A stretch of 64,000 bases of DNA from an uncultured Nitrososphaerota archaeon. GTDB taxonomy: Archaea; Thermoproteota; Nitrososphaeria; Nitrososphaerales; Gagatemarchaeaceae. A model generated the notes under the pieces. The model was given only the letters and a program-made list of their open reading frames with translations, was not told the origin of the DNA and did no database searches. The DNA lies in the NCBI GenBank assembly GCA_963703285.1, contig OY969807.1, positions 1,248,001 through 1,312,000 on the forward strand, read 5' to 3'. This document shows positions 1 to 64,000 of this stretch, one piece after another. A program made the translations under genes and the position numbers. How positions within the stretch are numbered: position 1 is the stretch's first letter; every line of letters starts with the position of its first letter.

Positions 1-123
1 AGTCTGGTAGGATACGGCAAAAGGCGTCCAACCCCTTGGCAAGACTGGCTTCCGAAGTGGGGGAGGTCGGGGGTTCGAGACCCATCGCTTCGGCGACGGT
101 GGGCGAATTTCCCCCCCGGTCCA
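1..123 (+). tRNA. tRNA-Ala(GGC), 5' end cut by window edge, with three BHB introns (16-31, 42-57, 80-109)
   Basis: Removing the three introns gives AGTCTGGTAGGATACCCCC-TTGGCAT-GGGGG-AGGTC-GGGGGTTCGAGTCCCCC-CCGGTCC-A. Anticodon is GGC; U70 and A73 fit Ala identity. Each intron has a 4-bp helix flanked by 3-nt bulges. Confidence 0.9.
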
Positions 124-126
124 CCT

Positions 127-480
127 CTAATCCTTCGCCTTCTCTTTCTCCGTGATGTCCTTCTCAATCTTGCTCGCTCCCTCTTCGACGCGCTCGAGCC
201 CCTCCCTTCAGATTGTGGTGGGGATCGGCCACAGGGTGAAGACTAGAATCGTTATCACCTAGCCGACTGTGACGAATGCCATTATCGAGGCGAAGATCTT
301 CCCCGCGTCGATGTCCAGCAGGAGAGGAGGTCCCTGGCCCGTCGCGAGCATGCTCTCGAAGTAGACCGCGTTCACGTGGTTCATCCCCTCTATCGGATGG
401 AAACCCACCCTGCCGATGACCATGACGGTAACGATTCCGGAGACCGCGTAGAGGACCCTCCTACGTGCTGTTTGGGCGTA
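127..480 (-). pseudogene. Degraded small 2-TM ion-channel-like (Ion_trans_2-like) membrane protein
   Basis: Manual translation ...GFHPIEGMNHVNAVYFESMLATGQGPPLLLDIDAGKIFASIMAFVTVG*VITILVFTLWPIPTTI*REGLERVEEG...KD*. In-frame TAG at 259-261 and TGA at 208-210; no in-frame start found. Confidence 0.6.
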
Positions 481-564
481 AACCGGAGTCCCGCCAAGAC
501 CGACGAAGACTAGCCCATGGGTTTGTGATAAATAGATAGCACAGGCCCACGACAGCTCTCCGAG

Positions 565-1404
565 CTAGTTGAATTCCTTCCTCTCGAAGAGCAGGAGGCC
601 GAGCAAAGCGCTTACCACGAAGTAGACCAGCATGATGACTAGCCCCTCGACGATCGTAGCGTTGTATGAGGGAAAGGTGAATCTCCCGCCTGCCCCGAGG
701 GCGGTCAGCGTGTAGTGTGCGGGATAGGGGACCGTCAATATGTTCGAGACGATACCCTCCGCATAGGTGATGGAGAACCAGGGCTCTATCTTGAGCAAAA
801 GGGTCGCGACATCACCTATTACGCTGAAGACAAATAGGAAGAGCATGATAGTGACCAGAAATGAAATCATGGTACTCTTGAAGAGGGAACTGAACATGAA
901 CGTGACTGCGAGGGCGGACAGGAGATAGAACCAAGCGAACAGGAAAGACTCCAGAAACAGAGTGGGAAAACCAAATCCATAGTACAGACCGTTCGCAAGC
1001 GTGAACGCCAAGAACAGCAACAGTATCAGAGTGGATGCGATGAACGCGGCCAGAAATTTGCCGATGTATATCGTGGACCTCCTGACAGGATTCGGGACGA
1101 GGTAGTAGCCCGTCTTGTTTTGGAACTCTCCAGAGATTGCATCACCACCGAAGAAGACCACCGTTAGTACGATAAAGATGTCGATGAATGTAGCCCACCA
1201 CGATCCATAGAACCCGAGGGGCGTGCTGATGAAGGCGGGCGACCGGGTGTACGCCACCGCTGCCGTAAGAGCAACGTTGACGAGGACGACGATCGAGACC
1301 ATGACGAGGAACCTCCTCGCACGGAGGTAGTTGAGGAAAGAATACTTTGTAATTATACCGACCTGTGCTGCGGAGGAAGCCTTGGCACCTGATGCGCTCG
1401 CCAT
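565..1404 (-). CDS. ABC-2 type transporter permease
   Basis: About 6 TM segments, ISGEFQNKTG...PVRRSTIYIGK motif, directly downstream of an ABC ATPase. Confidence 0.9.
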   Translation of the reverse strand: MASASGAKASSAAQVGIITKYSFLNYLRARRFLVMVSIVVLVNVALTAAVAYTRSPAFISTPLGFYGSWWATFIDIFIVLTVVFFGGDAISGEFQNKTGYYLVPNPVRRSTIYIGKFLAAFIASTLILLLFLAFTLANGLYYGFGFPTLFLESFLFAWFYLLSALAVTFMFSSLFKSTMISFLVTIMLFLFVFSVIGDVATLLLKIEPWFSITYAEGIVSNILTVPYPAHYTLTALGAGGRFTFPSYNATIVEGLVIMLVYFVVSALLGLLLFERKEFN

Positions 1405-1405
1405 G

Positions 1406-2353
1406 CTACACGGTCTCCTTGATTAGGTTGAGATAGACGTCCTCTAGCGCGGAGGTAGCTGGCCTGTAGCTCAAGACAGGCGCGTTCAGCTTGACCAAAT
1501 CCGAGAGTATCCTCGCCTGCACGTCGAGTCCTCCGCCGTACTTTATCCTGACGTTCCTTGGGTCCATCTGTTCGGCTGCGACTACTCCGGGAATTTTCGA
1601 TATGGTCGCGATGGTGAGGGTCGCGTCGAGCGGTTTCAGCAGCCCCAATTCCAGGATGTTGACGTCGCCCGAAAACTTGGCGGTCACGTTGGATAGCGTG
1701 TCGTAGACCAGAAGCTTGCCGTGATCTATCATCGCCACCTCGTCGCAGACCTCGGAGACCTCGCTCAGGATGTGGGAGCTCATGAAAATCAGCCTGTTCT
1801 GGCTCTTTAGGGATTTCACTATGTCCCTCACCTCACTCATTCCCCGGGGGTCGAGGCCCGTGCTCGGCTCGTCCAGGAGCAGAATCGAAGGATCGTTAAT
1901 CAGGGAAGACGCTATGTCTATCCTCTGCTTCATGCCCTTGGAGAACTTGCCCACCCTCTTGTCCATCCATTCCTCCATCTTCACCTGCGCTACCGCTTCG
2001 TCAATCCTCTTCTGACGCTCAGCCTTGGGGACTCCGCGGAGCTCGGCGATCATCAGCAGCGCCTCCCTTGGCGTGAGCGAGGGATAGATCTCGGGCGTCT
2101 CGATGAGCGTCCCGACGGACTCGAGGGCAGCCTTCTTGTGGGTGTGGACATTCTCGCCGTTGATGAAAGCCTGGCCGGAGGACGGCATAATCAGGTCGGT
2201 GAGCATCTTGAGTGTTGTGGTCTTCCCGGCTCCGTTGGGGCCTAGGAACCCGACGCACTTCGCCCCCTCGAGCTTCAGATTCAGGTTCGCGACGGCCGTG
2301 AACGACCCGTAGGTCTTGGAAAGGTTGACTATGTCGACGGAAGGATTTGTCAT
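1406..2353 (-). CDS. ABC transporter ATP-binding protein
   Basis: Walker A GPNGAGKTT, signature FSKGMKQR, Walker B LLLDEP, H-loop SSH. Confidence 0.95.
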   Translation of the reverse strand: MTNPSVDIVNLSKTYGSFTAVANLNLKLEGAKCVGFLGPNGAGKTTTLKMLTDLIMPSSGQAFINGENVHTHKKAALESVGTLIETPEIYPSLTPREALLMIAELRGVPKAERQKRIDEAVAQVKMEEWMDKRVGKFSKGMKQRIDIASSLINDPSILLLDEPSTGLDPRGMSEVRDIVKSLKSQNRLIFMSSHILSEVSEVCDEVAMIDHGKLLVYDTLSNVTAKFSGDVNILELGLLKPLDATLTIATISKIPGVVAAEQMDPRNVRIKYGGGLDVQARILSDLVKLNAPVLSYRPATSALEDVYLNLIKETV

Positions 2354-2368
2354 GCCCTAGGTCACCGA

Positions 2369-3484
2369 CTATTGGCCGATTCCGAGGGTGTTTCCTATCC
2401 CCGCGACGAGTATCTTGTCTCCTTCCTTCGTCCTGTCGTCGATAAGGTGCCTCACCATGGCGACGGCCTTGTCGACCGCGTCGCCGAGGTCCTTCCGCAT
2501 GGCGGTCAGCGTCTCGACGTCGCCCTGCTTGATGAGTACGGCGTAGACCGGGATGTGGTGCTTCGCAGAGATCTCCTCGATATCGAACTTCTCGATGCCG
2601 AGCCCTCCTATCGCGGCTCCGACGCCCTGGGCGATCTCTCCTGACTGCTCACCCTCGAACTTCTGGGCCGCGTCGACCATGACTATGAGGTCCAATGGAA
2701 CCGACCTCTCCTCCACAAGCCGCTGGAGGCCGACGTGGGGTTCTCCGACCCATCCCATCGGTCCCTCCGCCTTCATCACGTAGACCGTCCTACCGTTGTA
2801 CTCCGTCTTCGCCATCACCGTGTCCTTGGCGATGCGCTCGGTGGGAGCCCCGGCGATTAGCCTGGAGGCGAGGAGCGGCCCTACGCCGTCTCCAATGGGC
2901 TGCGCCATCTTGAACGTCTCCGTAGCCTTGGAGAGCGCCCCGGCCATCTCCATAATCTGCGGGAGCACCATCTGCAGCTGGAATATCGCGATGAACGAGT
3001 TGGTCTTCTTGCTGGTTAGGTAGTAGTGCCTCACGACCTTGTGGATGATGTTCAGCGTGCTGGATATCTCCACCAGGTTGGACGCCACGGAGACCTTGAG
3101 GGGGTCGTCCGTTCCGAGGAGGGCCTGGACTTCGGACTTGACCCTATCCTCTCCCGTCTTGGTGATGTGCTCTAGCTTGCCGACGAGCCCATTCGGGTCG
3201 AGGCTGACGGGCGGTATAGTGACGTACTCCAGGAACTGCGTGAGCCTCTCTGCGACGACCTTGCTGTCCTTGCTGATCCCGAGGAAGTAGTCGGTGGTGT
3301 CCTTGACCGCCGAGTCCTTCATCACGACGAGCTTCCTCAGCGACTTCGTGACGCTCGTCTCCGCCACGTAGAATTGGATCCTCTGGCCGTAGACCATGAA
3401 GACGAAGAAGAACCCGTAGGTGATTATGGTGACTAGGCTGCTCAGGTTGATGCTCGGGAAGAGGCTAGACGCGGTGCTAGACAA
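2369..3484 (-). CDS. DUF1512 family protein
   Basis: N-terminal TM; PIGDGVGP, VDAAQKFEGE and GIGNTLGIGQ motifs typical of archaeal DUF1512. Confidence 0.8.
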   Translation of the reverse strand: MSSTASSLFPSINLSSLVTIITYGFFFVFMVYGQRIQFYVAETSVTKSLRKLVVMKDSAVKDTTDYFLGISKDSKVVAERLTQFLEYVTIPPVSLDPNGLVGKLEHITKTGEDRVKSEVQALLGTDDPLKVSVASNLVEISSTLNIIHKVVRHYYLTSKKTNSFIAIFQLQMVLPQIMEMAGALSKATETFKMAQPIGDGVGPLLASRLIAGAPTERIAKDTVMAKTEYNGRTVYVMKAEGPMGWVGEPHVGLQRLVEERSVPLDLIVMVDAAQKFEGEQSGEIAQGVGAAIGGLGIEKFDIEEISAKHHIPVYAVLIKQGDVETLTAMRKDLGDAVDKAVAMVRHLIDDRTKEGDKILVAGIGNTLGIGQ

Positions 3485-3535
3485 GGAAACTCTCAGCCTT
3501 GGGGAAGGCTTTCCTATATAACGGTATCGACAGCG

Positions 3536-3595
3536 GGTTCTGTTAACTCTCCGTCATCGGGGGCGGGATTTTCTCGGTGTTAACTGGCGTCAGCT
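3536..3595 (+). repeat. Left extended terminal inverted repeat of the IS6 element
   Basis: Two GTTAACT-N2/3-CGTCA cores, mirrored at 8102-8161. Confidence 0.9.
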
Positions 3596-3906
3596 CATGG
3601 TTCAGCGTACCAGCCATCCGGCGAACCGACGTATTGCTCGGGACAGTCCGTCAGTCCTTCAAGCGTGAATTGGAACCAGACCTTTTCGGATCGCTTGGTG
3701 ATTTTTGTTATTTTTCCTTCCCAGCACTTGTCAGGGATTCTTGTGTCCCTATTGACCTTGATGAACAACGCGGGTGTGTTATCAAGGAGATTCACTGGAT
3801 TCAGGAGCAAGCCCCTCAGTAGCTGGTATGGATAGGACGAGAGACCGTTCACTTTGTCCCAGTGCTTTCCCCAAGATGTGATCAATACATATCTCAAGAC
3901 AATCAA
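3595..3906 (-). CDS. Hypothetical passenger protein (103 aa)
   Basis: Starts 5 nt after the RM gene stop and ends at the inner edge of the left TIR; Trp/aromatic-rich; no family recognised. Confidence 0.65.
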   Translation of the reverse strand: MIVLRYVLITSWGKHWDKVNGLSSYPYQLLRGLLLNPVNLLDNTPALFIKVNRDTRIPDKCWEGKITKITKRSEKVWFQFTLEGLTDCPEQYVGSPDGWYAEP

Positions 3907-3911
3907 ATCAG

Positions 3912-6326
3912 TTAGAAAGACTTGGACATGGCGGCAAACAGATGTTCAGTATCACGCTTGGACTTTATGAAATTCTTGAAGTCCCTTTCGACCTGATTGA
4001 TCACCTTCTCATCGACCAGAGGTATCTTTATGTTCTGAATCAGGGTCGAACTCAGGTGGGCGACGGTTGCCGTTTGCGTCTTGTCGCTGAACAACTGCTT
4101 TTGCCCAATCTTCGAGATTAGAACAAAGAATACGTAAGCAGGGGAAATCTTGTTCTTGTCAACACGTATGATTGCGACTCTCTGATTTACGGCGATGTCG
4201 GTTGTTTCACTATCAATATAGGCCGCCCTGAACTCTTTGTTCCCGTCCATACCGAGAAGGATATCATCCTCTTCCAGTTTAATTGTGCGACAAGTTCTGT
4301 AGTAATCGGTGGGGATCGTCTCCAAATCCCCTTTCGATAGCAAGGAGTTGTTGAGATGAGCAATCTTCGTAAGAGGCTGTTCACCCTTCCCGAAGTACTT
4401 GCTCTGGAATGCATATCCCGCCATTACCTTTCCGTTCTTCAGGTATTGCTTCAGTTCCTTGAACTGTCCATTCGGAAGAGATACACGCCTCGATCGATAT
4501 TGAGGATCAAGGCGTTCAAAGACTGGAACGCTGGATAGCTTTACCCATTTTGATGAATTGAACGTTCTTTTCTCTTTGAAGGCTTTGAGTATCTCGGGAA
4601 ACTCGTTGCCGTCTTCCTTGATCATGTGCCTCTTGAACTTGTAACCAATCTGATCTGCCGTCCCGAAGAAACATTCGTCATCTTCTTGCTCCACTCCCTT
4701 CCTGCAAAAGAGTATTGTTGTCTTTGTTGCCCCGCCTCCACTGTAGGGTTTGAATGCCTCATCGCTAAGTTTCACTACGGCAAGAACTTTGGCATTCTCA
4801 CGGATGAACTGTCTTATGCATCCCTCTGATGAATTGGAAAAGAGGCCGTCGTGAAGGATTATCCCCAAGAAGCCCCCATCCCTTAGCAGCTTCAGGCATC
4901 TCTCAAGGAATAGAACCCCGTTGTCCTGACCGTCTAACAGCTCCCCACTTTTCTCGAATCGTTGAGTCAGATGATTGAAAAAGTATCTATGTCCTGTGTC
5001 GAATGCCGCCAAAATTGTCTTGTCTTGGACTTGAACGACGGACTTCGAGCCAAAGGGAGGATTCGTCAGGGCAATGTCGAATGAACCTTCCTTAATATGA
5101 TCGTTAAGGAGGGTCAGGCCGTTTCCTTTGAAGATCGCAGTATGGCCATCACCGTTCATCGACATGCTGAGTTTTGCAAGGGAGGCGACACTGCCATCCT
5201 TCTCAATTCCAAACACTTGATTGGTCTGAAGCTGAGTTATCTTTTCCTTGTATTCTGGTGAGTCAGCGAGGAAGCTATCCTTGACTTTGGATGCAAGCCT
5301 GATGAAACTTTTCTCTATGAAGCCGCCAGTCCCGCAGGCAGGGTCGATGATCCTGTCCTTGAGTCGGGGGTCTGCCATGTCCACCATGAAATTGACTATG
5401 TTCCTGTGGGTGAAGAACTGACCCATCTCTCGACCCTTGAGCGTGTTGTTCAGGAACGAATCGAATGCTGAACCCTTTCTCTCAATTGGAATCGAGTCGA
5501 GAGTGTATTTGTAAAGAGATTCGACTATCTCGTTCAGGGTCTTAATGGATAGGTTCCTGCTGATTGTCTTCTCCTCGGGCTGGAGAAGATCGGTGTCAAC
5601 GTATTGGAGGCATTCGGAAAGATACTGATAGATGTCGTCTTCAATCTTCTTTCTCTTCGTCTCTGATGTCGTGTCCTTGTACTGGTTGTAATACTCCGAG
5701 ATTGTCCTTAAGTTGTAAAGACTTCGCCCCCGCTCCTCGTTGGTCTTGATTAGGATTAGCTTGACCAGTATGTGAAGGGCTTCGGCGGGTTTGACGGCAT
5801 CTTCGGCATACATGCGGTTGTGGGCATAGATGAACCACTTCTCGACATCGTCAGAACTTGGTAGCTTCTTGACATACGCCTCCTTGCCTATCAGGATTTG
5901 CCTGAACCTATCGACGTTAGCGAAGACGTTCTTGAGGTCTAACTCAAACCAGAACTTGTCCGATTCATAGAGTCGGTTGCTATATCCGCTCGTTAGGAAT
6001 AGGTATCGAGTGTTGACATCTGGGCTAACGCAGTAGGACATTCCTTGATTGTAGTCGTCTGGGATCGTAAGACCGACTTTGGGTGACTTGGCCTCTATAA
6101 TGAGGGTCGGAAGCACGTCATCTTTCGCCATGATGTCCGTCTGAAGAGTTTCGTAGCTCTTGCTTCCAGCCTTGACACGAACTGAGACTTTGCTGAAGAT
6201 GTTCTTCTCCCTGTATCCTAACTCCTTCAGGATAGGGAAAACGACGCTCTTCTCGACTTGTCCCTCTGAAGGGTTGATTTCGAGTGCATCGCGGGCATCG
6301 TTGAACTTGGATGGCTCCGCCATCAT
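3912..6326 (-). CDS. Fused restriction endonuclease / N6-adenine methyltransferase / single TRD (Type IIG-like, HsdR_N-HsdM-half HsdS)
   Basis: N-terminal D...EAK nuclease motif (TDIMAKDD..IIEAKSP); motif I DPACGTGGF; motif IV TNPPFG; C-terminal HsdS-like TRD (NQRVAIIRV...YVFFVL...IKIPL). Confidence 0.85.
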   Translation of the reverse strand: MMAEPSKFNDARDALEINPSEGQVEKSVVFPILKELGYREKNIFSKVSVRVKAGSKSYETLQTDIMAKDDVLPTLIIEAKSPKVGLTIPDDYNQGMSYCVSPDVNTRYLFLTSGYSNRLYESDKFWFELDLKNVFANVDRFRQILIGKEAYVKKLPSSDDVEKWFIYAHNRMYAEDAVKPAEALHILVKLILIKTNEERGRSLYNLRTISEYYNQYKDTTSETKRKKIEDDIYQYLSECLQYVDTDLLQPEEKTISRNLSIKTLNEIVESLYKYTLDSIPIERKGSAFDSFLNNTLKGREMGQFFTHRNIVNFMVDMADPRLKDRIIDPACGTGGFIEKSFIRLASKVKDSFLADSPEYKEKITQLQTNQVFGIEKDGSVASLAKLSMSMNGDGHTAIFKGNGLTLLNDHIKEGSFDIALTNPPFGSKSVVQVQDKTILAAFDTGHRYFFNHLTQRFEKSGELLDGQDNGVLFLERCLKLLRDGGFLGIILHDGLFSNSSEGCIRQFIRENAKVLAVVKLSDEAFKPYSGGGATKTTILFCRKGVEQEDDECFFGTADQIGYKFKRHMIKEDGNEFPEILKAFKEKRTFNSSKWVKLSSVPVFERLDPQYRSRRVSLPNGQFKELKQYLKNGKVMAGYAFQSKYFGKGEQPLTKIAHLNNSLLSKGDLETIPTDYYRTCRTIKLEEDDILLGMDGNKEFRAAYIDSETTDIAVNQRVAIIRVDKNKISPAYVFFVLISKIGQKQLFSDKTQTATVAHLSSTLIQNIKIPLVDEKVINQVERDFKNFIKSKRDTEHLFAAMSKSF

Positions 6327-6502
6327 TCCTTACCTCCAGACTCTGCATTGTCGAGCAGTTGATTGATCACGTCATCAAAAGACACCTTTGAAGTCCGCTT
6401 CTCTCCAATCACCTTTGCCTTGAACGCGTCTAATCGTGAGAAGGTCTCAGACTTGAGCATGACAGAATGCTGCTTTTGCTTCCCCTTCCGATTGCCTTCC
6501 AA
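6323..6502 (-). CDS. Small ribbon-helix-helix-like protein (59 aa, not in ORF track)
   Basis: TTG start; MEGNRKGKQKQHSVMLKSETFSRLDAFKAKVIGEKRTSKVSFDDVINQLLDNAESGGKE; its TGA overlaps the RM gene ATG (ATGA); SFDDVI..LL is typical of archaeal RHH proteins. Confidence 0.7.
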   Translation of the reverse strand: MEGNRKGKQKQHSVMLKSETFSRLDAFKAKVIGEKRTSKVSFDDVINQLLDNAESGGKE

Positions 6503-6630
6503 ATGAACATCATTGGTATGTTTGTTTCAGTTAATATGTCTGCTATAGATGATTTGGCAGACGTGTCAAAATGAGCTAACCCTCTCGGTACAAAGACACT
6601 ATCACACATAACGGATATATCTGGTATAAA

Positions 6631-6816
6631 TTATATTTTCTGTGTGTTTAGTTCGGCCTTCACTTCAATTCGCTTCCCCTTGATCGCAAAAGTGATGCGT
6701 GAGGGATTTCCGAGTACGTCCATCACTGGCTTAGGGATTGAACTGGAATACCCTCGGCTCTCAACATGATTGACGCCGACCGTGAACTCGGTTGCGTCCT
6801 TTTTCCACTTCGGCAC
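6631..6816 (-). CDS. AbrB/MazE/SpoVT-like small DNA-binding protein
   Basis: SSSIPKPVMDVLG..ITFAIKGKRIEV swapped-hairpin pattern; divergent from the transposase. Confidence 0.7.
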   Translation of the reverse strand: MPKWKKDATEFTVGVNHVESRGYSSSIPKPVMDVLGNPSRITFAIKGKRIEVKAELNTQKI

Positions 6817-6831
6817 GGAGCAAGGTTAGAT

Positions 6832-6910
6832 TATCTACGTATATAATGCTATTCGTAATCCCTAACTATCTACGTAGATACCGATATCCTAATATATCTA
6901 CGTAGATATA
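6832..6910. promoter_or_regulatory. Three palindromic operator-like sites TATCTACGTAGATA
   Basis: 6832-6845 (1 mismatch), 6867-6880 (perfect 14 bp) and 6893-6910 (perfect 18 bp) lie between the divergent AbrB-like and transposase genes. Confidence 0.8.
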
Positions 6911-6933
6911 CCTAAGGACATGCAACGAGCAAC

Positions 6934-8154
6934 TTGGACGAAAGTGAAACGAATCCAGAAATGCCGACGAATGAGGGGTTGGTAAAGATGAACCCCTCCC
7001 CGCTTTTTGTTTCAAGAGAGGTCAGGGGCGAGCAAATCGCCCGACAGTTCGGATGGGTGAAGCGCGTGGACGAGTCCCAATATCTCGTCCACTCCCAGAG
7101 CAGGGACTTCGAGTATTCCGTTCTCAGCACTGAGTTCGGTTGGGTCTGCTCATGCCCAGATGCGATGTACAGGGGGGCGAAGTGTAAGCACATTCACGCC
7201 GTAGAGCTGAGTTTCATCCTCAGAAAGATTGTTGCAAGACAGGCGGTTGCGATCCAGCCCGTCAACGTTCAGGGTTGCCCAAAATGTTCCTGTCTCGACA
7301 TCAAGAAGGGCGGCCTCAGGCACAACAAGGCAGGGGACTTGCAGAAGTTCAGGTGTAAGGAATGTGGCTACTGGTTCACGATTAACCTCGGATTCGAGAA
7401 GGTTCAGGCGACCCCCCAAGCCATCACAGGGGCGATGCAACTCTACTTCTCAGGTGAGAGCCTTAGGAGCGTCCAGAAGTTCCTTAGACTTCAGGGGGTC
7501 AACGTCTCCCATGTCTGCGTTTACAAGTGGATTGGGAAGTATGTTAAGTTGATGGGCGGGTATCTCGACCAGATTCAGCCTCAAGTGGGTGACAAATGGA
7601 GGACGGATGAGCTGTATCTGAAGGTAAAGGGCGACATGAAGTACCTCTTCGCGATGATCGACGATGAGACCCGCTTCTGGATTGCCCAGCAAATCGCAGA
7701 CCACAAGGGAACGAGCGACGTAAGGCCGATGTTCAAGGAGGCGATGAAGGTCGCGGGAAAGAAACCCGAGGTCTTGATTAGCGACGGAGCACCCAACTTC
7801 CACCGAGCATACAACAAGGAGTTCTGGACGCACTTCAACCCGAGGCCGACGCACGTTAAGGAAATCGCGCTCCGAGGTCGGATTCATAACAACAAGATGG
7901 AGCGTTTCAACGGGGAACTCAGAGACCGAGAGAAGGTCATGCGGAGCCTCAAGACGAGCGAGACCCCGATACTCCAAGGGATGCAAATCTTCCACAACTA
8001 TCTGAGGCCACACATGGGCCTTGAGGGAAAGACGCCCGCCGAGGCCGCTGGAATCTCAATCGAGGGAGAGAACAAGTGGCTGACAATCATCCAGAACGCC
8101 CAGATGACGAGAGTTAACACCGAGAAGAATCTGGAGTCGATGACGAAGAGTTAA
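6934..8154 (+). CDS. IS6-family DDE transposase with N-terminal SWIM and Zn-ribbon domains
   Basis: SWIM CSCPD..CKH; CPKC..CKEC ribbon; HTH; DELY / SDG / ERFN catalytic triad; stop codon lies within the right TIR. Confidence 0.88.
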   Translation: MDESETNPEMPTNEGLVKMNPSPLFVSREVRGEQIARQFGWVKRVDESQYLVHSQSRDFEYSVLSTEFGWVCSCPDAMYRGAKCKHIHAVELSFILRKIVARQAVAIQPVNVQGCPKCSCLDIKKGGLRHNKAGDLQKFRCKECGYWFTINLGFEKVQATPQAITGAMQLYFSGESLRSVQKFLRLQGVNVSHVCVYKWIGKYVKLMGGYLDQIQPQVGDKWRTDELYLKVKGDMKYLFAMIDDETRFWIAQQIADHKGTSDVRPMFKEAMKVAGKKPEVLISDGAPNFHRAYNKEFWTHFNPRPTHVKEIALRGRIHNNKMERFNGELRDREKVMRSLKTSETPILQGMQIFHNYLRPHMGLEGKTPAEAAGISIEGENKWLTIIQNAQMTRVNTEKNLESMTKS

Positions 8155-8161
8155 CAGAACC
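8102..8161 (-). repeat. Right extended terminal inverted repeat of the IS6 element
   Basis: Reverse complement GGTTCTGTTAACTCTTCGTCATCG...TTCTCGGTGTTAACTCTCGTCATCT. Confidence 0.9.
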
Positions 8162-8184
8162 CGACAGCGATATAGTGCTCAGGC

Positions 8185-8580
8185 CTACTTGAGGGGGACG
8201 TAGAGGCTCGAGCGGCTCGCGCCTATGCCCGGCGTTCCGTGCACGACCTTCTTGTTGGTTATCACGTACTCGCCCAGGTAGTGGCCTATCATGTCTGGCT
8301 TGACCTCGAGCGCCACGAACTCCCTACCGCTGTGAACGCTGATCTTCGCCCCGACCATGACGGGGAGGATGATCATGTCCCTGGCATGGGTGCGTATCTG
8401 GCCCTCCAGCTTGCCGTCCCTCTGGGCCCGGATGTCCTCGAGCAGCTTCCTCTTGTCCTCGGAGATGCCCCTGTTGAGAGACCTCCTCGCCCGCGACGGT
8501 AGGAGCTGCAGGATGGCCTCCGTGGACATCGAGTTGAGCTGGTCGAGGGAGTAGCCGCGGTATCTGAACTCCTTCGGCAA
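8185..8580 (-). CDS. rps19p: 30S ribosomal protein S19 (uS19)
   Basis: EFRYRG..LPSRARRSL..MIGHYLGEY..GIGASRSSLYVPLK. Confidence 0.97.
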   Translation of the reverse strand: MPKEFRYRGYSLDQLNSMSTEAILQLLPSRARRSLNRGISEDKRKLLEDIRAQRDGKLEGQIRTHARDMIILPVMVGAKISVHSGREFVALEVKPDMIGHYLGEYVITNKKVVHGTPGIGASRSSLYVPLK

Positions 8581-9327
8581 CTACCTCTCTACCTCCACCG
8601 ACGTTCTAGCCAACCTCTTCCTGCCGGTCTTCCTCGGTGCTATAAGCCCTACCTTCCTTCCCGGAGGAGCGTTCCTCGAGGTGCTCGTCGACTTGCCCGG
8701 GTGCTGGTGCCTTCCTCCCCCGAACGGGTGGTAGACCACCGCCATCGCAATCCCCCTCATTCTCGGATACGGCCTTCCAGCTGCCTGCATCGCGTGGTAT
8801 CTGGGGCCGGCGCGCATGAACGGCTTCTCGAGCCTCCCCCCGCCGGCTATCTCGCCGACCGTCGCTCTGCACCTCTCGTCCACGAGTATGCTCTTGCCCG
8901 ACGGGAGCCTGAGTATCGCCTTGCCGTTCCCCTTGGAGAAGAGGACCGCCGAGCCGCCCGAGGCCCTCACGAGCTTGCCCCCGTCGCCCACCCTTAGCTC
9001 GATGTTCGATATCCTCGTTCCCTCCGGGATGGTATGGAGGGGGAGGATGTTGCCAGTCGAGACGGGAGCCCCGGAGCCCAGGGAGATCTGGTTGCCGACG
9101 GCCAGTCCGCTCACGGCGGGGATGTACGCGTAGCTTCCGGTTCCGTATTCAAGCTGGGCCAGGGGGGCCGTCCGACCCCTCTCGTCCAGTATCGCCTTGA
9201 CCAGGAGCTTCTGCTCCCCTTCGGTGGGGAGGTTCGGGTATCTGACGGGTGCGATCTTGCCCTTGTGCGGAACGCGCCACTGTATTCCGCCCTTCCCCCG
9301 CCTTCTCTGCAGGATTCTCTTGCCCAT
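8581..9327 (-). CDS. rpl2p: 50S ribosomal protein L2 (uL2)
   Basis: MGKRILQRRRG, HPFGGGRHQH, PPGRKVG. Confidence 0.97.
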   Translation of the reverse strand: MGKRILQRRRGKGGIQWRVPHKGKIAPVRYPNLPTEGEQKLLVKAILDERGRTAPLAQLEYGTGSYAYIPAVSGLAVGNQISLGSGAPVSTGNILPLHTIPEGTRISNIELRVGDGGKLVRASGGSAVLFSKGNGKAILRLPSGKSILVDERCRATVGEIAGGGRLEKPFMRAGPRYHAMQAAGRPYPRMRGIAMAVVYHPFGGGRHQHPGKSTSTSRNAPPGRKVGLIAPRKTGRKRLARTSVEVER

Positions 9328-9331
9328 CTCG

Positions 9332-9598
9332 TTACACCAATCCCAGCTTCGTGGCGAGCGTCGCCGCGGAGTTCTCCTCGGTCAGTCGCACGAAGGCCTT
9401 CTTTCCCTTCAGTGTCCTCGTCGTGTTCACACCCCTCACCTTGACCTCGTAGAGCGCCTCGATGGCGCCGGCTATCTGGCTCTTGGATGCGGAGTCCACA
9501 ACGATGAAGCAGAGCTTGTTCTCCTTCTCTATCTGTTCGAACGTCCTCTCCGTGAGGTAGGGCCTCACGACTATCTTCTGCGCGTCTTCAAGCCTCAA
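9332..9598 (-). CDS. rpl23p: 50S ribosomal protein L23 (uL23)
   Basis: PYLTE..ENKLCFIV..VNT..KKAFVRL; operon position. Confidence 0.95.
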   Translation of the reverse strand: MRLEDAQKIVVRPYLTERTFEQIEKENKLCFIVVDSASKSQIAGAIEALYEVKVRGVNTTRTLKGKKAFVRLTEENSAATLATKLGLV

Positions 9599-10400
9599 CC
9601 TTCATCTCAACCCCCCTGCTCCTCGAACCCAGGACGTCGAGCGACGACTCGGTCCAGAACGTAAGCCTCCCCGCGGTTCCCGCCGGCGCCAGATCCAGGA
9701 GCGACAGGCTGTCGACAGAGACGACCTTCACCCCGGGAATCGCCTCGGCGGCCCTTCCTACCCCCCTGTCGTTGGTCACGACGATCAGCGGTCCTATGGG
9801 TTCCTTGTAGACGCGGCCCCTCATCCTCGGCTTGCCGGACCGCCTCTTCACCCCTCTGTAGAGGCGGCGGAGCTCGTCGGTGAGCCCGACCTTCTCAAAG
9901 AACGAGTGGAGCTCCGAGGTCTTGGAGACGCTCTCGATGTCGTCTGAGACCACCAGGGGCAGCTCCAGGGCGCCTAGGCGGTGGCCCCTCCACGCTACCG
10001 CCGCCGCGTCCGCCGTAAACGCGATGGCCGTCTCGAGAGCCAGCCGCTTCTCCTTCTTGTTGATCTTGCTGTAGATGACCTTCTCGGACTTCGAAGGGTG
10101 CGGGAGCCGTCCTCCCACCACGCTTGCAACCCCCGCGGCCTGTCCGGAGCGCCTGCTCCGTTCTCCCTTCACCCTCGGGACGCGGGAGACGCCGCGACCC
10201 GTAGGAGGCCAGCCGCTCTCGGCGCTGGTCTTCTCCCCAGCCTCGGGGTCCCTCCCGTAGGGCTGAAGGCCGTGGGACCGCAGCAGCCAGAAGGCGCGTA
10301 TCACGATGTCGGGCCTGAGCGGGCGTGAGAAGACCTCGGGGGTGGCCACGTCCTTCGTCGGCTTACCTTCGAGGTCGAGTAGCTTGGCCATTCGGCTCAT
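9588..10400 (-). CDS. rpl4p: 50S ribosomal protein L4 (uL4)
   Basis: True start MSRMAKLL overlaps the rpl3 stop; TGRGVSRVPR, LAPAGTAGRLT motifs. Confidence 0.95.
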   Translation of the reverse strand: MSRMAKLLDLEGKPTKDVATPEVFSRPLRPDIVIRAFWLLRSHGLQPYGRDPEAGEKTSAESGWPPTGRGVSRVPRVKGERSRRSGQAAGVASVVGGRLPHPSKSEKVIYSKINKKEKRLALETAIAFTADAAAVAWRGHRLGALELPLVVSDDIESVSKTSELHSFFEKVGLTDELRRLYRGVKRRSGKPRMRGRVYKEPIGPLIVVTNDRGVGRAAEAIPGVKVVSVDSLSLLDLAPAGTAGRLTFWTESSLDVLGSRSRGVEMKVEA

Positions 10401-11392
10401 CTGCCAACCCTCGTGCTGAGCTCGATGACCTGCACGGGTGATGTCTTGCCCTTGACCGCGCGGACGGGGTGCCTGACTACGACGACCCTCTTGGTGCTGC
10501 CGGGGACGGATCCCCTCAGGAGCGCGTAGTCGGTCTTCACCTCCCCGAAGTGCATGAAACCGCCCTTCCTGTCGATCGGAGCGTCCTTGGGGTTCGAGAT
10601 GGACAGGATCCTCTTCCCCGTCTCCGTCCGCTGGTGAAACCCGTGCTGCCCTGCCCTCGCGACGGTGTACATCACGGCCGCCGGGTGCCAGGGGCCGATT
10701 ACCCCGACTGCCCTGACCGACTTCCTGGACTTGTGCTGCTTCCGCTTGATCCCCATCCTCGTGACGGGGCCTTCGAACCCCTGGCCCTTGGTTATACCGA
10801 TGACATCGACGTAGGAACCGGCCTTGAAAACGTCTGAAAACTTCACGCCCTTCCCTATCAGCTTGGTGACGTAGTCCAACTGCGCCTGGGCGTCTCCGCC
10901 GCCCACGCCGACCTCCAGGACGATTGGCGCCTTCTGTGAGAGCCCGACGTCTCGGGGCACGATCGCCACGAGCGCTGTCACCCTCGCTATCGACCCAAGC
11001 TTGGGCTTCCACTCCTCGGCGAACTTCTCCGGCTCGACCGCACTCTTGAGGTCGAGGCCCTTGGGGAGGGTCTTCGCGTAGACCTCGCCGACGGCCCTGT
11101 CCGCCCCGTTCTCGCGGGAGTAGAGCCTGAGGCCGACGACGGCCGTCTCCGGAACCGCGAGGACGCTCGTCGGGTTGAAGAGAGGCTTCCCGAAGTTGGG
11201 TGTCTTCTCCCTGTCGTCGAGCGTGATGCTGTGCATCGTGCCCACCTTGACGGCCGGAAGACCGAGCAGGATGGGGGACGGGGCCTTTATCTTGGCCCAC
11301 GTATTGACGCGGGGGACGAAGCTTCCAGCGCGTGCCCTTGGTATGAAGGCAAGACTGCCCCTCCTTGGTGCGCTATGTTTACGGTGGCCCAC
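10397..11392 (-). CDS. rpl3p: 50S ribosomal protein L3 (uL3)
   Basis: MGHRKHSAPRRGSL, GITKGQGFEG, GQHGFHQRTE. Confidence 0.97.
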   Translation of the reverse strand: MGHRKHSAPRRGSLAFIPRARAGSFVPRVNTWAKIKAPSPILLGLPAVKVGTMHSITLDDREKTPNFGKPLFNPTSVLAVPETAVVGLRLYSRENGADRAVGEVYAKTLPKGLDLKSAVEPEKFAEEWKPKLGSIARVTALVAIVPRDVGLSQKAPIVLEVGVGGGDAQAQLDYVTKLIGKGVKFSDVFKAGSYVDVIGITKGQGFEGPVTRMGIKRKQHKSRKSVRAVGVIGPWHPAAVMYTVARAGQHGFHQRTETGKRILSISNPKDAPIDRKGGFMHFGEVKTDYALLRGSVPGSTKRVVVVRHPVRAVKGKTSPVQVIELSTRVGR

Positions 11393-11431
11393 GCTAGAAC
11401 ACTGTGGAGTTTACCCCGATTTTCCATTAGC

Positions 11432-11445
11432 CTTTAAACTTTCGG
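11432..11445 (-). promoter_or_regulatory. Putative BRE/TATA of the rpl3 operon
   Basis: Minus strand CCGAAAG-TTTAAAG about 40 nt upstream of the rpl3 start, directly next to the IS481 TSD. Confidence 0.6.
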
Positions 11446-11460
11446 GTTTTCCCGAGACGG

Positions 11461-12501
11461 TGTGCTATCCCGAAATGAGTTCGCCCCTTTCTAGCTCTTC
11501 TGGGCATGGTATGTCTCTCCCGATTCCTCGTCCGTCACCATCCCTTCCTTGTCGGGCATCTTCCTCAGGTATGCCTGGTAAGGGGTCTCGATGACGTCCA
11601 GGTTCAGCGACATGTGCGGTCTCGTCACGTTGTACCACTCCATCAGCTCGTCGATGCTGCCGAAGAATCGGCGCTTGTCCTTGACCGTCCTGAAGAAACG
11701 TTCCACCTTCCCGTTGGTCTGCGGGTGTGACACCCTCGATAGGACCTGCCTGATCTCGCTCTCGATGAGGTACTTCTCGAACGCCGTCAGCCCCCTCAGC
11801 CTGTCGCCAGCCTCCACGGCGTAGAACTGTATTCCCCTGTCCGTGAGGATCGAGGCGGGCTTCCCGTGCTTCTTGATGGCTTCCTTCAGCACCTCCACGG
11901 CGTGCTCCGACGTCGCCTCGGGGAACAACCCGTACCCGACGATGAACCTTGAGGCATCGTCAAGGTATGCGATGAGCCATCCCATACCCTCGATGAGGGT
12001 CCAGTCCGTGTGCCAGAGCGAGTTCGAGTACTTCCTCTCGTATCGTACCCACTTCCTCCTCCTCTGCTTCCTCGGTTCGTCCCTCGCGAGTCCCATCGAC
12101 CTCATCACCCTGTGGATGCGGTTGTGAGGTATGTGCGTCGCGTAGTTAACCTCGATGACGCGCTCGAGGACGACCGCTCCCGCCCTGTGCCTTGCGTAGG
12201 CCTCTGCGACGACCTTCGACTCTTGTTCAGTCGCCTCGACGCGCTTCCTTCCCGGCCTCTTCAGCTCTGGTATCGCACCTGTCGTGCGATAGGACGCGTA
12301 GAGCTCCTGGACCCTCCTCACCGAGACCCCCATCGAGCTCGCTATCGCGGAGTTCCTCATCCCGTCCTCCTTCTGCCTGACGATCCACGCTACTTTGATG
12401 GGATCGAGCTTCATGTAGACGTAGAAGCGTCTTCCCCTGTTCCATACCCACCTCGCTCTAATCTTGATGGCAAGGGGGTGAACCAATTTCAGGATAACAG
12501 A
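11461..12501 (-). mobile_element. IS481-family insertion sequence (1041 bp)
   Basis: Imperfect TIRs TGTGCTATCCCGAAATGAGTTCGCCCCTTT / TCTGTTATCCTGAAATTGGTTCACCCCCTT; 15-bp TSD GTTTTCCCGAGACGG at 11446-11460 and 12502-12516. Confidence 0.9.
11491..12414 (-). CDS. IS481-family transposase (rve integrase core)
   Basis: N-terminal HTH; WHTDW, LTDRGIQF, PQTNGKVERFF; likely start MKLDPIK. Confidence 0.9.
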   Translation of the reverse strand: MKLDPIKVAWIVRQKEDGMRNSAIASSMGVSVRRVQELYASYRTTGAIPELKRPGRKRVEATEQESKVVAEAYARHRAGAVVLERVIEVNYATHIPHNRIHRVMRSMGLARDEPRKQRRRKWVRYERKYSNSLWHTDWTLIEGMGWLIAYLDDASRFIVGYGLFPEATSEHAVEVLKEAIKKHGKPASILTDRGIQFYAVEAGDRLRGLTAFEKYLIESEIRQVLSRVSHPQTNGKVERFFRTVKDKRRFFGSIDELMEWYNVTRPHMSLNLDVIETPYQAYLRKMPDKEGMVTDEESGETYHAQKS

Positions 12502-13324
12502 GTTTTCCCGAGACGGTCAGGAGGCCGAGGAGATAGAGCGCGGAGGCGATGGACTCCTCGGTCCGCACGGTCGCGACGTGCTGCTCAGGGTAGAGGTTCA
12601 CGACGAGGCCGACCCTCTTCCTTAGGTCGGGTATCGTCTCGTGGAGACCCCGGGAGGGGGATCCAAAGAGGACGACGACCGAGTCCGAGCCTGTCAAGCG
12701 CCGCCGCAGCGTCTCGAGGCTGTCGGCGAGGGGCTCGCCCAGGCGCGACGTTGCGAGCTTGAGCCGGAACCTCGGGTCGGAGAGGACCTGGTCCACGCTC
12801 CTCTCCTCGACGGAGTACCCCCAGTACTCGTCGGAGCTGTTCCGGTCGGAGAGGACGCCCTGGAGCGGTCTGACCTTCGTCACCTTCACCGTGACCCTTC
12901 TGAAGGGTCCCGAAGTCCGGACGAGCTCCAGCGGGATGTCGAGCCCGATGTCGACCGACCTCCCGTCCTCTAGCACGAATCCCTCCCTGAGCTCTCCGGG
13001 ACGGAGGGTCTCGACGGGAACCTTGGGCTTGTGTGACGGGATCCTGAGTGGAGGCAGGAGGCCCGCGTACCTCAGCGACTCGTCGAGGGGGAAGAGCCTC
13101 TTCCTCAGGTACTGCGGTGTCTCGAGGTACTCAAGGACCCGCCTCATCAGCGCGGACTCGCCGCGGCCCCGCGGGTCGCGGAAGATCTGGACGAGATCGA
13201 CGCCGAAGAGGGAGCACGACCTCGCAATCTGTCCTAGCTTGACGGTCTTCTCCCTCAGCGAGTCGTGGTCCTCAAGGACCGTGTCGGGGATGGCGATGGA
13301 GAGCTTCCTACCAGCCAGCGTCAA
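12458..13324 (-). CDS. SPOUT RNA methyltransferase (DUF171/SPOUT1-like), C-terminus altered by IS481
   Basis: KLGQIAR, LEYLETPQYLRK, AGLLPPL..P.H, FGSP..GL, QHVATVRTEE; conserved location upstream of rpl3. Confidence 0.9.
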   Translation of the reverse strand: MTLAGRKLSIAIPDTVLEDHDSLREKTVKLGQIARSCSLFGVDLVQIFRDPRGRGESALMRRVLEYLETPQYLRKRLFPLDESLRYAGLLPPLRIPSHKPKVPVETLRPGELREGFVLEDGRSVDIGLDIPLELVRTSGPFRRVTVKVTKVRPLQGVLSDRNSSDEYWGYSVEERSVDQVLSDPRFRLKLATSRLGEPLADSLETLRRRLTGSDSVVVLFGSPSRGLHETIPDLRKRVGLVVNLYPEQHVATVRTEESIASALYLLGLLTVSGKLCYPEIGSPPCHQD

Positions 13325-13408
13325 GGGTCGTCACCAGTCGCAGCCTCGATAGACCTCGACATCCCCAGACGCACCTTTAACTATCTTACCTCCTCATCGA
13401 CCAGACGG

Positions 13409-13837
13409 ATGTCCGAGAGGGACAAGATAGAGTACGAGCTTCGCGGGAAGACCCTGAAGATCTACCTCTACATGCTCAAGCAGGGCAGGCCGGTCGGCGT
13501 GAGAGAGGTCCAGAGAGACCTGCAGCTCTCCAGCCCGAGCGTGGCGTTCCACCACATCGAGAAGATGGTCAGGCTGGGGGTGGTGGAGCAGGACCAGATG
13601 GGAGACTACGTCATAGCGAAGAAGGTCGACCCCGGCATACTCCAGGCATTCGTCAACGTCGGGAAGTTCAGCCTGCCGAGGGTCGGGTTCTACGCGGTCT
13701 TCTTCTCGACCATCGCAGCCGCATACTTCGTCTCCAACCTCAGCTCCCTGGACGTCTACGCGCTCATCGGGACGGTGGGAGGGGCCGCGGTCTTCTGGTA
13801 CGAGCTGCTCAGGATATGGAGGAGGAAGTCGTTCTAG
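13409..13837 (+). CDS. Winged-helix protein with two C-terminal TM helices
   Basis: LRGKTLKIYLY..GVREVQRDLQLSSPSVAFHHIEKMV..G wHTH followed by two hydrophobic segments. Confidence 0.8.
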   Translation: MSERDKIEYELRGKTLKIYLYMLKQGRPVGVREVQRDLQLSSPSVAFHHIEKMVRLGVVEQDQMGDYVIAKKVDPGILQAFVNVGKFSLPRVGFYAVFFSTIAAAYFVSNLSSLDVYALIGTVGGAAVFWYELLRIWRRKSF

Positions 13838-13875
13838 ATGTTAGGATTAAGAGGCGTCGGGTGGGATGTGACGCC

Positions 13876-14256
13876 ATGAACAGGGGGAACGCCCTGCTGG
13901 GCGCCTCGGCGGGGCTGGCGCTGGCCGTGGTCCTGATAGTCGGGGTGGCCCTGGCTGGGGGATGGTCGGCGCACATAGACCTGATCAAGACGAGCAGCCC
14001 GGGCGCTGCCACGAGCGAGGCCTCTACGCCGGGCTCGCAGTCGGGGACCGCCGTCTCACCTAACACGGGCGGCGAGGCCGCGCAGACGACCACCACGACG
14101 ACCGCCAGCTCGAGCGGTCCGCCGGTCTCGTCCATCAACGGGCTGGAGAGCCACGCAGGCTCCACCATAGGGGTCCTGCTGCTACCGATTGTGCTCGGGG
14201 CGGTTCTGGGTATGGTGTTCTTCGCGGCCTACGGGAGAAGAATCGGCAGAGAGTGA
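13876..14256 (+). CDS. Hypothetical membrane protein with Thr/Ser-rich linker
   Basis: N- and C-terminal hydrophobic helices flanking a low-complexity segment. Confidence 0.65.
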   Translation: MNRGNALLGASAGLALAVVLIVGVALAGGWSAHIDLIKTSSPGAATSEASTPGSQSGTAVSPNTGGEAAQTTTTTTASSSGPPVSSINGLESHAGSTIGVLLLPIVLGAVLGMVFFAAYGRRIGRE

Positions 14257-14258
14257 GC

Positions 14259-15833
14259 CTAGCCGGCCACTACCGTCTGCGACTGTTCCCTCAGGTACGA
14301 GAGGAGGTAGTTGGGTCCCCCGACGCCCTTGCCCGTGGCGCCGCTCGCGCGCCAACCCACGAAGGTCTGGGCACCCGGCCAGGCGCCGGTGGTCGCCCCT
14401 CCCTTTCTGTTCGCGTAGACCACGCCGAACTGGATCTCGTCGAGGAACCTGGCGATTTCCGCCTCGTCTTCGCTGAAGATGCCGGCTGTGAGCCCGTAGT
14501 CGGTGTCGTTTGCCTTCCCTAGGGCCTCGTCAAGTGTCTTGAACTCGTCGACGACGACGAAGGGGACGAAGAGCTCCTCCCTGAACAGCCTGTTCCCGCT
14601 GGGGACGTCGACCGCGACCGTCGGCTCGACGTAGAATCCCCTGCCGTAGAGGCCCCTCTTCAGGGTGTGGCCGCCTGCGAAGATCCTCCCCTTCTTCTCC
14701 GCCCTCCTGACCGCGTCCTCGAAGGTCTCGACCGCCGCCTTGCTGATGACCGGGCCCATGAAGGCTTCCTTGGCGCGGGGGTCCATCACGCGTATCTCCT
14801 TGACGCGCTTCTTCAGCGAGGAGAGGAACGCCTTCTTCACGCTACGCTGCACGTAGACCCGCGACGCGGCGCTGCACTTCTGCCCGCTGTAGCCGAAGGC
14901 GGCCCGGACGACCCCCTCTACGGCCTTGCCCAAATCTGCCTTCGCGGTTATTATCACAGGGTTCTTCGAGCCCAGCTCCATCACGACCGGCTTTATCCAG
15001 GGGCCCTGCTCCAGCCCGTGGTAGAGCCGCTTCCCAACGTCCATCGACCCGGTGAACGCGAGTCCCGCGACGTGCCGGTTCCTCGTGAACTCGCTCTCGT
15101 ACTCGGCCCCGGGACCCGTGACGAAGTTCACCGCGCCCGCCGGGACGCCCGCGTCCCTGTACGCCCTGTAGAGCATGAGTCCGGTGAGTGGCGCCGCGCT
15201 CGTGGGCTTGAGGACGACGGTGTTCCCCGTGATCAGTGCCCCGCTGGCCATCCCGTTCGCCAGCATGAAGGGGAAGTTGAAGGGGGATATCACCGGCCAG
15301 ACGCCGTAGGGCTTCATGACCATTGTGCAGTCCTCTCCGGGCCCTCCCGGCCCCATCTTCTCGATGTAACCCCCGTTCTCCTGCATCGAGGCGGCGAAGA
15401 CGCGGATCGCGTCCATCGCTTCCCAGACCTCCGCGAGCGCCTCGGTCCGGTTCTTCCCGACCTCGTAGCTGATGACGGCCGCGATGTCGAACTTCCTCTG
15501 GTCCATGAGCTCGGCCGTCCTGAGGAGAATCTTGACGCGTTCCTTCCAGGGGGTCCTGCTCCAGGCCGGGAAGGCCCTGCGCGCCGCGCCGACGGCGGCC
15601 TTGGCGTGCTTCTTGCCGCCGAGCGGGAAGTAGCCCACCACGATGGAGGTGTCGATGGGACTCCTCACCGCGAACTCGCCGTCCTTTGACTTCACCTGGT
15701 CGCCTCCAATCTGCATCTTGTAGTGCTTGCCGAGCGACTTGGAGAACCTCCTGATCGCCGCCTCGTACTTGGGATGAATGCTCTCGTCTGCGAAGAGCGT
15801 CACGTAGGTTATCTTTGACGCCTGATTGGCCAC
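14259..15833 (-). CDS. Aldehyde dehydrogenase (1-pyrroline-5-carboxylate dehydrogenase-like)
   Basis: SPFNFP, FTGS, MELGSKN, GYSGQKCSA, EELF, GLTAG motifs. Confidence 0.85.
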   Translation of the reverse strand: MANQASKITYVTLFADESIHPKYEAAIRRFSKSLGKHYKMQIGGDQVKSKDGEFAVRSPIDTSIVVGYFPLGGKKHAKAAVGAARRAFPAWSRTPWKERVKILLRTAELMDQRKFDIAAVISYEVGKNRTEALAEVWEAMDAIRVFAASMQENGGYIEKMGPGGPGEDCTMVMKPYGVWPVISPFNFPFMLANGMASGALITGNTVVLKPTSAAPLTGLMLYRAYRDAGVPAGAVNFVTGPGAEYESEFTRNRHVAGLAFTGSMDVGKRLYHGLEQGPWIKPVVMELGSKNPVIITAKADLGKAVEGVVRAAFGYSGQKCSAASRVYVQRSVKKAFLSSLKKRVKEIRVMDPRAKEAFMGPVISKAAVETFEDAVRRAEKKGRIFAGGHTLKRGLYGRGFYVEPTVAVDVPSGNRLFREELFVPFVVVDEFKTLDEALGKANDTDYGLTAGIFSEDEAEIARFLDEIQFGVVYANRKGGATTGAWPGAQTFVGWRASGATGKGVGGPNYLLSYLREQSQTVVAG

Positions 15834-15860
15834 GAATTTTTTCGGGACGCTCTAACCTAA

Positions 15861-16523
15861 TTAAGGATTTGCGGACTGTCGGACGAGGGAGTCCGTCGGC
15901 GGCGGCGTCTCTACCAGGTCGACGTCGAAGACCCTGGAGAAGCTGTCTGCCACCTGCCTCTTCACGAGCCCCATGTCGAGCTTTCTCCCCCTGAGAGCCT
16001 CCATCGACGTCATCACATCCGGGTCGAGCCCGCAGGGCCGGATCAGGTGAAAGTAGCTCATGTCGGTGTTGACGTTGAGGGCGAATCCGTGGTAGGTGAC
16101 CCAGTTGGTCACCGCCACCCCGATGGAGGCGAGCTTCTTGTTCCCCACCCAGACGCCGGTGTGTTTCTCCCTGCGGCCTGCTTCGATCGACGAGGCCGAG
16201 GCGGCGAGGATGAGGACCTCTTCGAGCGAGCGGACGAAGTTCCTCACGTCCGGCACCTCCATCTTGATGATCGGATACCCCACCAGCTGGCCGGGACCGT
16301 GGTAGGTGGCGTCGCCGCCCCTCTCCACCTGGAAGACAGGGACGCCAAGCGGCCTGAAGTTCTCCGCCGTGGTCTTCCTGCCCAGCGTGACCACGTGCTC
16401 GTGCTCGACCAGGATGAGAGTGTCGGGGATCTGCCCCCTAGAACGGGCTTCGACGAGGGCCTTCTGCAGCTCCCAGACTTCGGCGTAGGGCCTCGTCCCG
16501 AGGTCGACCAGGGAGGCGCTCAT
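15861..16523 (-). CDS. lipB: Octanoyltransferase LipB
   Basis: EH..V.TLGR, RGGDATYHGPGQLVGYP, KLASIG, HGFALN, IRPCG; start MSASLVDLG. Confidence 0.92.
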   Translation of the reverse strand: MSASLVDLGTRPYAEVWELQKALVEARSRGQIPDTLILVEHEHVVTLGRKTTAENFRPLGVPVFQVERGGDATYHGPGQLVGYPIIKMEVPDVRNFVRSLEEVLILAASASSIEAGRREKHTGVWVGNKKLASIGVAVTNWVTYHGFALNVNTDMSYFHLIRPCGLDPDVMTSMEALRGRKLDMGLVKRQVADSFSRVFDVDLVETPPPTDSLVRQSANP

Positions 16524-17917
16524 GGTCTCAGCTGGTGTATCGGTCTGCCTGAGGCCGACTCCGAGGCCTCCATAATCGCCTCCGGAAGGGTCGGGTGGGG
16601 ATGGATGGTCAGCGCCAGGTCCTCCACGGTCGCTCCCATCTCGATGGCCAGGGCGGCCTCGCTTATCAGGTCCGAAGCCTCGGTTCCGACTATCTGTACC
16701 CCTAGCACCAGGCCGGAGCTGGTCTCGGAGACCACCTTCACGAAGCCATCGGTCTCCCCTGCCGCGACGGCCCTCCCCAGCGCCGCGAACGGGAACCTCG
16801 TCTTCTTCACTTCGTATCCGGTTTCGACCGCCTCCTTCTCGGTCAGGCCGACCCCGGCGACCTCGGGGTCGGTGAAGATCGCCCAGGGGATGACGTTCCA
16901 TCCCGCCGCCGTCTTGAGGCCCGCCGCAGCCTCCGCTGCCACGATCCCCTCCTTCTGTGCCTTGTGGGCCAGGAGCGGCGTCCCCCTGACGTCGCCTATT
17001 GCGAAGACGGACGGCGCGCTCGACCTCATCTGGTCGTCCGTTGTGATGAACCCCTTGGCGTCGAGCTTGACGCCCGCCAGTTCGAGCCCCAGACCTGCAG
17101 TGACCGGCTTCCTCCCCACGCTGACGAGAATCACCTCCGCGTCCAGCTTGGCCTCGCCCTTCGGTGTCTCCACCGTGGCCAGGACGCCGTCCGCGGTCTT
17201 CTCTACCGAGACAACTTTGGACTTCAGGAGTATCGAGGCGCCCCTCCGCTCGAGGCTCCTCTGGACGTACCTTACGAGTTCGGGCTCCGTCCCGGGGAGC
17301 AGCTGGTCCATGACCTCGACCACCGCGATCTGCGACCCGAGCCGCTGGTACATGCCTGCGATCTCCAGCCCGATGTATCCGCCTCCGACCACGAGGATCT
17401 TTCTGGGGAGCCTCTTCAGCTCCAGCGCCTCCCTCGAGGTCAGCACGGTCCTGCCGTCAATCTCGAGGCCCGGGAGCGAGGCGGGGCTCGAGCCGGTCGC
17501 CACGACAATGTGCTTCGTCGAAAGGTCCTCCGTCCCGCCCTCACTCTTCACCCGGACGACGTTCTGTCCGGCGATCGTCGCCTCCCCCTTGATCACCTCG
17601 ACCCCGTAGCCCTTGCAGAGGTTGGCGACCCCCGTCTCCATCGTCCGGACCACCCCGTCCTTCCAGGATTGCAGCGCCTCGAAGTCTATCGACAGCCCTT
17701 CGGCGCGGATGCCGAACCTGGAGCCCTCCTTCACCTTGTCGAAGGCCTTTGCGACCGAGATGAGCGACTTGGAGGGGATGCAGCCCGCGATGAGGCACTC
17801 GCCCCCCAGGCGCGCCTTCTCGGCGAGGACCGTCTTGAGGCCGAGCTGGGACGCCCTGATGGCGCAGACATAGCCGCCGGGCCCACCGCCTATGACGACG
17901 AGGTCTACATCTCTCAA
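16520..17917 (-). CDS. lpdA: Dihydrolipoamide dehydrogenase (E3)
   Basis: GGGPGGY, GGECLIAGCIPSK, GGGYIGLE, HPHPTLPE. Confidence 0.95.
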   Translation of the reverse strand: MRDVDLVVIGGGPGGYVCAIRASQLGLKTVLAEKARLGGECLIAGCIPSKSLISVAKAFDKVKEGSRFGIRAEGLSIDFEALQSWKDGVVRTMETGVANLCKGYGVEVIKGEATIAGQNVVRVKSEGGTEDLSTKHIVVATGSSPASLPGLEIDGRTVLTSREALELKRLPRKILVVGGGYIGLEIAGMYQRLGSQIAVVEVMDQLLPGTEPELVRYVQRSLERRGASILLKSKVVSVEKTADGVLATVETPKGEAKLDAEVILVSVGRKPVTAGLGLELAGVKLDAKGFITTDDQMRSSAPSVFAIGDVRGTPLLAHKAQKEGIVAAEAAAGLKTAAGWNVIPWAIFTDPEVAGVGLTEKEAVETGYEVKKTRFPFAALGRAVAAGETDGFVKVVSETSSGLVLGVQIVGTEASDLISEAALAIEMGATVEDLALTIHPHPTLPEAIMEASESASGRPIHQLRP

Positions 17918-17972
17918 CGGAAGCTTCGCGTCCCGGCGCGTTCCAATCTCCTTAAACGTTCCTGAGGACCGG

Positions 17973-18887
17973 TCAGCGAACGTAGGAGAGCCAGGACTTG
18001 TAGCCGTCTATCCTTCCGTGGATGGCGTCCAGGTAGAGTCTCTGGATCCTCTTGGTCACCGGGTACTCGCCGCCCCCCACCTTCCTCCCGTCGACCTCGC
18101 GGATGGGCGTGACGTTCGCGGCGGTCCCGCTGAAGAAGAGCTCGTCGGCCGTGTAGAGCTCGTCCCTCGTGAAGTCTCTCTCGTACGCCTCGATGCCGTT
18201 GTCCCTTGCTATCTGGAGGACCGACATCCGTGTTATGCCGCCGAGGATGCCCGACTGCATCGTGGGCGTGTACAGGACCCCGTTCTTCACCCTGAAGATG
18301 TTCTCCCCCGACCCCTCCGCCACGTTGCCGCCGAGCGTGAGGATGATGGCCTCCTCGTAGCCGGCCGCGAGGGCGTCCATCTTCGCCAGTATCGAGTTGG
18401 CGTAGTTTGCTGAGCACTTCGCCTGCGGCGGGAGGATGCGGGCATCAATCCTGGCCCAGGCAGAGACGCCGCATCGGATGCCCTTCTCCATTCCCTCGTC
18501 GCCGAGGTAGGCGCCCCACTCCCAGCAGGCTACCGCCCCTATCACCTTGTTCTTCAACGGGTTGACGCCCAGCTCGCCGAAGGAGCTGAAGACGATGGGC
18601 CTGACGTAGCAGGCCTGGAGACCGTTCTCCTTCACGACTTCCATGCACGCAGCCGTGAGCTGCTCCTTCGTGTACGGCAGCGCCATCCTGTAAACCCTGG
18701 CGCCGTCGAAGAGCCTATCCATGTGCTCCCTCAGACGGAAGATGGCCGGTCCGTCGGGGGTGTCGTTGCACCGTATGCCCTCGAATATGGAGTACCCGTA
18801 GTGCAACGCGTGGGTCAGGACGTGCACCTTGGCGTCGTCCCAGGGGACGAGCCTACCGTCGAACCAGATGAACTTCGTCGGCTGCAA
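17973..18887 (-). CDS. ilvE: Branched-chain amino acid aminotransferase
   Basis: IWFDG, HALHYG..FEGIR, AEGSGENIF, GITR; probable TTG start LQPTKFIW. Confidence 0.93.
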   Translation of the reverse strand: MQPTKFIWFDGRLVPWDDAKVHVLTHALHYGYSIFEGIRCNDTPDGPAIFRLREHMDRLFDGARVYRMALPYTKEQLTAACMEVVKENGLQACYVRPIVFSSFGELGVNPLKNKVIGAVACWEWGAYLGDEGMEKGIRCGVSAWARIDARILPPQAKCSANYANSILAKMDALAAGYEEAIILTLGGNVAEGSGENIFRVKNGVLYTPTMQSGILGGITRMSVLQIARDNGIEAYERDFTRDELYTADELFFSGTAANVTPIREVDGRKVGGGEYPVTKRIQRLYLDAIHGRIDGYKSWLSYVR

Positions 18888-18931
18888 CTCTTGTCGCCCG
18901 GTTCTCGTCCCGAGGCCTATTTTACGTATCG

Positions 18932-19957
18932 CTAGGCCGCCAGCTGCCCGGCGACCGCGGCTCCGACCTCGGACGTGCTGCTTGTCCCCCCGAGGTCCTG
19001 GGTCGTCACGCCGCCCTCCAGCGTCCGGTCGACCGCCCTCCGGACCGCCGCCGCGGCGTCGCCACAGCTTGCGTCGCCACGTTCCTCCGCCAGCCACTCG
19101 AGCATCATCGAGCAGGTCAGGATGATCGCGACGGGGTTGGCCAGGCCCCTGCCGGCGATGTCGGGCGCGGCCCCGTGGACCGGCTCGAATATCGCGTCCT
19201 TCTCTCCAAGGTTCGCCGAAGGCGCCACCCCGAGCCCGCCCACGAGCTGGGCCGCCTCGTCCGAGAGTATGTCCCCGTACATGTTGGTGGTGACGATCAC
19301 GTCGAAGGACTCGGGCGTCCTGATGAGGTTCATTGCCGTCGAGTCGACGAGCATGTCGCTGAAGGAGACGGACGGATGTCCCGACGCGACCTCCCTGCAC
19401 GCCTGCAAGAAGAGGCCGTCGGTCTTCTTCAGCACGTTGGACTTGTGGACCGCGACCACCTTCCTCTGGCGGTTCCTCCGCTCGGCGATCTCGAACGCGC
19501 GCTCGGCTATCCTGGCCGAGGCCTTCCGGGTGATGGTCCTAAGCGCGACCGCTCCTCCCTCGAACTCGAACTCCATCCCGCGGTAGAGGCACTCGGTGTT
19601 CTCCCTCACCATGACGAAGTCGATGTCCGGCCTGAGCGACGGGACGTGCGGGAGGCTCACCGACGGCCTGATGTTGGCGTAGAGGTCCAGCGTCTGTCTG
19701 AGCTTCACGATGGTCTCGGCCGCCGTCTCTCCCACCGGGCCCTTGAGGCAGGCGTCCGAGTCCCTGATGGTCGTGACCGTCGCGGCGGGGAGCGCTTCGC
19801 CTGTCCTCGACTTGCACGCGTCCCCTGCGGGCGCGGGCCGGAACTCGAACCTCAGGTCGAATCGGGGTCTCAGCGCCTCTAGGACCGCGACGGCTGCCGA
19901 CGAGACCTCCGGACCCACCCCGTCCCCCTCTATCTGGGCGATGTTGTAGGTCGTCAT
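18932..19957 (-). CDS. leuB: 3-isopropylmalate dehydrogenase
   Basis: GDGVGPEV, VRENTE, NMYGDILSD, FEPVHGAAPDIAG; in leu operon. Confidence 0.88.
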   Translation of the reverse strand: MTTYNIAQIEGDGVGPEVSSAAVAVLEALRPRFDLRFEFRPAPAGDACKSRTGEALPAATVTTIRDSDACLKGPVGETAAETIVKLRQTLDLYANIRPSVSLPHVPSLRPDIDFVMVRENTECLYRGMEFEFEGGAVALRTITRKASARIAERAFEIAERRNRQRKVVAVHKSNVLKKTDGLFLQACREVASGHPSVSFSDMLVDSTAMNLIRTPESFDVIVTTNMYGDILSDEAAQLVGGLGVAPSANLGEKDAIFEPVHGAAPDIAGRGLANPVAIILTCSMMLEWLAEERGDASCGDAAAAVRRAVDRTLEGGVTTQDLGGTSSTSEVGAAVAGQLAA

Positions 19958-19976
19958 GCGAAAACCAGCGGGCTCT

Positions 19977-20492
19977 CTACTGGGCCGAAGCCTTCAGCCT
20001 CTGCCTGACCCTCTCCCTGACGTACCCGAGGAAGCCGCCCCTCTTCATCTGCTCGATGTCCGAGTCGCTGGCCGTCACGGGGTATTCCGTCCCCTTGGTG
20101 AGGTCATTCAGGGTGCGTGCGTCGAGGTCGATCAGGAGCTCGTCCCCGGGGTCGATCCGACTCGTGTCGGCAACCTGTATCGGCAGGAGGCCGTTGTTCA
20201 GGGCGTTCCTGTAGAAGATGTCGGGAAACGACTGGGCGACCACCGCGACGACGTTGTTGTACTTCACGGCGTAGACGGCCTGCTCCCTCGAGGATCCGCA
20301 CCCGAAGTTGTTCCCGGCAACGACAATGCTCTCCCTGTTCGCCCTGCACGCCGCCTTGAACGACGGGTCGTAGTACTCGAAGGCGTGGTCTGCGAAGAAC
20401 TGCTTGTCCCAGCTCTCCTGGAGCAGGTACGCAGGTATGATGTAGTCGGTGTTGATGTCGTCGAGGTACTTCTTGGCGACCTTCCCTCGCAT
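19977..20492 (-). CDS. leuD: 3-isopropylmalate dehydratase small subunit
   Basis: DINTDYIIPA, NFGCGSSREQA, SF..IFYRNA.NNGLLP. Confidence 0.9.
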   Translation of the reverse strand: MRGKVAKKYLDDINTDYIIPAYLLQESWDKQFFADHAFEYYDPSFKAACRANRESIVVAGNNFGCGSSREQAVYAVKYNNVVAVVAQSFPDIFYRNALNNGLLPIQVADTSRIDPGDELLIDLDARTLNDLTKGTEYPVTASDSDIEQMKRGGFLGYVRERVRQRLKASAQ

Positions 20493-20499
20493 CTGCAAT

Positions 20500-21816
20500 T
20501 CAATCACCCAGGTACTTCCGCGGGTCGGCAATCCTTCCCTCGACGGCGGTGGTAGCGGCGACGGCGGGCGAGCCGAGATAGATGAAGGCCTCGGGCGAGC
20601 CCATCCTCCCCCTGTAGTTGCGGTTGCTCGTCGAGAGGCACCTGTCCCCGGGCGCGAGTATCCCCATGTGCTTGCCGAAGCAGGGACCGCAGTTGGAGGA
20701 CTCGATGTTCGCCCCGCTCTGCGCGATCGTGTTGAGAATCCCGTTCTCCATCGCCCAGTTGTACACCTTGCGGCTCGCGGGTATCACGATTAGGTTGGTG
20801 TCCGGGTGTACCTTCCTGCCCTTGAGTATCCGGGCGGCCAGGGCGAGGTCACTCTTCCTCGCGTTCGCGCAGGAGCCCAGGAAGACGACGTTGATGGGGT
20901 CGCTCACCTCGCTGACCGGCCTCGCGTTCGCGGGCGAGTGCGGGAGCGAGACGGTCGGCTCGACGGACGCTGCGTCCACGTTCACGGTCCGGGAGAAGGC
21001 CGCGTCCTCGTCGCTCTTCATTATCGTCCCCGACTCGGCGGGTGTGAGGGCCCTCCCCTTGGCCGTGAGGGCGCCGCCGACGTAGTCCATCGTCTTCTGG
21101 TCAGGGTTGACTATAGCGGTCCGGGCCGACATCTCAACAGAGAGGTTGCAGATCGTGAACCGGCCGTCCATCTCCATCGAAGAGATGGTGGGACCTTCGT
21201 ACTCCGCGACCATCTTCGAGCATCCCCCCTCGCCCATGACCCCGAGGACGTGCAGGACGAGGTCCTTGGGATAGACGCCCCGCGGGAGTTCGCCGTCGAC
21301 GTGGAAGCGGACCGACTCGGGGACCCTGAACGAGTAGAGCTCGCCCGTCGCAAGGAGGTTCTCGGCCTCGGTCGTGCCTATGCCGAAGGCCAGCGACCCC
21401 AGCGCGCCCTGGGTGCAGGTGTGGGAGTCGGTCGCCACGGCTATCTCGCCGGGGAGGACGAACCCCTCCTCTGACGCTATCGTGTGCTCGATCCCGTCCC
21501 CCTCCTTGTACATCGCTATCTGTTGCTGCTTTGCGAAGTCGGCCATCAGCTTGATGCCGGCGCTAACCATTATCGAGCACGAGGGGACGGTGTGGTCGGG
21601 CATGAAGGCGACCCTCGCCGGGTCGAAGACCTTCATCCGCCTCCCCGCCTCCTGGTACACGTCGGCGAAGTCCTTCTGGAAGTTGAGGATGGCGGGCGGC
21701 CCGATGACCTCGTTGAAGTAGAGCTTGTCGACAGGCAGGGCCTCGACCAGTTCTCCGGCAGCGACGGGCCTTCCGACGGCCCGGGAGACGATCTTCTCGG
21801 TTATGGTGCGTCCCAT
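20500..21816 (-). CDS. leuC: 3-isopropylmalate dehydratase large subunit
   Basis: MGRTITEKI, DSHTCT.GA, GSCAN, CGPC.G, STSNRNYRGRMG. Confidence 0.92.
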   Translation of the reverse strand: MGRTITEKIVSRAVGRPVAAGELVEALPVDKLYFNEVIGPPAILNFQKDFADVYQEAGRRMKVFDPARVAFMPDHTVPSCSIMVSAGIKLMADFAKQQQIAMYKEGDGIEHTIASEEGFVLPGEIAVATDSHTCTQGALGSLAFGIGTTEAENLLATGELYSFRVPESVRFHVDGELPRGVYPKDLVLHVLGVMGEGGCSKMVAEYEGPTISSMEMDGRFTICNLSVEMSARTAIVNPDQKTMDYVGGALTAKGRALTPAESGTIMKSDEDAAFSRTVNVDAASVEPTVSLPHSPANARPVSEVSDPINVVFLGSCANARKSDLALAARILKGRKVHPDTNLIVIPASRKVYNWAMENGILNTIAQSGANIESSNCGPCFGKHMGILAPGDRCLSTSNRNYRGRMGSPEAFIYLGSPAVAATTAVEGRIADPRKYLGD

Positions 21817-21818
21817 CT

Positions 21819-23381
21819 CTAGAGACCCTCTATTGGCCTGGCGGGGCTCTCCTTCTGGAGCTCCTCCGTCCTCCTGATGCCGTCCTTCTTCGCGAGTAGG
21901 GCGTTCGTCCCGGCGACGACGGCCTCCACGCTCGCGACGACGATGTCCCTCTTCATCCCCCTGCCCGAGGCGGTGTGCCCCTCGCCGTCCTCCACCTCTA
22001 CGGTCACGTCGGCGACGGCGGCCGAGTCCCCCGTCAGGGCTTCGAGCCTGTAGTTCTTCAGGCGGACCGTCTCGATGTTGCTGAATATCTTCTGGATCGC
22101 GTTCACGGCGGCGTCGACCGCACCCGACCCCACCTCGGTGGCCTCGTGGAGATGGCCGCGGACGAGCAGCTTGACGGTGGCGGTTGGGAGCCTCTTTATG
22201 CCGGTCACTACCTCCAGACCTTCGAGCTCGACGAGCTCGTTCTTCTCCGCGCTCCCTCCTCCCATGATTTTGACCGCCATCTGGTAGAGGTCCGAGTCGG
22301 TGACGGTCGAGCCCCCGTCCCCCGTCTCCTTCACCTTGGCCACGATGAGCCTCAGGCTCTCCTCTTTGGGCTTGAGCCCCATCCCGCGCAGCTGCGCGGA
22401 GATGCCGTGGCGGCCCGCGTGCTTCCCGGCCTGCAGCCACCTGGTCCTGCCGACCATGGAGGGGTCGAAAGGCTCGTAGGTCGAGGGGTCGTTCAGCACG
22501 CCGTCCGTGTGTATGCCCGACTCGTGCCCGAAGGCGTTGTCCCCGATTATCGCCTTGTTCGGTTGGATGGGGACGCCGGTCAGCCTGTTGACGAGGCGCG
22601 ACGTCTCGTACAGCAGCTGATAGTTGACGTTCGTGCTCACGCCGTAGAGGTTGCTGCAGGCCATCACGAACTCCTCCAGAGAGGTGTTGCCGGACCTCTC
22701 GCCGATGCCGTTGATCGTCGCGTGCACCTGGTCGGCCCCGGCCATCACGCCCGCGAGGCTGTTCGCGACCGCCAGGCCGTAGTCGTTGTGGCAGTGCATG
22801 CTGATTGTCATGCCGGAGACCGACCTGGCGGCCTCTGTGTACTCCGCCATCCGCTGAGGAGTCGCGATGCCCACAGTGTCGGGGATGTCGAAGCGGTCCG
22901 CGCCCGCGTCCGAGACCGCCTTGACGACCTCCTTGAAGAACCCGATGTCGGTCCTGGTGGCGTCCATCGCCGAGAACTCGACCTTCACCCCGAAGCCCTT
23001 AGCGTACCTCACAGCCTCGGCGGACTGGACCAGCATCTTCTCCCTCGTTATGTGGAGCTGGTGCTGCATGTGGACGTCCGAGGAGGAGAGGAAGACGTGG
23101 ATCCCGCCTACGCCGCAGTCGATGGCCGTCTCGATGTCGACCTTCTCAGCGCGGGCGAGGCCGCAGACCTCTGCCCTGAGGCCGGACCTAGCGATCGCGC
23201 GGACCGCTTCCTGCTCACCCTTCGAGGTTATTGGAAACCCCGCCTCTATGACGTCGACGCCCAGACGATCCAGTGCCAGGGCTATCTCGACCTTCTCCTG
23301 GGGAGTGAGAGAGACGCCGGGCGTCTGCTCGCCGTCCCTGAGTGTCGTGTCAAGGATCCTGACGAGACGCGAGCCGCTCAC
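21819..23381 (-). CDS. leuA: 2-isopropylmalate synthase (LeuA/CimA family)
   Basis: [30 protein letters not shown]-terminal regulatory domain. Confidence 0.88.
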
Positions 23382-23854
23382 GACTGGACCTCCTTGGGTA
23401 GCGCCGCGACGCCCGTCCTCGCTATGTCGAGGACGCTGGTCTGCAGGCTGGAGACGAAGTCGTCGATCTGCTTTGCGCTCCCGACGATCTCGACGACCGC
23501 GGAGCGGGCGGAGGAGTCGACGATGCGGCAGGAGTTCATCTTCTGTAGGTCGGCCAGCGTCATCTTGTCGGTGTTGATTCTCACGAGCGCGAGCTCCCTG
23601 GCCGTCACCTCCTCCGGGGCGTAGGTCCGGGCCTCGAGGACGTCGATCACCTTCATCAGCTGCCTGGCGACGTGCTCCACCGCGGCGTCGTCGCCCTCGA
23701 GCGTCATCGTCATCCGGACGTCGTCGCCCCCGTTGGTCACGCCGACGGTCATCCCGTCGATGTTCAGGCGCATCAGGCGCACGAGGTGGACAACGCGGAA
23801 GAGGGTGCCCGGCTTGTTCTCGACGAGCGTCGAGAGGATCTTCGATGACCTCAA
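23378..23854 (-). CDS. ilvN: Acetolactate synthase small subunit
   Basis: ACT domain LVENKPGTL..NI, QLMKVIDV, RELALV, IARTGVAAL; TTG start overlaps the ilvB stop. Confidence 0.9.
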   Translation of the reverse strand: MRSSKILSTLVENKPGTLFRVVHLVRLMRLNIDGMTVGVTNGGDDVRMTMTLEGDDAAVEHVARQLMKVIDVLEARTYAPEEVTARELALVRINTDKMTLADLQKMNSCRIVDSSARSAVVEIVGSAKQIDDFVSSLQTSVLDIARTGVAALPKEVQS

Positions 23855-25581
23855 AAGATCGACAGCTCCTTTGGGGTGCCGTAGACCGTGTCCTTGATCG
23901 CCTTGCCTGGGGGCATGAACGGGAAGACGTCCTCCTCGTGCGAGACGGGGACCTCTATTAGCGTGGGGGAGTCTGACCTGATGCCTTCCCTCAGCGCCTT
24001 GCCGAACTCCTGGAGCGAGCCGACGCGGGTGCCCTGCACTCCGTAGGAAGCCGCGAGCTTCACGAAGTCGGGGACGTTCTGGAACTTTATCCCGATGAAG
24101 TGCCTGTTGTACATGAGGCGCTGCCACTGCTCGACCATCCCGAGCGACCTGTCGTTCATCACCACGGCCACGACCGGGATATGCTCCTCGACCGCCGTCG
24201 CGAGGGCCTGTTCTGTCATCACGAACGACCCGTCGCCGTCGAAGTCGACGACGGGGACGCCGGGCGCGGCCACCTTGGCGCCGAGCGCAGCGGGGAGCCC
24301 GAAACCCATCGTGCCGAGGCCGGTGGACGTCACCCAGGTCCTCGGCCTCAGTACCCGGTAGTGTATCTCGCACCACATCTGATGCCTGCCGACGCCCGTC
24401 GTGAGGATGGCTTCCGGTGGCAGGATCTCCCTCATCAGCTTGACTATGCGGGGACTGGAGAGCTCGCTGTACGAGTCCTTGTAGGCCGGGATTCCCTTCA
24501 TCTCCTCGCGGACGAGGTCGAGCCTCGTCAGCCACGCGTTGTCCCCCGACCTCTTCACCATGCGCCGGACCAGGGCGTCGAGGAGCATGGTGAGGACGAC
24601 GTTGGCGTCACCGAGGATGCTCAGCGTCACGAGCTTGTTCTTGTTGAACTCGGTCGGGTCGGCGTCGATGTGGATGATCTTGGCGTCGGGCGCGAACTCG
24701 CTGAAGGTGCCCGTGGAGCGGTCGGAGAAGCGCACGCCCACGGCGAGGAGGACGTCGCACTCGCCGACGAGCTTGTTCGCCTCGGCTCTCCCGTGCATCC
24801 CGATGGGTCCCACGGAGAGGGGATGGTCCTCGGGGAAGGTCCCCTTCCCCTGGAGGGTCGTGATCACCGGCGCCATGAGGAACTCGGCTAGGGCCCTGAA
24901 CTGCATGGACGCGTCGGCGATCCTGATGCCTCCCCCGCCGAAGAGGAGGGGCCTCTGCGCCTTCACGAGCATGTCGGCGGCCCTCTCGATGTCCTGGGCG
25001 TCGACGGCGACGCTGGGCCTGTAGCCCCTAATCTGTATCGACTCGGGGAACGTGATCTCGGCCTCCTCCTGCTGGACGTCCTTCGGCACGTCGAGGAGGA
25101 CCGGGCCCGGCCTGCCGGTCTGGGCGATGAAGAAGCTCTTCTTGACGGCCGAGGGTATCTCGGCGGCGGAGAGGGGCTGCAGGGTGTACTTCGTGACCGG
25201 AGTGAGCACCCCGACGACGTCCGTCTCCTGGAACCCGCTCTTGCCCGTCATGCTCTTGGAGACCTGGCCCGTGATGGCGACGACCGGCGATGAGTCGGCG
25301 AACGCGGTCGCTATCCCGGTGACGAGGTTCGTGGCCCCCGGACCCGAGGTCGCCGAGCAGACGCCGGCCCTCCTCGAGACCCTCCCGTAGGCGTCCGCCA
25401 TGTGCGCCCCAATTTGCTCGTGCCTCACGAGCACGTGCTTGATCTTCGAATCCCACAGGGCGTCGTAGAAGGGGAGGTTGGCGCCTCCCGGCATCCCGAA
25501 GATGTACTCTACCTTCTCCTTCTCGAGGGCCTCCACGATGGCCCTTGCGCCGGACATTTTTTCAGGCATTGTAATCGCCAC
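23851..25581 (-). CDS. ilvB: Acetolactate synthase large subunit
   Basis: FGMPGG, RHEQ, TSGPGATN, GMHG, GDGSF ThDP motif. Confidence 0.96.
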   Translation of the reverse strand: MAITMPEKMSGARAIVEALEKEKVEYIFGMPGGANLPFYDALWDSKIKHVLVRHEQIGAHMADAYGRVSRRAGVCSATSGPGATNLVTGIATAFADSSPVVAITGQVSKSMTGKSGFQETDVVGVLTPVTKYTLQPLSAAEIPSAVKKSFFIAQTGRPGPVLLDVPKDVQQEEAEITFPESIQIRGYRPSVAVDAQDIERAADMLVKAQRPLLFGGGGIRIADASMQFRALAEFLMAPVITTLQGKGTFPEDHPLSVGPIGMHGRAEANKLVGECDVLLAVGVRFSDRSTGTFSEFAPDAKIIHIDADPTEFNKNKLVTLSILGDANVVLTMLLDALVRRMVKRSGDNAWLTRLDLVREEMKGIPAYKDSYSELSSPRIVKLMREILPPEAILTTGVGRHQMWCEIHYRVLRPRTWVTSTGLGTMGFGLPAALGAKVAAPGVPVVDFDGDGSFVMTEQALATAVEEHIPVVAVVMNDRSLGMVEQWQRLMYNRHFIGIKFQNVPDFVKLAASYGVQGTRVGSLQEFGKALREGIRSDSPTLIEVPVSHEEDVFPFMPPGKAIKDTVYGTPKELSIF

Positions 25582-25624
25582 TCTCCAATAGAATCTCCTC
25601 GCTTGAAATCTCGAGCGAGGTGCT

Positions 25625-25690
25625 CTAGACTAAAACAATCAACGCTACAAGGACGAGAACCGCCGAAGTAGTAGCGTTGCCGCGCTGCAT
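25625..25690 (-). CDS. Putative ilv/leu leader peptide MQRGNATTSAVLVLVALIVLV (21 aa, not in ORF track)
   Basis: ATG...TAG ORF between the TATA box and ilvB; 10 of the last 11 codons are Val/Leu/Ile. Confidence 0.75.
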   Translation of the reverse strand: MQRGNATTSAVLVLVALIVLV

Positions 25691-25710
25691 TGTGAAGAGG
25701 TAGGGGGGCG

Positions 25711-25720
25711 TTATATTTAA
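25711..25720 (-). promoter_or_regulatory. TATA box of the ilvB leader transcript
   Basis: Minus strand TTAAATATAA, 20 nt upstream of the leader ATG (leaderless spacing). Confidence 0.7.
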
Positions 25721-25794
25721 GATTTGAAAAAGTGGTTTCTAGACCGATTACTAGCGCCGCGACAACCTCTGAGGGAGCCGTTTCCCCGGTCGCG

Positions 25795-26640
25795 CTAGGG
25801 TGGCAGGGGAGGGTCGATGCGGATCTGGAAGACGTCGGGCCAGTCCTTGCCCGTGACGTAGAGGCGGTGGTTGGATGCGTCGTAGGCTATGCCGTTCAGG
25901 ACGTCGTTGGAGTCGCAGTGGCAGCCACTCAGGCTCTGGAGCCCGGCGAGGTCCAACCAGGCGGTGACCTCCCCCGTCGATGCGTTGATGACCGCTATCC
26001 TGTTCGTGAGCCAGACGTTGGCGAAGATGCTCCCGTTGATGTAGTCGAGGCTGTTGAGGTTGTCAATCTGTGTGCTCCCGTCGTGCACGGTGACCTCGCC
26101 CGTCCTCTGGAACGTCTGCGGGTTGAGGAAGTAGAGGGTGTCCGACCCGTCGCTCATGATGAGCTGTGTCCCGTTGTAGGTGAGGCCCCACCCCTGGTCG
26201 GGAAAGGTGAAGTTCCCGAGCGGCTGGAACGTCTCCAGGCTGTAGACGAACCCGATGTGCGTCGTGTATGTGAGCTGGACGATCTCGTCGCCGAAGATCG
26301 CGATGCCCTCCCCGAAGTACTGGCTGGGGAGATTGTGGATCTGGATGACCTGTCCCGTCGTTATGTTCTCCCGGCGGAGCGAGGAGTCCCCATTAAGACC
26401 GGTGCTCTCGTACAGGGTCCCGTTGTAGTAGACCAGGCCCTCCGTGAACGCTCCCGTGTCGTGGGGGTACGTCCCGACGACCTCGTAGGAGTAGACAGGG
26501 GTGGTCGATGTGCTCGTGGTAGGTGGGCCGGAGGAAGCCGGAGCGCTGCGGTCTAGGACGTAGTAGGTCGCCGCGAGCAAGAGGCACGCGAGCACCAAGG
26601 CGAGCGCGACCCTCCAAGTACTTCCCATGGCTGTCCTCAT
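25795..26640 (-). CDS. Glutaminyl-peptide cyclotransferase (bacterial/plant beta-propeller type), N-terminal anchor
   Basis: YPHD..AFTEGL, LYESTG, FGEG, GWGL, SDGS, VLNGIAYD, VTGK.WP; start may be 26628. Confidence 0.9.
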   Translation of the reverse strand: MRTAMGSTWRVALALVLACLLLAATYYVLDRSAPASSGPPTTSTSTTPVYSYEVVGTYPHDTGAFTEGLVYYNGTLYESTGLNGDSSLRRENITTGQVIQIHNLPSQYFGEGIAIFGDEIVQLTYTTHIGFVYSLETFQPLGNFTFPDQGWGLTYNGTQLIMSDGSDTLYFLNPQTFQRTGEVTVHDGSTQIDNLNSLDYINGSIFANVWLTNRIAVINASTGEVTAWLDLAGLQSLSGCHCDSNDVLNGIAYDASNHRLYVTGKDWPDVFQIRIDPPLPP

Positions 26641-26731
26641 GCCAGGGCGGGAGTCCGGCGGTGCTCCTCAATTATGCGTTTTCGAGCTGCCCTCCGGCAA
26701 CAGATATGAACGCCAGGACGGGGGACGCCCC

Positions 26732-27943
26732 GTGGCCTCAGGCTCGCGGCCAGCGTCCGTCCTTGGACCGGTCTACATCTACACCACTCTGTCGTGGGCC
26801 GCGTACGCGCTGGTCGCCGTCTCGCTCCGATTCCGGTTCGAGCAGCTGGGGCTCAGCGTGGTCGCCTACGGGACGGTCGTCGCCGTCGTCTCCCTAGGGT
26901 TGCTCTCGACAGAGACGGTCTGGGGAGCCTTCGCCCATCGGATAGCCAGCAGGGGCTGGATTCTGGGGCTCGGGGCGGTGGTAGCCCTGATTCTGGTCGC
27001 CGTCGGGGTCTCCAACTCCACCCCGACCTTCGCGCTCTCGATGGGCCTCCTTGGAGCGATGGTGATATTCCCCGTCCCGCTGCTCCGGTGGCTCGCCCTC
27101 GTAGCGGGAGGACCCGGGACGGGTGGCAGCGGCATCGCCAAGTACTCGGTCTCTTCGGGTGCTGGCACGATAATCGGAGCGGCGATCGGGCCTGCGGCCT
27201 TCGAGGCGATCGGGTTCTTTTGGCTCTCGGCCGCCGCCGCCGGCCTCTGGATCTTCTCCATGGCATTCTTGGTCCTGCTGCCGTGGACGCACCTTGAGGC
27301 GCCCGTCCATCGCGTCCCGCTGGCGCGTCAGGTGCGGCAGATTTCGACACCATACTTCGCGGCGGTCGCGGCGCTCGTGGCCCTGTTCTGGCTCTGCTAC
27401 ACTCTCACCTCGAACTTTCTACAGTACTACTCGGTCGACCTGTTCGGAGGAACCCCGGCGGACTCCGGCTATGTGATAGCGGCGATGCGCGCGATGGCCC
27501 TCGCGGCGGGGCTGCTGCTCGGGAGGGTCGTCGATAGGTGGGGGCCGGCCAGGTCGGCGCCGTTCGGGTTCCTTCTTATCGCGGCGGGGACGCTGGGGAC
27601 GCTCGCCTCGCATACCTACGCTGAGATGACGGTCGCCACGATGGTCTTCGCGGTGGGTGTCGGGTGGCTCAGCGTCACGCTGCTCCCGCTCTCCCTCATG
27701 GCCATACCGCGCTCGCTCCAGGGGACCGCAGTCGGGCTGTTCGGCTCGTTCGAGGACCTGGGCCAGTTCGTGGGGCCTATCCTCATCGGGGCCATCTACG
27801 CCGCCTTCGGTCCCACGTCGATCTTCGTCCCCGTGGCGGCCGTCGCAACGGCGGGAGCCCTGGGGGCCGCGGCGCTGGCGCCCCATGCCGTCAGTCGTCC
27901 CCCGGGCGCAGGGTCACAGGAGGCGAGCGACCGGGTTATTTAA
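26732..27943 (+). CDS. MFS transporter
   Basis: About 12 TM segments, GRVVDRWG motif A, GQFVGPILIG; start estimated. Confidence 0.85.
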   Translation: MASGSRPASVLGPVYIYTTLSWAAYALVAVSLRFRFEQLGLSVVAYGTVVAVVSLGLLSTETVWGAFAHRIASRGWILGLGAVVALILVAVGVSNSTPTFALSMGLLGAMVIFPVPLLRWLALVAGGPGTGGSGIAKYSVSSGAGTIIGAAIGPAAFEAIGFFWLSAAAAGLWIFSMAFLVLLPWTHLEAPVHRVPLARQVRQISTPYFAAVAALVALFWLCYTLTSNFLQYYSVDLFGGTPADSGYVIAAMRAMALAAGLLLGRVVDRWGPARSAPFGFLLIAAGTLGTLASHTYAEMTVATMVFAVGVGWLSVTLLPLSLMAIPRSLQGTAVGLFGSFEDLGQFVGPILIGAIYAAFGPTSIFVPVAAVATAGALGAAALAPHAVSRPPGAGSQEASDRVI

Positions 27944-28023
27944 CCTCGGTCATACGAGGCACCAGGTCGTTTAGAGCATGACGAAGTTTCGGGACGGTCC
28001 CCACCTTGGCAGCATAGACTTAA

Positions 28024-28040
28024 GTATAACGGCCTTATAC
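28024..28040. promoter_or_regulatory. Palindrome GTATAA-N5-TTATAC overlapping the TATA of the regulator-lipA unit
   Basis: Perfect 6-bp inverted repeat 14 nt upstream of the HTH regulator start. Confidence 0.55.
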
Positions 28041-28054
28041 GTGCAGTCGAGAAT

Positions 28055-28486
28055 ATGATCAACCCCTATGAGATGATATCCAAGAGCGCACTCCCGGCGT
28101 TCAGGGCTATGGTCTCGAAGAGGCTCACAGACAACTACGACCTGACGCAGCAGGAGGTGGCAGGCAGGCTGGGAGTGACGCAGGCCTCGATCAGCAACTA
28201 CGCCAGAAAGGCCAGGGGGGTCATGATCAACCTCGAGGTCGACCCGAACCTCGCGAGGGCCGCGGACCAGGTGGCCGAGGTCCTTTCGTCGGAGGACCCC
28301 AACCAGAGGGAGGTCCTCCGGATGATGACCGAGGTCTGCGACTACATCAGGTTCAACCACGTGATGTGCAGGCTGCACGAGGACCTGGAACCGGGCTTCA
28401 TTGTCGAGGGATGCTACGCCTGTGTGGGCGGTCTCCCGATAGACAGCAGCCAGATAAAGCTCAAAACCCGCGCCCTGGGACAGTAG
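28055..28486 (+). CDS. XRE-type HTH transcriptional regulator (archaeal COG2522-like)
   Basis: P.E...K..LPAFRA, LTQQEVAGRLGVTQASISNY...RG, C-terminal Cys/His cluster. Confidence 0.85.
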   Translation: MINPYEMISKSALPAFRAMVSKRLTDNYDLTQQEVAGRLGVTQASISNYARKARGVMINLEVDPNLARAADQVAEVLSSEDPNQREVLRMMTEVCDYIRFNHVMCRLHEDLEPGFIVEGCYACVGGLPIDSSQIKLKTRALGQ

Positions 28487-28490
28487 GAGA

Positions 28491-29381
28491 TTGGACAGAA
28501 AGCCAGAGTGGCTGACGGTCCAGCCCTCTGAGGGCCGAAACTACCTCAGGCTGAAGGAGCTCTTCGGAGGGCTGGGCCTCCACACCGTCTGCGAAGAGGC
28601 GCACTGCCCCAACGTCGGGGAGTGCTGGGGAGGCGGGACAGCCACGCTCATGCTCATGGGAGACACCTGCTCTCGGGCGTGCAGGTTCTGCATGGTCACA
28701 CCCGGGAGGCCGAGGGTCCCCCCGGATCCTCTCGAGCCCGAGAACGTGGCCCTGGCTCTCTCCAAGATGGACCTCGACTACGTGGTGCTGACGTCGGTCG
28801 ACAGGGACGACGTCCCCGACGGCGGAGCCTCGCACTTCGCGGCGACCATCCGGAGGATCAGGGAGAGCTGCCCCGGGATGATGGTCGAGGTCCTCATACC
28901 CGACTTCGGGAACGACGTCGACTCCATAAGGACGGTTGTGGGCGCCCGGCCGGACGTGATAGCCCACAACATCGAGACGACGCTCTTCCTCAGCGACCGC
29001 GTGAGGGACCCCCGCGCCGGATACTGGCAGTCCCTCTCGGTCCTCAGGACCGTCAAGAAGCTGGACCGGAGGATGTTCACGAAGTCATCCATCATGGTGG
29101 GCCTGGGGGAGGGAGAGGAGGAGGTCGAGCTGGCGATGGCGCACCTTAGGGCGGCGGGCGTCGACTTCCTCACCCTCGGCCAGTACCTCAGGCCGTCGAA
29201 GAGACACCTGCCCGTGAAGGAGTACGTCAGGCCGGAGACCTTCGAGGCCTACCGGAGGATGGGGGAGGAGGCGGGCTTCCGGTACGTCGCCTCGGGTCCT
29301 CTCGTTAGGAGCAGCTACAGGGCCGGCGAGTTCTTCCTTCGCTCGATAGTTCGAGAACAAGAGACAATAAGCGAAGTCTGA
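28491..29381 (+). CDS. lipA: Lipoyl synthase
   Basis: CEEAHCPNVGEC, CSRACRFC, RSSY. Confidence 0.97.
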   Translation: MDRKPEWLTVQPSEGRNYLRLKELFGGLGLHTVCEEAHCPNVGECWGGGTATLMLMGDTCSRACRFCMVTPGRPRVPPDPLEPENVALALSKMDLDYVVLTSVDRDDVPDGGASHFAATIRRIRESCPGMMVEVLIPDFGNDVDSIRTVVGARPDVIAHNIETTLFLSDRVRDPRAGYWQSLSVLRTVKKLDRRMFTKSSIMVGLGEGEEEVELAMAHLRAAGVDFLTLGQYLRPSKRHLPVKEYVRPETFEAYRRMGEEAGFRYVASGPLVRSSYRAGEFFLRSIVREQETISEV

Positions 29382-29441
29382 AGGTAAGATTGAGAACCCT
29401 TATCAGATAGAAAAGGTCGCGGTTTCTAGGTTCACATTCGC

Positions 29442-30509
29442 ATGGAGATGCTGCAAATCGTCCGGGCGGACGGCGAGTACGACTCCAAGCAGGAGCCAAG
29501 TCTCCGCGACGAGGACCTCCGGAGGATGTACCGGGTGATGCTGACGGTCAGGAGGTTCAACGAGAGGATGCTCATACTTCAGAGGCAGGGCAGGATCGGA
29601 TTCTTCATCGAGTCGACTGGCCAGGAGGCGTGCCAGATAGGGTCCGCCTATCCCCTTACGCAGGGCGACTGGGTCTACGGGAGCTACAGGGATCCGGGGA
29701 TGTGCCTCGTGAAGGGGGTGCCCCTCAAGGCACTCGTGGACCAGCTGATGGCGAACGCCGACGACCCCAACAAGGGCAGGCAGATGGGGGTGCACTGGGG
29801 ATACAAAGACTGGAACATAGTGAGCCTCTCGAGCCCAGTCGCGACACGCCTGCCACAGGCGGTAGGGACGGCCTACGCGGCCAAGATCAAGAAGGACAGC
29901 GCGGTCTGCCTCACGTCCTTCGGCGACGGTGCCACCTCCCAGGGAGAGTTCCACTCTGCGATGAACTTCGCAGGAGTCTTCAAGGTCCCCGTCATATTCT
30001 TCTGCCAGAACAACCAGTACGCGATATCCATGCCGTTCCGGCGCCAGAGCGCGTCCGAGAACGTGGCGGTCAAGGCCGAGGCTTACGGGTTCGAGGGCGT
30101 CCTCGTCGATGGCAACGACGTCCTCGCCGTCTACAAGGCGACGAAGGCGGCGGTGGACAAGGCCAGGTCGGGAGGAGGGGCGACACTCATCGAGGCCGTC
30201 ACCTACAGGATGGGGGGGCACTCCTCGTCGGACGACCCGAACAAGTACAGGGGGTCAGAGGAGCTGGAGCTCTGGAAGTCGAGGGACCCCATCAAGCGGT
30301 TCCGCGTCTACCTGATGAAGAAGGGCCTCCTGACGGAGCAGGACGACAGGAGGCTGAGGGACGAGGTCGATACCGAGATGGTGGCGACGATAAGGGAGAG
30401 CGAGAAGGTGCCTGCGCCCACGCACCTCTCGATGTTCACGGACGTCTACGCGGAGATGCCCTGGCACATCAAGGAGGAGGCAGACGAGTTCATGCGGGAG
30501 GTGGGCTAG
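29442..30509 (+). CDS. 2-oxoacid dehydrogenase E1 alpha (branched-chain-like)
   Basis: RQGRIGF, SSPVAT, GDGATSQGEFH..NN, HSSSDDP. Confidence 0.92.
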   Translation: MEMLQIVRADGEYDSKQEPSLRDEDLRRMYRVMLTVRRFNERMLILQRQGRIGFFIESTGQEACQIGSAYPLTQGDWVYGSYRDPGMCLVKGVPLKALVDQLMANADDPNKGRQMGVHWGYKDWNIVSLSSPVATRLPQAVGTAYAAKIKKDSAVCLTSFGDGATSQGEFHSAMNFAGVFKVPVIFFCQNNQYAISMPFRRQSASENVAVKAEAYGFEGVLVDGNDVLAVYKATKAAVDKARSGGGATLIEAVTYRMGGHSSSDDPNKYRGSEELELWKSRDPIKRFRVYLMKKGLLTEQDDRRLRDEVDTEMVATIRESEKVPAPTHLSMFTDVYAEMPWHIKEEADEFMREVG

Positions 30510-31483
<974 letters not shown>

Positions 31484-31490
31484 TCTTCAG

Positions 31491-32708
31491 TTGGTGCAAC
31501 ACGAGTTCAAGCTTCCAGACCTAGGCGAGGGCGTCGCCGAGGGAGAGATACTGAAGTGGATGGTAAAGGAGGGCGACGCGGTGAAGGAGGACCAGCCGCT
31601 GGTAGAGGTGATGACGGACAAGGTCAACGTGCAGATCCCTTCTCAGTGGGACGGGACCGTAAGGAGACTGCTAGTGAAGGAGGGCGACGTCGTGGAGGTC
31701 GGCCGCGAGATACTCGTGATAGAGGTCGCCGATTCCGGCCCTGGGGTTGAGGGTCCGCACGCGAAGCCGGAGCCACAGCCCGCGCCCGAGCCTGCGCAGA
31801 CCGCGCCCGTCCAGACGATGCAAGAATCCGGCGCTGCCGACCGCGTCCTGGCGACCCCGGCCACGAGGAGGCTGGCCAGGGAGCTCGGCGTGGACATCTC
31901 CCGCCTGACGGGGACCGGCCCGAACGGGCGCGTGACGGACGACGATGTCAGGGCCGGGCCGACCCCTGCGGCGAAGGTCGTGGAGACGCTCCCGGCGACG
32001 GGGGGCGGCGAGGAGCGCGTTCCGCTACGGGGCGTGAGGAAGCTCATCGCCGAGAGGATGTCAAAGTCGTTCCACACCGTCGCGCAGGTGACCCTCGTCG
32101 ACGAGGTCGACATGACGGAGGTCGTCTTGCTCAGGGAGGCGTTCAAGGGCAGCGCCGAGAAGAGGGGGGTGAAGCTCACCTTCCTGCCGCTGATCATCAA
32201 GGCCGTCCTCCCCGCGCTGAAGGAGTTTCCCTACCTCAACTCGGCCCTGGACGAAGGAACGGGGGAGATCGTCCTGAAGAAGCGATACAGCCTGGGGATC
32301 GCCACGGATACGCCGGGGGGCCTGCTCGTCCCAGTCGTGAAGGACGCGGACCGCAAGGACATCTTCGAGCTCTCGGCTGAAATCGAGAGGCTGTCGGAGA
32401 AGGCGCGGAGCGGGGAGCTGTCCCTCGAAGAGGTCCAGGGCTCGACCTTCACCATGACGAACCTGGGGTCGATAGGAGGGCTCTTCGCCACCCCCATAGT
32501 CAACTACCCCGAGGTCGCCATCCTCGGGACGCACAGGATCTCGAAGAGGCCGGTAGTCAGGGACGGGAAGATCGAGGCTAGGGACATGATGTACCTCTCT
32601 CTGAGCTTCGATCACAGGGTGATGGATGGAGCCTATGGTGCGAGGTTCATGAACAGGGTCATCGAGATACTGCAGGACCCCAAGAAGATACTCTCAGAGA
32701 TCCTGTGA
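31491..32708 (+). CDS. Dihydrolipoamide acyltransferase (E2)
   Basis: Lipoyl domain EVMTDKV, E3-binding ATPATRRLAREL, catalytic FDHRVMDG. Confidence 0.95.
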   Translation: MVQHEFKLPDLGEGVAEGEILKWMVKEGDAVKEDQPLVEVMTDKVNVQIPSQWDGTVRRLLVKEGDVVEVGREILVIEVADSGPGVEGPHAKPEPQPAPEPAQTAPVQTMQESGAADRVLATPATRRLARELGVDISRLTGTGPNGRVTDDDVRAGPTPAAKVVETLPATGGGEERVPLRGVRKLIAERMSKSFHTVAQVTLVDEVDMTEVVLLREAFKGSAEKRGVKLTFLPLIIKAVLPALKEFPYLNSALDEGTGEIVLKKRYSLGIATDTPGGLLVPVVKDADRKDIFELSAEIERLSEKARSGELSLEEVQGSTFTMTNLGSIGGLFATPIVNYPEVAILGTHRISKRPVVRDGKIEARDMMYLSLSFDHRVMDGAYGARFMNRVIEILQDPKKILSEIL

Positions 32709-32710
32709 GC

Positions 32711-32938
32711 TCAGGCCTGGACCAGAGTCTCGGTCGAGCGGACGCCCGGGGCGGAGTTGATCTCGCTCGTCAGGGATCTGATCTCCGGATAGCCGGACGC
32801 ATCGACGAATGCCACCAGATCGTACCTCCCGTAGACGACGAAGGCCTTCCTCACTCCCTTGAGCGACTTCGCCTTCTTGAGGACGGAATCAGTCTGCAGA
32901 GGTACCGTCTTTATCAGGATGCAGGCGCTGAGAGTCAT
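32711..32938 (-). CDS. Stand-alone Lrp/AsnC ligand-binding (RAM) domain protein
   Basis: ACILIK..VYGRYDLVA..GVRSTETLV; no HTH. Confidence 0.85.
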   Translation of the reverse strand: MTLSACILIKTVPLQTDSVLKKAKSLKGVRKAFVVYGRYDLVAFVDASGYPEIRSLTSEINSAPGVRSTETLVQA

Positions 32939-33183
32939 CTCGTCTTGTACCCCTCTATCTCGGGAAGCGTCTCCGTGAAGACCACGCCCGAGAGCCTGTT
33001 CGCCACCACTATGGAGTGCGCTAGCGCCTTGCTGTTGGCCGCCTCGAAGTCGGCGACGATGTCGTAGCGTCCCAGGACTGAGAAGGCGCTCTTGACCTCC
33101 GGGATCTGCTTCAGGTTCTTGGCGACCTCGTCGAACTTCCCTCTTTCTGCTCTTATCAGCACGCACGCGGAGACCAAACCCAT
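32935..33183 (-). CDS. Stand-alone Lrp/AsnC ligand-binding (RAM) domain protein
   Basis: ACVLIR..VLGRYDIVA..GVVFTETL; ATGA overlap with its paralog. Confidence 0.85.
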   Translation of the reverse strand: MGLVSACVLIRAERGKFDEVAKNLKQIPEVKSAFSVLGRYDIVADFEAANSKALAHSIVVANRLSGVVFTETLPEIEGYKTR

Positions 33184-33270
33184 CGGCGCTTCCTGCTGAG
33201 CCTTGCTAATAAAACGTTCCCGGGGGAACTCAGTTGGAGAGGCGTCCATCGCTCCCGCCTGCCGGGCGTA

Positions 33271-34083
33271 CTACGCGAGGGACTCATCGCTTCGTCCGGG
33301 CCTGTAGACGACCTCGCGCGCAGACCTGTGCAGCGCGGTGTTTCCGCCGCCTTCGCGTATCCCCCTCATGGCTCCTTCAGGGTCGATGAGCTCCACGGGG
33401 GCGACGGCGGTCACGCCCCGGCTGAACAGCGAGGGAGGATAGACTCCGGCCGAGGGGCCGAGCATCACGACCTCTCTCGCGTTCTCGGCGAGCTCCAGTA
33501 TGCGGTCTGCGGTCCCGTTGCAGAGTGTGGCGCCCGTGACGAAGACGACGTCCCCTCTGGGAACCACGACCTCGACGACGGTATCGGGGAAGGTGCGCAC
33601 GTCCCTCAGGCCGATGCTCCTCTCGAGGACGAGGACCTCCTTCACCCTGGGTCTGAGCTTCTCGACGCTGTGCCGCATGTTGCCAACCATCACAACAGTG
33701 TCGCCCTCCTCCACGCCGGTCAGCCCTATCACGTCGCCGTACTCCCTGACGATGTCTTCCCCGTGCGTCTTCAGCGCGGCCTGCGAGAGGGCGTTCAGGG
33801 CGGCGATGCCCACCACACGCTCGCTGAGGTCCCAAGACTCCGACATTCTCGCGAGCTCCACGGTCGGGATGTCCGTGAGCGTGCCCGCCCTGGAGGGGAG
33901 GCTGCAGCTCTCGGGAGAGAGGTCCTCGATCGGCGTGTTCGCCAGGCCGATATCGTCGGTGGACAGCCTGACGGCCGTGTAGTTGACCCCGACGATCAAC
34001 TCCTTCGTCGAGATCTCTCCCACTTCCTTCCCCAGCCTCTTCAGGACGTCGAAGAGGGCATCCCGCATGAGGGAGCTTCGCAT
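33271..34083 (-). CDS. DUF364/DUF4213 Rossmann-like protein
   Basis: GIAALNALSQ, VFVTGATLCNGT, LGPS motifs. Confidence 0.8.
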   Translation of the reverse strand: MRSSLMRDALFDVLKRLGKEVGEISTKELIVGVNYTAVRLSTDDIGLANTPIEDLSPESCSLPSRAGTLTDIPTVELARMSESWDLSERVVGIAALNALSQAALKTHGEDIVREYGDVIGLTGVEEGDTVVMVGNMRHSVEKLRPRVKEVLVLERSIGLRDVRTFPDTVVEVVVPRGDVVFVTGATLCNGTADRILELAENAREVVMLGPSAGVYPPSLFSRGVTAVAPVELIDPEGAMRGIREGGGNTALHRSAREVVYRPGRSDESLA

Positions 34084-34211
34084 GGAACGCCCACCTCGAC
34101 CCCCCTGACTTAAGCTGAACGGGTAGCCCGTGCCCCATCCCAACGACCCGCCTGCAGGACCGCGCGAGCCCCTGGGCACACCGGATGGCCGACTGGCTCA
34201 GAGATGATGGT

Positions 34212-34841
34212 TCAGAGGTCTTCGTAGTACGAACCGTAGAAGCAAGGGTCGCAGAAGACTTCGCCGTTCCTTCTGACTCCCTTGCCGTCCATTATCACTT
34301 CGCCGCACCGGGTGCACAGGCTCCTCGTGTGGTCCCTGACCTGCGCGAGAAGACGCTTGGGGACTATCCGCACTTCGTGGCAAGCGAGCAGCTCCTCGGT
34401 CGGCATCCTTAGGAACGCGTTCATCGTGACCTTCCTCTCGAGCTGGGAGTTCTCCTCCACTTTCTGCCCTCTGGCGATGAGACCGTCCTTGACTGCTTGT
34501 TCGGTCGCTTGGGCGAAGAAACTTGGCCTCGTAGCGACCCTGAAGCCTTTGCCGGATTCGCCGTCGTAGAACGTAGCGGCAGACTTGCCGTACTCGAACA
34601 CTCTGAGCCTTCGACCTCCGGCCGTGCGCCCCGTGGAGATCTGGATTCCGTCGGCCGCGCAGTTGTTCGTCTCGACGACGACCATCAGGTTCTCGCGACT
34701 CTCCTTGTCCTTCATGCCCATCAGCGCGAGGCCCTGGAGCCCCATCCTCACGCCAAGAGGGATGCCGACGCACATGTGCCCCCTCAGCTTTGCAGCCTCG
34801 TTGGACAAGCAATCCAACTCTTCCCTATCTTCGGATGACAC
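34212..34841 (-). CDS. FmdE family protein with C-terminal Zn finger
   Basis: GHMCVGIPLG, ETNNCAADG, CTRCGE..CDPC. Confidence 0.85.
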   Translation of the reverse strand: MSSEDREELDCLSNEAAKLRGHMCVGIPLGVRMGLQGLALMGMKDKESRENLMVVVETNNCAADGIQISTGRTAGGRRLRVFEYGKSAATFYDGESGKGFRVATRPSFFAQATEQAVKDGLIARGQKVEENSQLERKVTMNAFLRMPTEELLACHEVRIVPKRLLAQVRDHTRSLCTRCGEVIMDGKGVRRNGEVFCDPCFYGSYYEDL

Positions 34842-34930
34842 GGCGCTCTACCCTCATCCGTCGAAGCGGAGGTTATTCTATCTTCGTAAGCTGAAGCGCC
34901 TAGCGGCACGGGACGCGGAGAGGCAGCACC

Positions 34931-35932
34931 TCAGGTTATCTCTTCGCCCGGCCACATCATCTTACGGAGCTTCTTGCCCACGACCTCAATCTGGTGCTTG
35001 TCGAGTTCGTCCATGTACTTGTCGAACGACCTCTTTCCCTCCTTCTCGTAGACGCTCACCCACTCCTTCGCGAATGTCCCGTCCTGGATTTGCGTGAGGA
35101 CCTTCTTCATGTTCTTCTTGACGTTCTGGTCGAGGGCGACCTTGCCGCGGGTGAGGCCGCCGTAGCGTGCGGTCTCGCTGACCCTCCGATACATGCCGGC
35201 GATGCCATACCTCTGGACGAGGTCTACTATCAGCTTCACCTCGTGCAGGCACTCGAAGTAGGCCCCCTCGGGGCTGTACCCCGCCTCGACGAGCGTCTCA
35301 AAGGCGTCCTTGACCATGTTCTCAACGCCGCCGCAAAGGTCCACCTGTTCGCCGAACCAGTCCGTCTCCACCTCCTCCCGGAAGGTCGTCTCGAGTATGC
35401 CTGCCCTCGAGCACCCCGTGGCCTTGGCCATGCCGAGGATCCTGTCCCAGGCCCTGCCAGAGTAGTCCTTCTCCACGGCGACGAGCGCTGGGGTACCGAA
35501 GTTCTGCAGGTAGAGCTCGCGCACCCTCTGGCCGGGCGCCTTCGGGGCGAGCATTATCACGTCGGCGGTCTTCGGAGGCACGATCCACTTCCAGTGGATG
35601 GCGGCCCCGTGCGAGAAGGAGAGAGCTGCACCCTTGGCGAGGTTCGGCGCGATCTCCTCCTCGAAGATGCTAGCCTGTAGCATGTCGGGCGCCAGGATGT
35701 GGACTATGTCCGCCTTGCGCGTGGCCTCGGGGACGGTCATGACCTTGTGGCCTTCCTTCTTGGCCTTGCCCCAGCTCTTGCCCCCCTTCCGCAGACCCAC
35801 GACGACCTTCAGGCCCGAGTCCCGCATGTTGCTGGCCTGGGCCGATCCCTGGATCCCGTATCCTATCACCGCTATCGTCTCGCCCTTAATCGGTGCGAAG
35901 CTCAGCTGTTCATCGTGCCAAATCCTGACCAT
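34931..35932 (-). CDS. ilvC: Ketol-acid reductoisomerase
   Basis: IGYGIQG, APKAPG, ETDWFGEQVDLCGG, AYFECLHE, SETARYG. Confidence 0.97.
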   Translation of the reverse strand: MVRIWHDEQLSFAPIKGETIAVIGYGIQGSAQASNMRDSGLKVVVGLRKGGKSWGKAKKEGHKVMTVPEATRKADIVHILAPDMLQASIFEEEIAPNLAKGAALSFSHGAAIHWKWIVPPKTADVIMLAPKAPGQRVRELYLQNFGTPALVAVEKDYSGRAWDRILGMAKATGCSRAGILETTFREEVETDWFGEQVDLCGGVENMVKDAFETLVEAGYSPEGAYFECLHEVKLIVDLVQRYGIAGMYRRVSETARYGGLTRGKVALDQNVKKNMKKVLTQIQDGTFAKEWVSVYEKEGKRSFDKYMDELDKHQIEVVGKKLRKMMWPGEEIT

Positions 35933-36124
35933 GTTTTGAACGAATCTAGGTCCGGTAGAGCCGATATAAGTTTAGACTCGCCGCTCATGGTAGCTTCAGA
36001 GCTTCTCGAAAGCCAGGCCCCGTTCATGCAAGTTCTGCGAAGCCTTGTGCGCGACAATCAGACCCTCACGTTCGGACAAAACTATTAATCGTGAATCTCA
36101 GCCCGGCATCGCAAGGCGCTTCGG

Positions 36125-37120
36125 TTGGGCTCTGAGCTGGTACGGAGCTATCGCGTCATTGCTGTAGCGATATTCATAGCCGTCGTGCTAATCTCCGCGA
36201 GCCTGTTCGTCGTGTTCTATGATTCGACGAGAAACTCAGGACCTCTTGTTACCAGCACCTCTCCCTGTGGCTCACAAGGAGTATACTGCGGGGATTTCCA
36301 GATTGTCTCAGGGAACCTTACAGCCAGCGGTAGCAGCAGCGTCCTCGACGTGACGTTGAAAGAGACTGGCAACATGTGGATTGGGAGCGCCACGGTCTAC
36401 GTCAACGGAACGGCAATTGGCACCCCGCCCGCTTCGCAGTACGAACCTCCTGGGAACATCGCGCTGAACGTTCAGCCGGGGCAACAAACGACCCTCGTGT
36501 TGACGATTCCGAGTTTGACGATATCCGTTCAGGTGGGGAAGAGCTACTCCGTCCTCGTTTACGCATGGGAGGGTCCTCCTGGTGAGCGGGCGAACGCCGG
36601 CAGCCCGGACACCATGACCATCACCGCGACATCATCCGCCACCCGGTCGCAGACGACGAGTACCTGCTTGGCGACGACTACGACGGCCTCAAACAACACA
36701 GTGACCCCTACCCAGACCTCTCCATGCTCCACGCCTCCCCCTATCCCCCTGATAGTGAGCACCGCGCTGCCGGCCTCACGAGGCAGCGACCGGCCCGTTC
36801 CAGCGCAGAACGAAGTTACCTTCAACACCACGAACGCGGCATATGTGTTCCTGGGCGACTACGCGGGGGTCATGCTTAACGTGGCCAATGGGTGGTCTGA
36901 GGCCCAAAGCGTCGTGATCTTCGCCACGTTCAAGTCCGGTACCAGCGTCTACGTGGCGGCCGGTACCACGACGCCCGGCCCTGGGCAGACCGTCCCGGTG
37001 TTCTGCTTGGACCTGCAAACAATCCCCGCGGGAATCTATTCCGTCACCTTCGCAGCGATAGCAACGACCGACCAGGTGGTCTCAACCGTAACTACTGCCA
37101 TAACGGTAGTCGTACCTTAG
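36125..37120 (+). CDS. Membrane-anchored two-domain surface protein (beta-sandwich-like domains, Thr-rich linker)
   Basis: N-terminal signal anchor; C-terminal domain paralogous to 37468-37884. Confidence 0.8.
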   Translation: MGSELVRSYRVIAVAIFIAVVLISASLFVVFYDSTRNSGPLVTSTSPCGSQGVYCGDFQIVSGNLTASGSSSVLDVTLKETGNMWIGSATVYVNGTAIGTPPASQYEPPGNIALNVQPGQQTTLVLTIPSLTISVQVGKSYSVLVYAWEGPPGERANAGSPDTMTITATSSATRSQTTSTCLATTTTASNNTVTPTQTSPCSTPPPIPLIVSTALPASRGSDRPVPAQNEVTFNTTNAAYVFLGDYAGVMLNVANGWSEAQSVVIFATFKSGTSVYVAAGTTTPGPGQTVPVFCLDLQTIPAGIYSVTFAAIATTDQVVSTVTTAITVVVP

Positions 37121-37128
37121 CTTTGGAA

Positions 37129-37356
37129 CTAGAAGAAAGGTCCTGGCCAGCAACCGACGCCGAAGCTGCCTTCGAAATAGTAGACGCCAAGCCACGCCCG
37201 GGGAAACCCTCCCTCCAGGTAGCAGCCTATAGACTCCGTGTAGTGTATGTGAGAATTGAGAGCGCCGCCGGGCTCGCTCGCGGCAACCACAGGAACTCCG
37301 AAGAGGAACCCAACCGCCAGTATCACGACGATAGCCTTGACCTCCCCGCTCATCAT
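37129..37356 (-). CDS. Small secreted/membrane hypothetical protein (75 aa, two Cys)
   Basis: Hydrophobic N-terminus; fills the gap between convergent genes. Confidence 0.55.
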   Translation of the reverse strand: MMSGEVKAIVVILAVGFLFGVPVVAASEPGGALNSHIHYTESIGCYLEGGFPRAWLGVYYFEGSFGVGCWPGPFF

Positions 37357-37467
37357 TCGGCCATTCGAACTCTTCGCGCTTCCATTTCATCTAATACATC
37401 TTTCCGGTCCGTTCCCGGTTCTGGTAACTTAGCGGGTCACGCTTGACAGTGGTAACTGTCGGGTCAA

Positions 37468-37884
37468 TCAGGGAGGGACTATCATCGAGATTGGAGTAGT
37501 GGGGGCGGAGACTGCATCGTTGGATGTGGTTACAGCTGCGAACGTGACTGAGTACACCCCCGGCGGGATTGGCAGCAGGTCCACGGTGAATACATCGACA
37601 GTCTGATTCAACCCGATTGTCGTCGTACCGGCGGCCACATAGGTCGCGGTGTTTACCTTGAGAGTGACGTAGACCACGATGGTCAAGGGTCCAAACAATG
37701 AGCCTGTGACGTTGACCATGATTCCTGAATAGTACCCCAGAGTGACATACTGGGCGCCACTCGTGTTGAAGGTGACGTTAACGGGGCCTAGAATGTCCTG
37801 AGTGCTACCGGAGATTGCGGGAACGCTTCCCAAGGCTATGATGGCTAAGATTGCAATCAGCCATGAGCGTTTGACCCACCTCAT
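37468..37884 (-). CDS. Secreted single-domain protein, paralog of the 36125 C-terminal domain
   Basis: Signal peptide; shared VTFNT..A.YV.LG.Y.G, YVAAGTTT, IP.G.YSVTFAA. Confidence 0.8.
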   Translation of the reverse strand: MRWVKRSWLIAILAIIALGSVPAISGSTQDILGPVNVTFNTSGAQYVTLGYYSGIMVNVTGSLFGPLTIVVYVTLKVNTATYVAAGTTTIGLNQTVDVFTVDLLPIPPGVYSVTFAAVTTSNDAVSAPTTPISMIVPP

Positions 37885-38077
37885 ACCTGTCGCCAAGACG
37901 CATCGGCGTCTTTTGATGCTCCAGCATCTTAAAAGTTATCTTCACCGCACGTTCCCCGTCCTCCTCCCGGGTGAGCGGAGATACGAACTCTCTGGTCTAC
38001 GCGCTGACCGTGAACATGGGCTGAAGCACGGTATCCAAATCCTGTTCGGACAAAACTATTAATCACGAAACTCTAGC

Positions 38078-39175
38078 TTGTTTTGTGAGGCTTTCGCATC
38101 GAGCGCTCAGCCTTCCCGAAGTTATCTTGTCATCGCTTCGGCGATTGTAATAGCCGGCGTGCTGATCTCGGCGAGCCTGTACGTCGCTGTCGAGGCACCG
38201 ACAAGGACGGTAACCGCTACAGGAACCCCCTCCCTGACAGCTTGCTCCGAAATCACCGTCAATGGTACCGGGTATTGCACTCTTGACGTAACGGATAACA
38301 TGACTTTCGAGGAGTTTGGATACAGCGTGCTGAACGCGCCTGTCACGTTCATGGGCGTGACGTTCGAGAGCACGTGCCAATCGAACGCAGCAAACTGCCC
38401 TACGGAGAGCCAGAGCACTGTCTCCATCGGAGCGATTCCCTTCGAACTGATCTTTCCCGACGGCGGCATACAGTACATCTCAGCGCTCTATCCGTCGAAC
38501 ATCGGCTCGGGCCAAGAGGAGTACTACCTGACGTCCACCCAGACGCTTCCCAGGGCCGGTTTCCTTCTCGAGGACGCGACCACAGCACCCTACGTCCGAG
38601 TCATTCTCCTCGTGGAACCCGTTCAACAACCGACGCCGACGGCCCTCGCCAATGCAGCAGACAACCTGCAGCTCCAGCTCTATCTGAACTCGTTATCCTC
38701 GGAGAGCGGCTTTGCGGTGAGCGTCACCGTCGATGACTACAACACCCTCGCAACCACGAATAACGTCACCGCCGCGAACGACTGGTCCGTTGCGCTCGGT
38801 TACCTGGAAGGCGCAATCTGCGGCGACGACGGCGCTATCGTTGGTGTCGCGATCGCCGAGGGCCACTACACCTCCTCGAACGTCACAGCGGCCAAGTTCC
38901 TGGACCTTGTCAACCCGGGAGTCACTTACAGTTGCCCGCTCTATCTCGGATACGGAAACCCGAGAGGGTTTCTCTTCCTGCCGATGAGCGAATTCGCCGA
39001 CTCGTACGGCTGCAACCAGCAGATGTGCATGTCGGGGGGTGCGTCAACCGGGGTGGCGGTCACGGGATATTGGGATCAGGGAGGAGCCTTCATGAGCTTC
39101 CCGCGCGGAACCTACACGGCATTGGGAGAGGACGAATGGGGAAACTCTGCCTTGGCGTACTTCATCGTATCATGA
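38078..39175 (+). CDS. Membrane-anchored Cys-rich surface protein; start uncertain
   Basis: Signal anchor RSYLVIASAIVIAGVLISASLYV resembles 36125; the codon aligned to that gene's TTG start is TCG (38099). Confidence 0.7.
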   Translation: MFCEAFASSAQPSRSYLVIASAIVIAGVLISASLYVAVEAPTRTVTATGTPSLTACSEITVNGTGYCTLDVTDNMTFEEFGYSVLNAPVTFMGVTFESTCQSNAANCPTESQSTVSIGAIPFELIFPDGGIQYISALYPSNIGSGQEEYYLTSTQTLPRAGFLLEDATTAPYVRVILLVEPVQQPTPTALANAADNLQLQLYLNSLSSESGFAVSVTVDDYNTLATTNNVTAANDWSVALGYLEGAICGDDGAIVGVAIAEGHYTSSNVTAAKFLDLVNPGVTYSCPLYLGYGNPRGFLFLPMSEFADSYGCNQQMCMSGGASTGVAVTGYWDQGGAFMSFPRGTYTALGEDEWGNSALAYFIVS

Positions 39176-39567
39176 GGCGCATACTCGCTGTTCCTTGGAC
39201 GCAGGGACACCAGTCGAGCCAGTACGGTCACCGCCGTGACAGACAGGGCCAGCCAGAAAGCGACGTCCAAGAGATAGGACGTCCAGTTGACCGCCAAGTT
39301 GCTTATCGGAGCCAGATGGACAAACTCTGACTGAGCGCTCAAGGTGTACGTCTGAACGCGCCAGGCGAACGGAATCCCCCAGGTGTTCCCCCCGGGGGAG
39401 CCTCCCAGCGCATGGAGGCCGCTGATGGAGCTCGAAGCGTAGAACAGCAGGAGCCCCAGGGTGATTCCTCCGGCTACGAGCGCGCGCCTCTCCAGGGTTC
39501 TGACCTCCCTTGCTGTTGACGTCCGCTGGAGCGCTTTAAGCGTTGAGTCGTAGTGACGTTCGGACAA
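39112..39567 (-). CDS. Hypothetical 2-TM protein; real start probably near 39500
   Basis: TM, then WGIPFAW, then NW..YLLDVAFW TM; minus-strand TTAAA at about 39535. Confidence 0.55.
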   Translation of the reverse strand: MSERHYDSTLKALQRTSTAREVRTLERRALVAGGITLGLLLFYASSSISGLHALGGSPGGNTWGIPFAWRVQTYTLSAQSEFVHLAPISNLAVNWTSYLLDVAFWLALSVTAVTVLARLVSLRPRNSEYAPHDTMKYAKAEFPHSSSPNAV

Positions 39568-39612
39568 AACTATTAATCGAGAATCAGCCTCTCATCCACC
39601 TGGGACGATGGG

Positions 39613-40566
39613 ATGAAGCGTATCTCCAAGGTGGCGGTCATTGGCGTCGTCGTCCTGCTTGGCGTCGCGGCGGGCGCGTACGCGTTCGTCCCGCTCGGCT
39701 CGCCGTTCTGGAACTGTCCGGTGGTTCGAACCAGTCCAGGATACCCAGGGACAACCGGCAGCCCGTTCAGCATCGTGCAGGTCGGAGACTTCGGTACCTT
39801 CGCGGGTCAGGAAAACTCAGGGACCGGGACCATCAGGTGGTGCATCTACAGCAACGCGGGCCTTCTTGAGAGGAGCTACCTCACGGACAGAAGGCTGAAC
39901 GGATGGGTGTCTTCAGACAATGGGTCGGTCGTGGCTGTCCTTGGGAACAAGGTGTCAGGCGGAGCGGGTATCTTCGACTACGGGGGTGGACTTTACCTCT
40001 TCAACAAGAACGGACAGATGGAGTGGAGCATCACATCTCCACAATCAATCGACTCGGTCGAGATGAACGGGAACGGCTCGGTGATTGTGGCAGGCGGATC
40101 CTCCGAACTGCTGTACATTAACAGCACCGGAAGAGTCCTTTGGAACTATTCTCAGAACGGCCCCGCGGCCATCGCCTTGTTGGATGAGGGGTCGAGTGTC
40201 CTGGCCGCGGTCTCGCAAATCACGATTCCAGGCCAGACGAACTTTGGGAGCGCACTAGTCATGTTCGATTCGAGAGGGAACCAGCTCTGGAATGTGACCA
40301 TCCCCGACCAGATTGTCGTCAGCGGCTCGGCCCTTGCAATCTCTGGCGGGCATATAGCTTTCGGCATCTCCAATGATGGATACAACGGCACCGTCGCCTA
40401 CTACGATCTGCAGGGCAACCTCGTCTGGTCCAAGCACGTCGACAGCGCGATCCTCGGCTTGAGCTTCGAGGACGGAGGCTCGACCATCCTGACAACGACA
40501 AACTGGGGCCAGGTCACGTTTGACCTTTCGGGGAACGTGGTCGGCAACCAGACCTCGCCACACTAG
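39613..40566 (+). CDS. Secreted PQQ-like beta-propeller repeat protein
   Basis: Signal anchor; repeated (F/Y)(N/D)..G..(L)W blades. Confidence 0.75.
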   Translation: MKRISKVAVIGVVVLLGVAAGAYAFVPLGSPFWNCPVVRTSPGYPGTTGSPFSIVQVGDFGTFAGQENSGTGTIRWCIYSNAGLLERSYLTDRRLNGWVSSDNGSVVAVLGNKVSGGAGIFDYGGGLYLFNKNGQMEWSITSPQSIDSVEMNGNGSVIVAGGSSELLYINSTGRVLWNYSQNGPAAIALLDEGSSVLAAVSQITIPGQTNFGSALVMFDSRGNQLWNVTIPDQIVVSGSALAISGGHIAFGISNDGYNGTVAYYDLQGNLVWSKHVDSAILGLSFEDGGSTILTTTNWGQVTFDLSGNVVGNQTSPH

Positions 40567-40672
40567 CTCCACCAAGGCACATGACGCCAAGCGCGCCGGG
40601 CTCTTTCCCCTGCAACCGCCAGCATGGCTCGGACAAAACTATTAATCGTGAAAGGCGACGTTTTAATCAACT

Positions 40673-41111
40673 ATGAAGCTAGCACGAGTCGCAATTTCGG
40701 TATTGGTGATAGCGCTAGTCGTTGGCTCGATAATCGTCATTTCATCTCAGACGAACCTTTTGGTTAGCACGCGCACCGAACGGTTCACGACCACAACGAC
40801 AATCTCCTACCACAAGCACGGTCACCCCCACGTCCTCCCTCACGACAACGACCGTCATTGTCCCACCAACGACCGTGACCACTAGCTACGTCCAGTTGAC
40901 AGGAAACTGCACTGCGGTCACCTACTTCTCCCCTGACACTGTCTCGTCGCCGGCAACCACCGCCACGACTGACACTATCGGCAGTACCACATACTCGACC
41001 TACACCGTTGTCAACAGCACAGCCATCTATGTTGTAACAACCACCTCCTATGACCTAGGCGACCGCCCCTCAGATGGATGGACCGTCACGGTCTGCACCT
41101 TCCAGCCTTAA
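40673..41111 (+). pseudogene. Thr-rich secreted protein split by a +1 frameshift near 40810 (or sequencing error)
   Basis: ORFs 40673-40885 and 40875-41111 join as ...TTTTISY/TSTVTPTSSLTTTTVIVPPTTVTTSY after removing one base. Confidence 0.65.
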
Positions 41112-41206
41112 CCGAACAGAATCTGTTGGCAGTGCAAAGAGAGCTTTACAGAATCGTCTCCGCAGTTCGCTTATTAACAACTCGGCCCGGGAGCCGCCAG
41201 ATTTCG

Positions 41207-42874
41207 ATGACTGTTACGGTACGAAACAGGCTGACCGCGGGAGTGGAGAGGGCGCCCCAGAGAGCGATGCTCAGGGCCATCGGACTTTCGGACGAGGACC
41301 TTGAGAAGCCTCTGATCGGGATAGCTAACACCTGGGTCGAGGCGCAGCCCTGCAACTACCATCTGCGCGAGGTCGCCCAGAAGGTGAAGGAGGGCGTCCG
41401 CGACGCTGGCGGGACGCCTCTCGAGTTCAACACAATAGCAGTGAACGACGCCATAGGGATGGGGCACGAGGGGATGAAGGCGTCTCTGGTAAGCAGGGAG
41501 GTCATCGCCGACTCCATCGAGCTCTGCGAGGTGGGATACCAGTTCGACGCGCTCGTGACCATAGGCGGGTGCGACAAGACCCAGCCCGCGTGCGTGATGG
41601 CGATGGCAAGGACGAACGTGCCGAGCATCTACCTCTACGGAGGGTCCATCCCGCCCGGAGAATGGAAGGGCGGGAGGGTCACGATACAGGACGTCTTCGA
41701 GGGCGCCGGAGCGGTCTCGAGGGGGACGATGACCCTCCAGGAGCTGCACGACCTGGAGTGCAACGCGTGCCCGACCTACGGCGCTTGCGGGGGGATGTTC
41801 ACGGCCAACACCATGTCGTCCGCCATCGAGGCGCTGGGGCTGACCGTCCCCAACTGCGCGGCCCCGATAGCCCCGAGCGAGCTCCGCATGCAGAAGGCCT
41901 ATGAGAGCGGCCGTGCGGTGATGAAGATCCTCGAGTCCAACACGAAGCCAAGGGACATACTGACGCAAGAGGCCTTCGAGAACGCGGTGGCGGTGGTCGC
42001 AGGGATGGGGGGCTCGACCAACGCCGTCCTCCACCTGCTGGCGATAGCCTACGAGGCCGGGGTGAAGCTCGACCTCGACGACATCGAGAGGATGGGGTCG
42101 AAGGTCCCCGAGCTGGCCGACCTCAAGCCGGCTGGCAAGTATGTGATGTCGGACGTGGACGTCGTCGGAGGAGTGCCCGTCGTCATGAAGCTACTCCTGG
42201 ACGCTGGGCTGCTCCACGGGGAGGTGAGACTTGTCACCGGAGAGACACTCCGAGAGCGCCTCGAGACGGTCACCTTCCCCGACAACCAGGACGTCGTACA
42301 CAGACTGGAGAACCCGGTCAGGACCAACGGAGGTTTCGCAATACTCAGGGGGAATCTCGCGCCCGAGGGCGCGGTCCTCAAGGTATCGGGAGCTTCCCGG
42401 TTCTCCCACAGAGGGCCTGCCAGGGTCTTCGACAGGGAGGAGGACGCGTTCCACGCCATCATGGAGAAGAAGATCACGGAGGGGGACGTCGTCGTCGTGC
42501 GCTACGAGGGACCCAAGGGCGGGCCCGGGATGAGAGAGATGCTGGCGGTGACAGCTGCGATAGTCGGGCAGGGTTTGAAGGACTCGGTCGCGCTGATAAC
42601 CGACGGCAGGTTCTCCGGCGCGTCCCACGGTATGATGGTTGGGCACGTCTCCCCCGAAGCCGCCGTGGGGGGCCCGATCGCGCTGCTGAAGGACGGGGAC
42701 GTGATTGTCCTGGACGTGGGCAAGAGGTCCCTCTCCGTCGAACTCTCCGACGAGGAGCTGGGGGCCAGGAAGGAAAGGTGGACCCCGCCCGCGCCGCGCT
42801 ACACCCGCGGCGTCTTCGCGAAGTACGCCAAGCTCGTCACCTCCGCCTCGAAGGGCGCGGTCTGCGTGCCCTGA
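41207..42874 (+). CDS. ilvD: Dihydroxy-acid dehydratase
   Basis: [42 protein letters not shown]; start MTVTVR. Confidence 0.96.
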
Positions 42875-42941
42875 GGGCCTAGCTCCACCCGCCAACGTTA
42901 TGTGCTAGGAAGAAAGGCAGATACAACAGAGGCTGATTCAG

Positions 42942-45803
42942 GTGAGCGAGGTCAACGTCTTCGAGCTGTTCTCCCCCGGGCTGAGCAAGGCCCTCCAAGA
43001 GAGGGGATTCGACTCACCGACGGACCCGCAGATGAAGCTCTCTCCTCTCGTCATGAGCGGCAGGAACGCCCTCCTCATGTCGCCCACGGGGACGGGGAAG
43101 ACCGAGGCGGCCTTCCTCCCGATACTGGATAACATCATACGGAACGGCCTGGCAAGGACCAAGGGAATCAAGCTCCTCTACATCACGCCGCTCAGGGCGC
43201 TCAACAGGGACATGCTCGAGAGGATGAAGTGGTGGTGCAAGAGGTTCGACGTCCGCCTGGGGGTCCGCCATGGCGACACCACCAGCGCCGAACGGGCGAG
43301 CCAGTCGATGGTCCCCCCTGACATCCTGATCACGACGCCCGAGACCCTGCAGGCGATGCTCACCGGAAGGAGGATCAGGGAGGCGCTCGGCTCGCTCCGC
43401 TGGGTCGTCGTCGACGAGGTCCACGAGCTGGCGGAGGACAAGAGGGGGAGCCAGCTCTCGATAGCACTAGAGAGGCTGAAGAGGATATCGGGGAGGCCGT
43501 TCCAGATCGTCGGTCTCTCGGCGACCGTCGGTTCCCCGGAGACGATCGCGAAGTTTCTGGTCGGCCAAGCGGGCGAATGCGACGTGGTCAGGGTCCCCGT
43601 CGAGAAGAGCCTGGAGCTGACCGTCTCGCGGCCCGAGCCGACCCCCGACGACAAGGTCCTCGCCGACACCATCTTCACCTTCCCCGAGGTCGCGGCCCGA
43701 CTCAGGCTCATCAGGGACATGGTAGAGAAGTACAGGTCGATCCTGATTTTTACGAATACGAGGAGCGAGGCCGAGGCACTCGCGAACAGGTTCAGGGTCT
43801 GGGACCCGAAGCTCCCCATCGGAATCCACCACAGCTCGCTCTCCAGGGCGACGAGGGAGGCGGTGGAGAGGTCCTTGAGGGAGGGGAACCTGCGAGGGGT
43901 GATCTGCACCAGCAGCCTCGAGCTGGGGATCGACATCGGTTTCCTGGACTACGTCGTCCAGTACAACTCGCCCAGGCAGGTCTCCCGGCTCATCCAGCGT
44001 GTGGGACGGAGCGGCCACAGGATAGGGCGGACGTCGAAGGGCCTCATAATAACCCAGGACTCGGACGACACCCTGGAGGCGATCGTCCTCTGCAGGAGGT
44101 CCCTGCTGGGGCAGCTCGAGCCGCTGGTGCCCTTCAAGAACCCGAATGACGCGGCCATCCACCAGATAGCGGGGCTCCTCATAGAGACGAGCTCCTGGAA
44201 GCTGGAGGAGATGTACTCACTCATCAGGAGCGCGTACCCGTACTCCACGCTCAGCCTGGAGAGCCTGAAGAACATCCTCGGCTACATGCAGGACAGGTAC
44301 CCCAAGCTTCTCCACTTCGTGGAGAGCGAGGGCATCGTCAAGAGGGCCAGGGACTTCAAGCCGCTCTTCGACTACTACTTCGAGAACCTCTCGATGATCC
44401 CCGACGAGAAGCAGTACATCGTCATCGGGGAGGGGGACAGGCCCGTGGGAGTGCTCGACGAGGCGTTCGTCTCGGAGTACGGCCAGGTCGGGGTCAAGTT
44501 CGTCGAGGCGGGCAGGTGCTGGAAGATACTCGAGATCTACGAGAACAGGGTCTACGTCTCGCCGGAGGAGGACCCGACGGGGGCGGTCCCCAGCTGGGTG
44601 GGCGACGAGATACCGGTCCCGCTCGAGGTCGCGCTCGAGGTCGGGTCAATCCGCCGCGAGTACGAAGAGCACCTCTCTGGCCCCCAGGCCGGGGCCTTCA
44701 TCGACGAGATGTGCCGGAGGTACCCCATCGAGGGTCCGGCGGCCGTGGAGTCCCTCAAGGAGGTGGCCGAGCAGCACTCCATGGGGCTCCCCGTCCCTTC
44801 GGACAGGCTCGTCACCATCGAGAGGTGGGACAGGTATGTGATAATCCAGGCCTCCTTCGGGCACAGGGTGAACCGCGTCCTCGCGAGGGTGGTCGCCCAT
44901 GCGCTCTCCGAGAGGCTGGGCCAGTCTGTCGCCGTCCACCAGGACCCCTACCGGATAATACTCGAGGTGGACGCGTCCCCCGAGCTCGTGCGCTCTACCC
45001 TTATGGGAATCGTGGACAAGGACCTGGGGGAGCTGGCGCGAGTGGCCGTCGAGAGGTCGGGGATCTTCAAGCGCCGACTGATCCACGTCGGCAAGAAGTG
45101 CGGTGCAATCGCCAAGGAGGCCGACTACGCCAGCGTCTCCATCTCGGGCCTGATGGAGGCGCTCAGGGGGACGCCGGTCTACGAGGAGGCGATAAGCGTG
45201 ATCTTCCACGACGACTTCGACGTCCAGGCCGCCAGGGAGATCCTGGTGAAGATCAAGGCGAAGGAGATAGGCGTAGAGGTGATAGAGGCTGAGAGCATGA
45301 GCCCGCTGGCACGCATAGGCGTCGAGGAGGTCAGCCGCAGGGGCGAGATCGTCTCCCCGGAGAGGTTGAGGGCGATAATACGCCAGTCGACCGAGGCCCG
45401 AGTGACGGAGAGCTTCCTGATCGTGGTGTGCACGAACTGCTGGGACTACGTGGAGCCGAAGAGGATCGGCAGCCTGAGCGTCGGGCCCTGTCCCAAGTGC
45501 GGACAGGACGCGGTCGGGTTCTCGACCGAGTCCTACGAGACGATCTTCAGCCTCGCGCTAAAGGCGAGGAGCAGGACGGAGATGCACGGGAAGGGCCTGA
45601 AGGCGGTCGAGGCTCTGAAGAGGTCGGCGCAGCTCGCGAGGGAGTACGGCACGGACGCGCTCTTCCTCATGGGGGGGAGGGGAATCAGGCTCGCCGACGT
45701 CCAGGGCCTTCTCGCCAAGAAGAAGCAGGAGGGCGGAGAGATCGTCGACTACGTCATAGAGGGGGAGAGGGAAGCGCTCAAGAGGCGTTACTTCGCTTCT
45801 TGA
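42942..45803 (+). CDS. lhr: Lhr-family SF2 helicase
   Basis: PTGTGKT, TPLRALNRD, DEVH, SAT, SSLELGID, QRVGRSGH, PSW.G; C-terminal Zn finger. Confidence 0.93.
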   Translation: MSEVNVFELFSPGLSKALQERGFDSPTDPQMKLSPLVMSGRNALLMSPTGTGKTEAAFLPILDNIIRNGLARTKGIKLLYITPLRALNRDMLERMKWWCKRFDVRLGVRHGDTTSAERASQSMVPPDILITTPETLQAMLTGRRIREALGSLRWVVVDEVHELAEDKRGSQLSIALERLKRISGRPFQIVGLSATVGSPETIAKFLVGQAGECDVVRVPVEKSLELTVSRPEPTPDDKVLADTIFTFPEVAARLRLIRDMVEKYRSILIFTNTRSEAEALANRFRVWDPKLPIGIHHSSLSRATREAVERSLREGNLRGVICTSSLELGIDIGFLDYVVQYNSPRQVSRLIQRVGRSGHRIGRTSKGLIITQDSDDTLEAIVLCRRSLLGQLEPLVPFKNPNDAAIHQIAGLLIETSSWKLEEMYSLIRSAYPYSTLSLESLKNILGYMQDRYPKLLHFVESEGIVKRARDFKPLFDYYFENLSMIPDEKQYIVIGEGDRPVGVLDEAFVSEYGQVGVKFVEAGRCWKILEIYENRVYVSPEEDPTGAVPSWVGDEIPVPLEVALEVGSIRREYEEHLSGPQAGAFIDEMCRRYPIEGPAAVESLKEVAEQHSMGLPVPSDRLVTIERWDRYVIIQASFGHRVNRVLARVVAHALSERLGQSVAVHQDPYRIILEVDASPELVRSTLMGIVDKDLGELARVAVERSGIFKRRLIHVGKKCGAIAKEADYASVSISGLMEALRGTPVYEEAISVIFHDDFDVQAAREILVKIKAKEIGVEVIEAESMSPLARIGVEEVSRRGEIVSPERLRAIIRQSTEARVTESFLIVVCTNCWDYVEPKRIGSLSVGPCPKCGQDAVGFSTESYETIFSLALKARSRTEMHGKGLKAVEALKRSAQLAREYGTDALFLMGGRGIRLADVQGLLAKKKQEGGEIVDYVIEGEREALKRRYFAS

Positions 45804-45948
45804 CCGTCTCCTGATCCGTCGCAGTCAGCTGGCGGATGTGCTGAATCTTCCACCTGGTCCAGAATTCCCTCCACCGGGCGGGAGGGATGGGCAGGAAGGT
45901 CGTGACCTCGATGGTCCTCCTCGCGCTCAGGTTGTTGACCGTGGGCAC
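45778..45948 (-). CDS. Possible 56-aa protein (not in ORF track)
   Basis: GTG start; MPTVNNLSARRTIEVTTFLPIPPARWREFWTRWKIQHIRQLTATDQETVKKRSNAS; host-like G/C-ending codons; fills an intergenic gap. Confidence 0.35.
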   Translation of the reverse strand: MPTVNNLSARRTIEVTTFLPIPPARWREFWTRWKIQHIRQLTATDQETVKKRSNAS

Positions 45949-45992
45949 CGACTGCTGGCTTCCGGCGCGTCGTATTTGAGCGATAACCAGGG

Positions 45993-46553
45993 TTATGGCG
46001 CGGCCTCGCCCCTCGCCAGGATGAGCGTCATCAGCGACTTCTCGTCGACCTCCGCCCTCGTCCTCCAGCCGATGCGAAGGAGCCCCTTCTCGTCCTGGTC
46101 CAGGTAGCCCCGCTTGATGAACCGCTCCAGCGAGTAGTCGACCCTCCAGCGAGGGAACTTCTCCCTGAGGAAGGTCTCCAGCTCCTTGCGCCCGACACGC
46201 CCCTGCTTCGAGTTCACCGTGGCGATGGAGGAGGCCAGGACGGCCAGGTCGTCGATGCGGAAGCCCGCGCTCTCCGCCTCGCTGACGGTCGGGCTCTCCC
46301 TGAACCTCAGGAGGAACCTCGTGGAGTCGTCGGTCCCCTCGATGCCCGGGACCTCGTGGACCTCCAGTCCGAGCGTCTTCAGGTCGCCCGAGAGAACCTC
46401 CAGGATCGTCTTGTAGTCCTTGCCCAGGTACCTCTTCATCTCCCAGCCCTTGACGCCTGGGTTCCTGCCCCTCTGGAGTATCAGGACCTGCAGGGCCTTC
46501 CTCATCTTCCTCTCGAGGAGCGCCCTCTCGTCGTCGCCTGTCGTCGTGCTCAT
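45993..46553 (-). CDS. Kite-like (tandem winged-helix) SMC accessory protein
   Basis: Two WH-like units, LERFIKRGYL..IGWRT; ATG overlaps the upstream gene stop; in SMC-like operon. Confidence 0.6.
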   Translation of the reverse strand: MSTTTGDDERALLERKMRKALQVLILQRGRNPGVKGWEMKRYLGKDYKTILEVLSGDLKTLGLEVHEVPGIEGTDDSTRFLLRFRESPTVSEAESAGFRIDDLAVLASSIATVNSKQGRVGRKELETFLREKFPRWRVDYSLERFIKRGYLDQDEKGLLRIGWRTRAEVDEKSLMTLILARGEAAP

Positions 46554-47215
46554 GCTAGCTCAATCGCCACCGATTTCGTCTCCGACCCGGGTGGCCCGTC
46601 CCGCGGCGAGAGAAATATCTCCTCGGTCAGCGGGTCGACCCTGACGTTCGCGCGGCCCTCGGTCACCACGAAGGCGGTCAGGTACGCGCGGACCGCGGTC
46701 TCCTCGAATGTCGGACCCCCGACGAACTTCCTGTAGTCGACCTCCCCATCTCCGGCGGCCTGGACGAGCTCGTCGCGGATCGACCTGAGGCGCGTCTCGA
46801 ACTCCTCCTTGGAGAAGATGTTGAGTGACTGCAGCTCCTCGAAGTTCATCTGCCCGGGGGCGACGGCGAAATTGCCGAACTGCTCCTTGAAGCGCTCCGA
46901 CATCGGCACCAGCTCGCGCCAGTAGATGAAGGCCCTCTCCAGCCCCCGCGCGGTGAGCTGGTCGACCTGGGCGACCGGGTGCCAGCACTTGACGAAGCTG
47001 TCGGCGAGGTCCTCTCGGGTCAGGAGCCGGATCTTGAGCTCGAGCAGCATAGGGTCGATGTACAAGGAACTGGCGCGATGCTTAAGCCACGATTCTTGTA
47101 ACTTCGCCAGCGCCACGAGCTGGCCGAGGGCCTCTGAGTCCCCGAGCATTACATCGATTAAAGTCCAGTCCGGCATGTACTTCTTCAGTACCAAGAGTTT
47201 TTCCCTGATATTCAC
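46550..47215 (-). CDS. Kleisin/ScpA-like SMC accessory protein; reading frame stays open upstream to about 47350
   Basis: SPFEVNI N-terminal motif (cf. kleisin DP.d.di) and C-terminal RAYLTAFVVTEGRANV..EEIFL winged helix; operon context. Confidence 0.6.
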   Translation of the reverse strand: MNIREKLLVLKKYMPDWTLIDVMLGDSEALGQLVALAKLQESWLKHRASSLYIDPMLLELKIRLLTREDLADSFVKCWHPVAQVDQLTARGLERAFIYWRELVPMSERFKEQFGNFAVAPGQMNFEELQSLNIFSKEEFETRLRSIRDELVQAAGDGEVDYRKFVGGPTFEETAVRAYLTAFVVTEGRANVRVDPLTEEIFLSPRDGPPGSETKSVAIELA

Positions 47216-47259
47216 TTCAAATGGACTGGTACTCGAAGACTGTACAGCTTCGCAGAGCG

Positions 47260-48300
47260 CTATAATTCTAGTATAGTCTTCGCGCGCGCTCTCACTCTTC
47301 TCCTCATTCTTGTGGGTTGGTTCAACTTCTCCATAAGTCGGCGTACCTGATCAATCCTCTGGGGGGTCCGGAATGGGCCGACCTCCCTAATAACCTTAGC
47401 AACACCCTCCAGGTTAGTTGTCTTTGCGATGTACATTCCTCGCTTGTCCCTGTATACTTTGCATCTTACTCCCATTTCCGCTAGACTCCTGACGTACACA
47501 TCGAGAGGTTCCCTGTGCTTTTGAACAACTGCAAGCTCGGTACCTCTCCTGCCATTTAGGCCGGTGGGATCAAGGCTACCTTCGGTATCAATCCATGCTC
47601 TGATTTCTTCCTTTGACATCTTGCTTGCATTCATTTCGAGCAGTCTGTGCTTGAACTCTGTTCGCCCCGCTTGCTTCTTCTGCCCTTCTTCTTGGATCGC
47701 AGGAATGTTTCTTATGCGATGGTCCGGTTCGAGCGCGCTCTGTATGTAAAATGCTTCGATGACGTTTCCATTAGCTTTCATCTTGAAAACGGGCGCAGTA
47801 TCCGGGAATCTAAGACTGAATGTTTCGTTTATCTTTCCAATCCTGATGATTCCGCTGACCTTCGAATCATAAACCCTGCCCTCAAGGTACACCCTGCTTC
47901 CGTCAATCATAAGTTTGGGGTCCCTGACGACAATCGAATTGTTGTCAACTATCATTTTGAGCGTCCTCTCTGAAAGGGACAGTCGAATATTCTCAAAGTT
48001 GGATGGTTTCAGCTTATTGAAGTCACGGGCGAAGTCGGGTGTATCATACTTCTCCATTGAGTACACATTGAACAGCTCTCTGGGAGCAGGATGGATACGT
48101 GCGATATTGATGTGGGGAGCGACATGCGCCCAACTCGTGTACAGGTGAAACTCTTTCTCCGGTTCCGACGCTCTGGACACTCGTGCTTCAACGATATCAC
48201 TCTTTCCAAACTTGGTAGCGAATTCTGGGGGTATGTGAAGGAAGTTAGATGCTCCCGCCTTGGCCTCCTTCCTTTGAAACAGTAAGCTCCCTTCTAACAC
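47260..48300 (-). CDS. Free-standing single-motif LAGLIDADG endonuclease-like protein with N-terminal extension
   Basis: IRAWIDTEGS motif followed by LAVVQKHREPL; AT-rich codon usage unlike flanks. Confidence 0.7.
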   Translation of the reverse strand: MLEGSLLFQRKEAKAGASNFLHIPPEFATKFGKSDIVEARVSRASEPEKEFHLYTSWAHVAPHINIARIHPAPRELFNVYSMEKYDTPDFARDFNKLKPSNFENIRLSLSERTLKMIVDNNSIVVRDPKLMIDGSRVYLEGRVYDSKVSGIIRIGKINETFSLRFPDTAPVFKMKANGNVIEAFYIQSALEPDHRIRNIPAIQEEGQKKQAGRTEFKHRLLEMNASKMSKEEIRAWIDTEGSLDPTGLNGRRGTELAVVQKHREPLDVYVRSLAEMGVRCKVYRDKRGMYIAKTTNLEGVAKVIREVGPFRTPQRIDQVRRLMEKLNQPTRMRRRVRARAKTILEL

Positions 48301-48424
48301 ACAGTTATTCTTTGAAGAACTATAAGAGCACCCACGGCAAGAGGAACAAGCCTAGCCGTAAGAAACAAGCAGCACATTTTGGCGCAGCTCGATCAGGCGG
48401 AGGATGTCCTCCAGCTTCCTGTCC

Positions 48425-50438
48425 TCACTTTCCGGCGAACTCTTTCACCTCGGAGGCTCCGTGCACCGACTGGACGGTGATGACGTGGGCCGACCTGTCT
48501 ATCACGCTGATTATGGAGGGCGTAATCACGATGTTCTGGGAGTTGGGGTTGCCCTTCGACCCCGCGAGGATCATCTTGAATATCGCCTCCCTGTTCCTCG
48601 GGTCCATGTGGATGTCGAACTCGTCCATGGCCCGAAGCGGCGATATTATCCGGGACTGGAGCGAGAGGATGAAGGCGACGAGGGCCACGGACCTCTCTCC
48701 GCCGGACTGCGTGTAGGGGTCGAGCACCGAGGGAGGCGCTCCCTTGTACCCGACGAGGAGCTGGAACCCCGTCTCCTCTATGCCGTCTCCCTCCTCGAGC
48801 CTGATGGCGCCGCTCGCACCCACCGTCGACAGGACGTGCTGGTAGACCGGGGTTATCTCGTCTATGAGGTTCTGTATGGCGGTCCTCCAAGCCTTTTTCC
48901 TCTCCTCGAGCTCCTTCAGCAACAGCCCCTTGTTCTCTTGGAGCAGGGTCAGCTTGTCCTTCAGCCCCTCGATGTTGCCGACGTAGTCCTTGTAGATGCG
49001 CTCGGCGTCCTCCGGGAGATCCTGCAGTTTCTGTATCTGGGCGGAGACGAGCTTCAGCTCCTCTGAGACCTCGTAGGGCTGCCTCTCGGTGACTATCCGC
49101 TCGCCCGCCTTATCGAGCTCTGGCCCAAGGGTCTGGAGCTCTCCCAGGACCTCCTTCTCGGAGCGCTCCAGCTCCCTGATCTCGGACTCGGTGACCTTGA
49201 TGCGGTAGGCGAGCACCTCGAACCTCACCCGCTGCCCGATGTACTCCTCGGTGGTCTTCCTAATCAGCTCCTCGACGCCGCCCAGCTCGGCCTGGAGGGA
49301 TGCCACCTCCCTGTCTAGCTCGGTCTTCTTTCTCAGCCGCGTCCTCCGACGCGCCCCTCGACCTCTCGGACGAGAACTCCAGGAACTCTTGGACGCGCTT
49401 CAGCCTCTTCGCGTCCATGACGTCGGAGAGGCCGTCAATCTCCTTCTCGATGGTCTCGAGCTCTGTCCTGAGCTTCTCCATCGCGCCCCGCGCGCCCTCG
49501 TCGCCCGCCCTCTCCTTCTCGGCTCGGACAAGCGCGCCGTAGAGCTTCCCCAGCTCGACCTGCCGGTCCAGCAGGGCCTTGTGCAGCGACTCGGACTCCG
49601 TCCCAGACTTGGACTGCTGGTCTGTCATCTCGTCGAGAGTCTCCCTCTTCATGGCTAGCCTCTCTCGGACCGACTGGAGCGACCTGGAGAGCTTCCCCTC
49701 CTGGGCCCAGAGGAGCTCGCTGGCCAGCAGTCCCCTGTGCTCGAGAAGCTTCCTCTTCTCCAGGTAGCGGTCGTAGATCTGCTTCCAGTACTCTATGGTC
49801 TGGTTGGCGTTCTCGATCAGCTGGATGAGCGAGCCCTCCTCGCTGATGAGGCCCTTGAGGTCGCCCTCCGACTGGATTATCCGCTCCCTGTACTCGCGGA
49901 AGCCGACGGCCTCCTCGACCATCGTGAGCCTCTGCTGGGTGGAGATGGCCCCGAGCTCCTCGATCATCCCCTGGTGCATTATAATCAGGAGGTTGTCTGG
50001 GTTTATCCCGAACTCACTGAGCAGCTTCACGACCTCGCTCTTGTCTATCTCCTTGTAGTCGGCCTCGTACCAGTAGGAGCCGTCCTTCCTCAGGTAGCGG
50101 GAGAGCATGAAGGTGTCGGACTTGGAGTAGGGGATGGGCCTCGAACCTGCCCTCTCCCTGTTGTCGAATATCAGGGAGACGCGGGCGATTTCCTTCCCCC
50201 TCCTTATCAGGTCGCTGAGCTTCCTGGACCTCTCAGTATAGGCCTGGCCGAAAGCCACGGAGATGGCGAGGAGGACGGACGACTTGCCGGCGCCGTTGGG
50301 TCCCACTATGAGGTTCAGCCCTCCCGTCAGTGGGATCCTCGCGTACTCGTAGCTCATGAAGTTCTCAAGAATTATCTCCTTGATCGGGGGAGAGAACGTC
50401 TTCTCCGGGGCCGATAACTCTCGAAGGGGCCTCGACAA
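48425..50438 (-). CDS. Short SMC-like ATPase (archaea-specific SMC-related, ClsN/Arcadin-4/Sph-like), frameshift near 49340
   Basis: LENFMSY, Walker A GPNGAGKSS, coiled coil, QSGGERS, Walker B AMDEFDIHMD; about 670 aa when the two ORFs are joined. Confidence 0.82.
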
Positions 50439-50537
50439 TGCTCGGGAGCGCAGACCGTTTAGGTATTTTAGGGATGCGGTGCCCGCGGACGAAAAACGCG
50501 ATTGATTTTTACCTGAGTGGTCCGGGCTCCCTGCGTC

Positions 50538-51221
50538 TTGGTCCTAGCAGCGAAGATTTTCGTGGTCAAGGAGGAGAAGAACCTGCCGCTCCTCGCCACG
50601 AAGCTCAAGAGCTTCAAGCTTGAGCAGGAGATGAAGGTGGAGGATCGGTCGTTCAACCTCCTCTCGGAGATATCCGACCTGTCCATCTCGAAGGAGACCC
50701 TGGAGGGGACGTTCTCCTTCGACACGGTGTTCATGGTCAACCAGAGGGGGAACTCCATCCCGGTCACGAGGACGTTCATGGCGCCGTTCACGTTCAACCT
50801 CTTCGGGGAGAACCTGTACCTCACGATATTCGAGAAGAAGAGCAGGGCGAACAACGTCGCGAACGAGATGTCTAAGGCCCTCTTCATGAGCCTGGGCCAG
50901 ATCGTCGAGGCGAGGATCCCGCCGGACGTCCTGAAGAGGTTCCACGAGGAGAACTTCGAGAACACGAAGATCCTCTTCTTCGACTCCGTCGACCTCCCGA
51001 ACATCTCCAAGCTCTCCCTGTACGGGGAGGCGCTCGGGACGACGACCCTCTACAACGACTACCTCGAGCACGGTCAGATCTGGTACGCGGTCGTGAAGTC
51101 GAAGAAGTTCGGGTACGTGGTGGGCGTCACCAGGAGTGCCGTCGTGACCTGCTTCAGCAGGGCGGACCTTCCCGAGTTCAAGACCTACGTCAGGGCCGAG
51201 ATCCTGCCGCTCCTCAAGTGA
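50538..51221 (+). CDS. Conserved hypothetical protein divergent from the SMC-like gene
   Basis: Strong host codon bias; likely TTG start MVLAAKIF. Confidence 0.75.
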   Translation: MVLAAKIFVVKEEKNLPLLATKLKSFKLEQEMKVEDRSFNLLSEISDLSISKETLEGTFSFDTVFMVNQRGNSIPVTRTFMAPFTFNLFGENLYLTIFEKKSRANNVANEMSKALFMSLGQIVEARIPPDVLKRFHEENFENTKILFFDSVDLPNISKLSLYGEALGTTTLYNDYLEHGQIWYAVVKSKKFGYVVGVTRSAVVTCFSRADLPEFKTYVRAEILPLLK

Positions 51222-51274
51222 ACTCGCGGGCCGTTAGGTAAATAGGCACCCCCGCGGCGCGCGGGCAGAGATCC

Positions 51275-52027
51275 TTGCTGAAGGTAGTTCCCGGGGAGGC
51301 CGCACTTGTGTTCAACGAGCAGGAGGAGCGCACCATCCTCATCTCCGACCTCCACCTCGGCCTGGAGAAGGAGATGGCCAAGAAGGGCTTCAGGATCCCG
51401 CCCTACTCGACGAAGATCATGGGCAGAATCAACTCCCTAGCCGAGCGCTACCGGGCGAACAGGATCATAGTGCTCGGCGACGTGAAGCACTCGATCAGGA
51501 AGGTCGAGGACATCGACTGGAACGTCCTGCCGTGGTTCTTCGAGACGCTGCTCGACGTCTTCCCCTCGGTCGAGGTGGTCCCCGGCAACCACGACGGCGG
51601 AATAAGGTCGCTGCTCCCCAGCAGGGTCAAGGTGCACCCATCGGACGGGATGGTCATAGGGGTCGAGGAGAAGGTCGGCGTTGCCCACGGTCACTCGTGG
51701 CCGTCGCTCGAGGTCATCTCCTGCGGCAAGATCGTGATGGGCCACTCACACTTCAGGTACGAGATGAGGGACAGGTTCGGGGCGAGGAGCAAGGAGGCCG
51801 TGTGGCTCTTCGCGAAGTACGACCTCGACGGTCTCCTCACGAAGGCGGGGTACAAAGGCGCCGGGAACAGGGTGGGGGAGCTGATGGTGATGCCCCCCTT
51901 CAACAACTTGGTCGGAGGGCAGGCGATCAACGCCAAGGGCGGCTTCGACTTCGGGCCAGTGCTATCTTCAGGGACGGTCGACGTGGCCGGCGCCGACATC
52001 TTCCTCCTGGACGGGACGCGCGTGTGA
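51275..52027 (+). CDS. Calcineurin-like metallophosphoesterase (COG1407-like)
   Basis: SDLHLG, LGDVKH, PGNHD, HGH, MGHSH. Confidence 0.9.
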   Translation: MLKVVPGEAALVFNEQEERTILISDLHLGLEKEMAKKGFRIPPYSTKIMGRINSLAERYRANRIIVLGDVKHSIRKVEDIDWNVLPWFFETLLDVFPSVEVVPGNHDGGIRSLLPSRVKVHPSDGMVIGVEEKVGVAHGHSWPSLEVISCGKIVMGHSHFRYEMRDRFGARSKEAVWLFAKYDLDGLLTKAGYKGAGNRVGELMVMPPFNNLVGGQAINAKGGFDFGPVLSSGTVDVAGADIFLLDGTRV

Positions 52028-52029
52028 TC

Positions 52030-52443
52030 CTAGAGCGGATGCGGTGAGCCGTTCAGGGACCTCTGGATGAGACGGTCGAGCGCTAGCTCCCCCACGGCGC
52101 CGATCGCCGTGTCCACGGGCCGGCCGTTCTTGAAGACCATGAAGGTGGGTATGGACTGGACGTCGTACCGGGTCGCGATGTCCGACTGCTCGTCGGTGTT
52201 CAGCTTCCCGAAGACGACCTTGTCGGAGTACTTCGCGGCAAGCCGGTCCACGACCGGCTCCATGGCCTTGCATGGGGGGCACCAGACGGCCCAGAAGTCG
52301 ACGAAGACGGGACGGCCGTCGCTCAGGTACCTGTCGAAGTCGGAGGTTGTCAGCGTGACAATCGGAGCGCGTCTCGAGGGGGACTCGGGCCCAGCACTCT
52401 TCGACTTCTCGCTTGGAATCTTGGCAAAATCAGGATTAGACAA
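52030..52443 (-). CDS. trxA: Thioredoxin
   Basis: DFWAVWCPPCK, V.SIPT; start estimated from upstream TTTAAA. Confidence 0.9.
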   Translation of the reverse strand: MSNPDFAKIPSEKSKSAGPESPSRRAPIVTLTTSDFDRYLSDGRPVFVDFWAVWCPPCKAMEPVVDRLAAKYSDKVVFGKLNTDEQSDIATRYDVQSIPTFMVFKNGRPVDTAIGAVGELALDRLIQRSLNGSPHPL

Positions 52444-52498
52444 TGACCTTGCGACAACCTGAAAAGGGTATTTTAAAGATTCTAGGGCCGATGGGGCA

Positions 52499-53108
52499 TT
52501 GACCGATTCTTTCGCGGAGTGGCTGGCCGCCGTCGCTCGAACGCTCACGCAGGACGAGCCGACGGAGAGGGTCGCGAGGGTAACGGCCGCAGTGGCTGTG
52601 ACGCTGCTGGAACGCCCGCGTGGAGGTAAGGTCCTCCTGATCAGAGCGCGCCGAGAGGCGAGGGGACCCCTGGTCGGGGGACGTGGCGTTCCCCGGAGGC
52701 AGGGTGGAGCCGGGAGACAGGAGCTTCAGAGAGGCGGCCGTCCGGGAGACGCGCGAAGAGCTGGGGGCCGACCTCGGGTCGGTGGCGCGCTTCGCCGGCT
52801 ACATGGGTCGGTTCCAGGCCAGGAGGAAGGGTATCTGGGTTGTGCCGTCGGTCTTCGTGGCGAGGGCGGTGTTTCCCATGGTCGCGAGCAGGGAGGTCTC
52901 GTCCCACATGTGGGTCTCCCTGCGGGAGCTCTTGGCCCGCGAAAACCGTTCGACCTACACCCTGGAGCAGGGTGGCGAGCGCAGGAGCTTCCCTTCGTTC
53001 AACGTCGCGGGGCGGGTCGTCTGGGGTCTGACCGAGAGAATCCTGTCGTCGCTGCTGGCAGAGGACCTGGAAGAGGGCGCGGGGCCTACTTCGAGACGTA
53101 GTCCTTGA
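52499..53108 (+). CDS. Nudix hydrolase (CoA pyrophosphatase-like), +1 frameshift near 52645
   Basis: AAVAV..VLLI joins RAERRGDPWSGDVAFPGG..E..REAAVRETREELG..VWGLTERIL after removing one base. Confidence 0.8.
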
Positions 53109-53520
53109 TCTCGGCGAGGTGCTCGGGGTTCCTGCGGAGGAACTCGACCAGCCTCTCTATGCGGTAGATGGTCGTCGGCTGCACATGGTGCTCTATCCCC
53201 TCCGTGTCTTCGTAGGCGACCTTGCCCTCGACGCCGATCATGGACAGGAACTCTGAGATTATCTCGTGGCGCCTTATGACGGACCTCGCTATCTTCTCGC
53301 CGGAGTCCGTCAGCTTCATCCCCCTGTACGGCTCGTGCAGGATGTAGCCGCGGGAGGCCAGCTTCCCGACCATGTTCGAGACGGTCGGAGGCTTGACCTC
53401 GAGCTTGTCGGAGATGTCGACCGTGTTGGCGTATCCCTTGTCCTCGAGGAGGTGGTACACCGTCTCCAGATAGTCCTCCGCCCGGGGCGTCTCCTGCTTC
53501 TTCCCTGCTCCCCTCGGCAT
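53086..53520 (-). CDS. mntR: DtxR/MntR family metal-dependent regulator
   Basis: EDYLETVY, V.PPTV..M..KL, RRHE, EGIEHH. Confidence 0.88.
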   Translation of the reverse strand: MPRGAGKKQETPRAEDYLETVYHLLEDKGYANTVDISDKLEVKPPTVSNMVGKLASRGYILHEPYRGMKLTDSGEKIARSVIRRHEIISEFLSMIGVEGKVAYEDTEGIEHHVQPTTIYRIERLVEFLRRNPEHLAEIKDYVSK

Positions 53521-53608
53521 CTTCGACTTCCCGTCCGAGCCAACTTAAAAGGATTACAAAATCTCAGTCTAACATCTTTCGATTAGCCTAGTCTGAGCGG
53601 GCGGGTGC

Positions 53609-54136
53609 TCAGCGCAGGTCGGGAACTGATTCAGCCCTGGCCTCGGGGACGAGCTGTCTCTGCCTGCTCTGGACCCTCGAGCGCCTTACCTCCCCGCGCT
53701 CGTAGGGGAAGACGACCCAGGTGTCGACCGTCTGGAGCGAGTAGTCCGGGACGAACGTGCTCCACGGCTTCGTGAAGAGGACCGCGGTCTTCATAATCGC
53801 CGGCTTCTCCGGGACGAAGTACTGGGTGACCGTCTCCATGGTCTCGCCGCCGTCCACGAGGTCGTCGACGACGAGCACCCTCTTCCCCGAGATGCGCTCG
53901 GTGACTGTGGTGAGGATCTTGGGCTTCACACGCTCGCCCACGTCGGTGTACGACTTCACGTTGATGAAGTCGACCTTGCTGCCTATCCTGTCCGCGACGG
54001 TCATGGCGACGGGGAGCCCTCCCCGGGCGATTCCGATGACGAGGTCGAATTTCTCCCCGCTCGAGTGCACCTCGTCGGCTAGCCGCGTGACGAGTTCGCC
54101 GTACTGGCCCCAGCTGAGGTATCGCAGCTTCGGCAT
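53609..54136 (-). CDS. Purine phosphoribosyltransferase (type I)
   Basis: GIARGG, VLVVDDLVDGGET, WVVFPYE. Confidence 0.88.
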   Translation of the reverse strand: MPKLRYLSWGQYGELVTRLADEVHSSGEKFDLVIGIARGGLPVAMTVADRIGSKVDFINVKSYTDVGERVKPKILTTVTERISGKRVLVVDDLVDGGETMETVTQYFVPEKPAIMKTAVLFTKPWSTFVPDYSLQTVDTWVVFPYERGEVRRSRVQSRQRQLVPEARAESVPDLR

Positions 54137-54169
54137 TGGTCTGGCCAGCGAGAGCCCTCTAAAAAGTCT

Positions 54170-55042
54170 TCAAGAAGAGGGCGGTCCCGGCCGGGCTGCC
54201 CGGACCCTCCCGGGGCGGAGTCGCGAGATGTAGATTCCGGCGAACATGACCCCGACTCCAGCAACCTCGACGGGCGAGGGTATCTCCCCCGTCAGCAGCG
54301 CTTGGATGATGACGGTCGTTGCGGGGACCGCGAACGCGACCGTGGTTATCCTCCCTATGGACTCGATCCTTGCCAGCGCGTTCCAGAGAAGGAGGGAGAG
54401 CGCGCCCCCGACCAAGGCGACGTACCCGAGGTCGATGAAGAATCCGGAGGCGGGGTTTAGGTGGAAGGTGAACGGAAAGAGGGGCAGGAAGAAGAGCCCT
54501 CCGATGAGGAACTGCGTCGCCACAGTCCTGACCGGGTCCTGGTTCTTCAGCTTCCTGTAGTAGACGGTGTAGAGCCCCCAGAAGACCGCGCCCATCACGG
54601 TGAAGACGATCCCGAGTAGCGAGCCTCCGGCGTAGCTGAGCGCAGACCCGTAGGTCGCGACGCCTGCAAAACCGATTAGGGTCCCGGCGGCGGTGAGCTT
54701 GGAGGTTCCCTCCTTCAGTATAAGCGCCGCGAGCGGAATCGCAAAGAGGGGCATCGTGTAGCTCAGGACGGCTGACTGGCCCGGGGAGACGTAGACGAGG
54801 CCCGTGGCCCAGAAGGTGCTGCTGAGGAAGGTGAAGAAGCTCAGCAGTACCGTGTCCCTGTTCACGATGGGCCTGAAGCTCCGGACGATCGCGAAGCAGA
54901 TCGCCGAAGCAAGGAGATAGCGGATGCCCATGAAGACGATGGGGTCGACGTATTGCAGGCCGTCCTTGGTGAACTGGTACGTGAGACTAGAAGCGAGCAC
55001 GTAGGGAAGGGCGTAGGTGAACATGCCTCTCTTGGTGCTCAT
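54170..55042 (-). CDS. EamA/DMT family transporter
   Basis: About 10 TM in two repeats; YTMPLF..LA..ILKE. Confidence 0.88.
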   Translation of the reverse strand: MSTKRGMFTYALPYVLASSLTYQFTKDGLQYVDPIVFMGIRYLLASAICFAIVRSFRPIVNRDTVLLSFFTFLSSTFWATGLVYVSPGQSAVLSYTMPLFAIPLAALILKEGTSKLTAAGTLIGFAGVATYGSALSYAGGSLLGIVFTVMGAVFWGLYTVYYRKLKNQDPVRTVATQFLIGGLFFLPLFPFTFHLNPASGFFIDLGYVALVGGALSLLLWNALARIESIGRITTVAFAVPATTVIIQALLTGEIPSPVEVAGVGVMFAGIYISRLRPGRVRAARPGPPSS

Positions 55043-55189
55043 CGGCGGCGCCCAGTGTCGCCTGCGGTCGCCTCATAAGTAGATTGAACGGAAACGCTAT
55101 CGCGGCCGTGTCACCCGAAGGGAAAGGGGCGCCGCGATAGCCAGAAAGAAGATGCGGAGAGGTCGGCTCTTTCTGGCTCTTGGTTTAGA

Positions 55190-55204
55190 TGGGCCGGGAG
55201 AGAC
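55190..55204 (-). repeat. Duplicate of the tRNA-Val 3' end (att-like)
   Basis: TGGGCCGGGAGAGAC is identical to 55366-55380. Confidence 0.8.
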
Positions 55205-55365
55205 GCGACCACTTTACTGTTCAAACCCGCATCCCAGGACCGAACGAGTTCAAGCTCGACGTGAATCGACGAGCCTACTTTCCCAACCTGGAATCGAACT
55301 GGCGATAGAATCGTCAGAATTGGGCTCTTTCCGTTAACTAGAGGGTATTCTGGGTTAATTGCTAG

Positions 55366-55440
55366 TGGGCCGGGAGAGACTTGAACTCTCGACATTCGCC
55401 GTGTAAGAGCGACGTCCTAACCGAGCTAGACGACCGGCCC
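55366..55440 (-). tRNA. tRNA-Val(TAC), intronless
   Basis: GGGCCGG acceptor stem, anticodon arm TCGCT-CTTACAC-GGCGA, T arm GAGAG-TTCAAGT-CTCTC; CCA not encoded. Confidence 0.97.
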
Positions 55441-55721
55441 GAGACGCGTCCCGGCCGACATCGGTAATAAGCGTTGGAAGGTTAAGTCGACGCGAAGTTC
55501 TGACGTCTTTCCCGCTGAAAGCAGGAGAAATTTTCGGAGACCTTCCAAATACTTAAATAGAAAACGCGGAGCGACTATCTCGAGTGATGCGAATGCGAGG
55601 GGATCAACTTCATGGGAGCTGGTTCTGTTCATCATTCGCTATGAAAGTCCGTTAGGCATCACAAGGTTATCGGCGACCGTCTTCGCCCCTTCACCGGTTA
55701 CGCGTATGTCTACTTCGAGAG

Positions 55722-56681
55722 GTGTGGAATACGGTTAAGCAACTGAAGCTGGCGCTGCCCAAGGGTTCGCTGGAGAAGGCAACCTTCGAGATCTTCCAGA
55801 AGTCCTACTACAAGATCTCCGGCCAGGACAGGACCTACAGGCCTTTCTTCGGAGACCCGGAGGTAGAGCTCAGGATACTCAGGCCACAGGAGATACCTGT
55901 GTACGTCGCGGACGGCGTCCAGGACGCGGGAATCACGGGAATCGACTGGATTCGCGAGACGGGCGCGAACGTGGAGAAGGTCCTGGACCTGGAGTACGGG
56001 AGGGTGAAGATCGTCACGGCGTTCCCGAAGTCTGCGCCCTACGAGAAGGCCAGCGAGCTTCTGGAGGACTACTGGAAGAGGGGCAAGGCCGTCCGCGTGT
56101 CGGCGGAGTACCTCAACATCACCTCAGACTACCTGAAGTCGATACCCGCATACAAGAAGCTCTTCGGGAAGAAGGAGCCCATGATAATCACGCCGTGGTG
56201 GAGGAAGGGCGACAACCCGAAGGCGAGGGTCTACCTCTCTTTCGGCGCGACCGAGGCCAAGCCCCCGGAGATCGCCGACATCATCGTGGACGTGACGGAG
56301 ACCGGCACGACGCTCGAACAAAACAACCTGAGGCAGGGGGAGACGATAATGGTCTCGACCGCCCACCTCGTCACCAACAAGTCCGCGATGAACCTTGCGT
56401 GGAAGAGGGAGAAAATCTACGACCTGAAGGTGATGCTCAGGGGTGTCGTGGAGGCCCAGAAGAAGCTACATATCTTCGTCAACGTCCGTGAGGAGAACCT
56501 CCAGAAGCTCCTCTCGCAGCTGCCATCGCTGAAGAGGCCGACGATAAGCCCGCTCTCCGAGAAGGGGTGGTTCGCAGTGAACACCGTGATCGGCAGGAGC
56601 GACCTACTGAAGATGCTACCCACCCTCAGGAGGCTCAGCCAGGGTCTGGTGGTGCACGAGCCCCAGCAGATCCTCTCCTAG
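55722..56681 (+). CDS. hisG: ATP phosphoribosyltransferase (long form)
   Basis: LALPKGSLE, RPQEIP.YV, GATE, DVTETGTTL..N.L, PTISPL. Confidence 0.95.
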   Translation: MWNTVKQLKLALPKGSLEKATFEIFQKSYYKISGQDRTYRPFFGDPEVELRILRPQEIPVYVADGVQDAGITGIDWIRETGANVEKVLDLEYGRVKIVTAFPKSAPYEKASELLEDYWKRGKAVRVSAEYLNITSDYLKSIPAYKKLFGKKEPMIITPWWRKGDNPKARVYLSFGATEAKPPEIADIIVDVTETGTTLEQNNLRQGETIMVSTAHLVTNKSAMNLAWKREKIYDLKVMLRGVVEAQKKLHIFVNVREENLQKLLSQLPSLKRPTISPLSEKGWFAVNTVIGRSDLLKMLPTLRRLSQGLVVHEPQQILS

Positions 56682-56709
56682 AGGAGTTCGCAGGAGAGAA
56701 CGGGGAGAA

Positions 56710-58005
56710 ATGAATCAGCTCCTCCCCCCGGTGAGGGTCGAGAAGGGGGACTACGCGGGCGCAGCCGCCCGTATCAGGGGCCGGGCTCGCGACACCCCGT
56801 CAGTCGAGGGGGCAGCTCGGAAGATAATCGCGCGCGTGAGGCGTGATGGGGACGCCGCCCTGAGGGAGCTGACTCTGGAGCTGGACCACGCGAAGACAAC
56901 CGGGAGCTTGAGGGTGGGAGAAGAGGAGATGGAGCGCGCGCTAGAGAGGGTAGAGCGACGGCTCCGTGACTCTTTGGAGTTCTCGCTCACGCGTCTCAGG
57001 AAGACCCAGGGGCAGCTCCTCAGGCGGCTCTCGTACTCCTATGTCTCGGACGGTTTTGTCACCCGGACGGTCGCGAGGGGTCTGCCCTCGGTCGGATGCT
57101 ATGTGCCCGGAGGGAGGGCTGCGTACGCGAGCACCGTCCTCATGACGGCCGGCGTCGCCAAGCTGGCGGGCGTCAGGAGGGTGGCGGTTTGCACGCCTCC
57201 ACGCCCTGACGGGACGGTGAACGAAGCGATCCTAGCCGCTGCAAGGTTGTGTGGGGTCGACGAGGTCTACAGGGTCGGGGGAGCTCAGGCGATTGCCGCG
57301 CTCGCCTACGGGACGGAGTCGATCCCGAAGGTATCGAAGATCGTCGGTCCCGGGGGGCTGTTCGTCTCGGTCGCAAAGAAGATCGTCTCCAACGACGTGC
57401 AGATCGACTTCTTCGCAGGGCCGACGGAGATCGTTGTGGTGGGCGACGGGACGACCGACCCGCGCGTCGCGGCGTGGGACCTCGTCGGGCAGGCGGAGCA
57501 CGGAGAGGACACCCTCTGCGGGCTCATCACCTGGGACCCACGCCTGGCCGAGAGGGTCAGGAAGGAGGTCACTGGGATAGTTCCGGGCGTGGAGAGGAAG
57601 CAGTACGTGAGGGGCGCCCTTGCACACGGTTTCGCAGTCGTCTGCGCCGACAGGGACGCGGCCGCCGAGATGGTCAACGCGCTTGCCCCAGAGCACGTCG
57701 AGTTGATGATGGACGACCCGAGGGATTTCGCCGACATGGTAGAGAACGCGGGGCTCGTCCTCTCGGGGAGGTATGCGCCCTGCGCGGCGAGCGACTACTG
57801 CGTCGGGACGGACCACGTGATCCCGACGGAAGGCTACGCCGCAGACAGGGCGAGCCTCTCGGTACTGGACTTTGTCAAGGTGACATGGGTCGTCGAAGGG
57901 ACCAGGCGGGGGCTGAGGACGATTCTTCCCGCTCTCGAATCGCTCGCCAAAGCGGAGGGCCTCCCCAACCACTACAGGTCCGTGGAGTCGCGGTTCAGAA
58001 GATGA
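56710..58005 (+). CDS. hisD: Histidinol dehydrogenase
   Basis: YVPGG, GGAQAIAALAYG, AGPTE, QAEH, APEH, DY..GT.HV.PT. Confidence 0.95.
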   Translation: MNQLLPPVRVEKGDYAGAAARIRGRARDTPSVEGAARKIIARVRRDGDAALRELTLELDHAKTTGSLRVGEEEMERALERVERRLRDSLEFSLTRLRKTQGQLLRRLSYSYVSDGFVTRTVARGLPSVGCYVPGGRAAYASTVLMTAGVAKLAGVRRVAVCTPPRPDGTVNEAILAAARLCGVDEVYRVGGAQAIAALAYGTESIPKVSKIVGPGGLFVSVAKKIVSNDVQIDFFAGPTEIVVVGDGTTDPRVAAWDLVGQAEHGEDTLCGLITWDPRLAERVRKEVTGIVPGVERKQYVRGALAHGFAVVCADRDAAAEMVNALAPEHVELMMDDPRDFADMVENAGLVLSGRYAPCAASDYCVGTDHVIPTEGYAADRASLSVLDFVKVTWVVEGTRRGLRTILPALESLAKAEGLPNHYRSVESRFRR

Positions 58006-59078
58006 GGACGGGCCACTACGAGGCGGTCGATTCGGGCGGCGGGCCCTCGATGGTCCGCGAGGAGTCGAGGGACCAGCTCAGGGAGGTCGACGCGATCGTC
58101 TTCGACTGCGATGGGACGCTGATCGACGCCCGCAGGTCCTACGACACGACCATACTCAGGACGACGAAGAAGATGATCGAGGGTTTCTCAGGTGTCTCCA
58201 TCCCGCTGGAGGACGCGGGCGGGGAGATGATTCTCGCCATCCGGAGGACGGGGGGTTTCAACAGCGACTGGGACACGACCTACGCCCTCTCGCTGCTCTC
58301 GGGGGCCGCCATCGAGCGTTGCGAAGTGGGGAAGAGCCCCGACCTGGTCCTGGCGGAGCTGGGGAAGCTGGTCGCCGACTTCGGATCGAGGAAGAGGCTG
58401 GCCGGACACAGGTCCATCGATGGATACATCGCCCGTGCTGGGCTCGCCTCCGAAGGCATGAAGGAGCTCCGCAGGTACCTCGGCTATCCCGGAAACGCAA
58501 GGGTGTCCAGGATGACGGCGGCGTTCGACCAGCTCTACTACGGCGGGAGGCTCTTCCGCGAGGTCTACGGGGTGAGGCCCGCCACCTGGTACGAAAGGGG
58601 GCTGATAGAGAGGGAGACGCTCTTCGTCGGCCGAGAGGACCTCGTCAGGTTCAGGCGAATAGTCGGCGGGAAGAGGATGGCCATCGCGACGGGCCGTCCG
58701 TTCGTGGCGGTCAAGCACGCGCTGGGTCGGCTCCTGAGTTACTTCGAGAGGGACGCGTCGGTGTTCATAGGGGACATAGACATCTACCCAGAGCTCGCCT
58801 CCGAGATGGAAAGGTACAGGAAGCCGAGCGGAGCTAGCCTGATCAAGGCGCACGAGATGCTCAAGCCGAAGATGATGCTCTACGTAGGCGATTCGGCCGA
58901 GGACAGGCTCATGGTGGACGACGCCCGGAAGAGCTACGGGAACACGCTCTTCGCCGGAATATATGGGACATCCTTCGATGACGCGTCGCAGATGTCATAC
59001 TTTAGAGGGACGGGCTCCGACCTGCTGGTGAAGACTCTGGACCAGATGCCCGCGCTGCTCGAGATGATCAAGAAATGA
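58002..59078 (+). CDS. HAD-superfamily hydrolase in his operon (candidate histidinol-phosphate phosphatase)
   Basis: FDCDGTL, GGFNSDWD, ATGRP, KP, YVGDSAED; ATGA-coupled to hisD and hisB. Confidence 0.8.
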   Translation: MRTGHYEAVDSGGGPSMVREESRDQLREVDAIVFDCDGTLIDARRSYDTTILRTTKKMIEGFSGVSIPLEDAGGEMILAIRRTGGFNSDWDTTYALSLLSGAAIERCEVGKSPDLVLAELGKLVADFGSRKRLAGHRSIDGYIARAGLASEGMKELRRYLGYPGNARVSRMTAAFDQLYYGGRLFREVYGVRPATWYERGLIERETLFVGREDLVRFRRIVGGKRMAIATGRPFVAVKHALGRLLSYFERDASVFIGDIDIYPELASEMERYRKPSGASLIKAHEMLKPKMMLYVGDSAEDRLMVDDARKSYGNTLFAGIYGTSFDDASQMSYFRGTGSDLLVKTLDQMPALLEMIKK

Positions 59079-59653
59079 GGAAGGCGCAAGTCAGGAAGAA
59101 GACCAGGGAGACGCAGGTGGAGGTATCCGTCGACCTCGACGGGAGGGGTGCGTCTGTCTGCGCCACGGGGGTGAAGTTCCTCGACCACATTCTCGATTCC
59201 TTCGCGACGCACAGCCTCGTCGACCTCAGCGTCAGCGCAGAGGGAGACCTGCAGCACCACATCGTCGAGGACGTGGCGCTTGCCCTGGGGGCTGCCCTCA
59301 GCGAGGCGCTCTCGGACAGGGCCGGTATCGCCCGCTTCGGCGAGGCTATCGTCCCGATGGACGACGCCCTAGTCCTCGTGAGCATCGACCTGGTGCGCAG
59401 GCCGTACGCCTCAATCCAGCTCGGTCTCGAGCGGGTGATGGTCGAGGACGCGCCGAGGGAGGACCTGGAGCACTTCTTCCAGTCCCTCGCGACGAGCCTT
59501 GGCTCGACGGTGCACGTCAAGGTCCTTGACGGGAAGAACGACCACCACAAGTTCGAGGCGGCCGTGAAGGGGGTCGCGCTGGCGTTCAGGAGGGCGGCGA
59601 CGCCCGACCCCAGGCGCTCGGGGAAGCAGCCCTCGTCGAAGGGGGCGATGTAG
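59075..59653 (+). CDS. hisB: Imidazoleglycerol-phosphate dehydratase
   Basis: FLDH.L, HHIVED, PMDD, NDHHKFEA, PSSKG. Confidence 0.95.
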   Translation: MRKAQVRKKTRETQVEVSVDLDGRGASVCATGVKFLDHILDSFATHSLVDLSVSAEGDLQHHIVEDVALALGAALSEALSDRAGIARFGEAIVPMDDALVLVSIDLVRRPYASIQLGLERVMVEDAPREDLEHFFQSLATSLGSTVHVKVLDGKNDHHKFEAAVKGVALAFRRAATPDPRRSGKQPSSKGAM

Positions 59654-59654
59654 C

Positions 59655-60248
59655 ATGAAGTTCAAGGTCTTCAACTACGGCGCGGGGAACCTCTACAGCA
59701 TCCGGGTCGCACTGGAGAAGGAGGGCGTGACCCCAGTCGTGACCAAGACCGGGGCAGGGATGGAGGAGGCCGACGGGCTGGTCCTTCCCGGCGTGGGGTC
59801 GTTCGACCAGGCCGCCAGGACCCTGCCGATGGAGAGGATCAGGGAGGTCATCAGGTCGGGGAAGCCCGCCTTGGGCATCTGCCTTGGCCTGCAGCTCTTC
59901 TACTCGTCGAGCGAGGAGGGCAGAGCGAGGGGGCTCTCCCTGCTCAGGGGGAGGGTCAGGCGCTTCCCGGCTTCGGTGAAGGTCCCGCAGATAGGATGGA
60001 ACACACTCGCAGTCAGGAAAGGGGGCGACCTCACGGACGGAGTCCCGGACGGCTCGTGGGTCTACTACGTCAACTCCTTCGTGCCCGAGGCGAAGGGCCC
60101 GACGGTCGCTGCTACGAGCACCTACGGCGTGGAGTATCCTGCACTCGTCGCCGGGGGGAACGTCTACGGCGCTCAGTTCCACCCGGAGAAGTCGGGGTCC
60201 GTAGGTCGGAGGGTGCTCCAGAACTTCATCAGGGCGGCGAAGAGATAG
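59655..60248 (+). CDS. hisH: Imidazole glycerol phosphate synthase glutaminase subunit
   Basis: LPGVGSF, GICLGLQ, QFHPEKS. Confidence 0.95.
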   Translation: MKFKVFNYGAGNLYSIRVALEKEGVTPVVTKTGAGMEEADGLVLPGVGSFDQAARTLPMERIREVIRSGKPALGICLGLQLFYSSSEEGRARGLSLLRGRVRRFPASVKVPQIGWNTLAVRKGGDLTDGVPDGSWVYYVNSFVPEAKGPTVAATSTYGVEYPALVAGGNVYGAQFHPEKSGSVGRRVLQNFIRAAKR

Positions 60249-60250
60249 GC

Positions 60251-60964
60251 ATGGAGCTCTGGGCGGCAATCGATCTTCTTGGAGGGGCGGCGGTCACCCT
60301 CGTCCAGGGCAGGGCGGACGAGAAGACCGTCTGGAACGCAAGCCCGCTGGAGTTCGCAGGGAGGTGGCAGGACGCCGGCGCGGACGGGCTACACGTGATC
60401 GACCTCGACGCGGCCTTCGGCAGCGGGTCGAACAGGGAGGTCGTGGCTAGGATCGTCAGGGAATCGAGCGTCCCGGTGCAGGTGGGCGGCGGGATCAGGA
60501 GCGCCGAGGCTGCGCGCCAGTGGTTGGAGGCTGGCGCGTCGAGGGTCGTCCTGGGGACCCTCGTCTTCGGCGAACCGAATGCTGCCAAGGAGCTGATCGA
60601 GGCCCATGGGGCGGAGAGGCTGGTCGCCGCAGCGGACTACAGGGACGGAGAGATAGTAACGAGAGGTTGGAAGGAGAGCCAGGGGATAGGGGTACTCCAG
60701 GCGGTCATGAGCCTCGAGGCGCAGGGATTCAGGAACCTCCTGGCGACGTCGGTCGGTAGGGACGGAACGGAGTCGGGACCCGACATCGCGACGGTCGAGC
60801 AGCTCTCCTCCGTGACCAAGATGAAGGTGATGGCGTCGGGGGGAATCCGCGACGTGGAGGACTTGGCACGGCTCGAGGGCGCGGGCGCCTGGGCCACCGT
60901 CATCGGGAGGGCGCTCTACGAAGGCAGGGTCGAGCTGGCCGAGGCCAGGAGGAGGGTACGCTGA
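60251..60964 (+). CDS. hisA: ProFAR isomerase
   Basis: AIDL.GG..V.L.QG, LHVIDLD, VGGGIR, RDGT, ASGGI. Confidence 0.95.
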   Translation: MELWAAIDLLGGAAVTLVQGRADEKTVWNASPLEFAGRWQDAGADGLHVIDLDAAFGSGSNREVVARIVRESSVPVQVGGGIRSAEAARQWLEAGASRVVLGTLVFGEPNAAKELIEAHGAERLVAAADYRDGEIVTRGWKESQGIGVLQAVMSLEAQGFRNLLATSVGRDGTESGPDIATVEQLSSVTKMKVMASGGIRDVEDLARLEGAGAWATVIGRALYEGRVELAEARRRVR

Positions 60965-61722
60965 TGCCCCTCGCCAAGAGGGTAGTGCCCTGCCTCGACG
61001 TGAAGAGCGGGAGGGTTGTCAAGGGAGTGAACTTCGGGGGGCTCCGGGACGCAGGCGACCCTGTGGAGATGGCAGAGAGGTACAGGGACGAGGGGGCCGA
61101 CGAGGTGGTCTTCCTCGACATCACGGCGAGCCTCGAGAAGAGGGCCACGCTCAGGTCCCTTGTAAAGAGAGTGGCCGCTAACCTGGACATCCCGTTCACG
61201 GTAGGTGGTGGAATCGGGACGATGGGAGACGCGAGGCTCGCACTCTGCAGCGGCGCCGACAAGGTCGCGGTGAACACGGCCGCCCTAGAGCGACCCGACC
61301 TGATCAGCAGGCTGGCAGAGGTGTTCGGCTCCCAGTGCGTCGTCCTCGCCATAGACGCAAAGAAGACGAATCACGGTTACGAGGTCTTCAGTCACTCCGC
61401 AACCAGGTCGACCGGTCTCGGGGCGGTCGAGTGGGCGAAGAGGGGCGCCGAGCTGGGTGCCGGTGAGCTCCTCGTGACCTCCATAGACCGGGACGGCACG
61501 AAGATGGGCTACGACCTAGGACTGCTCGGGGTGATAACGTCCAGCGTCAACGTCCCGGTGGTGGCGAGCGGCGGAGCGGGGAGGCTCGAGCACTTCCTCG
61601 AGGCGTTCCGCGACGCGGGGTGCGACGCCGCCCTGGCGGCCTCGCTCTTCCACTACGGCGAGCTCACGGTCGGGGAGGTGAAAGATTATCTCAGGGCGAA
61701 CGGGGTCGTGGTGAGACCTTGA
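60964..61722 (+). CDS. hisF: Imidazole glycerol phosphate synthase cyclase subunit
   Basis: [32 protein letters not shown]. Confidence 0.96.
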
Positions 61723-62045
61723 ATCAGGCAGCGATGGGCGAGATAGACTTTGCCAAGGGGGATGGCCTCGTCCCGGTGGTGACCCAGGAGGCGACCTCGG
61801 GGAAGGTGCTCATGGTCGCCTACGCCAACGAGGAGGCCGTTAGACTGACGCTCGAGACCCGCATGGCGCACTACTGGAGCAGGTCCAGGAACAAGCTGTG
61901 GAAGAAGGGCGAGGAATCGGGGAACGTGCAGAAGGTGCACGAGGTGCTGATAGACTGCGACGGGGACACGCTGCTCTACGTCGTGGACCAGTCAGGGCCG
62001 GCGTGCCACACCGGCAACGAGACCTGCTTCTTCAGAAAGCTGTAG
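61719..62045 (+). CDS. hisI: Phosphoribosyl-AMP cyclohydrolase (no HisE fusion)
   Basis: YWSRSR..LW.KGEESG, DCDGD, ACHTG..CF. Confidence 0.95.
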
Positions 62046-62081
62046 GGCCAGACTCCGGCCTGGGCAGAGGGGAACCGTCCC

Positions 62082-63149
62082 CTACTCCCAGAGGAACCTG
62101 CCGTTCTCGTAGACGGGGGCGTCGTCGAAGAGGATGGTGCCGTGTGCCTTCATGCTCTTGATCATGTCGATGTGTATGTTGCTCTTGTTCTTCCCCCCGA
62201 GGTCCTCGAAGGCACGCCCCACCGCCATGTGGATCGTGTCCCCCATCTTCTCGTCGAAGAGGGTGTTCCTGGTCGCCTCCGTTATTCCCCTGTTCATCCC
62301 GATGCCAAGCTCTCCGAGGTGCCTGGCTCCGGGGTCGGAGGCTAGCATCTCGCTGAGGAGCTCGTTCCCGACTTCGGCCCTGTGCTCCGTTACCTCGCCG
62401 CCCACGAACTTCAGCCGCACGCCGCTTATCGTGCTCCCGAAGTACAGGAATGGGACGTCGAAGTAGACTTCGCCGTTGACGCTCTCCTCGACCGGGCTGG
62501 TGAACACCTCTCCGCCAGGGAGGTTCTTCAGGCCTGCGTCCACGATCGGCTTCCGTCCCTCGATGGAGAAGGAGATGTCCGTCTCGTCCCCGACTATGCG
62601 GACGCTCTTGGTCGCCGCCATCCTGTCCGCCAGTATCTGCATCCGCTCCGCCGCCGCCGGCCAGTCCCTGAGCATCGCGCCGTAGACAAAGTCGCAGTAG
62701 GCCTCGAAGGACATGCCCGCCTCCTGGGCCAGCGAGGGAGTGGGGTGGAGGGTGGCGTTCCACCTCTCCTTGCCCATGACTAGCTGGTTCAGAGGTCCCC
62801 GTCCCTTCATGAGCATCCCGAACTTGGCCGGCGGGACGTCACCGAGCTCCTTCGTGTTCTCCGGGGCGTTTATCCCGATGAACACGTCCGCTTCCCGGAA
62901 CAGCGCGAGCAGGGGGTCGGGATATGACAACAGGTTGCTTTCGCCCGCGTTCAGCATGAAGGCCCTGCTGATCTGCGCGTCTCCCATGGCTACGTGAATC
63001 TGTCCTCCGGCCTTCCCCACCTCCGCCGCTATCTCTGTGATCAAGGGGAGGGCAGTGCTCGGTGCGTTGACGAGGACGAGGTCGCCCTGCTTCACCCGGC
63101 AGGAGTAGTTGACGATTATCTTTGCATGTTCTGAGACCCTAGGATCCAT
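62082..63149 (-). CDS. M29 family aminopeptidase (AmpS/AmpT)
   Basis: NLPGGEVFTSP, LGELGIG, LFDEKM..T.H.A.G, H.D. Confidence 0.92.
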   Translation of the reverse strand: MDPRVSEHAKIIVNYSCRVKQGDLVLVNAPSTALPLITEIAAEVGKAGGQIHVAMGDAQISRAFMLNAGESNLLSYPDPLLALFREADVFIGINAPENTKELGDVPPAKFGMLMKGRGPLNQLVMGKERWNATLHPTPSLAQEAGMSFEAYCDFVYGAMLRDWPAAAERMQILADRMAATKSVRIVGDETDISFSIEGRKPIVDAGLKNLPGGEVFTSPVEESVNGEVYFDVPFLYFGSTISGVRLKFVGGEVTEHRAEVGNELLSEMLASDPGARHLGELGIGMNRGITEATRNTLFDEKMGDTIHMAVGRAFEDLGGKNKSNIHIDMIKSMKAHGTILFDDAPVYENGRFLWE

Positions 63150-63314
63150 AGTCGGTCACGGTCCAGTCCGGGTCATTTCGGCCCCCCTTGGTCATTTAGG
63201 GATTTCGGCCAGGGACAGAAGTCCAAGGCCTTCTGCCGGAAGCTCTAGAATGGCCGTAGGGCATAGCACCGACCTGTTCGTCGGCGGTTAAATATGGCCT
63301 GACGCTAATCGTTC

Positions 63315-64000
63315 GTGGAAGTCGGGTCGGTTCGACGCGGAAGCGATGGAGACGAGTCTGATGCACCCAGGTCTGGCGCAAGAAAGTTCGAGCCGCTGGA
63401 CGTTCGAATCGCACTGCACGAGAAGGCGGTCGCGCTACGGCAAAAGGGCTGCACGTACAGACAGATCGCGGACACAATCGAACGGGATTCAGGCATCAGG
63501 CTCTGCAAGAAGACAATCTCGAACTGGACGCGGGGTAAGACGAACCCGATTCGAGCTGGTCGCTCGTTCGTAGCCAAGCCCACCCCGGAACTCGCCTACG
63601 TGATCGGGGTGGAGACCGGCGACGGGTTCCTGAACGTAAAGGCGCAGACCTACCAGTACAGGATCAGGCTGAGGGCGGTGAACCGCGAGTTCGTGGAAGC
63701 CTTCAACCAGGCGGTCGCGAAGGTCCTCGGATGTCCCCCACACAAACTGTGGAAGGGAGAGAAGGCGAGGGAGACCGAGGTCGAGTTCGGGAGCTACCTG
63801 CTCCACAAGTTCCTGTCGCAGAAACTGGATGACTTGAAGCCATTCATAGAGTACGATAGGTCCTGCGCTGCCTCATTCATCAGAGGTTTCTTCGACTCTG
63901 AGGGATCCGTCAACACGCGAGAACAGCTGACGGCGAGCAATACTGATCTGAACCTTCTTCACTACGTCCAGGAACTGCTAAGAGGAAGATTTGGCATCGA
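63315..64000 (+). CDS. Double-motif LAGLIDADG endonuclease with N-terminal HTH, cut by window edge (not in ORF track)
   Basis: GTG about 22 nt after TTAAATA; frame open to the end; YRQIA..TISNW HTH, LAYVIGVETGDG, FIRGFFDSEGSV, ASNTD. Confidence 0.85.
   Translation, partial: MEVGSVRRGSDGDESDAPRSGARKFEPLDVRIALHEKAVALRQKGCTYRQIADTIERDSGIRLCKKTISNWTRGKTNPIRAGRSFVAKPTPELAYVIGVETGDGFLNVKAQTYQYRIRLRAVNREFVEAFNQAVAKVLGCPPHKLWKGEKARETEVEFGSYLLHKFLSQKLDDLKPFIEYDRSCAASFIRGFFDSEGSVNTREQLTASNTDLNLLHYVQELLRGRFGI

Follow-up and report, generated by a model that had tools for sequence, protein, structure and literature searches.

A conserved Val/Leu/Ile-rich leader ORF upstream of the ilvB operon in Nitrososphaeria, a candidate amino-acid-sensing leader peptide of Archaea

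Leader-peptide attenuation is a textbook mechanism of bacteria, in which it depends on the coupling of transcription and translation. The leader-peptide attenuators of branched-chain amino acid (BCAA) synthesis in enterobacteria include ivbL-ilvBN, ilvL-ilvGMEDA and leuL-leuABCD, and leuL contains rare CUA codons. The tnaC leader of E. coli works through Rho-dependent attenuation; what it senses is free tryptophan, by way of the nascent peptide, and not the charging of tRNA. Outside these groups, the leader peptide of C. glutamicum, described by Morbach et al. in 2000, is reportedly made without a ribosome-binding site.

The actinobacterial ilvB leaders (the Corynebacterium ilvBNC attenuator/ilvB-II motif and those of Mycobacterium and Streptomyces) carry a BCAA-enriched uORF, according to the available part of PMC10272879, and their hairpins are followed by poly-U and are proven terminators, according to that of PMC11857589. 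In the leaderless poly-cysteine sORFs of mycobacteria (the ‘ribulon’), a stalled ribosome blocks an mRNA structure, as the available part of 10.1101/834739 describes. These two groups are the nearest architectures to the locus described below. A caution comes from Streptomyces coelicolor, in which candidate regulatory codons upstream of ilvB could be replaced without effect (PMC1262725, from the portion available), a warning against inferring function from sequence. An archaeal amino-acid leader peptide was not found in the full-text literature, outside subscription journals and supplements, a search that also leaves aside the motif alignments of PMC10272879 (Files S2 and S3), which might hold archaeal members. 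The available parts of reviews of archaeal coupling and of termination never use the word ‘attenuation’ (PMC8116511; PMC13675443).

The operon analyzed here lies on the minus strand of the window, by which we mean the whole stretch of 64,000 nucleotides that was analyzed, and all features given below are on that strand unless another is named. The host is a soil archaeon and belongs to the Ca. Gagatemarchaeum genus of the Nitrososphaerota, a placement with which its promoter type and its leu genes, of archaeal type, are consistent; its genome forms a single contig of 2.25 Mb with about 61% G+C. The gene ilvB (23851..25569) encodes the large subunit of acetolactate synthase (TIGR00118, 682.7 bits, cut-off 538) and is followed, tightly packed and head to tail, by ilvN, leuA, leuC, leuD, a gene for a LeuB-family dehydrogenase and ilvE (17973..23860), with lpdA and lipB downstream. 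NCBIfam agrees with the ilvB-ilvN-leuACDB-ilvE content given in the preliminary description of this DNA, the LeuB-family dehydrogenase scoring slightly below its cut-off (402.9 bits, cut-off 409.8). The leader region is the 225-nt gap between ilvB and the glutamine cyclotransferase gene (25795-26640) that precedes it. Plus-strand ORFs across the region (25402-25671 and 25732-26556) were rejected as genes, having no Pfam family.

Within this gap, a TATA box, an ATG 20 nt later and a 21-codon ORF had been described, and all of them are present. The box TTAAATATAA (25711..25720) is the sole A/T-rich box of the intergenic region, the ATG occupies 25688..25690, and the ORF, of 21 codons plus TAG, encodes MQRGNATTSAVLVLVALIVLV (25625..25690), its stop being read from the sequence at 25627-25625. 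The frame, start and stop of this ORF are retained in relatives. Its last 11 codons, 11-21 (25628..25660), read V L V L V A L I V L V. The distance of 43 nt first given between the leader end and ilvB holds to an in-frame GTG at 25581, but the ilvB start conserved in all relatives is the ATG at 25569 (MPEKMSGARA...), 55 nt past the leader stop. An SD-like GGAG (25583..25586) lies 13 nt 5′ of this ATG, and GGTGA or GGAG is found at the equivalent site in relatives, 9-13 nt before the ilvB start.

Before host ORFs of 150 codons or more, 7-mers made up only of A and T are concentrated 29-34 nt 5′ of the ATG, with 34-49 counts per position there versus 4-17 at 16-28 nt, which is the signature of leaderless mRNAs. 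The A/T run of the leader begins 30 nt before the uORF ATG, and a box with at least seven of eight A/T positions is present 28-32 nt upstream in 15/15 genus leaders. From this TATA distance, we infer that transcription of the operon probably starts at the uORF ATG, at 25690, and that the uORF is leaderless. That ilvB retains an SD agrees with its being an internal cistron preceded by a leaderless ORF.

Conservation of the leader was assessed in ilvB upstream regions from 40 relatives, from named public contigs and from class-level and phylum-level samples. The score was the number of V/L/I residues in the last eight codons of the best ORF upstream of ilvB, where an ORF had to start with ATG, GTG or TTG, comprise at least 9 codons and end 15-110 nt before ilvB. 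Before counting, 20 drop-list loci (copies of other loci, two incomplete) were left out, as were regions shorter than 250 nt and regions with N in their last 200 nt. The presence of a conserved BCAA-rich uORF in relatives was the check set in advance by the preliminary description, and such a uORF was found: among 86 distinct upstream regions of Nitrososphaeria, 60 scored at least 5 and 43 at least 6. The controls reached a score of at least 5 in about 5% of cases, namely 4 of the 86 reverse complements (none with 6 or more) and 4.8% of 1,720 dinucleotide shuffles (0.3% with 6 or more). A score of at least 6 was also found in 3 of 48 regions from other archaea (a Marsarchaeota-labelled locus, a Bathyarchaeota-labelled locus and one in family f44) and in none of 33 from Bacteria (Chloroflexota).

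Counted by family, a member scoring at least 5 was present in 16/20 families of the class Nitrososphaeria versus 3/26 in the other classes of the phylum, and one scoring at least 6 in 14/20 versus 1/26; these contrasts are descriptive and their p-values overstated, because related genomes are not independent samples. In two of the three other-class families, the scoring ORF lies inside an upstream coding gene. The uORF is present in 14/15 members of the Ca. Gagatemarchaeum genus that were scored, and the feature is absent from 4/20 Nitrososphaeria families in the ilvB upstream regions scored. Leaders of distant families read, for example, ...VIAASLILVIILLL, ...LVELLLLVVLLD, MTYILTQPFLVLVELVL, ...SSSSVALIVLLIVV and MSRTTSIAQNIILIVLGLLVVLV, each directly before its stop, and the distance from the leader stop to ilvB is 26-68 nt across lineages. 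In leaders of the Nitrososphaeraceae type, which comprise 24-25 codons, the run consists only of a final LLL or LVL, and a significant hairpin is lacking. One large A/T-rich family, probably the Nitrosopumilaceae and sampled with 92 genomes, has a conserved TTAAAATTA box between leader and ilvB, possibly a second promoter. Within the host genome, 47 of 21,293 short ATG ORFs hold at least seven V/L/I in an eight-residue window, as do 4 of the 619 short ORFs with a TATA-like box at the right distance. On the host genome alone, the leader thus exceeds chance only moderately, and it is its conservation among relatives that carries the weight.

The leader is specific to the ilvB operon. In the host genome, trpE, ilvC and ilvD are apparently leaderless and without a uORF, while hisG has a long leader with just two His codons in one small ORF. 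No comparable leader was found before ilvC and the leuA paralogues in five other genomes; an ORF scoring 6 that lies 83 nt upstream of ilvC in genome G038 was judged a chance occurrence. Among leaderless short ORFs of the host genome, none with a run of W, H, C, F, T or other residues was convincing, and two other V/L/I-rich short ORFs (genome positions 535324 and 2247039) were set aside, having neither a TATA box nor a C-terminal run.

In the last eight residues of the 64 leaders scoring at least 5, L accounts for 42%, V for 25%, I for 9%, A for 4.5%, G for 1.2% and F for 0.4%. Phe is missing although its codons are equally U-rich, which speaks against a U-tract or hydrophobicity as the target of selection and in favor of the three amino acids that the operon makes. 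In the host leader, V/L/I make up 10 of the last 11 codons (GTT CTC GTC CTT GTA GCG TTG ATT GTT TTA GTC). These codons had been called unlike those of the host genes, and the codon usage of 758 long ORFs of the host genome bears this out: 7 of the 10 V/L/I codons are of kinds that make up no more than 12% of their synonymous family, namely GTT (7.9%), GTA (7.8%), CTT (10.2%), TTG (5.3%), ATT (11.7%) and TTA (0.9% of Leu codons). In the 15 genus leaders, 82 of 120 V/L/I codons end in A/T or are TTR versus 321 of 1,921 in their ilvB genes, and TTA occurs in all 15. Dedicated genes for tRNA-Leu(UAA) and tRNA-Leu(CAA) are present in a single copy each. The rare-codon bias may be partly due to A/T-richer intergenic DNA and to the needs of the stems.

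Two RNA stems had been proposed at this locus, and they fared differently. The first, stem A, is a perfect 9-bp inverted repeat with its 5′ arm at 25671..25679 (written CAACGCTAC or CAACGCUAC) and its 3′ arm at 25640..25648 (written GTAGCGTTG or GUAGCGUUG), within control codons 15-17. It is found exactly as described and is conserved in the genus, but it is statistically insecure in the host (p = 0.20 versus shuffles). Seven core pairs are retained in 8/9 clade-1 leaders, and the counterpart in clade 2 pairs the start-codon region AUGCAAC with GUUGCAU in the control codons in 8/8 leaders; complementary arms of other lineages are GAAGCG/CGCUUC, AGAACAACCAG/CUGGUUGUUCU and AACUAGC/GCUAGUU. As a general significant feature, stem A was rejected, with p ≤ 0.05 in only 7/40 leaders; the Fisher-combined p of 0.007 over 14 lineage representatives indicates a signal that is weak, not nil. 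The whole-leader fold is no better than that of shuffles (z = -0.94; 35 of 200 shuffles equal it).

The second, hairpin B, has the core CCUCGCU/AGCGAGG (25620-25597), 3′ of the leader stop. It had been thought able to pair the stop codon and to lie 5′ of the GGAG, and folding indeed extends the stem to 25627-25589 (25589..25627), so that the TAG is paired (-16.1 kcal/mol, p = 0.025 versus 200 shuffles). The core is invariant in 8/8 clade-2 leaders. Among 33 leaders outside the Nitrososphaeraceae, the hairpin has p ≤ 0.05 in 21 (combined p 7e-12), and in every one of the 33 its pairing begins 0-7 nt from the first base of the stop. Over the 64 leaders, a stable hairpin abuts the stop in 47 versus 42% of shuffles, and one of -10 kcal/mol or better in 40 versus 22% of shuffles.

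A U-tract or bacterial-type intrinsic terminator is absent, as the preliminary description had said of the host, and this is true across lineages. T is not enriched after the hairpin (0.29 versus a background of 0.28), a T run of at least 4 follows it in only 1/47 leaders, and a scan across lineages for a hairpin with a U-tract gave 0 terminator-like sites. As for mutually exclusive 1:2/2:3/3:4 hairpins, stems 1:2 and 3:4 exist, but the 2:3 pairing of the control region with the hairpin 5′ arm is only 4 bp in the host leader, and the alignment folds of clades 1 and 2 show no consensus alternative pairing. The earlier reading of the locus as a ribosome-mediated attenuator is thus sustained in its conserved BCAA-rich uORF and not in the classical four-segment form, for which a consistent antiterminator pairing is lacking. 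Rfam gave no match at E ≤ 10 in 25300-25900 and none at E ≤ 1 in the leaders of 8 relatives; with respect to ilvB-II, ilvB-OMG and the ppGpp riboswitch, this result counts only for such of these motifs as are among the Rfam families.

We propose that the ORF encodes a BCAA-sensing leader peptide that regulates the ilvB operon, and we give this reading, which is based on sequence comparison, a probability of roughly 0.78. The operon mRNA would begin at the ATG of the 21-codon leader and, judging from the promoter geometry, would be translated as a leaderless message. The last 11 codons, devoted to V/L/I and mostly rare, would make the ribosome pause when charged Val-, Leu- or Ile-tRNA is scarce. 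Since the run ends at a stop codon within a stable hairpin, a ribosome paused near its end would cover the hairpin 5′ arm and presumably hold the hairpin open; the geometry of this step is seen directly, and with the A site on one of the last 3-4 codons, about 12-15 nt downstream would be covered. When charged tRNA is ample, the ribosome would terminate and depart, the hairpin and the 5′ stem would fold, and expression of ilvB-ilvN-leuACDB-ilvE would drop.

The weakest step is the output. A bacterial hairpin-plus-U terminator is excluded, and the likeliest output would be premature termination or cleavage by aCPSF1/FttA acting on exposed U-rich leader RNA. The U-rich RNA of the V/L/I codons would be hidden by a stalled ribosome. 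The host genome encodes an aCPSF1/FttA orthologue (788 bits, cut-off 580), and a U4 tract is present in the control codons of the host but not in all genus leaders. According to the available parts of PMC13675443 and PMC8116511, the U4 tracts that aCPSF1 recognises lie upstream of termination sites, and a Thaumarchaeota aCPSF1 orthologue is functional in Methanococcus. Given that there is no bacterial terminator and that the SD lies outside the hairpin with unchanged accessibility (see below), archaeal termination or cleavage is favored with modest confidence; we would place the full chain, this output included, a little short of even odds.

An output at the level of translation or of mRNA stability is almost as probable as the termination output. 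In this alternative, the same V/L/I leader would be the sensor and would act post-transcriptionally, in one of two ways: either the opened stop-codon hairpin frees the stretch 5′ of the ilvB SD for 30S loading, or stalled ribosomes near the 5′ end shield the operon mRNA from 5′-to-3′ decay. The absence of a terminator signal suits such an output, as do the position of the SD 0-13 nt past the hairpin in many lineages and the pairing of the 5′ AUG region with the downstream leader in several. Moreover, the mycobacterial poly-Cys sORFs, which are the nearest leaderless precedent, act through access to the ribosome-binding site, in the account given in the available part of 10.1101/834739. Against it, SD accessibility in constrained folding of the 15 genus leaders was the same for the free, the stalled and the terminating state (mean unpaired probability 0.42-0.45 in all six modelled states), and the SD is outside hairpin B. 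We regard a post-transcriptional output as possible, though on the unlikely side when taken by itself.

The element might instead be an RNA structure or a palindromic DNA site to which a regulator binds (e.g. of the Lrp type), with the ORF as a by-product of U-rich or structured sequence and its translation without a sensing role. Lrp-family regulators often control archaeal BCAA genes, and the hairpin is the statistically strongest single element of the region. The sequence and loop length of the hairpin, however, vary by family while the pairing is kept, which favors an RNA structure over a protein-binding palindrome, and its G-U pairs favor the sense RNA; in 47 cases the sense strand was the more stable, in 16 the antisense. 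The V/L/I enrichment, too, speaks against this explanation, being limited to a single frame and leaving out Phe in spite of its U-rich codons, and Rfam gave no match here or in the 8 relatives. For these reasons, we consider this explanation improbable.

It is likewise improbable, and strongly so, that the product of the ORF is a small hydrophobic peptide which functions in its own right (e.g. as a membrane micro-protein) and whose place before ilvB is incidental or serves co-expression, even though the C-terminus is hydrophobic and the frame, start and stop are conserved. A membrane helix needs about 18-20 residues, whereas the median length of the uninterrupted hydrophobic C-terminal run of the leaders is 4, and the longest is 13. 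Compared with 1,197 TM-like segments of the host genome, in which F, A, G and M are common, the leaders nearly lack these residues; the comparison was limited to non-V/L/I residues because the 64 leaders were picked by their V/L/I content, and the hydrophobic share of those residues is about 30% in the leaders versus about 70% in the TM-like segments. N-terminal parts and lengths (14-92 residues in the scored set) vary between families, and the genus leaders have invariant synonymous positions in the stem arms next to codons that vary; both speak against such a peptide. The ORF is also always tied to ilvB, and two leader peptides looked up in a protein collection were not found there. Finally, a chance ORF in the intergenic region, for which it can be said that the run is not unique among short host ORFs (47/21,293), is effectively refuted by conservation in 16/20 families against controls of about 5%, and is hardly credible.

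The proposed BCAA-sensing leader resembles the enterobacterial attenuators in having a short ORF before a biosynthetic operon, here conserved and predicted to be translated, with a run of cognate V/L/I codons, many of them rare, and the speed of the ribosome is proposed to report tRNA charging in the same manner. Unlike them, the archaeal leader has a TATA promoter and a predicted leaderless uORF, its control codons are at the extreme C-terminus against a stop-codon hairpin, and it has neither an antiterminator alternative nor a U-tract. The output step cannot match the enterobacterial one, because the archaeal transcription machinery is of the eukaryotic type. Since a terminator and an antiterminator are both lacking, we do not file the leader as a member of the classical trpL/leuL/ilvL group.

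With the actinobacterial ilvB leaders, the archaeal leader shares a V/L/I-rich short ORF directly overlapping a hairpin before ilvB (the available part of PMC1262725), but its hairpin is not followed by poly-U and there is no sequence or Rfam relationship. Like the mycobacterial poly-Cys sORFs, it is a sensory ORF, here predicted to be leaderless, that opens an amino-acid operon as its first cistron; the mycobacterial structure sequesters the downstream ribosome-binding site, going by the available part of its description, whereas the archaeal SD lies outside the hairpin and its accessibility does not change in the model. The proposed masking of adjacent RNA from a termination factor by a ribosome held at the leader end would be like that of tnaC and Rho, except that Rho is a helicase and the proposed archaeal counterpart, aCPSF1/FttA, for which this is a candidate role, is a nuclease.

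The wider conclusion, that ribosome-mediated amino-acid attenuation exists in Archaea as an old, class-ancestral mechanism that does without a terminator and works through hairpin opening and aCPSF1/FttA masking, is put forward tentatively, and we lean somewhat against its holding in every part. For gene callers, a by-product is a class of real, unannotated ORFs of 14-30 codons. The leader bears on whether archaea regulate genes through the coupling of transcription and translation, and since the candidate is conserved class-wide, in a class that holds globally abundant ammonia oxidisers and cultured members, the question of archaeal attenuation becomes directly testable. If the conclusion is true, the leaderless V/L/I leader would be at least as old as the ancestor of the Nitrososphaeria, the ammonia oxidisers included, a logic like that of tnaC and Rho would have been built on eukaryote-type transcription, and the same sensing logic would have been re-implemented on an RNA polymerase without hairpin-plus-U termination.

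Other genes of amino-acid biosynthesis in this genome were inspected for leaders of a comparable kind. At ilvC (window ~35932, minus strand), a TATA box lies ~30 nt ahead of the start and no upstream ORF is present, and the same apparently holds for ilvD (window 41306-42256, plus strand) and for trpE (~836535-837296, minus strand, in the coordinates of the source genome's single contig). Ahead of hisG (GTG start at ~55722), at window ~55550-55721 (plus strand), a TATA box (CTTAAATAG) is followed by a leader of ~170-190 nt with small ORFs; two neighbouring His codons in one of these (MGAGSVHHSL, then a stop) are too weak a signal for naming it a His leader. The V/L/I leader in this genome is restricted to the ilvB operon, apparently so with regard to ilvD and trpE. 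Elsewhere in the window, G+C falls to 0.486 at positions 4001-8000, whereas most other 4-kb bins range from 0.58 to 0.66 and the first stands at 0.563; an island or mobile element is a possible cause of the drop.

Upstream regions collected from relatives contain further elements. In three genomes of the order (L201, L202, and L204), a leuA paralogue (citramalate or homocitrate synthase-like) is preceded by a conserved motif, GTACGAATAT(G/A)(T/C)TTATA, which overlaps the TATA box and resembles a transcription-factor site. In several families belonging to other classes of the same phylum, a distinct element is conserved 60-110 nt upstream of ilvB (L177, L178, L183, L188, L189, and L190; also L168, L180, L174, and L194), in which a short hairpin with the arms GAGGGAU..(A/C)CCCUC precedes CAAGU and then a stop. 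It can be read as a mini-ORF with the C-terminus TLQV/I, such as MKGEYTLQI, MSGGTLQVR, and MRDGTLQV, which is not rich in branched-chain amino acids and may represent a separate regulatory RNA or uORF.

Within the ilvB leaders themselves, the first 8-10 nt, start codon included, are complementary to a stretch just past the leader stop in L029, L053, L056, and L151 (Nitrosocosmicus-labelled and kin) and in L116, L118, and L120, with pairs such as GAACUCAA/UUGAGUUC and UGAGCAC/GUGCUCA, so that, once the leader is free of ribosomes, the transcript's 5′ end could become sequestered.

One large A/T-rich family of the order (L116, L118, L120, L121, L123, L125, L127, L130, L131, and L152) shows an invariant TTAAAATTA box downstream of the leader hairpin, ~23-35 nt ahead of the ATG of ilvB. 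This box could serve as a second TATA box from which ilvB is transcribed separately as a leaderless mRNA, in which case the leader in that family would work via read-through or interference.
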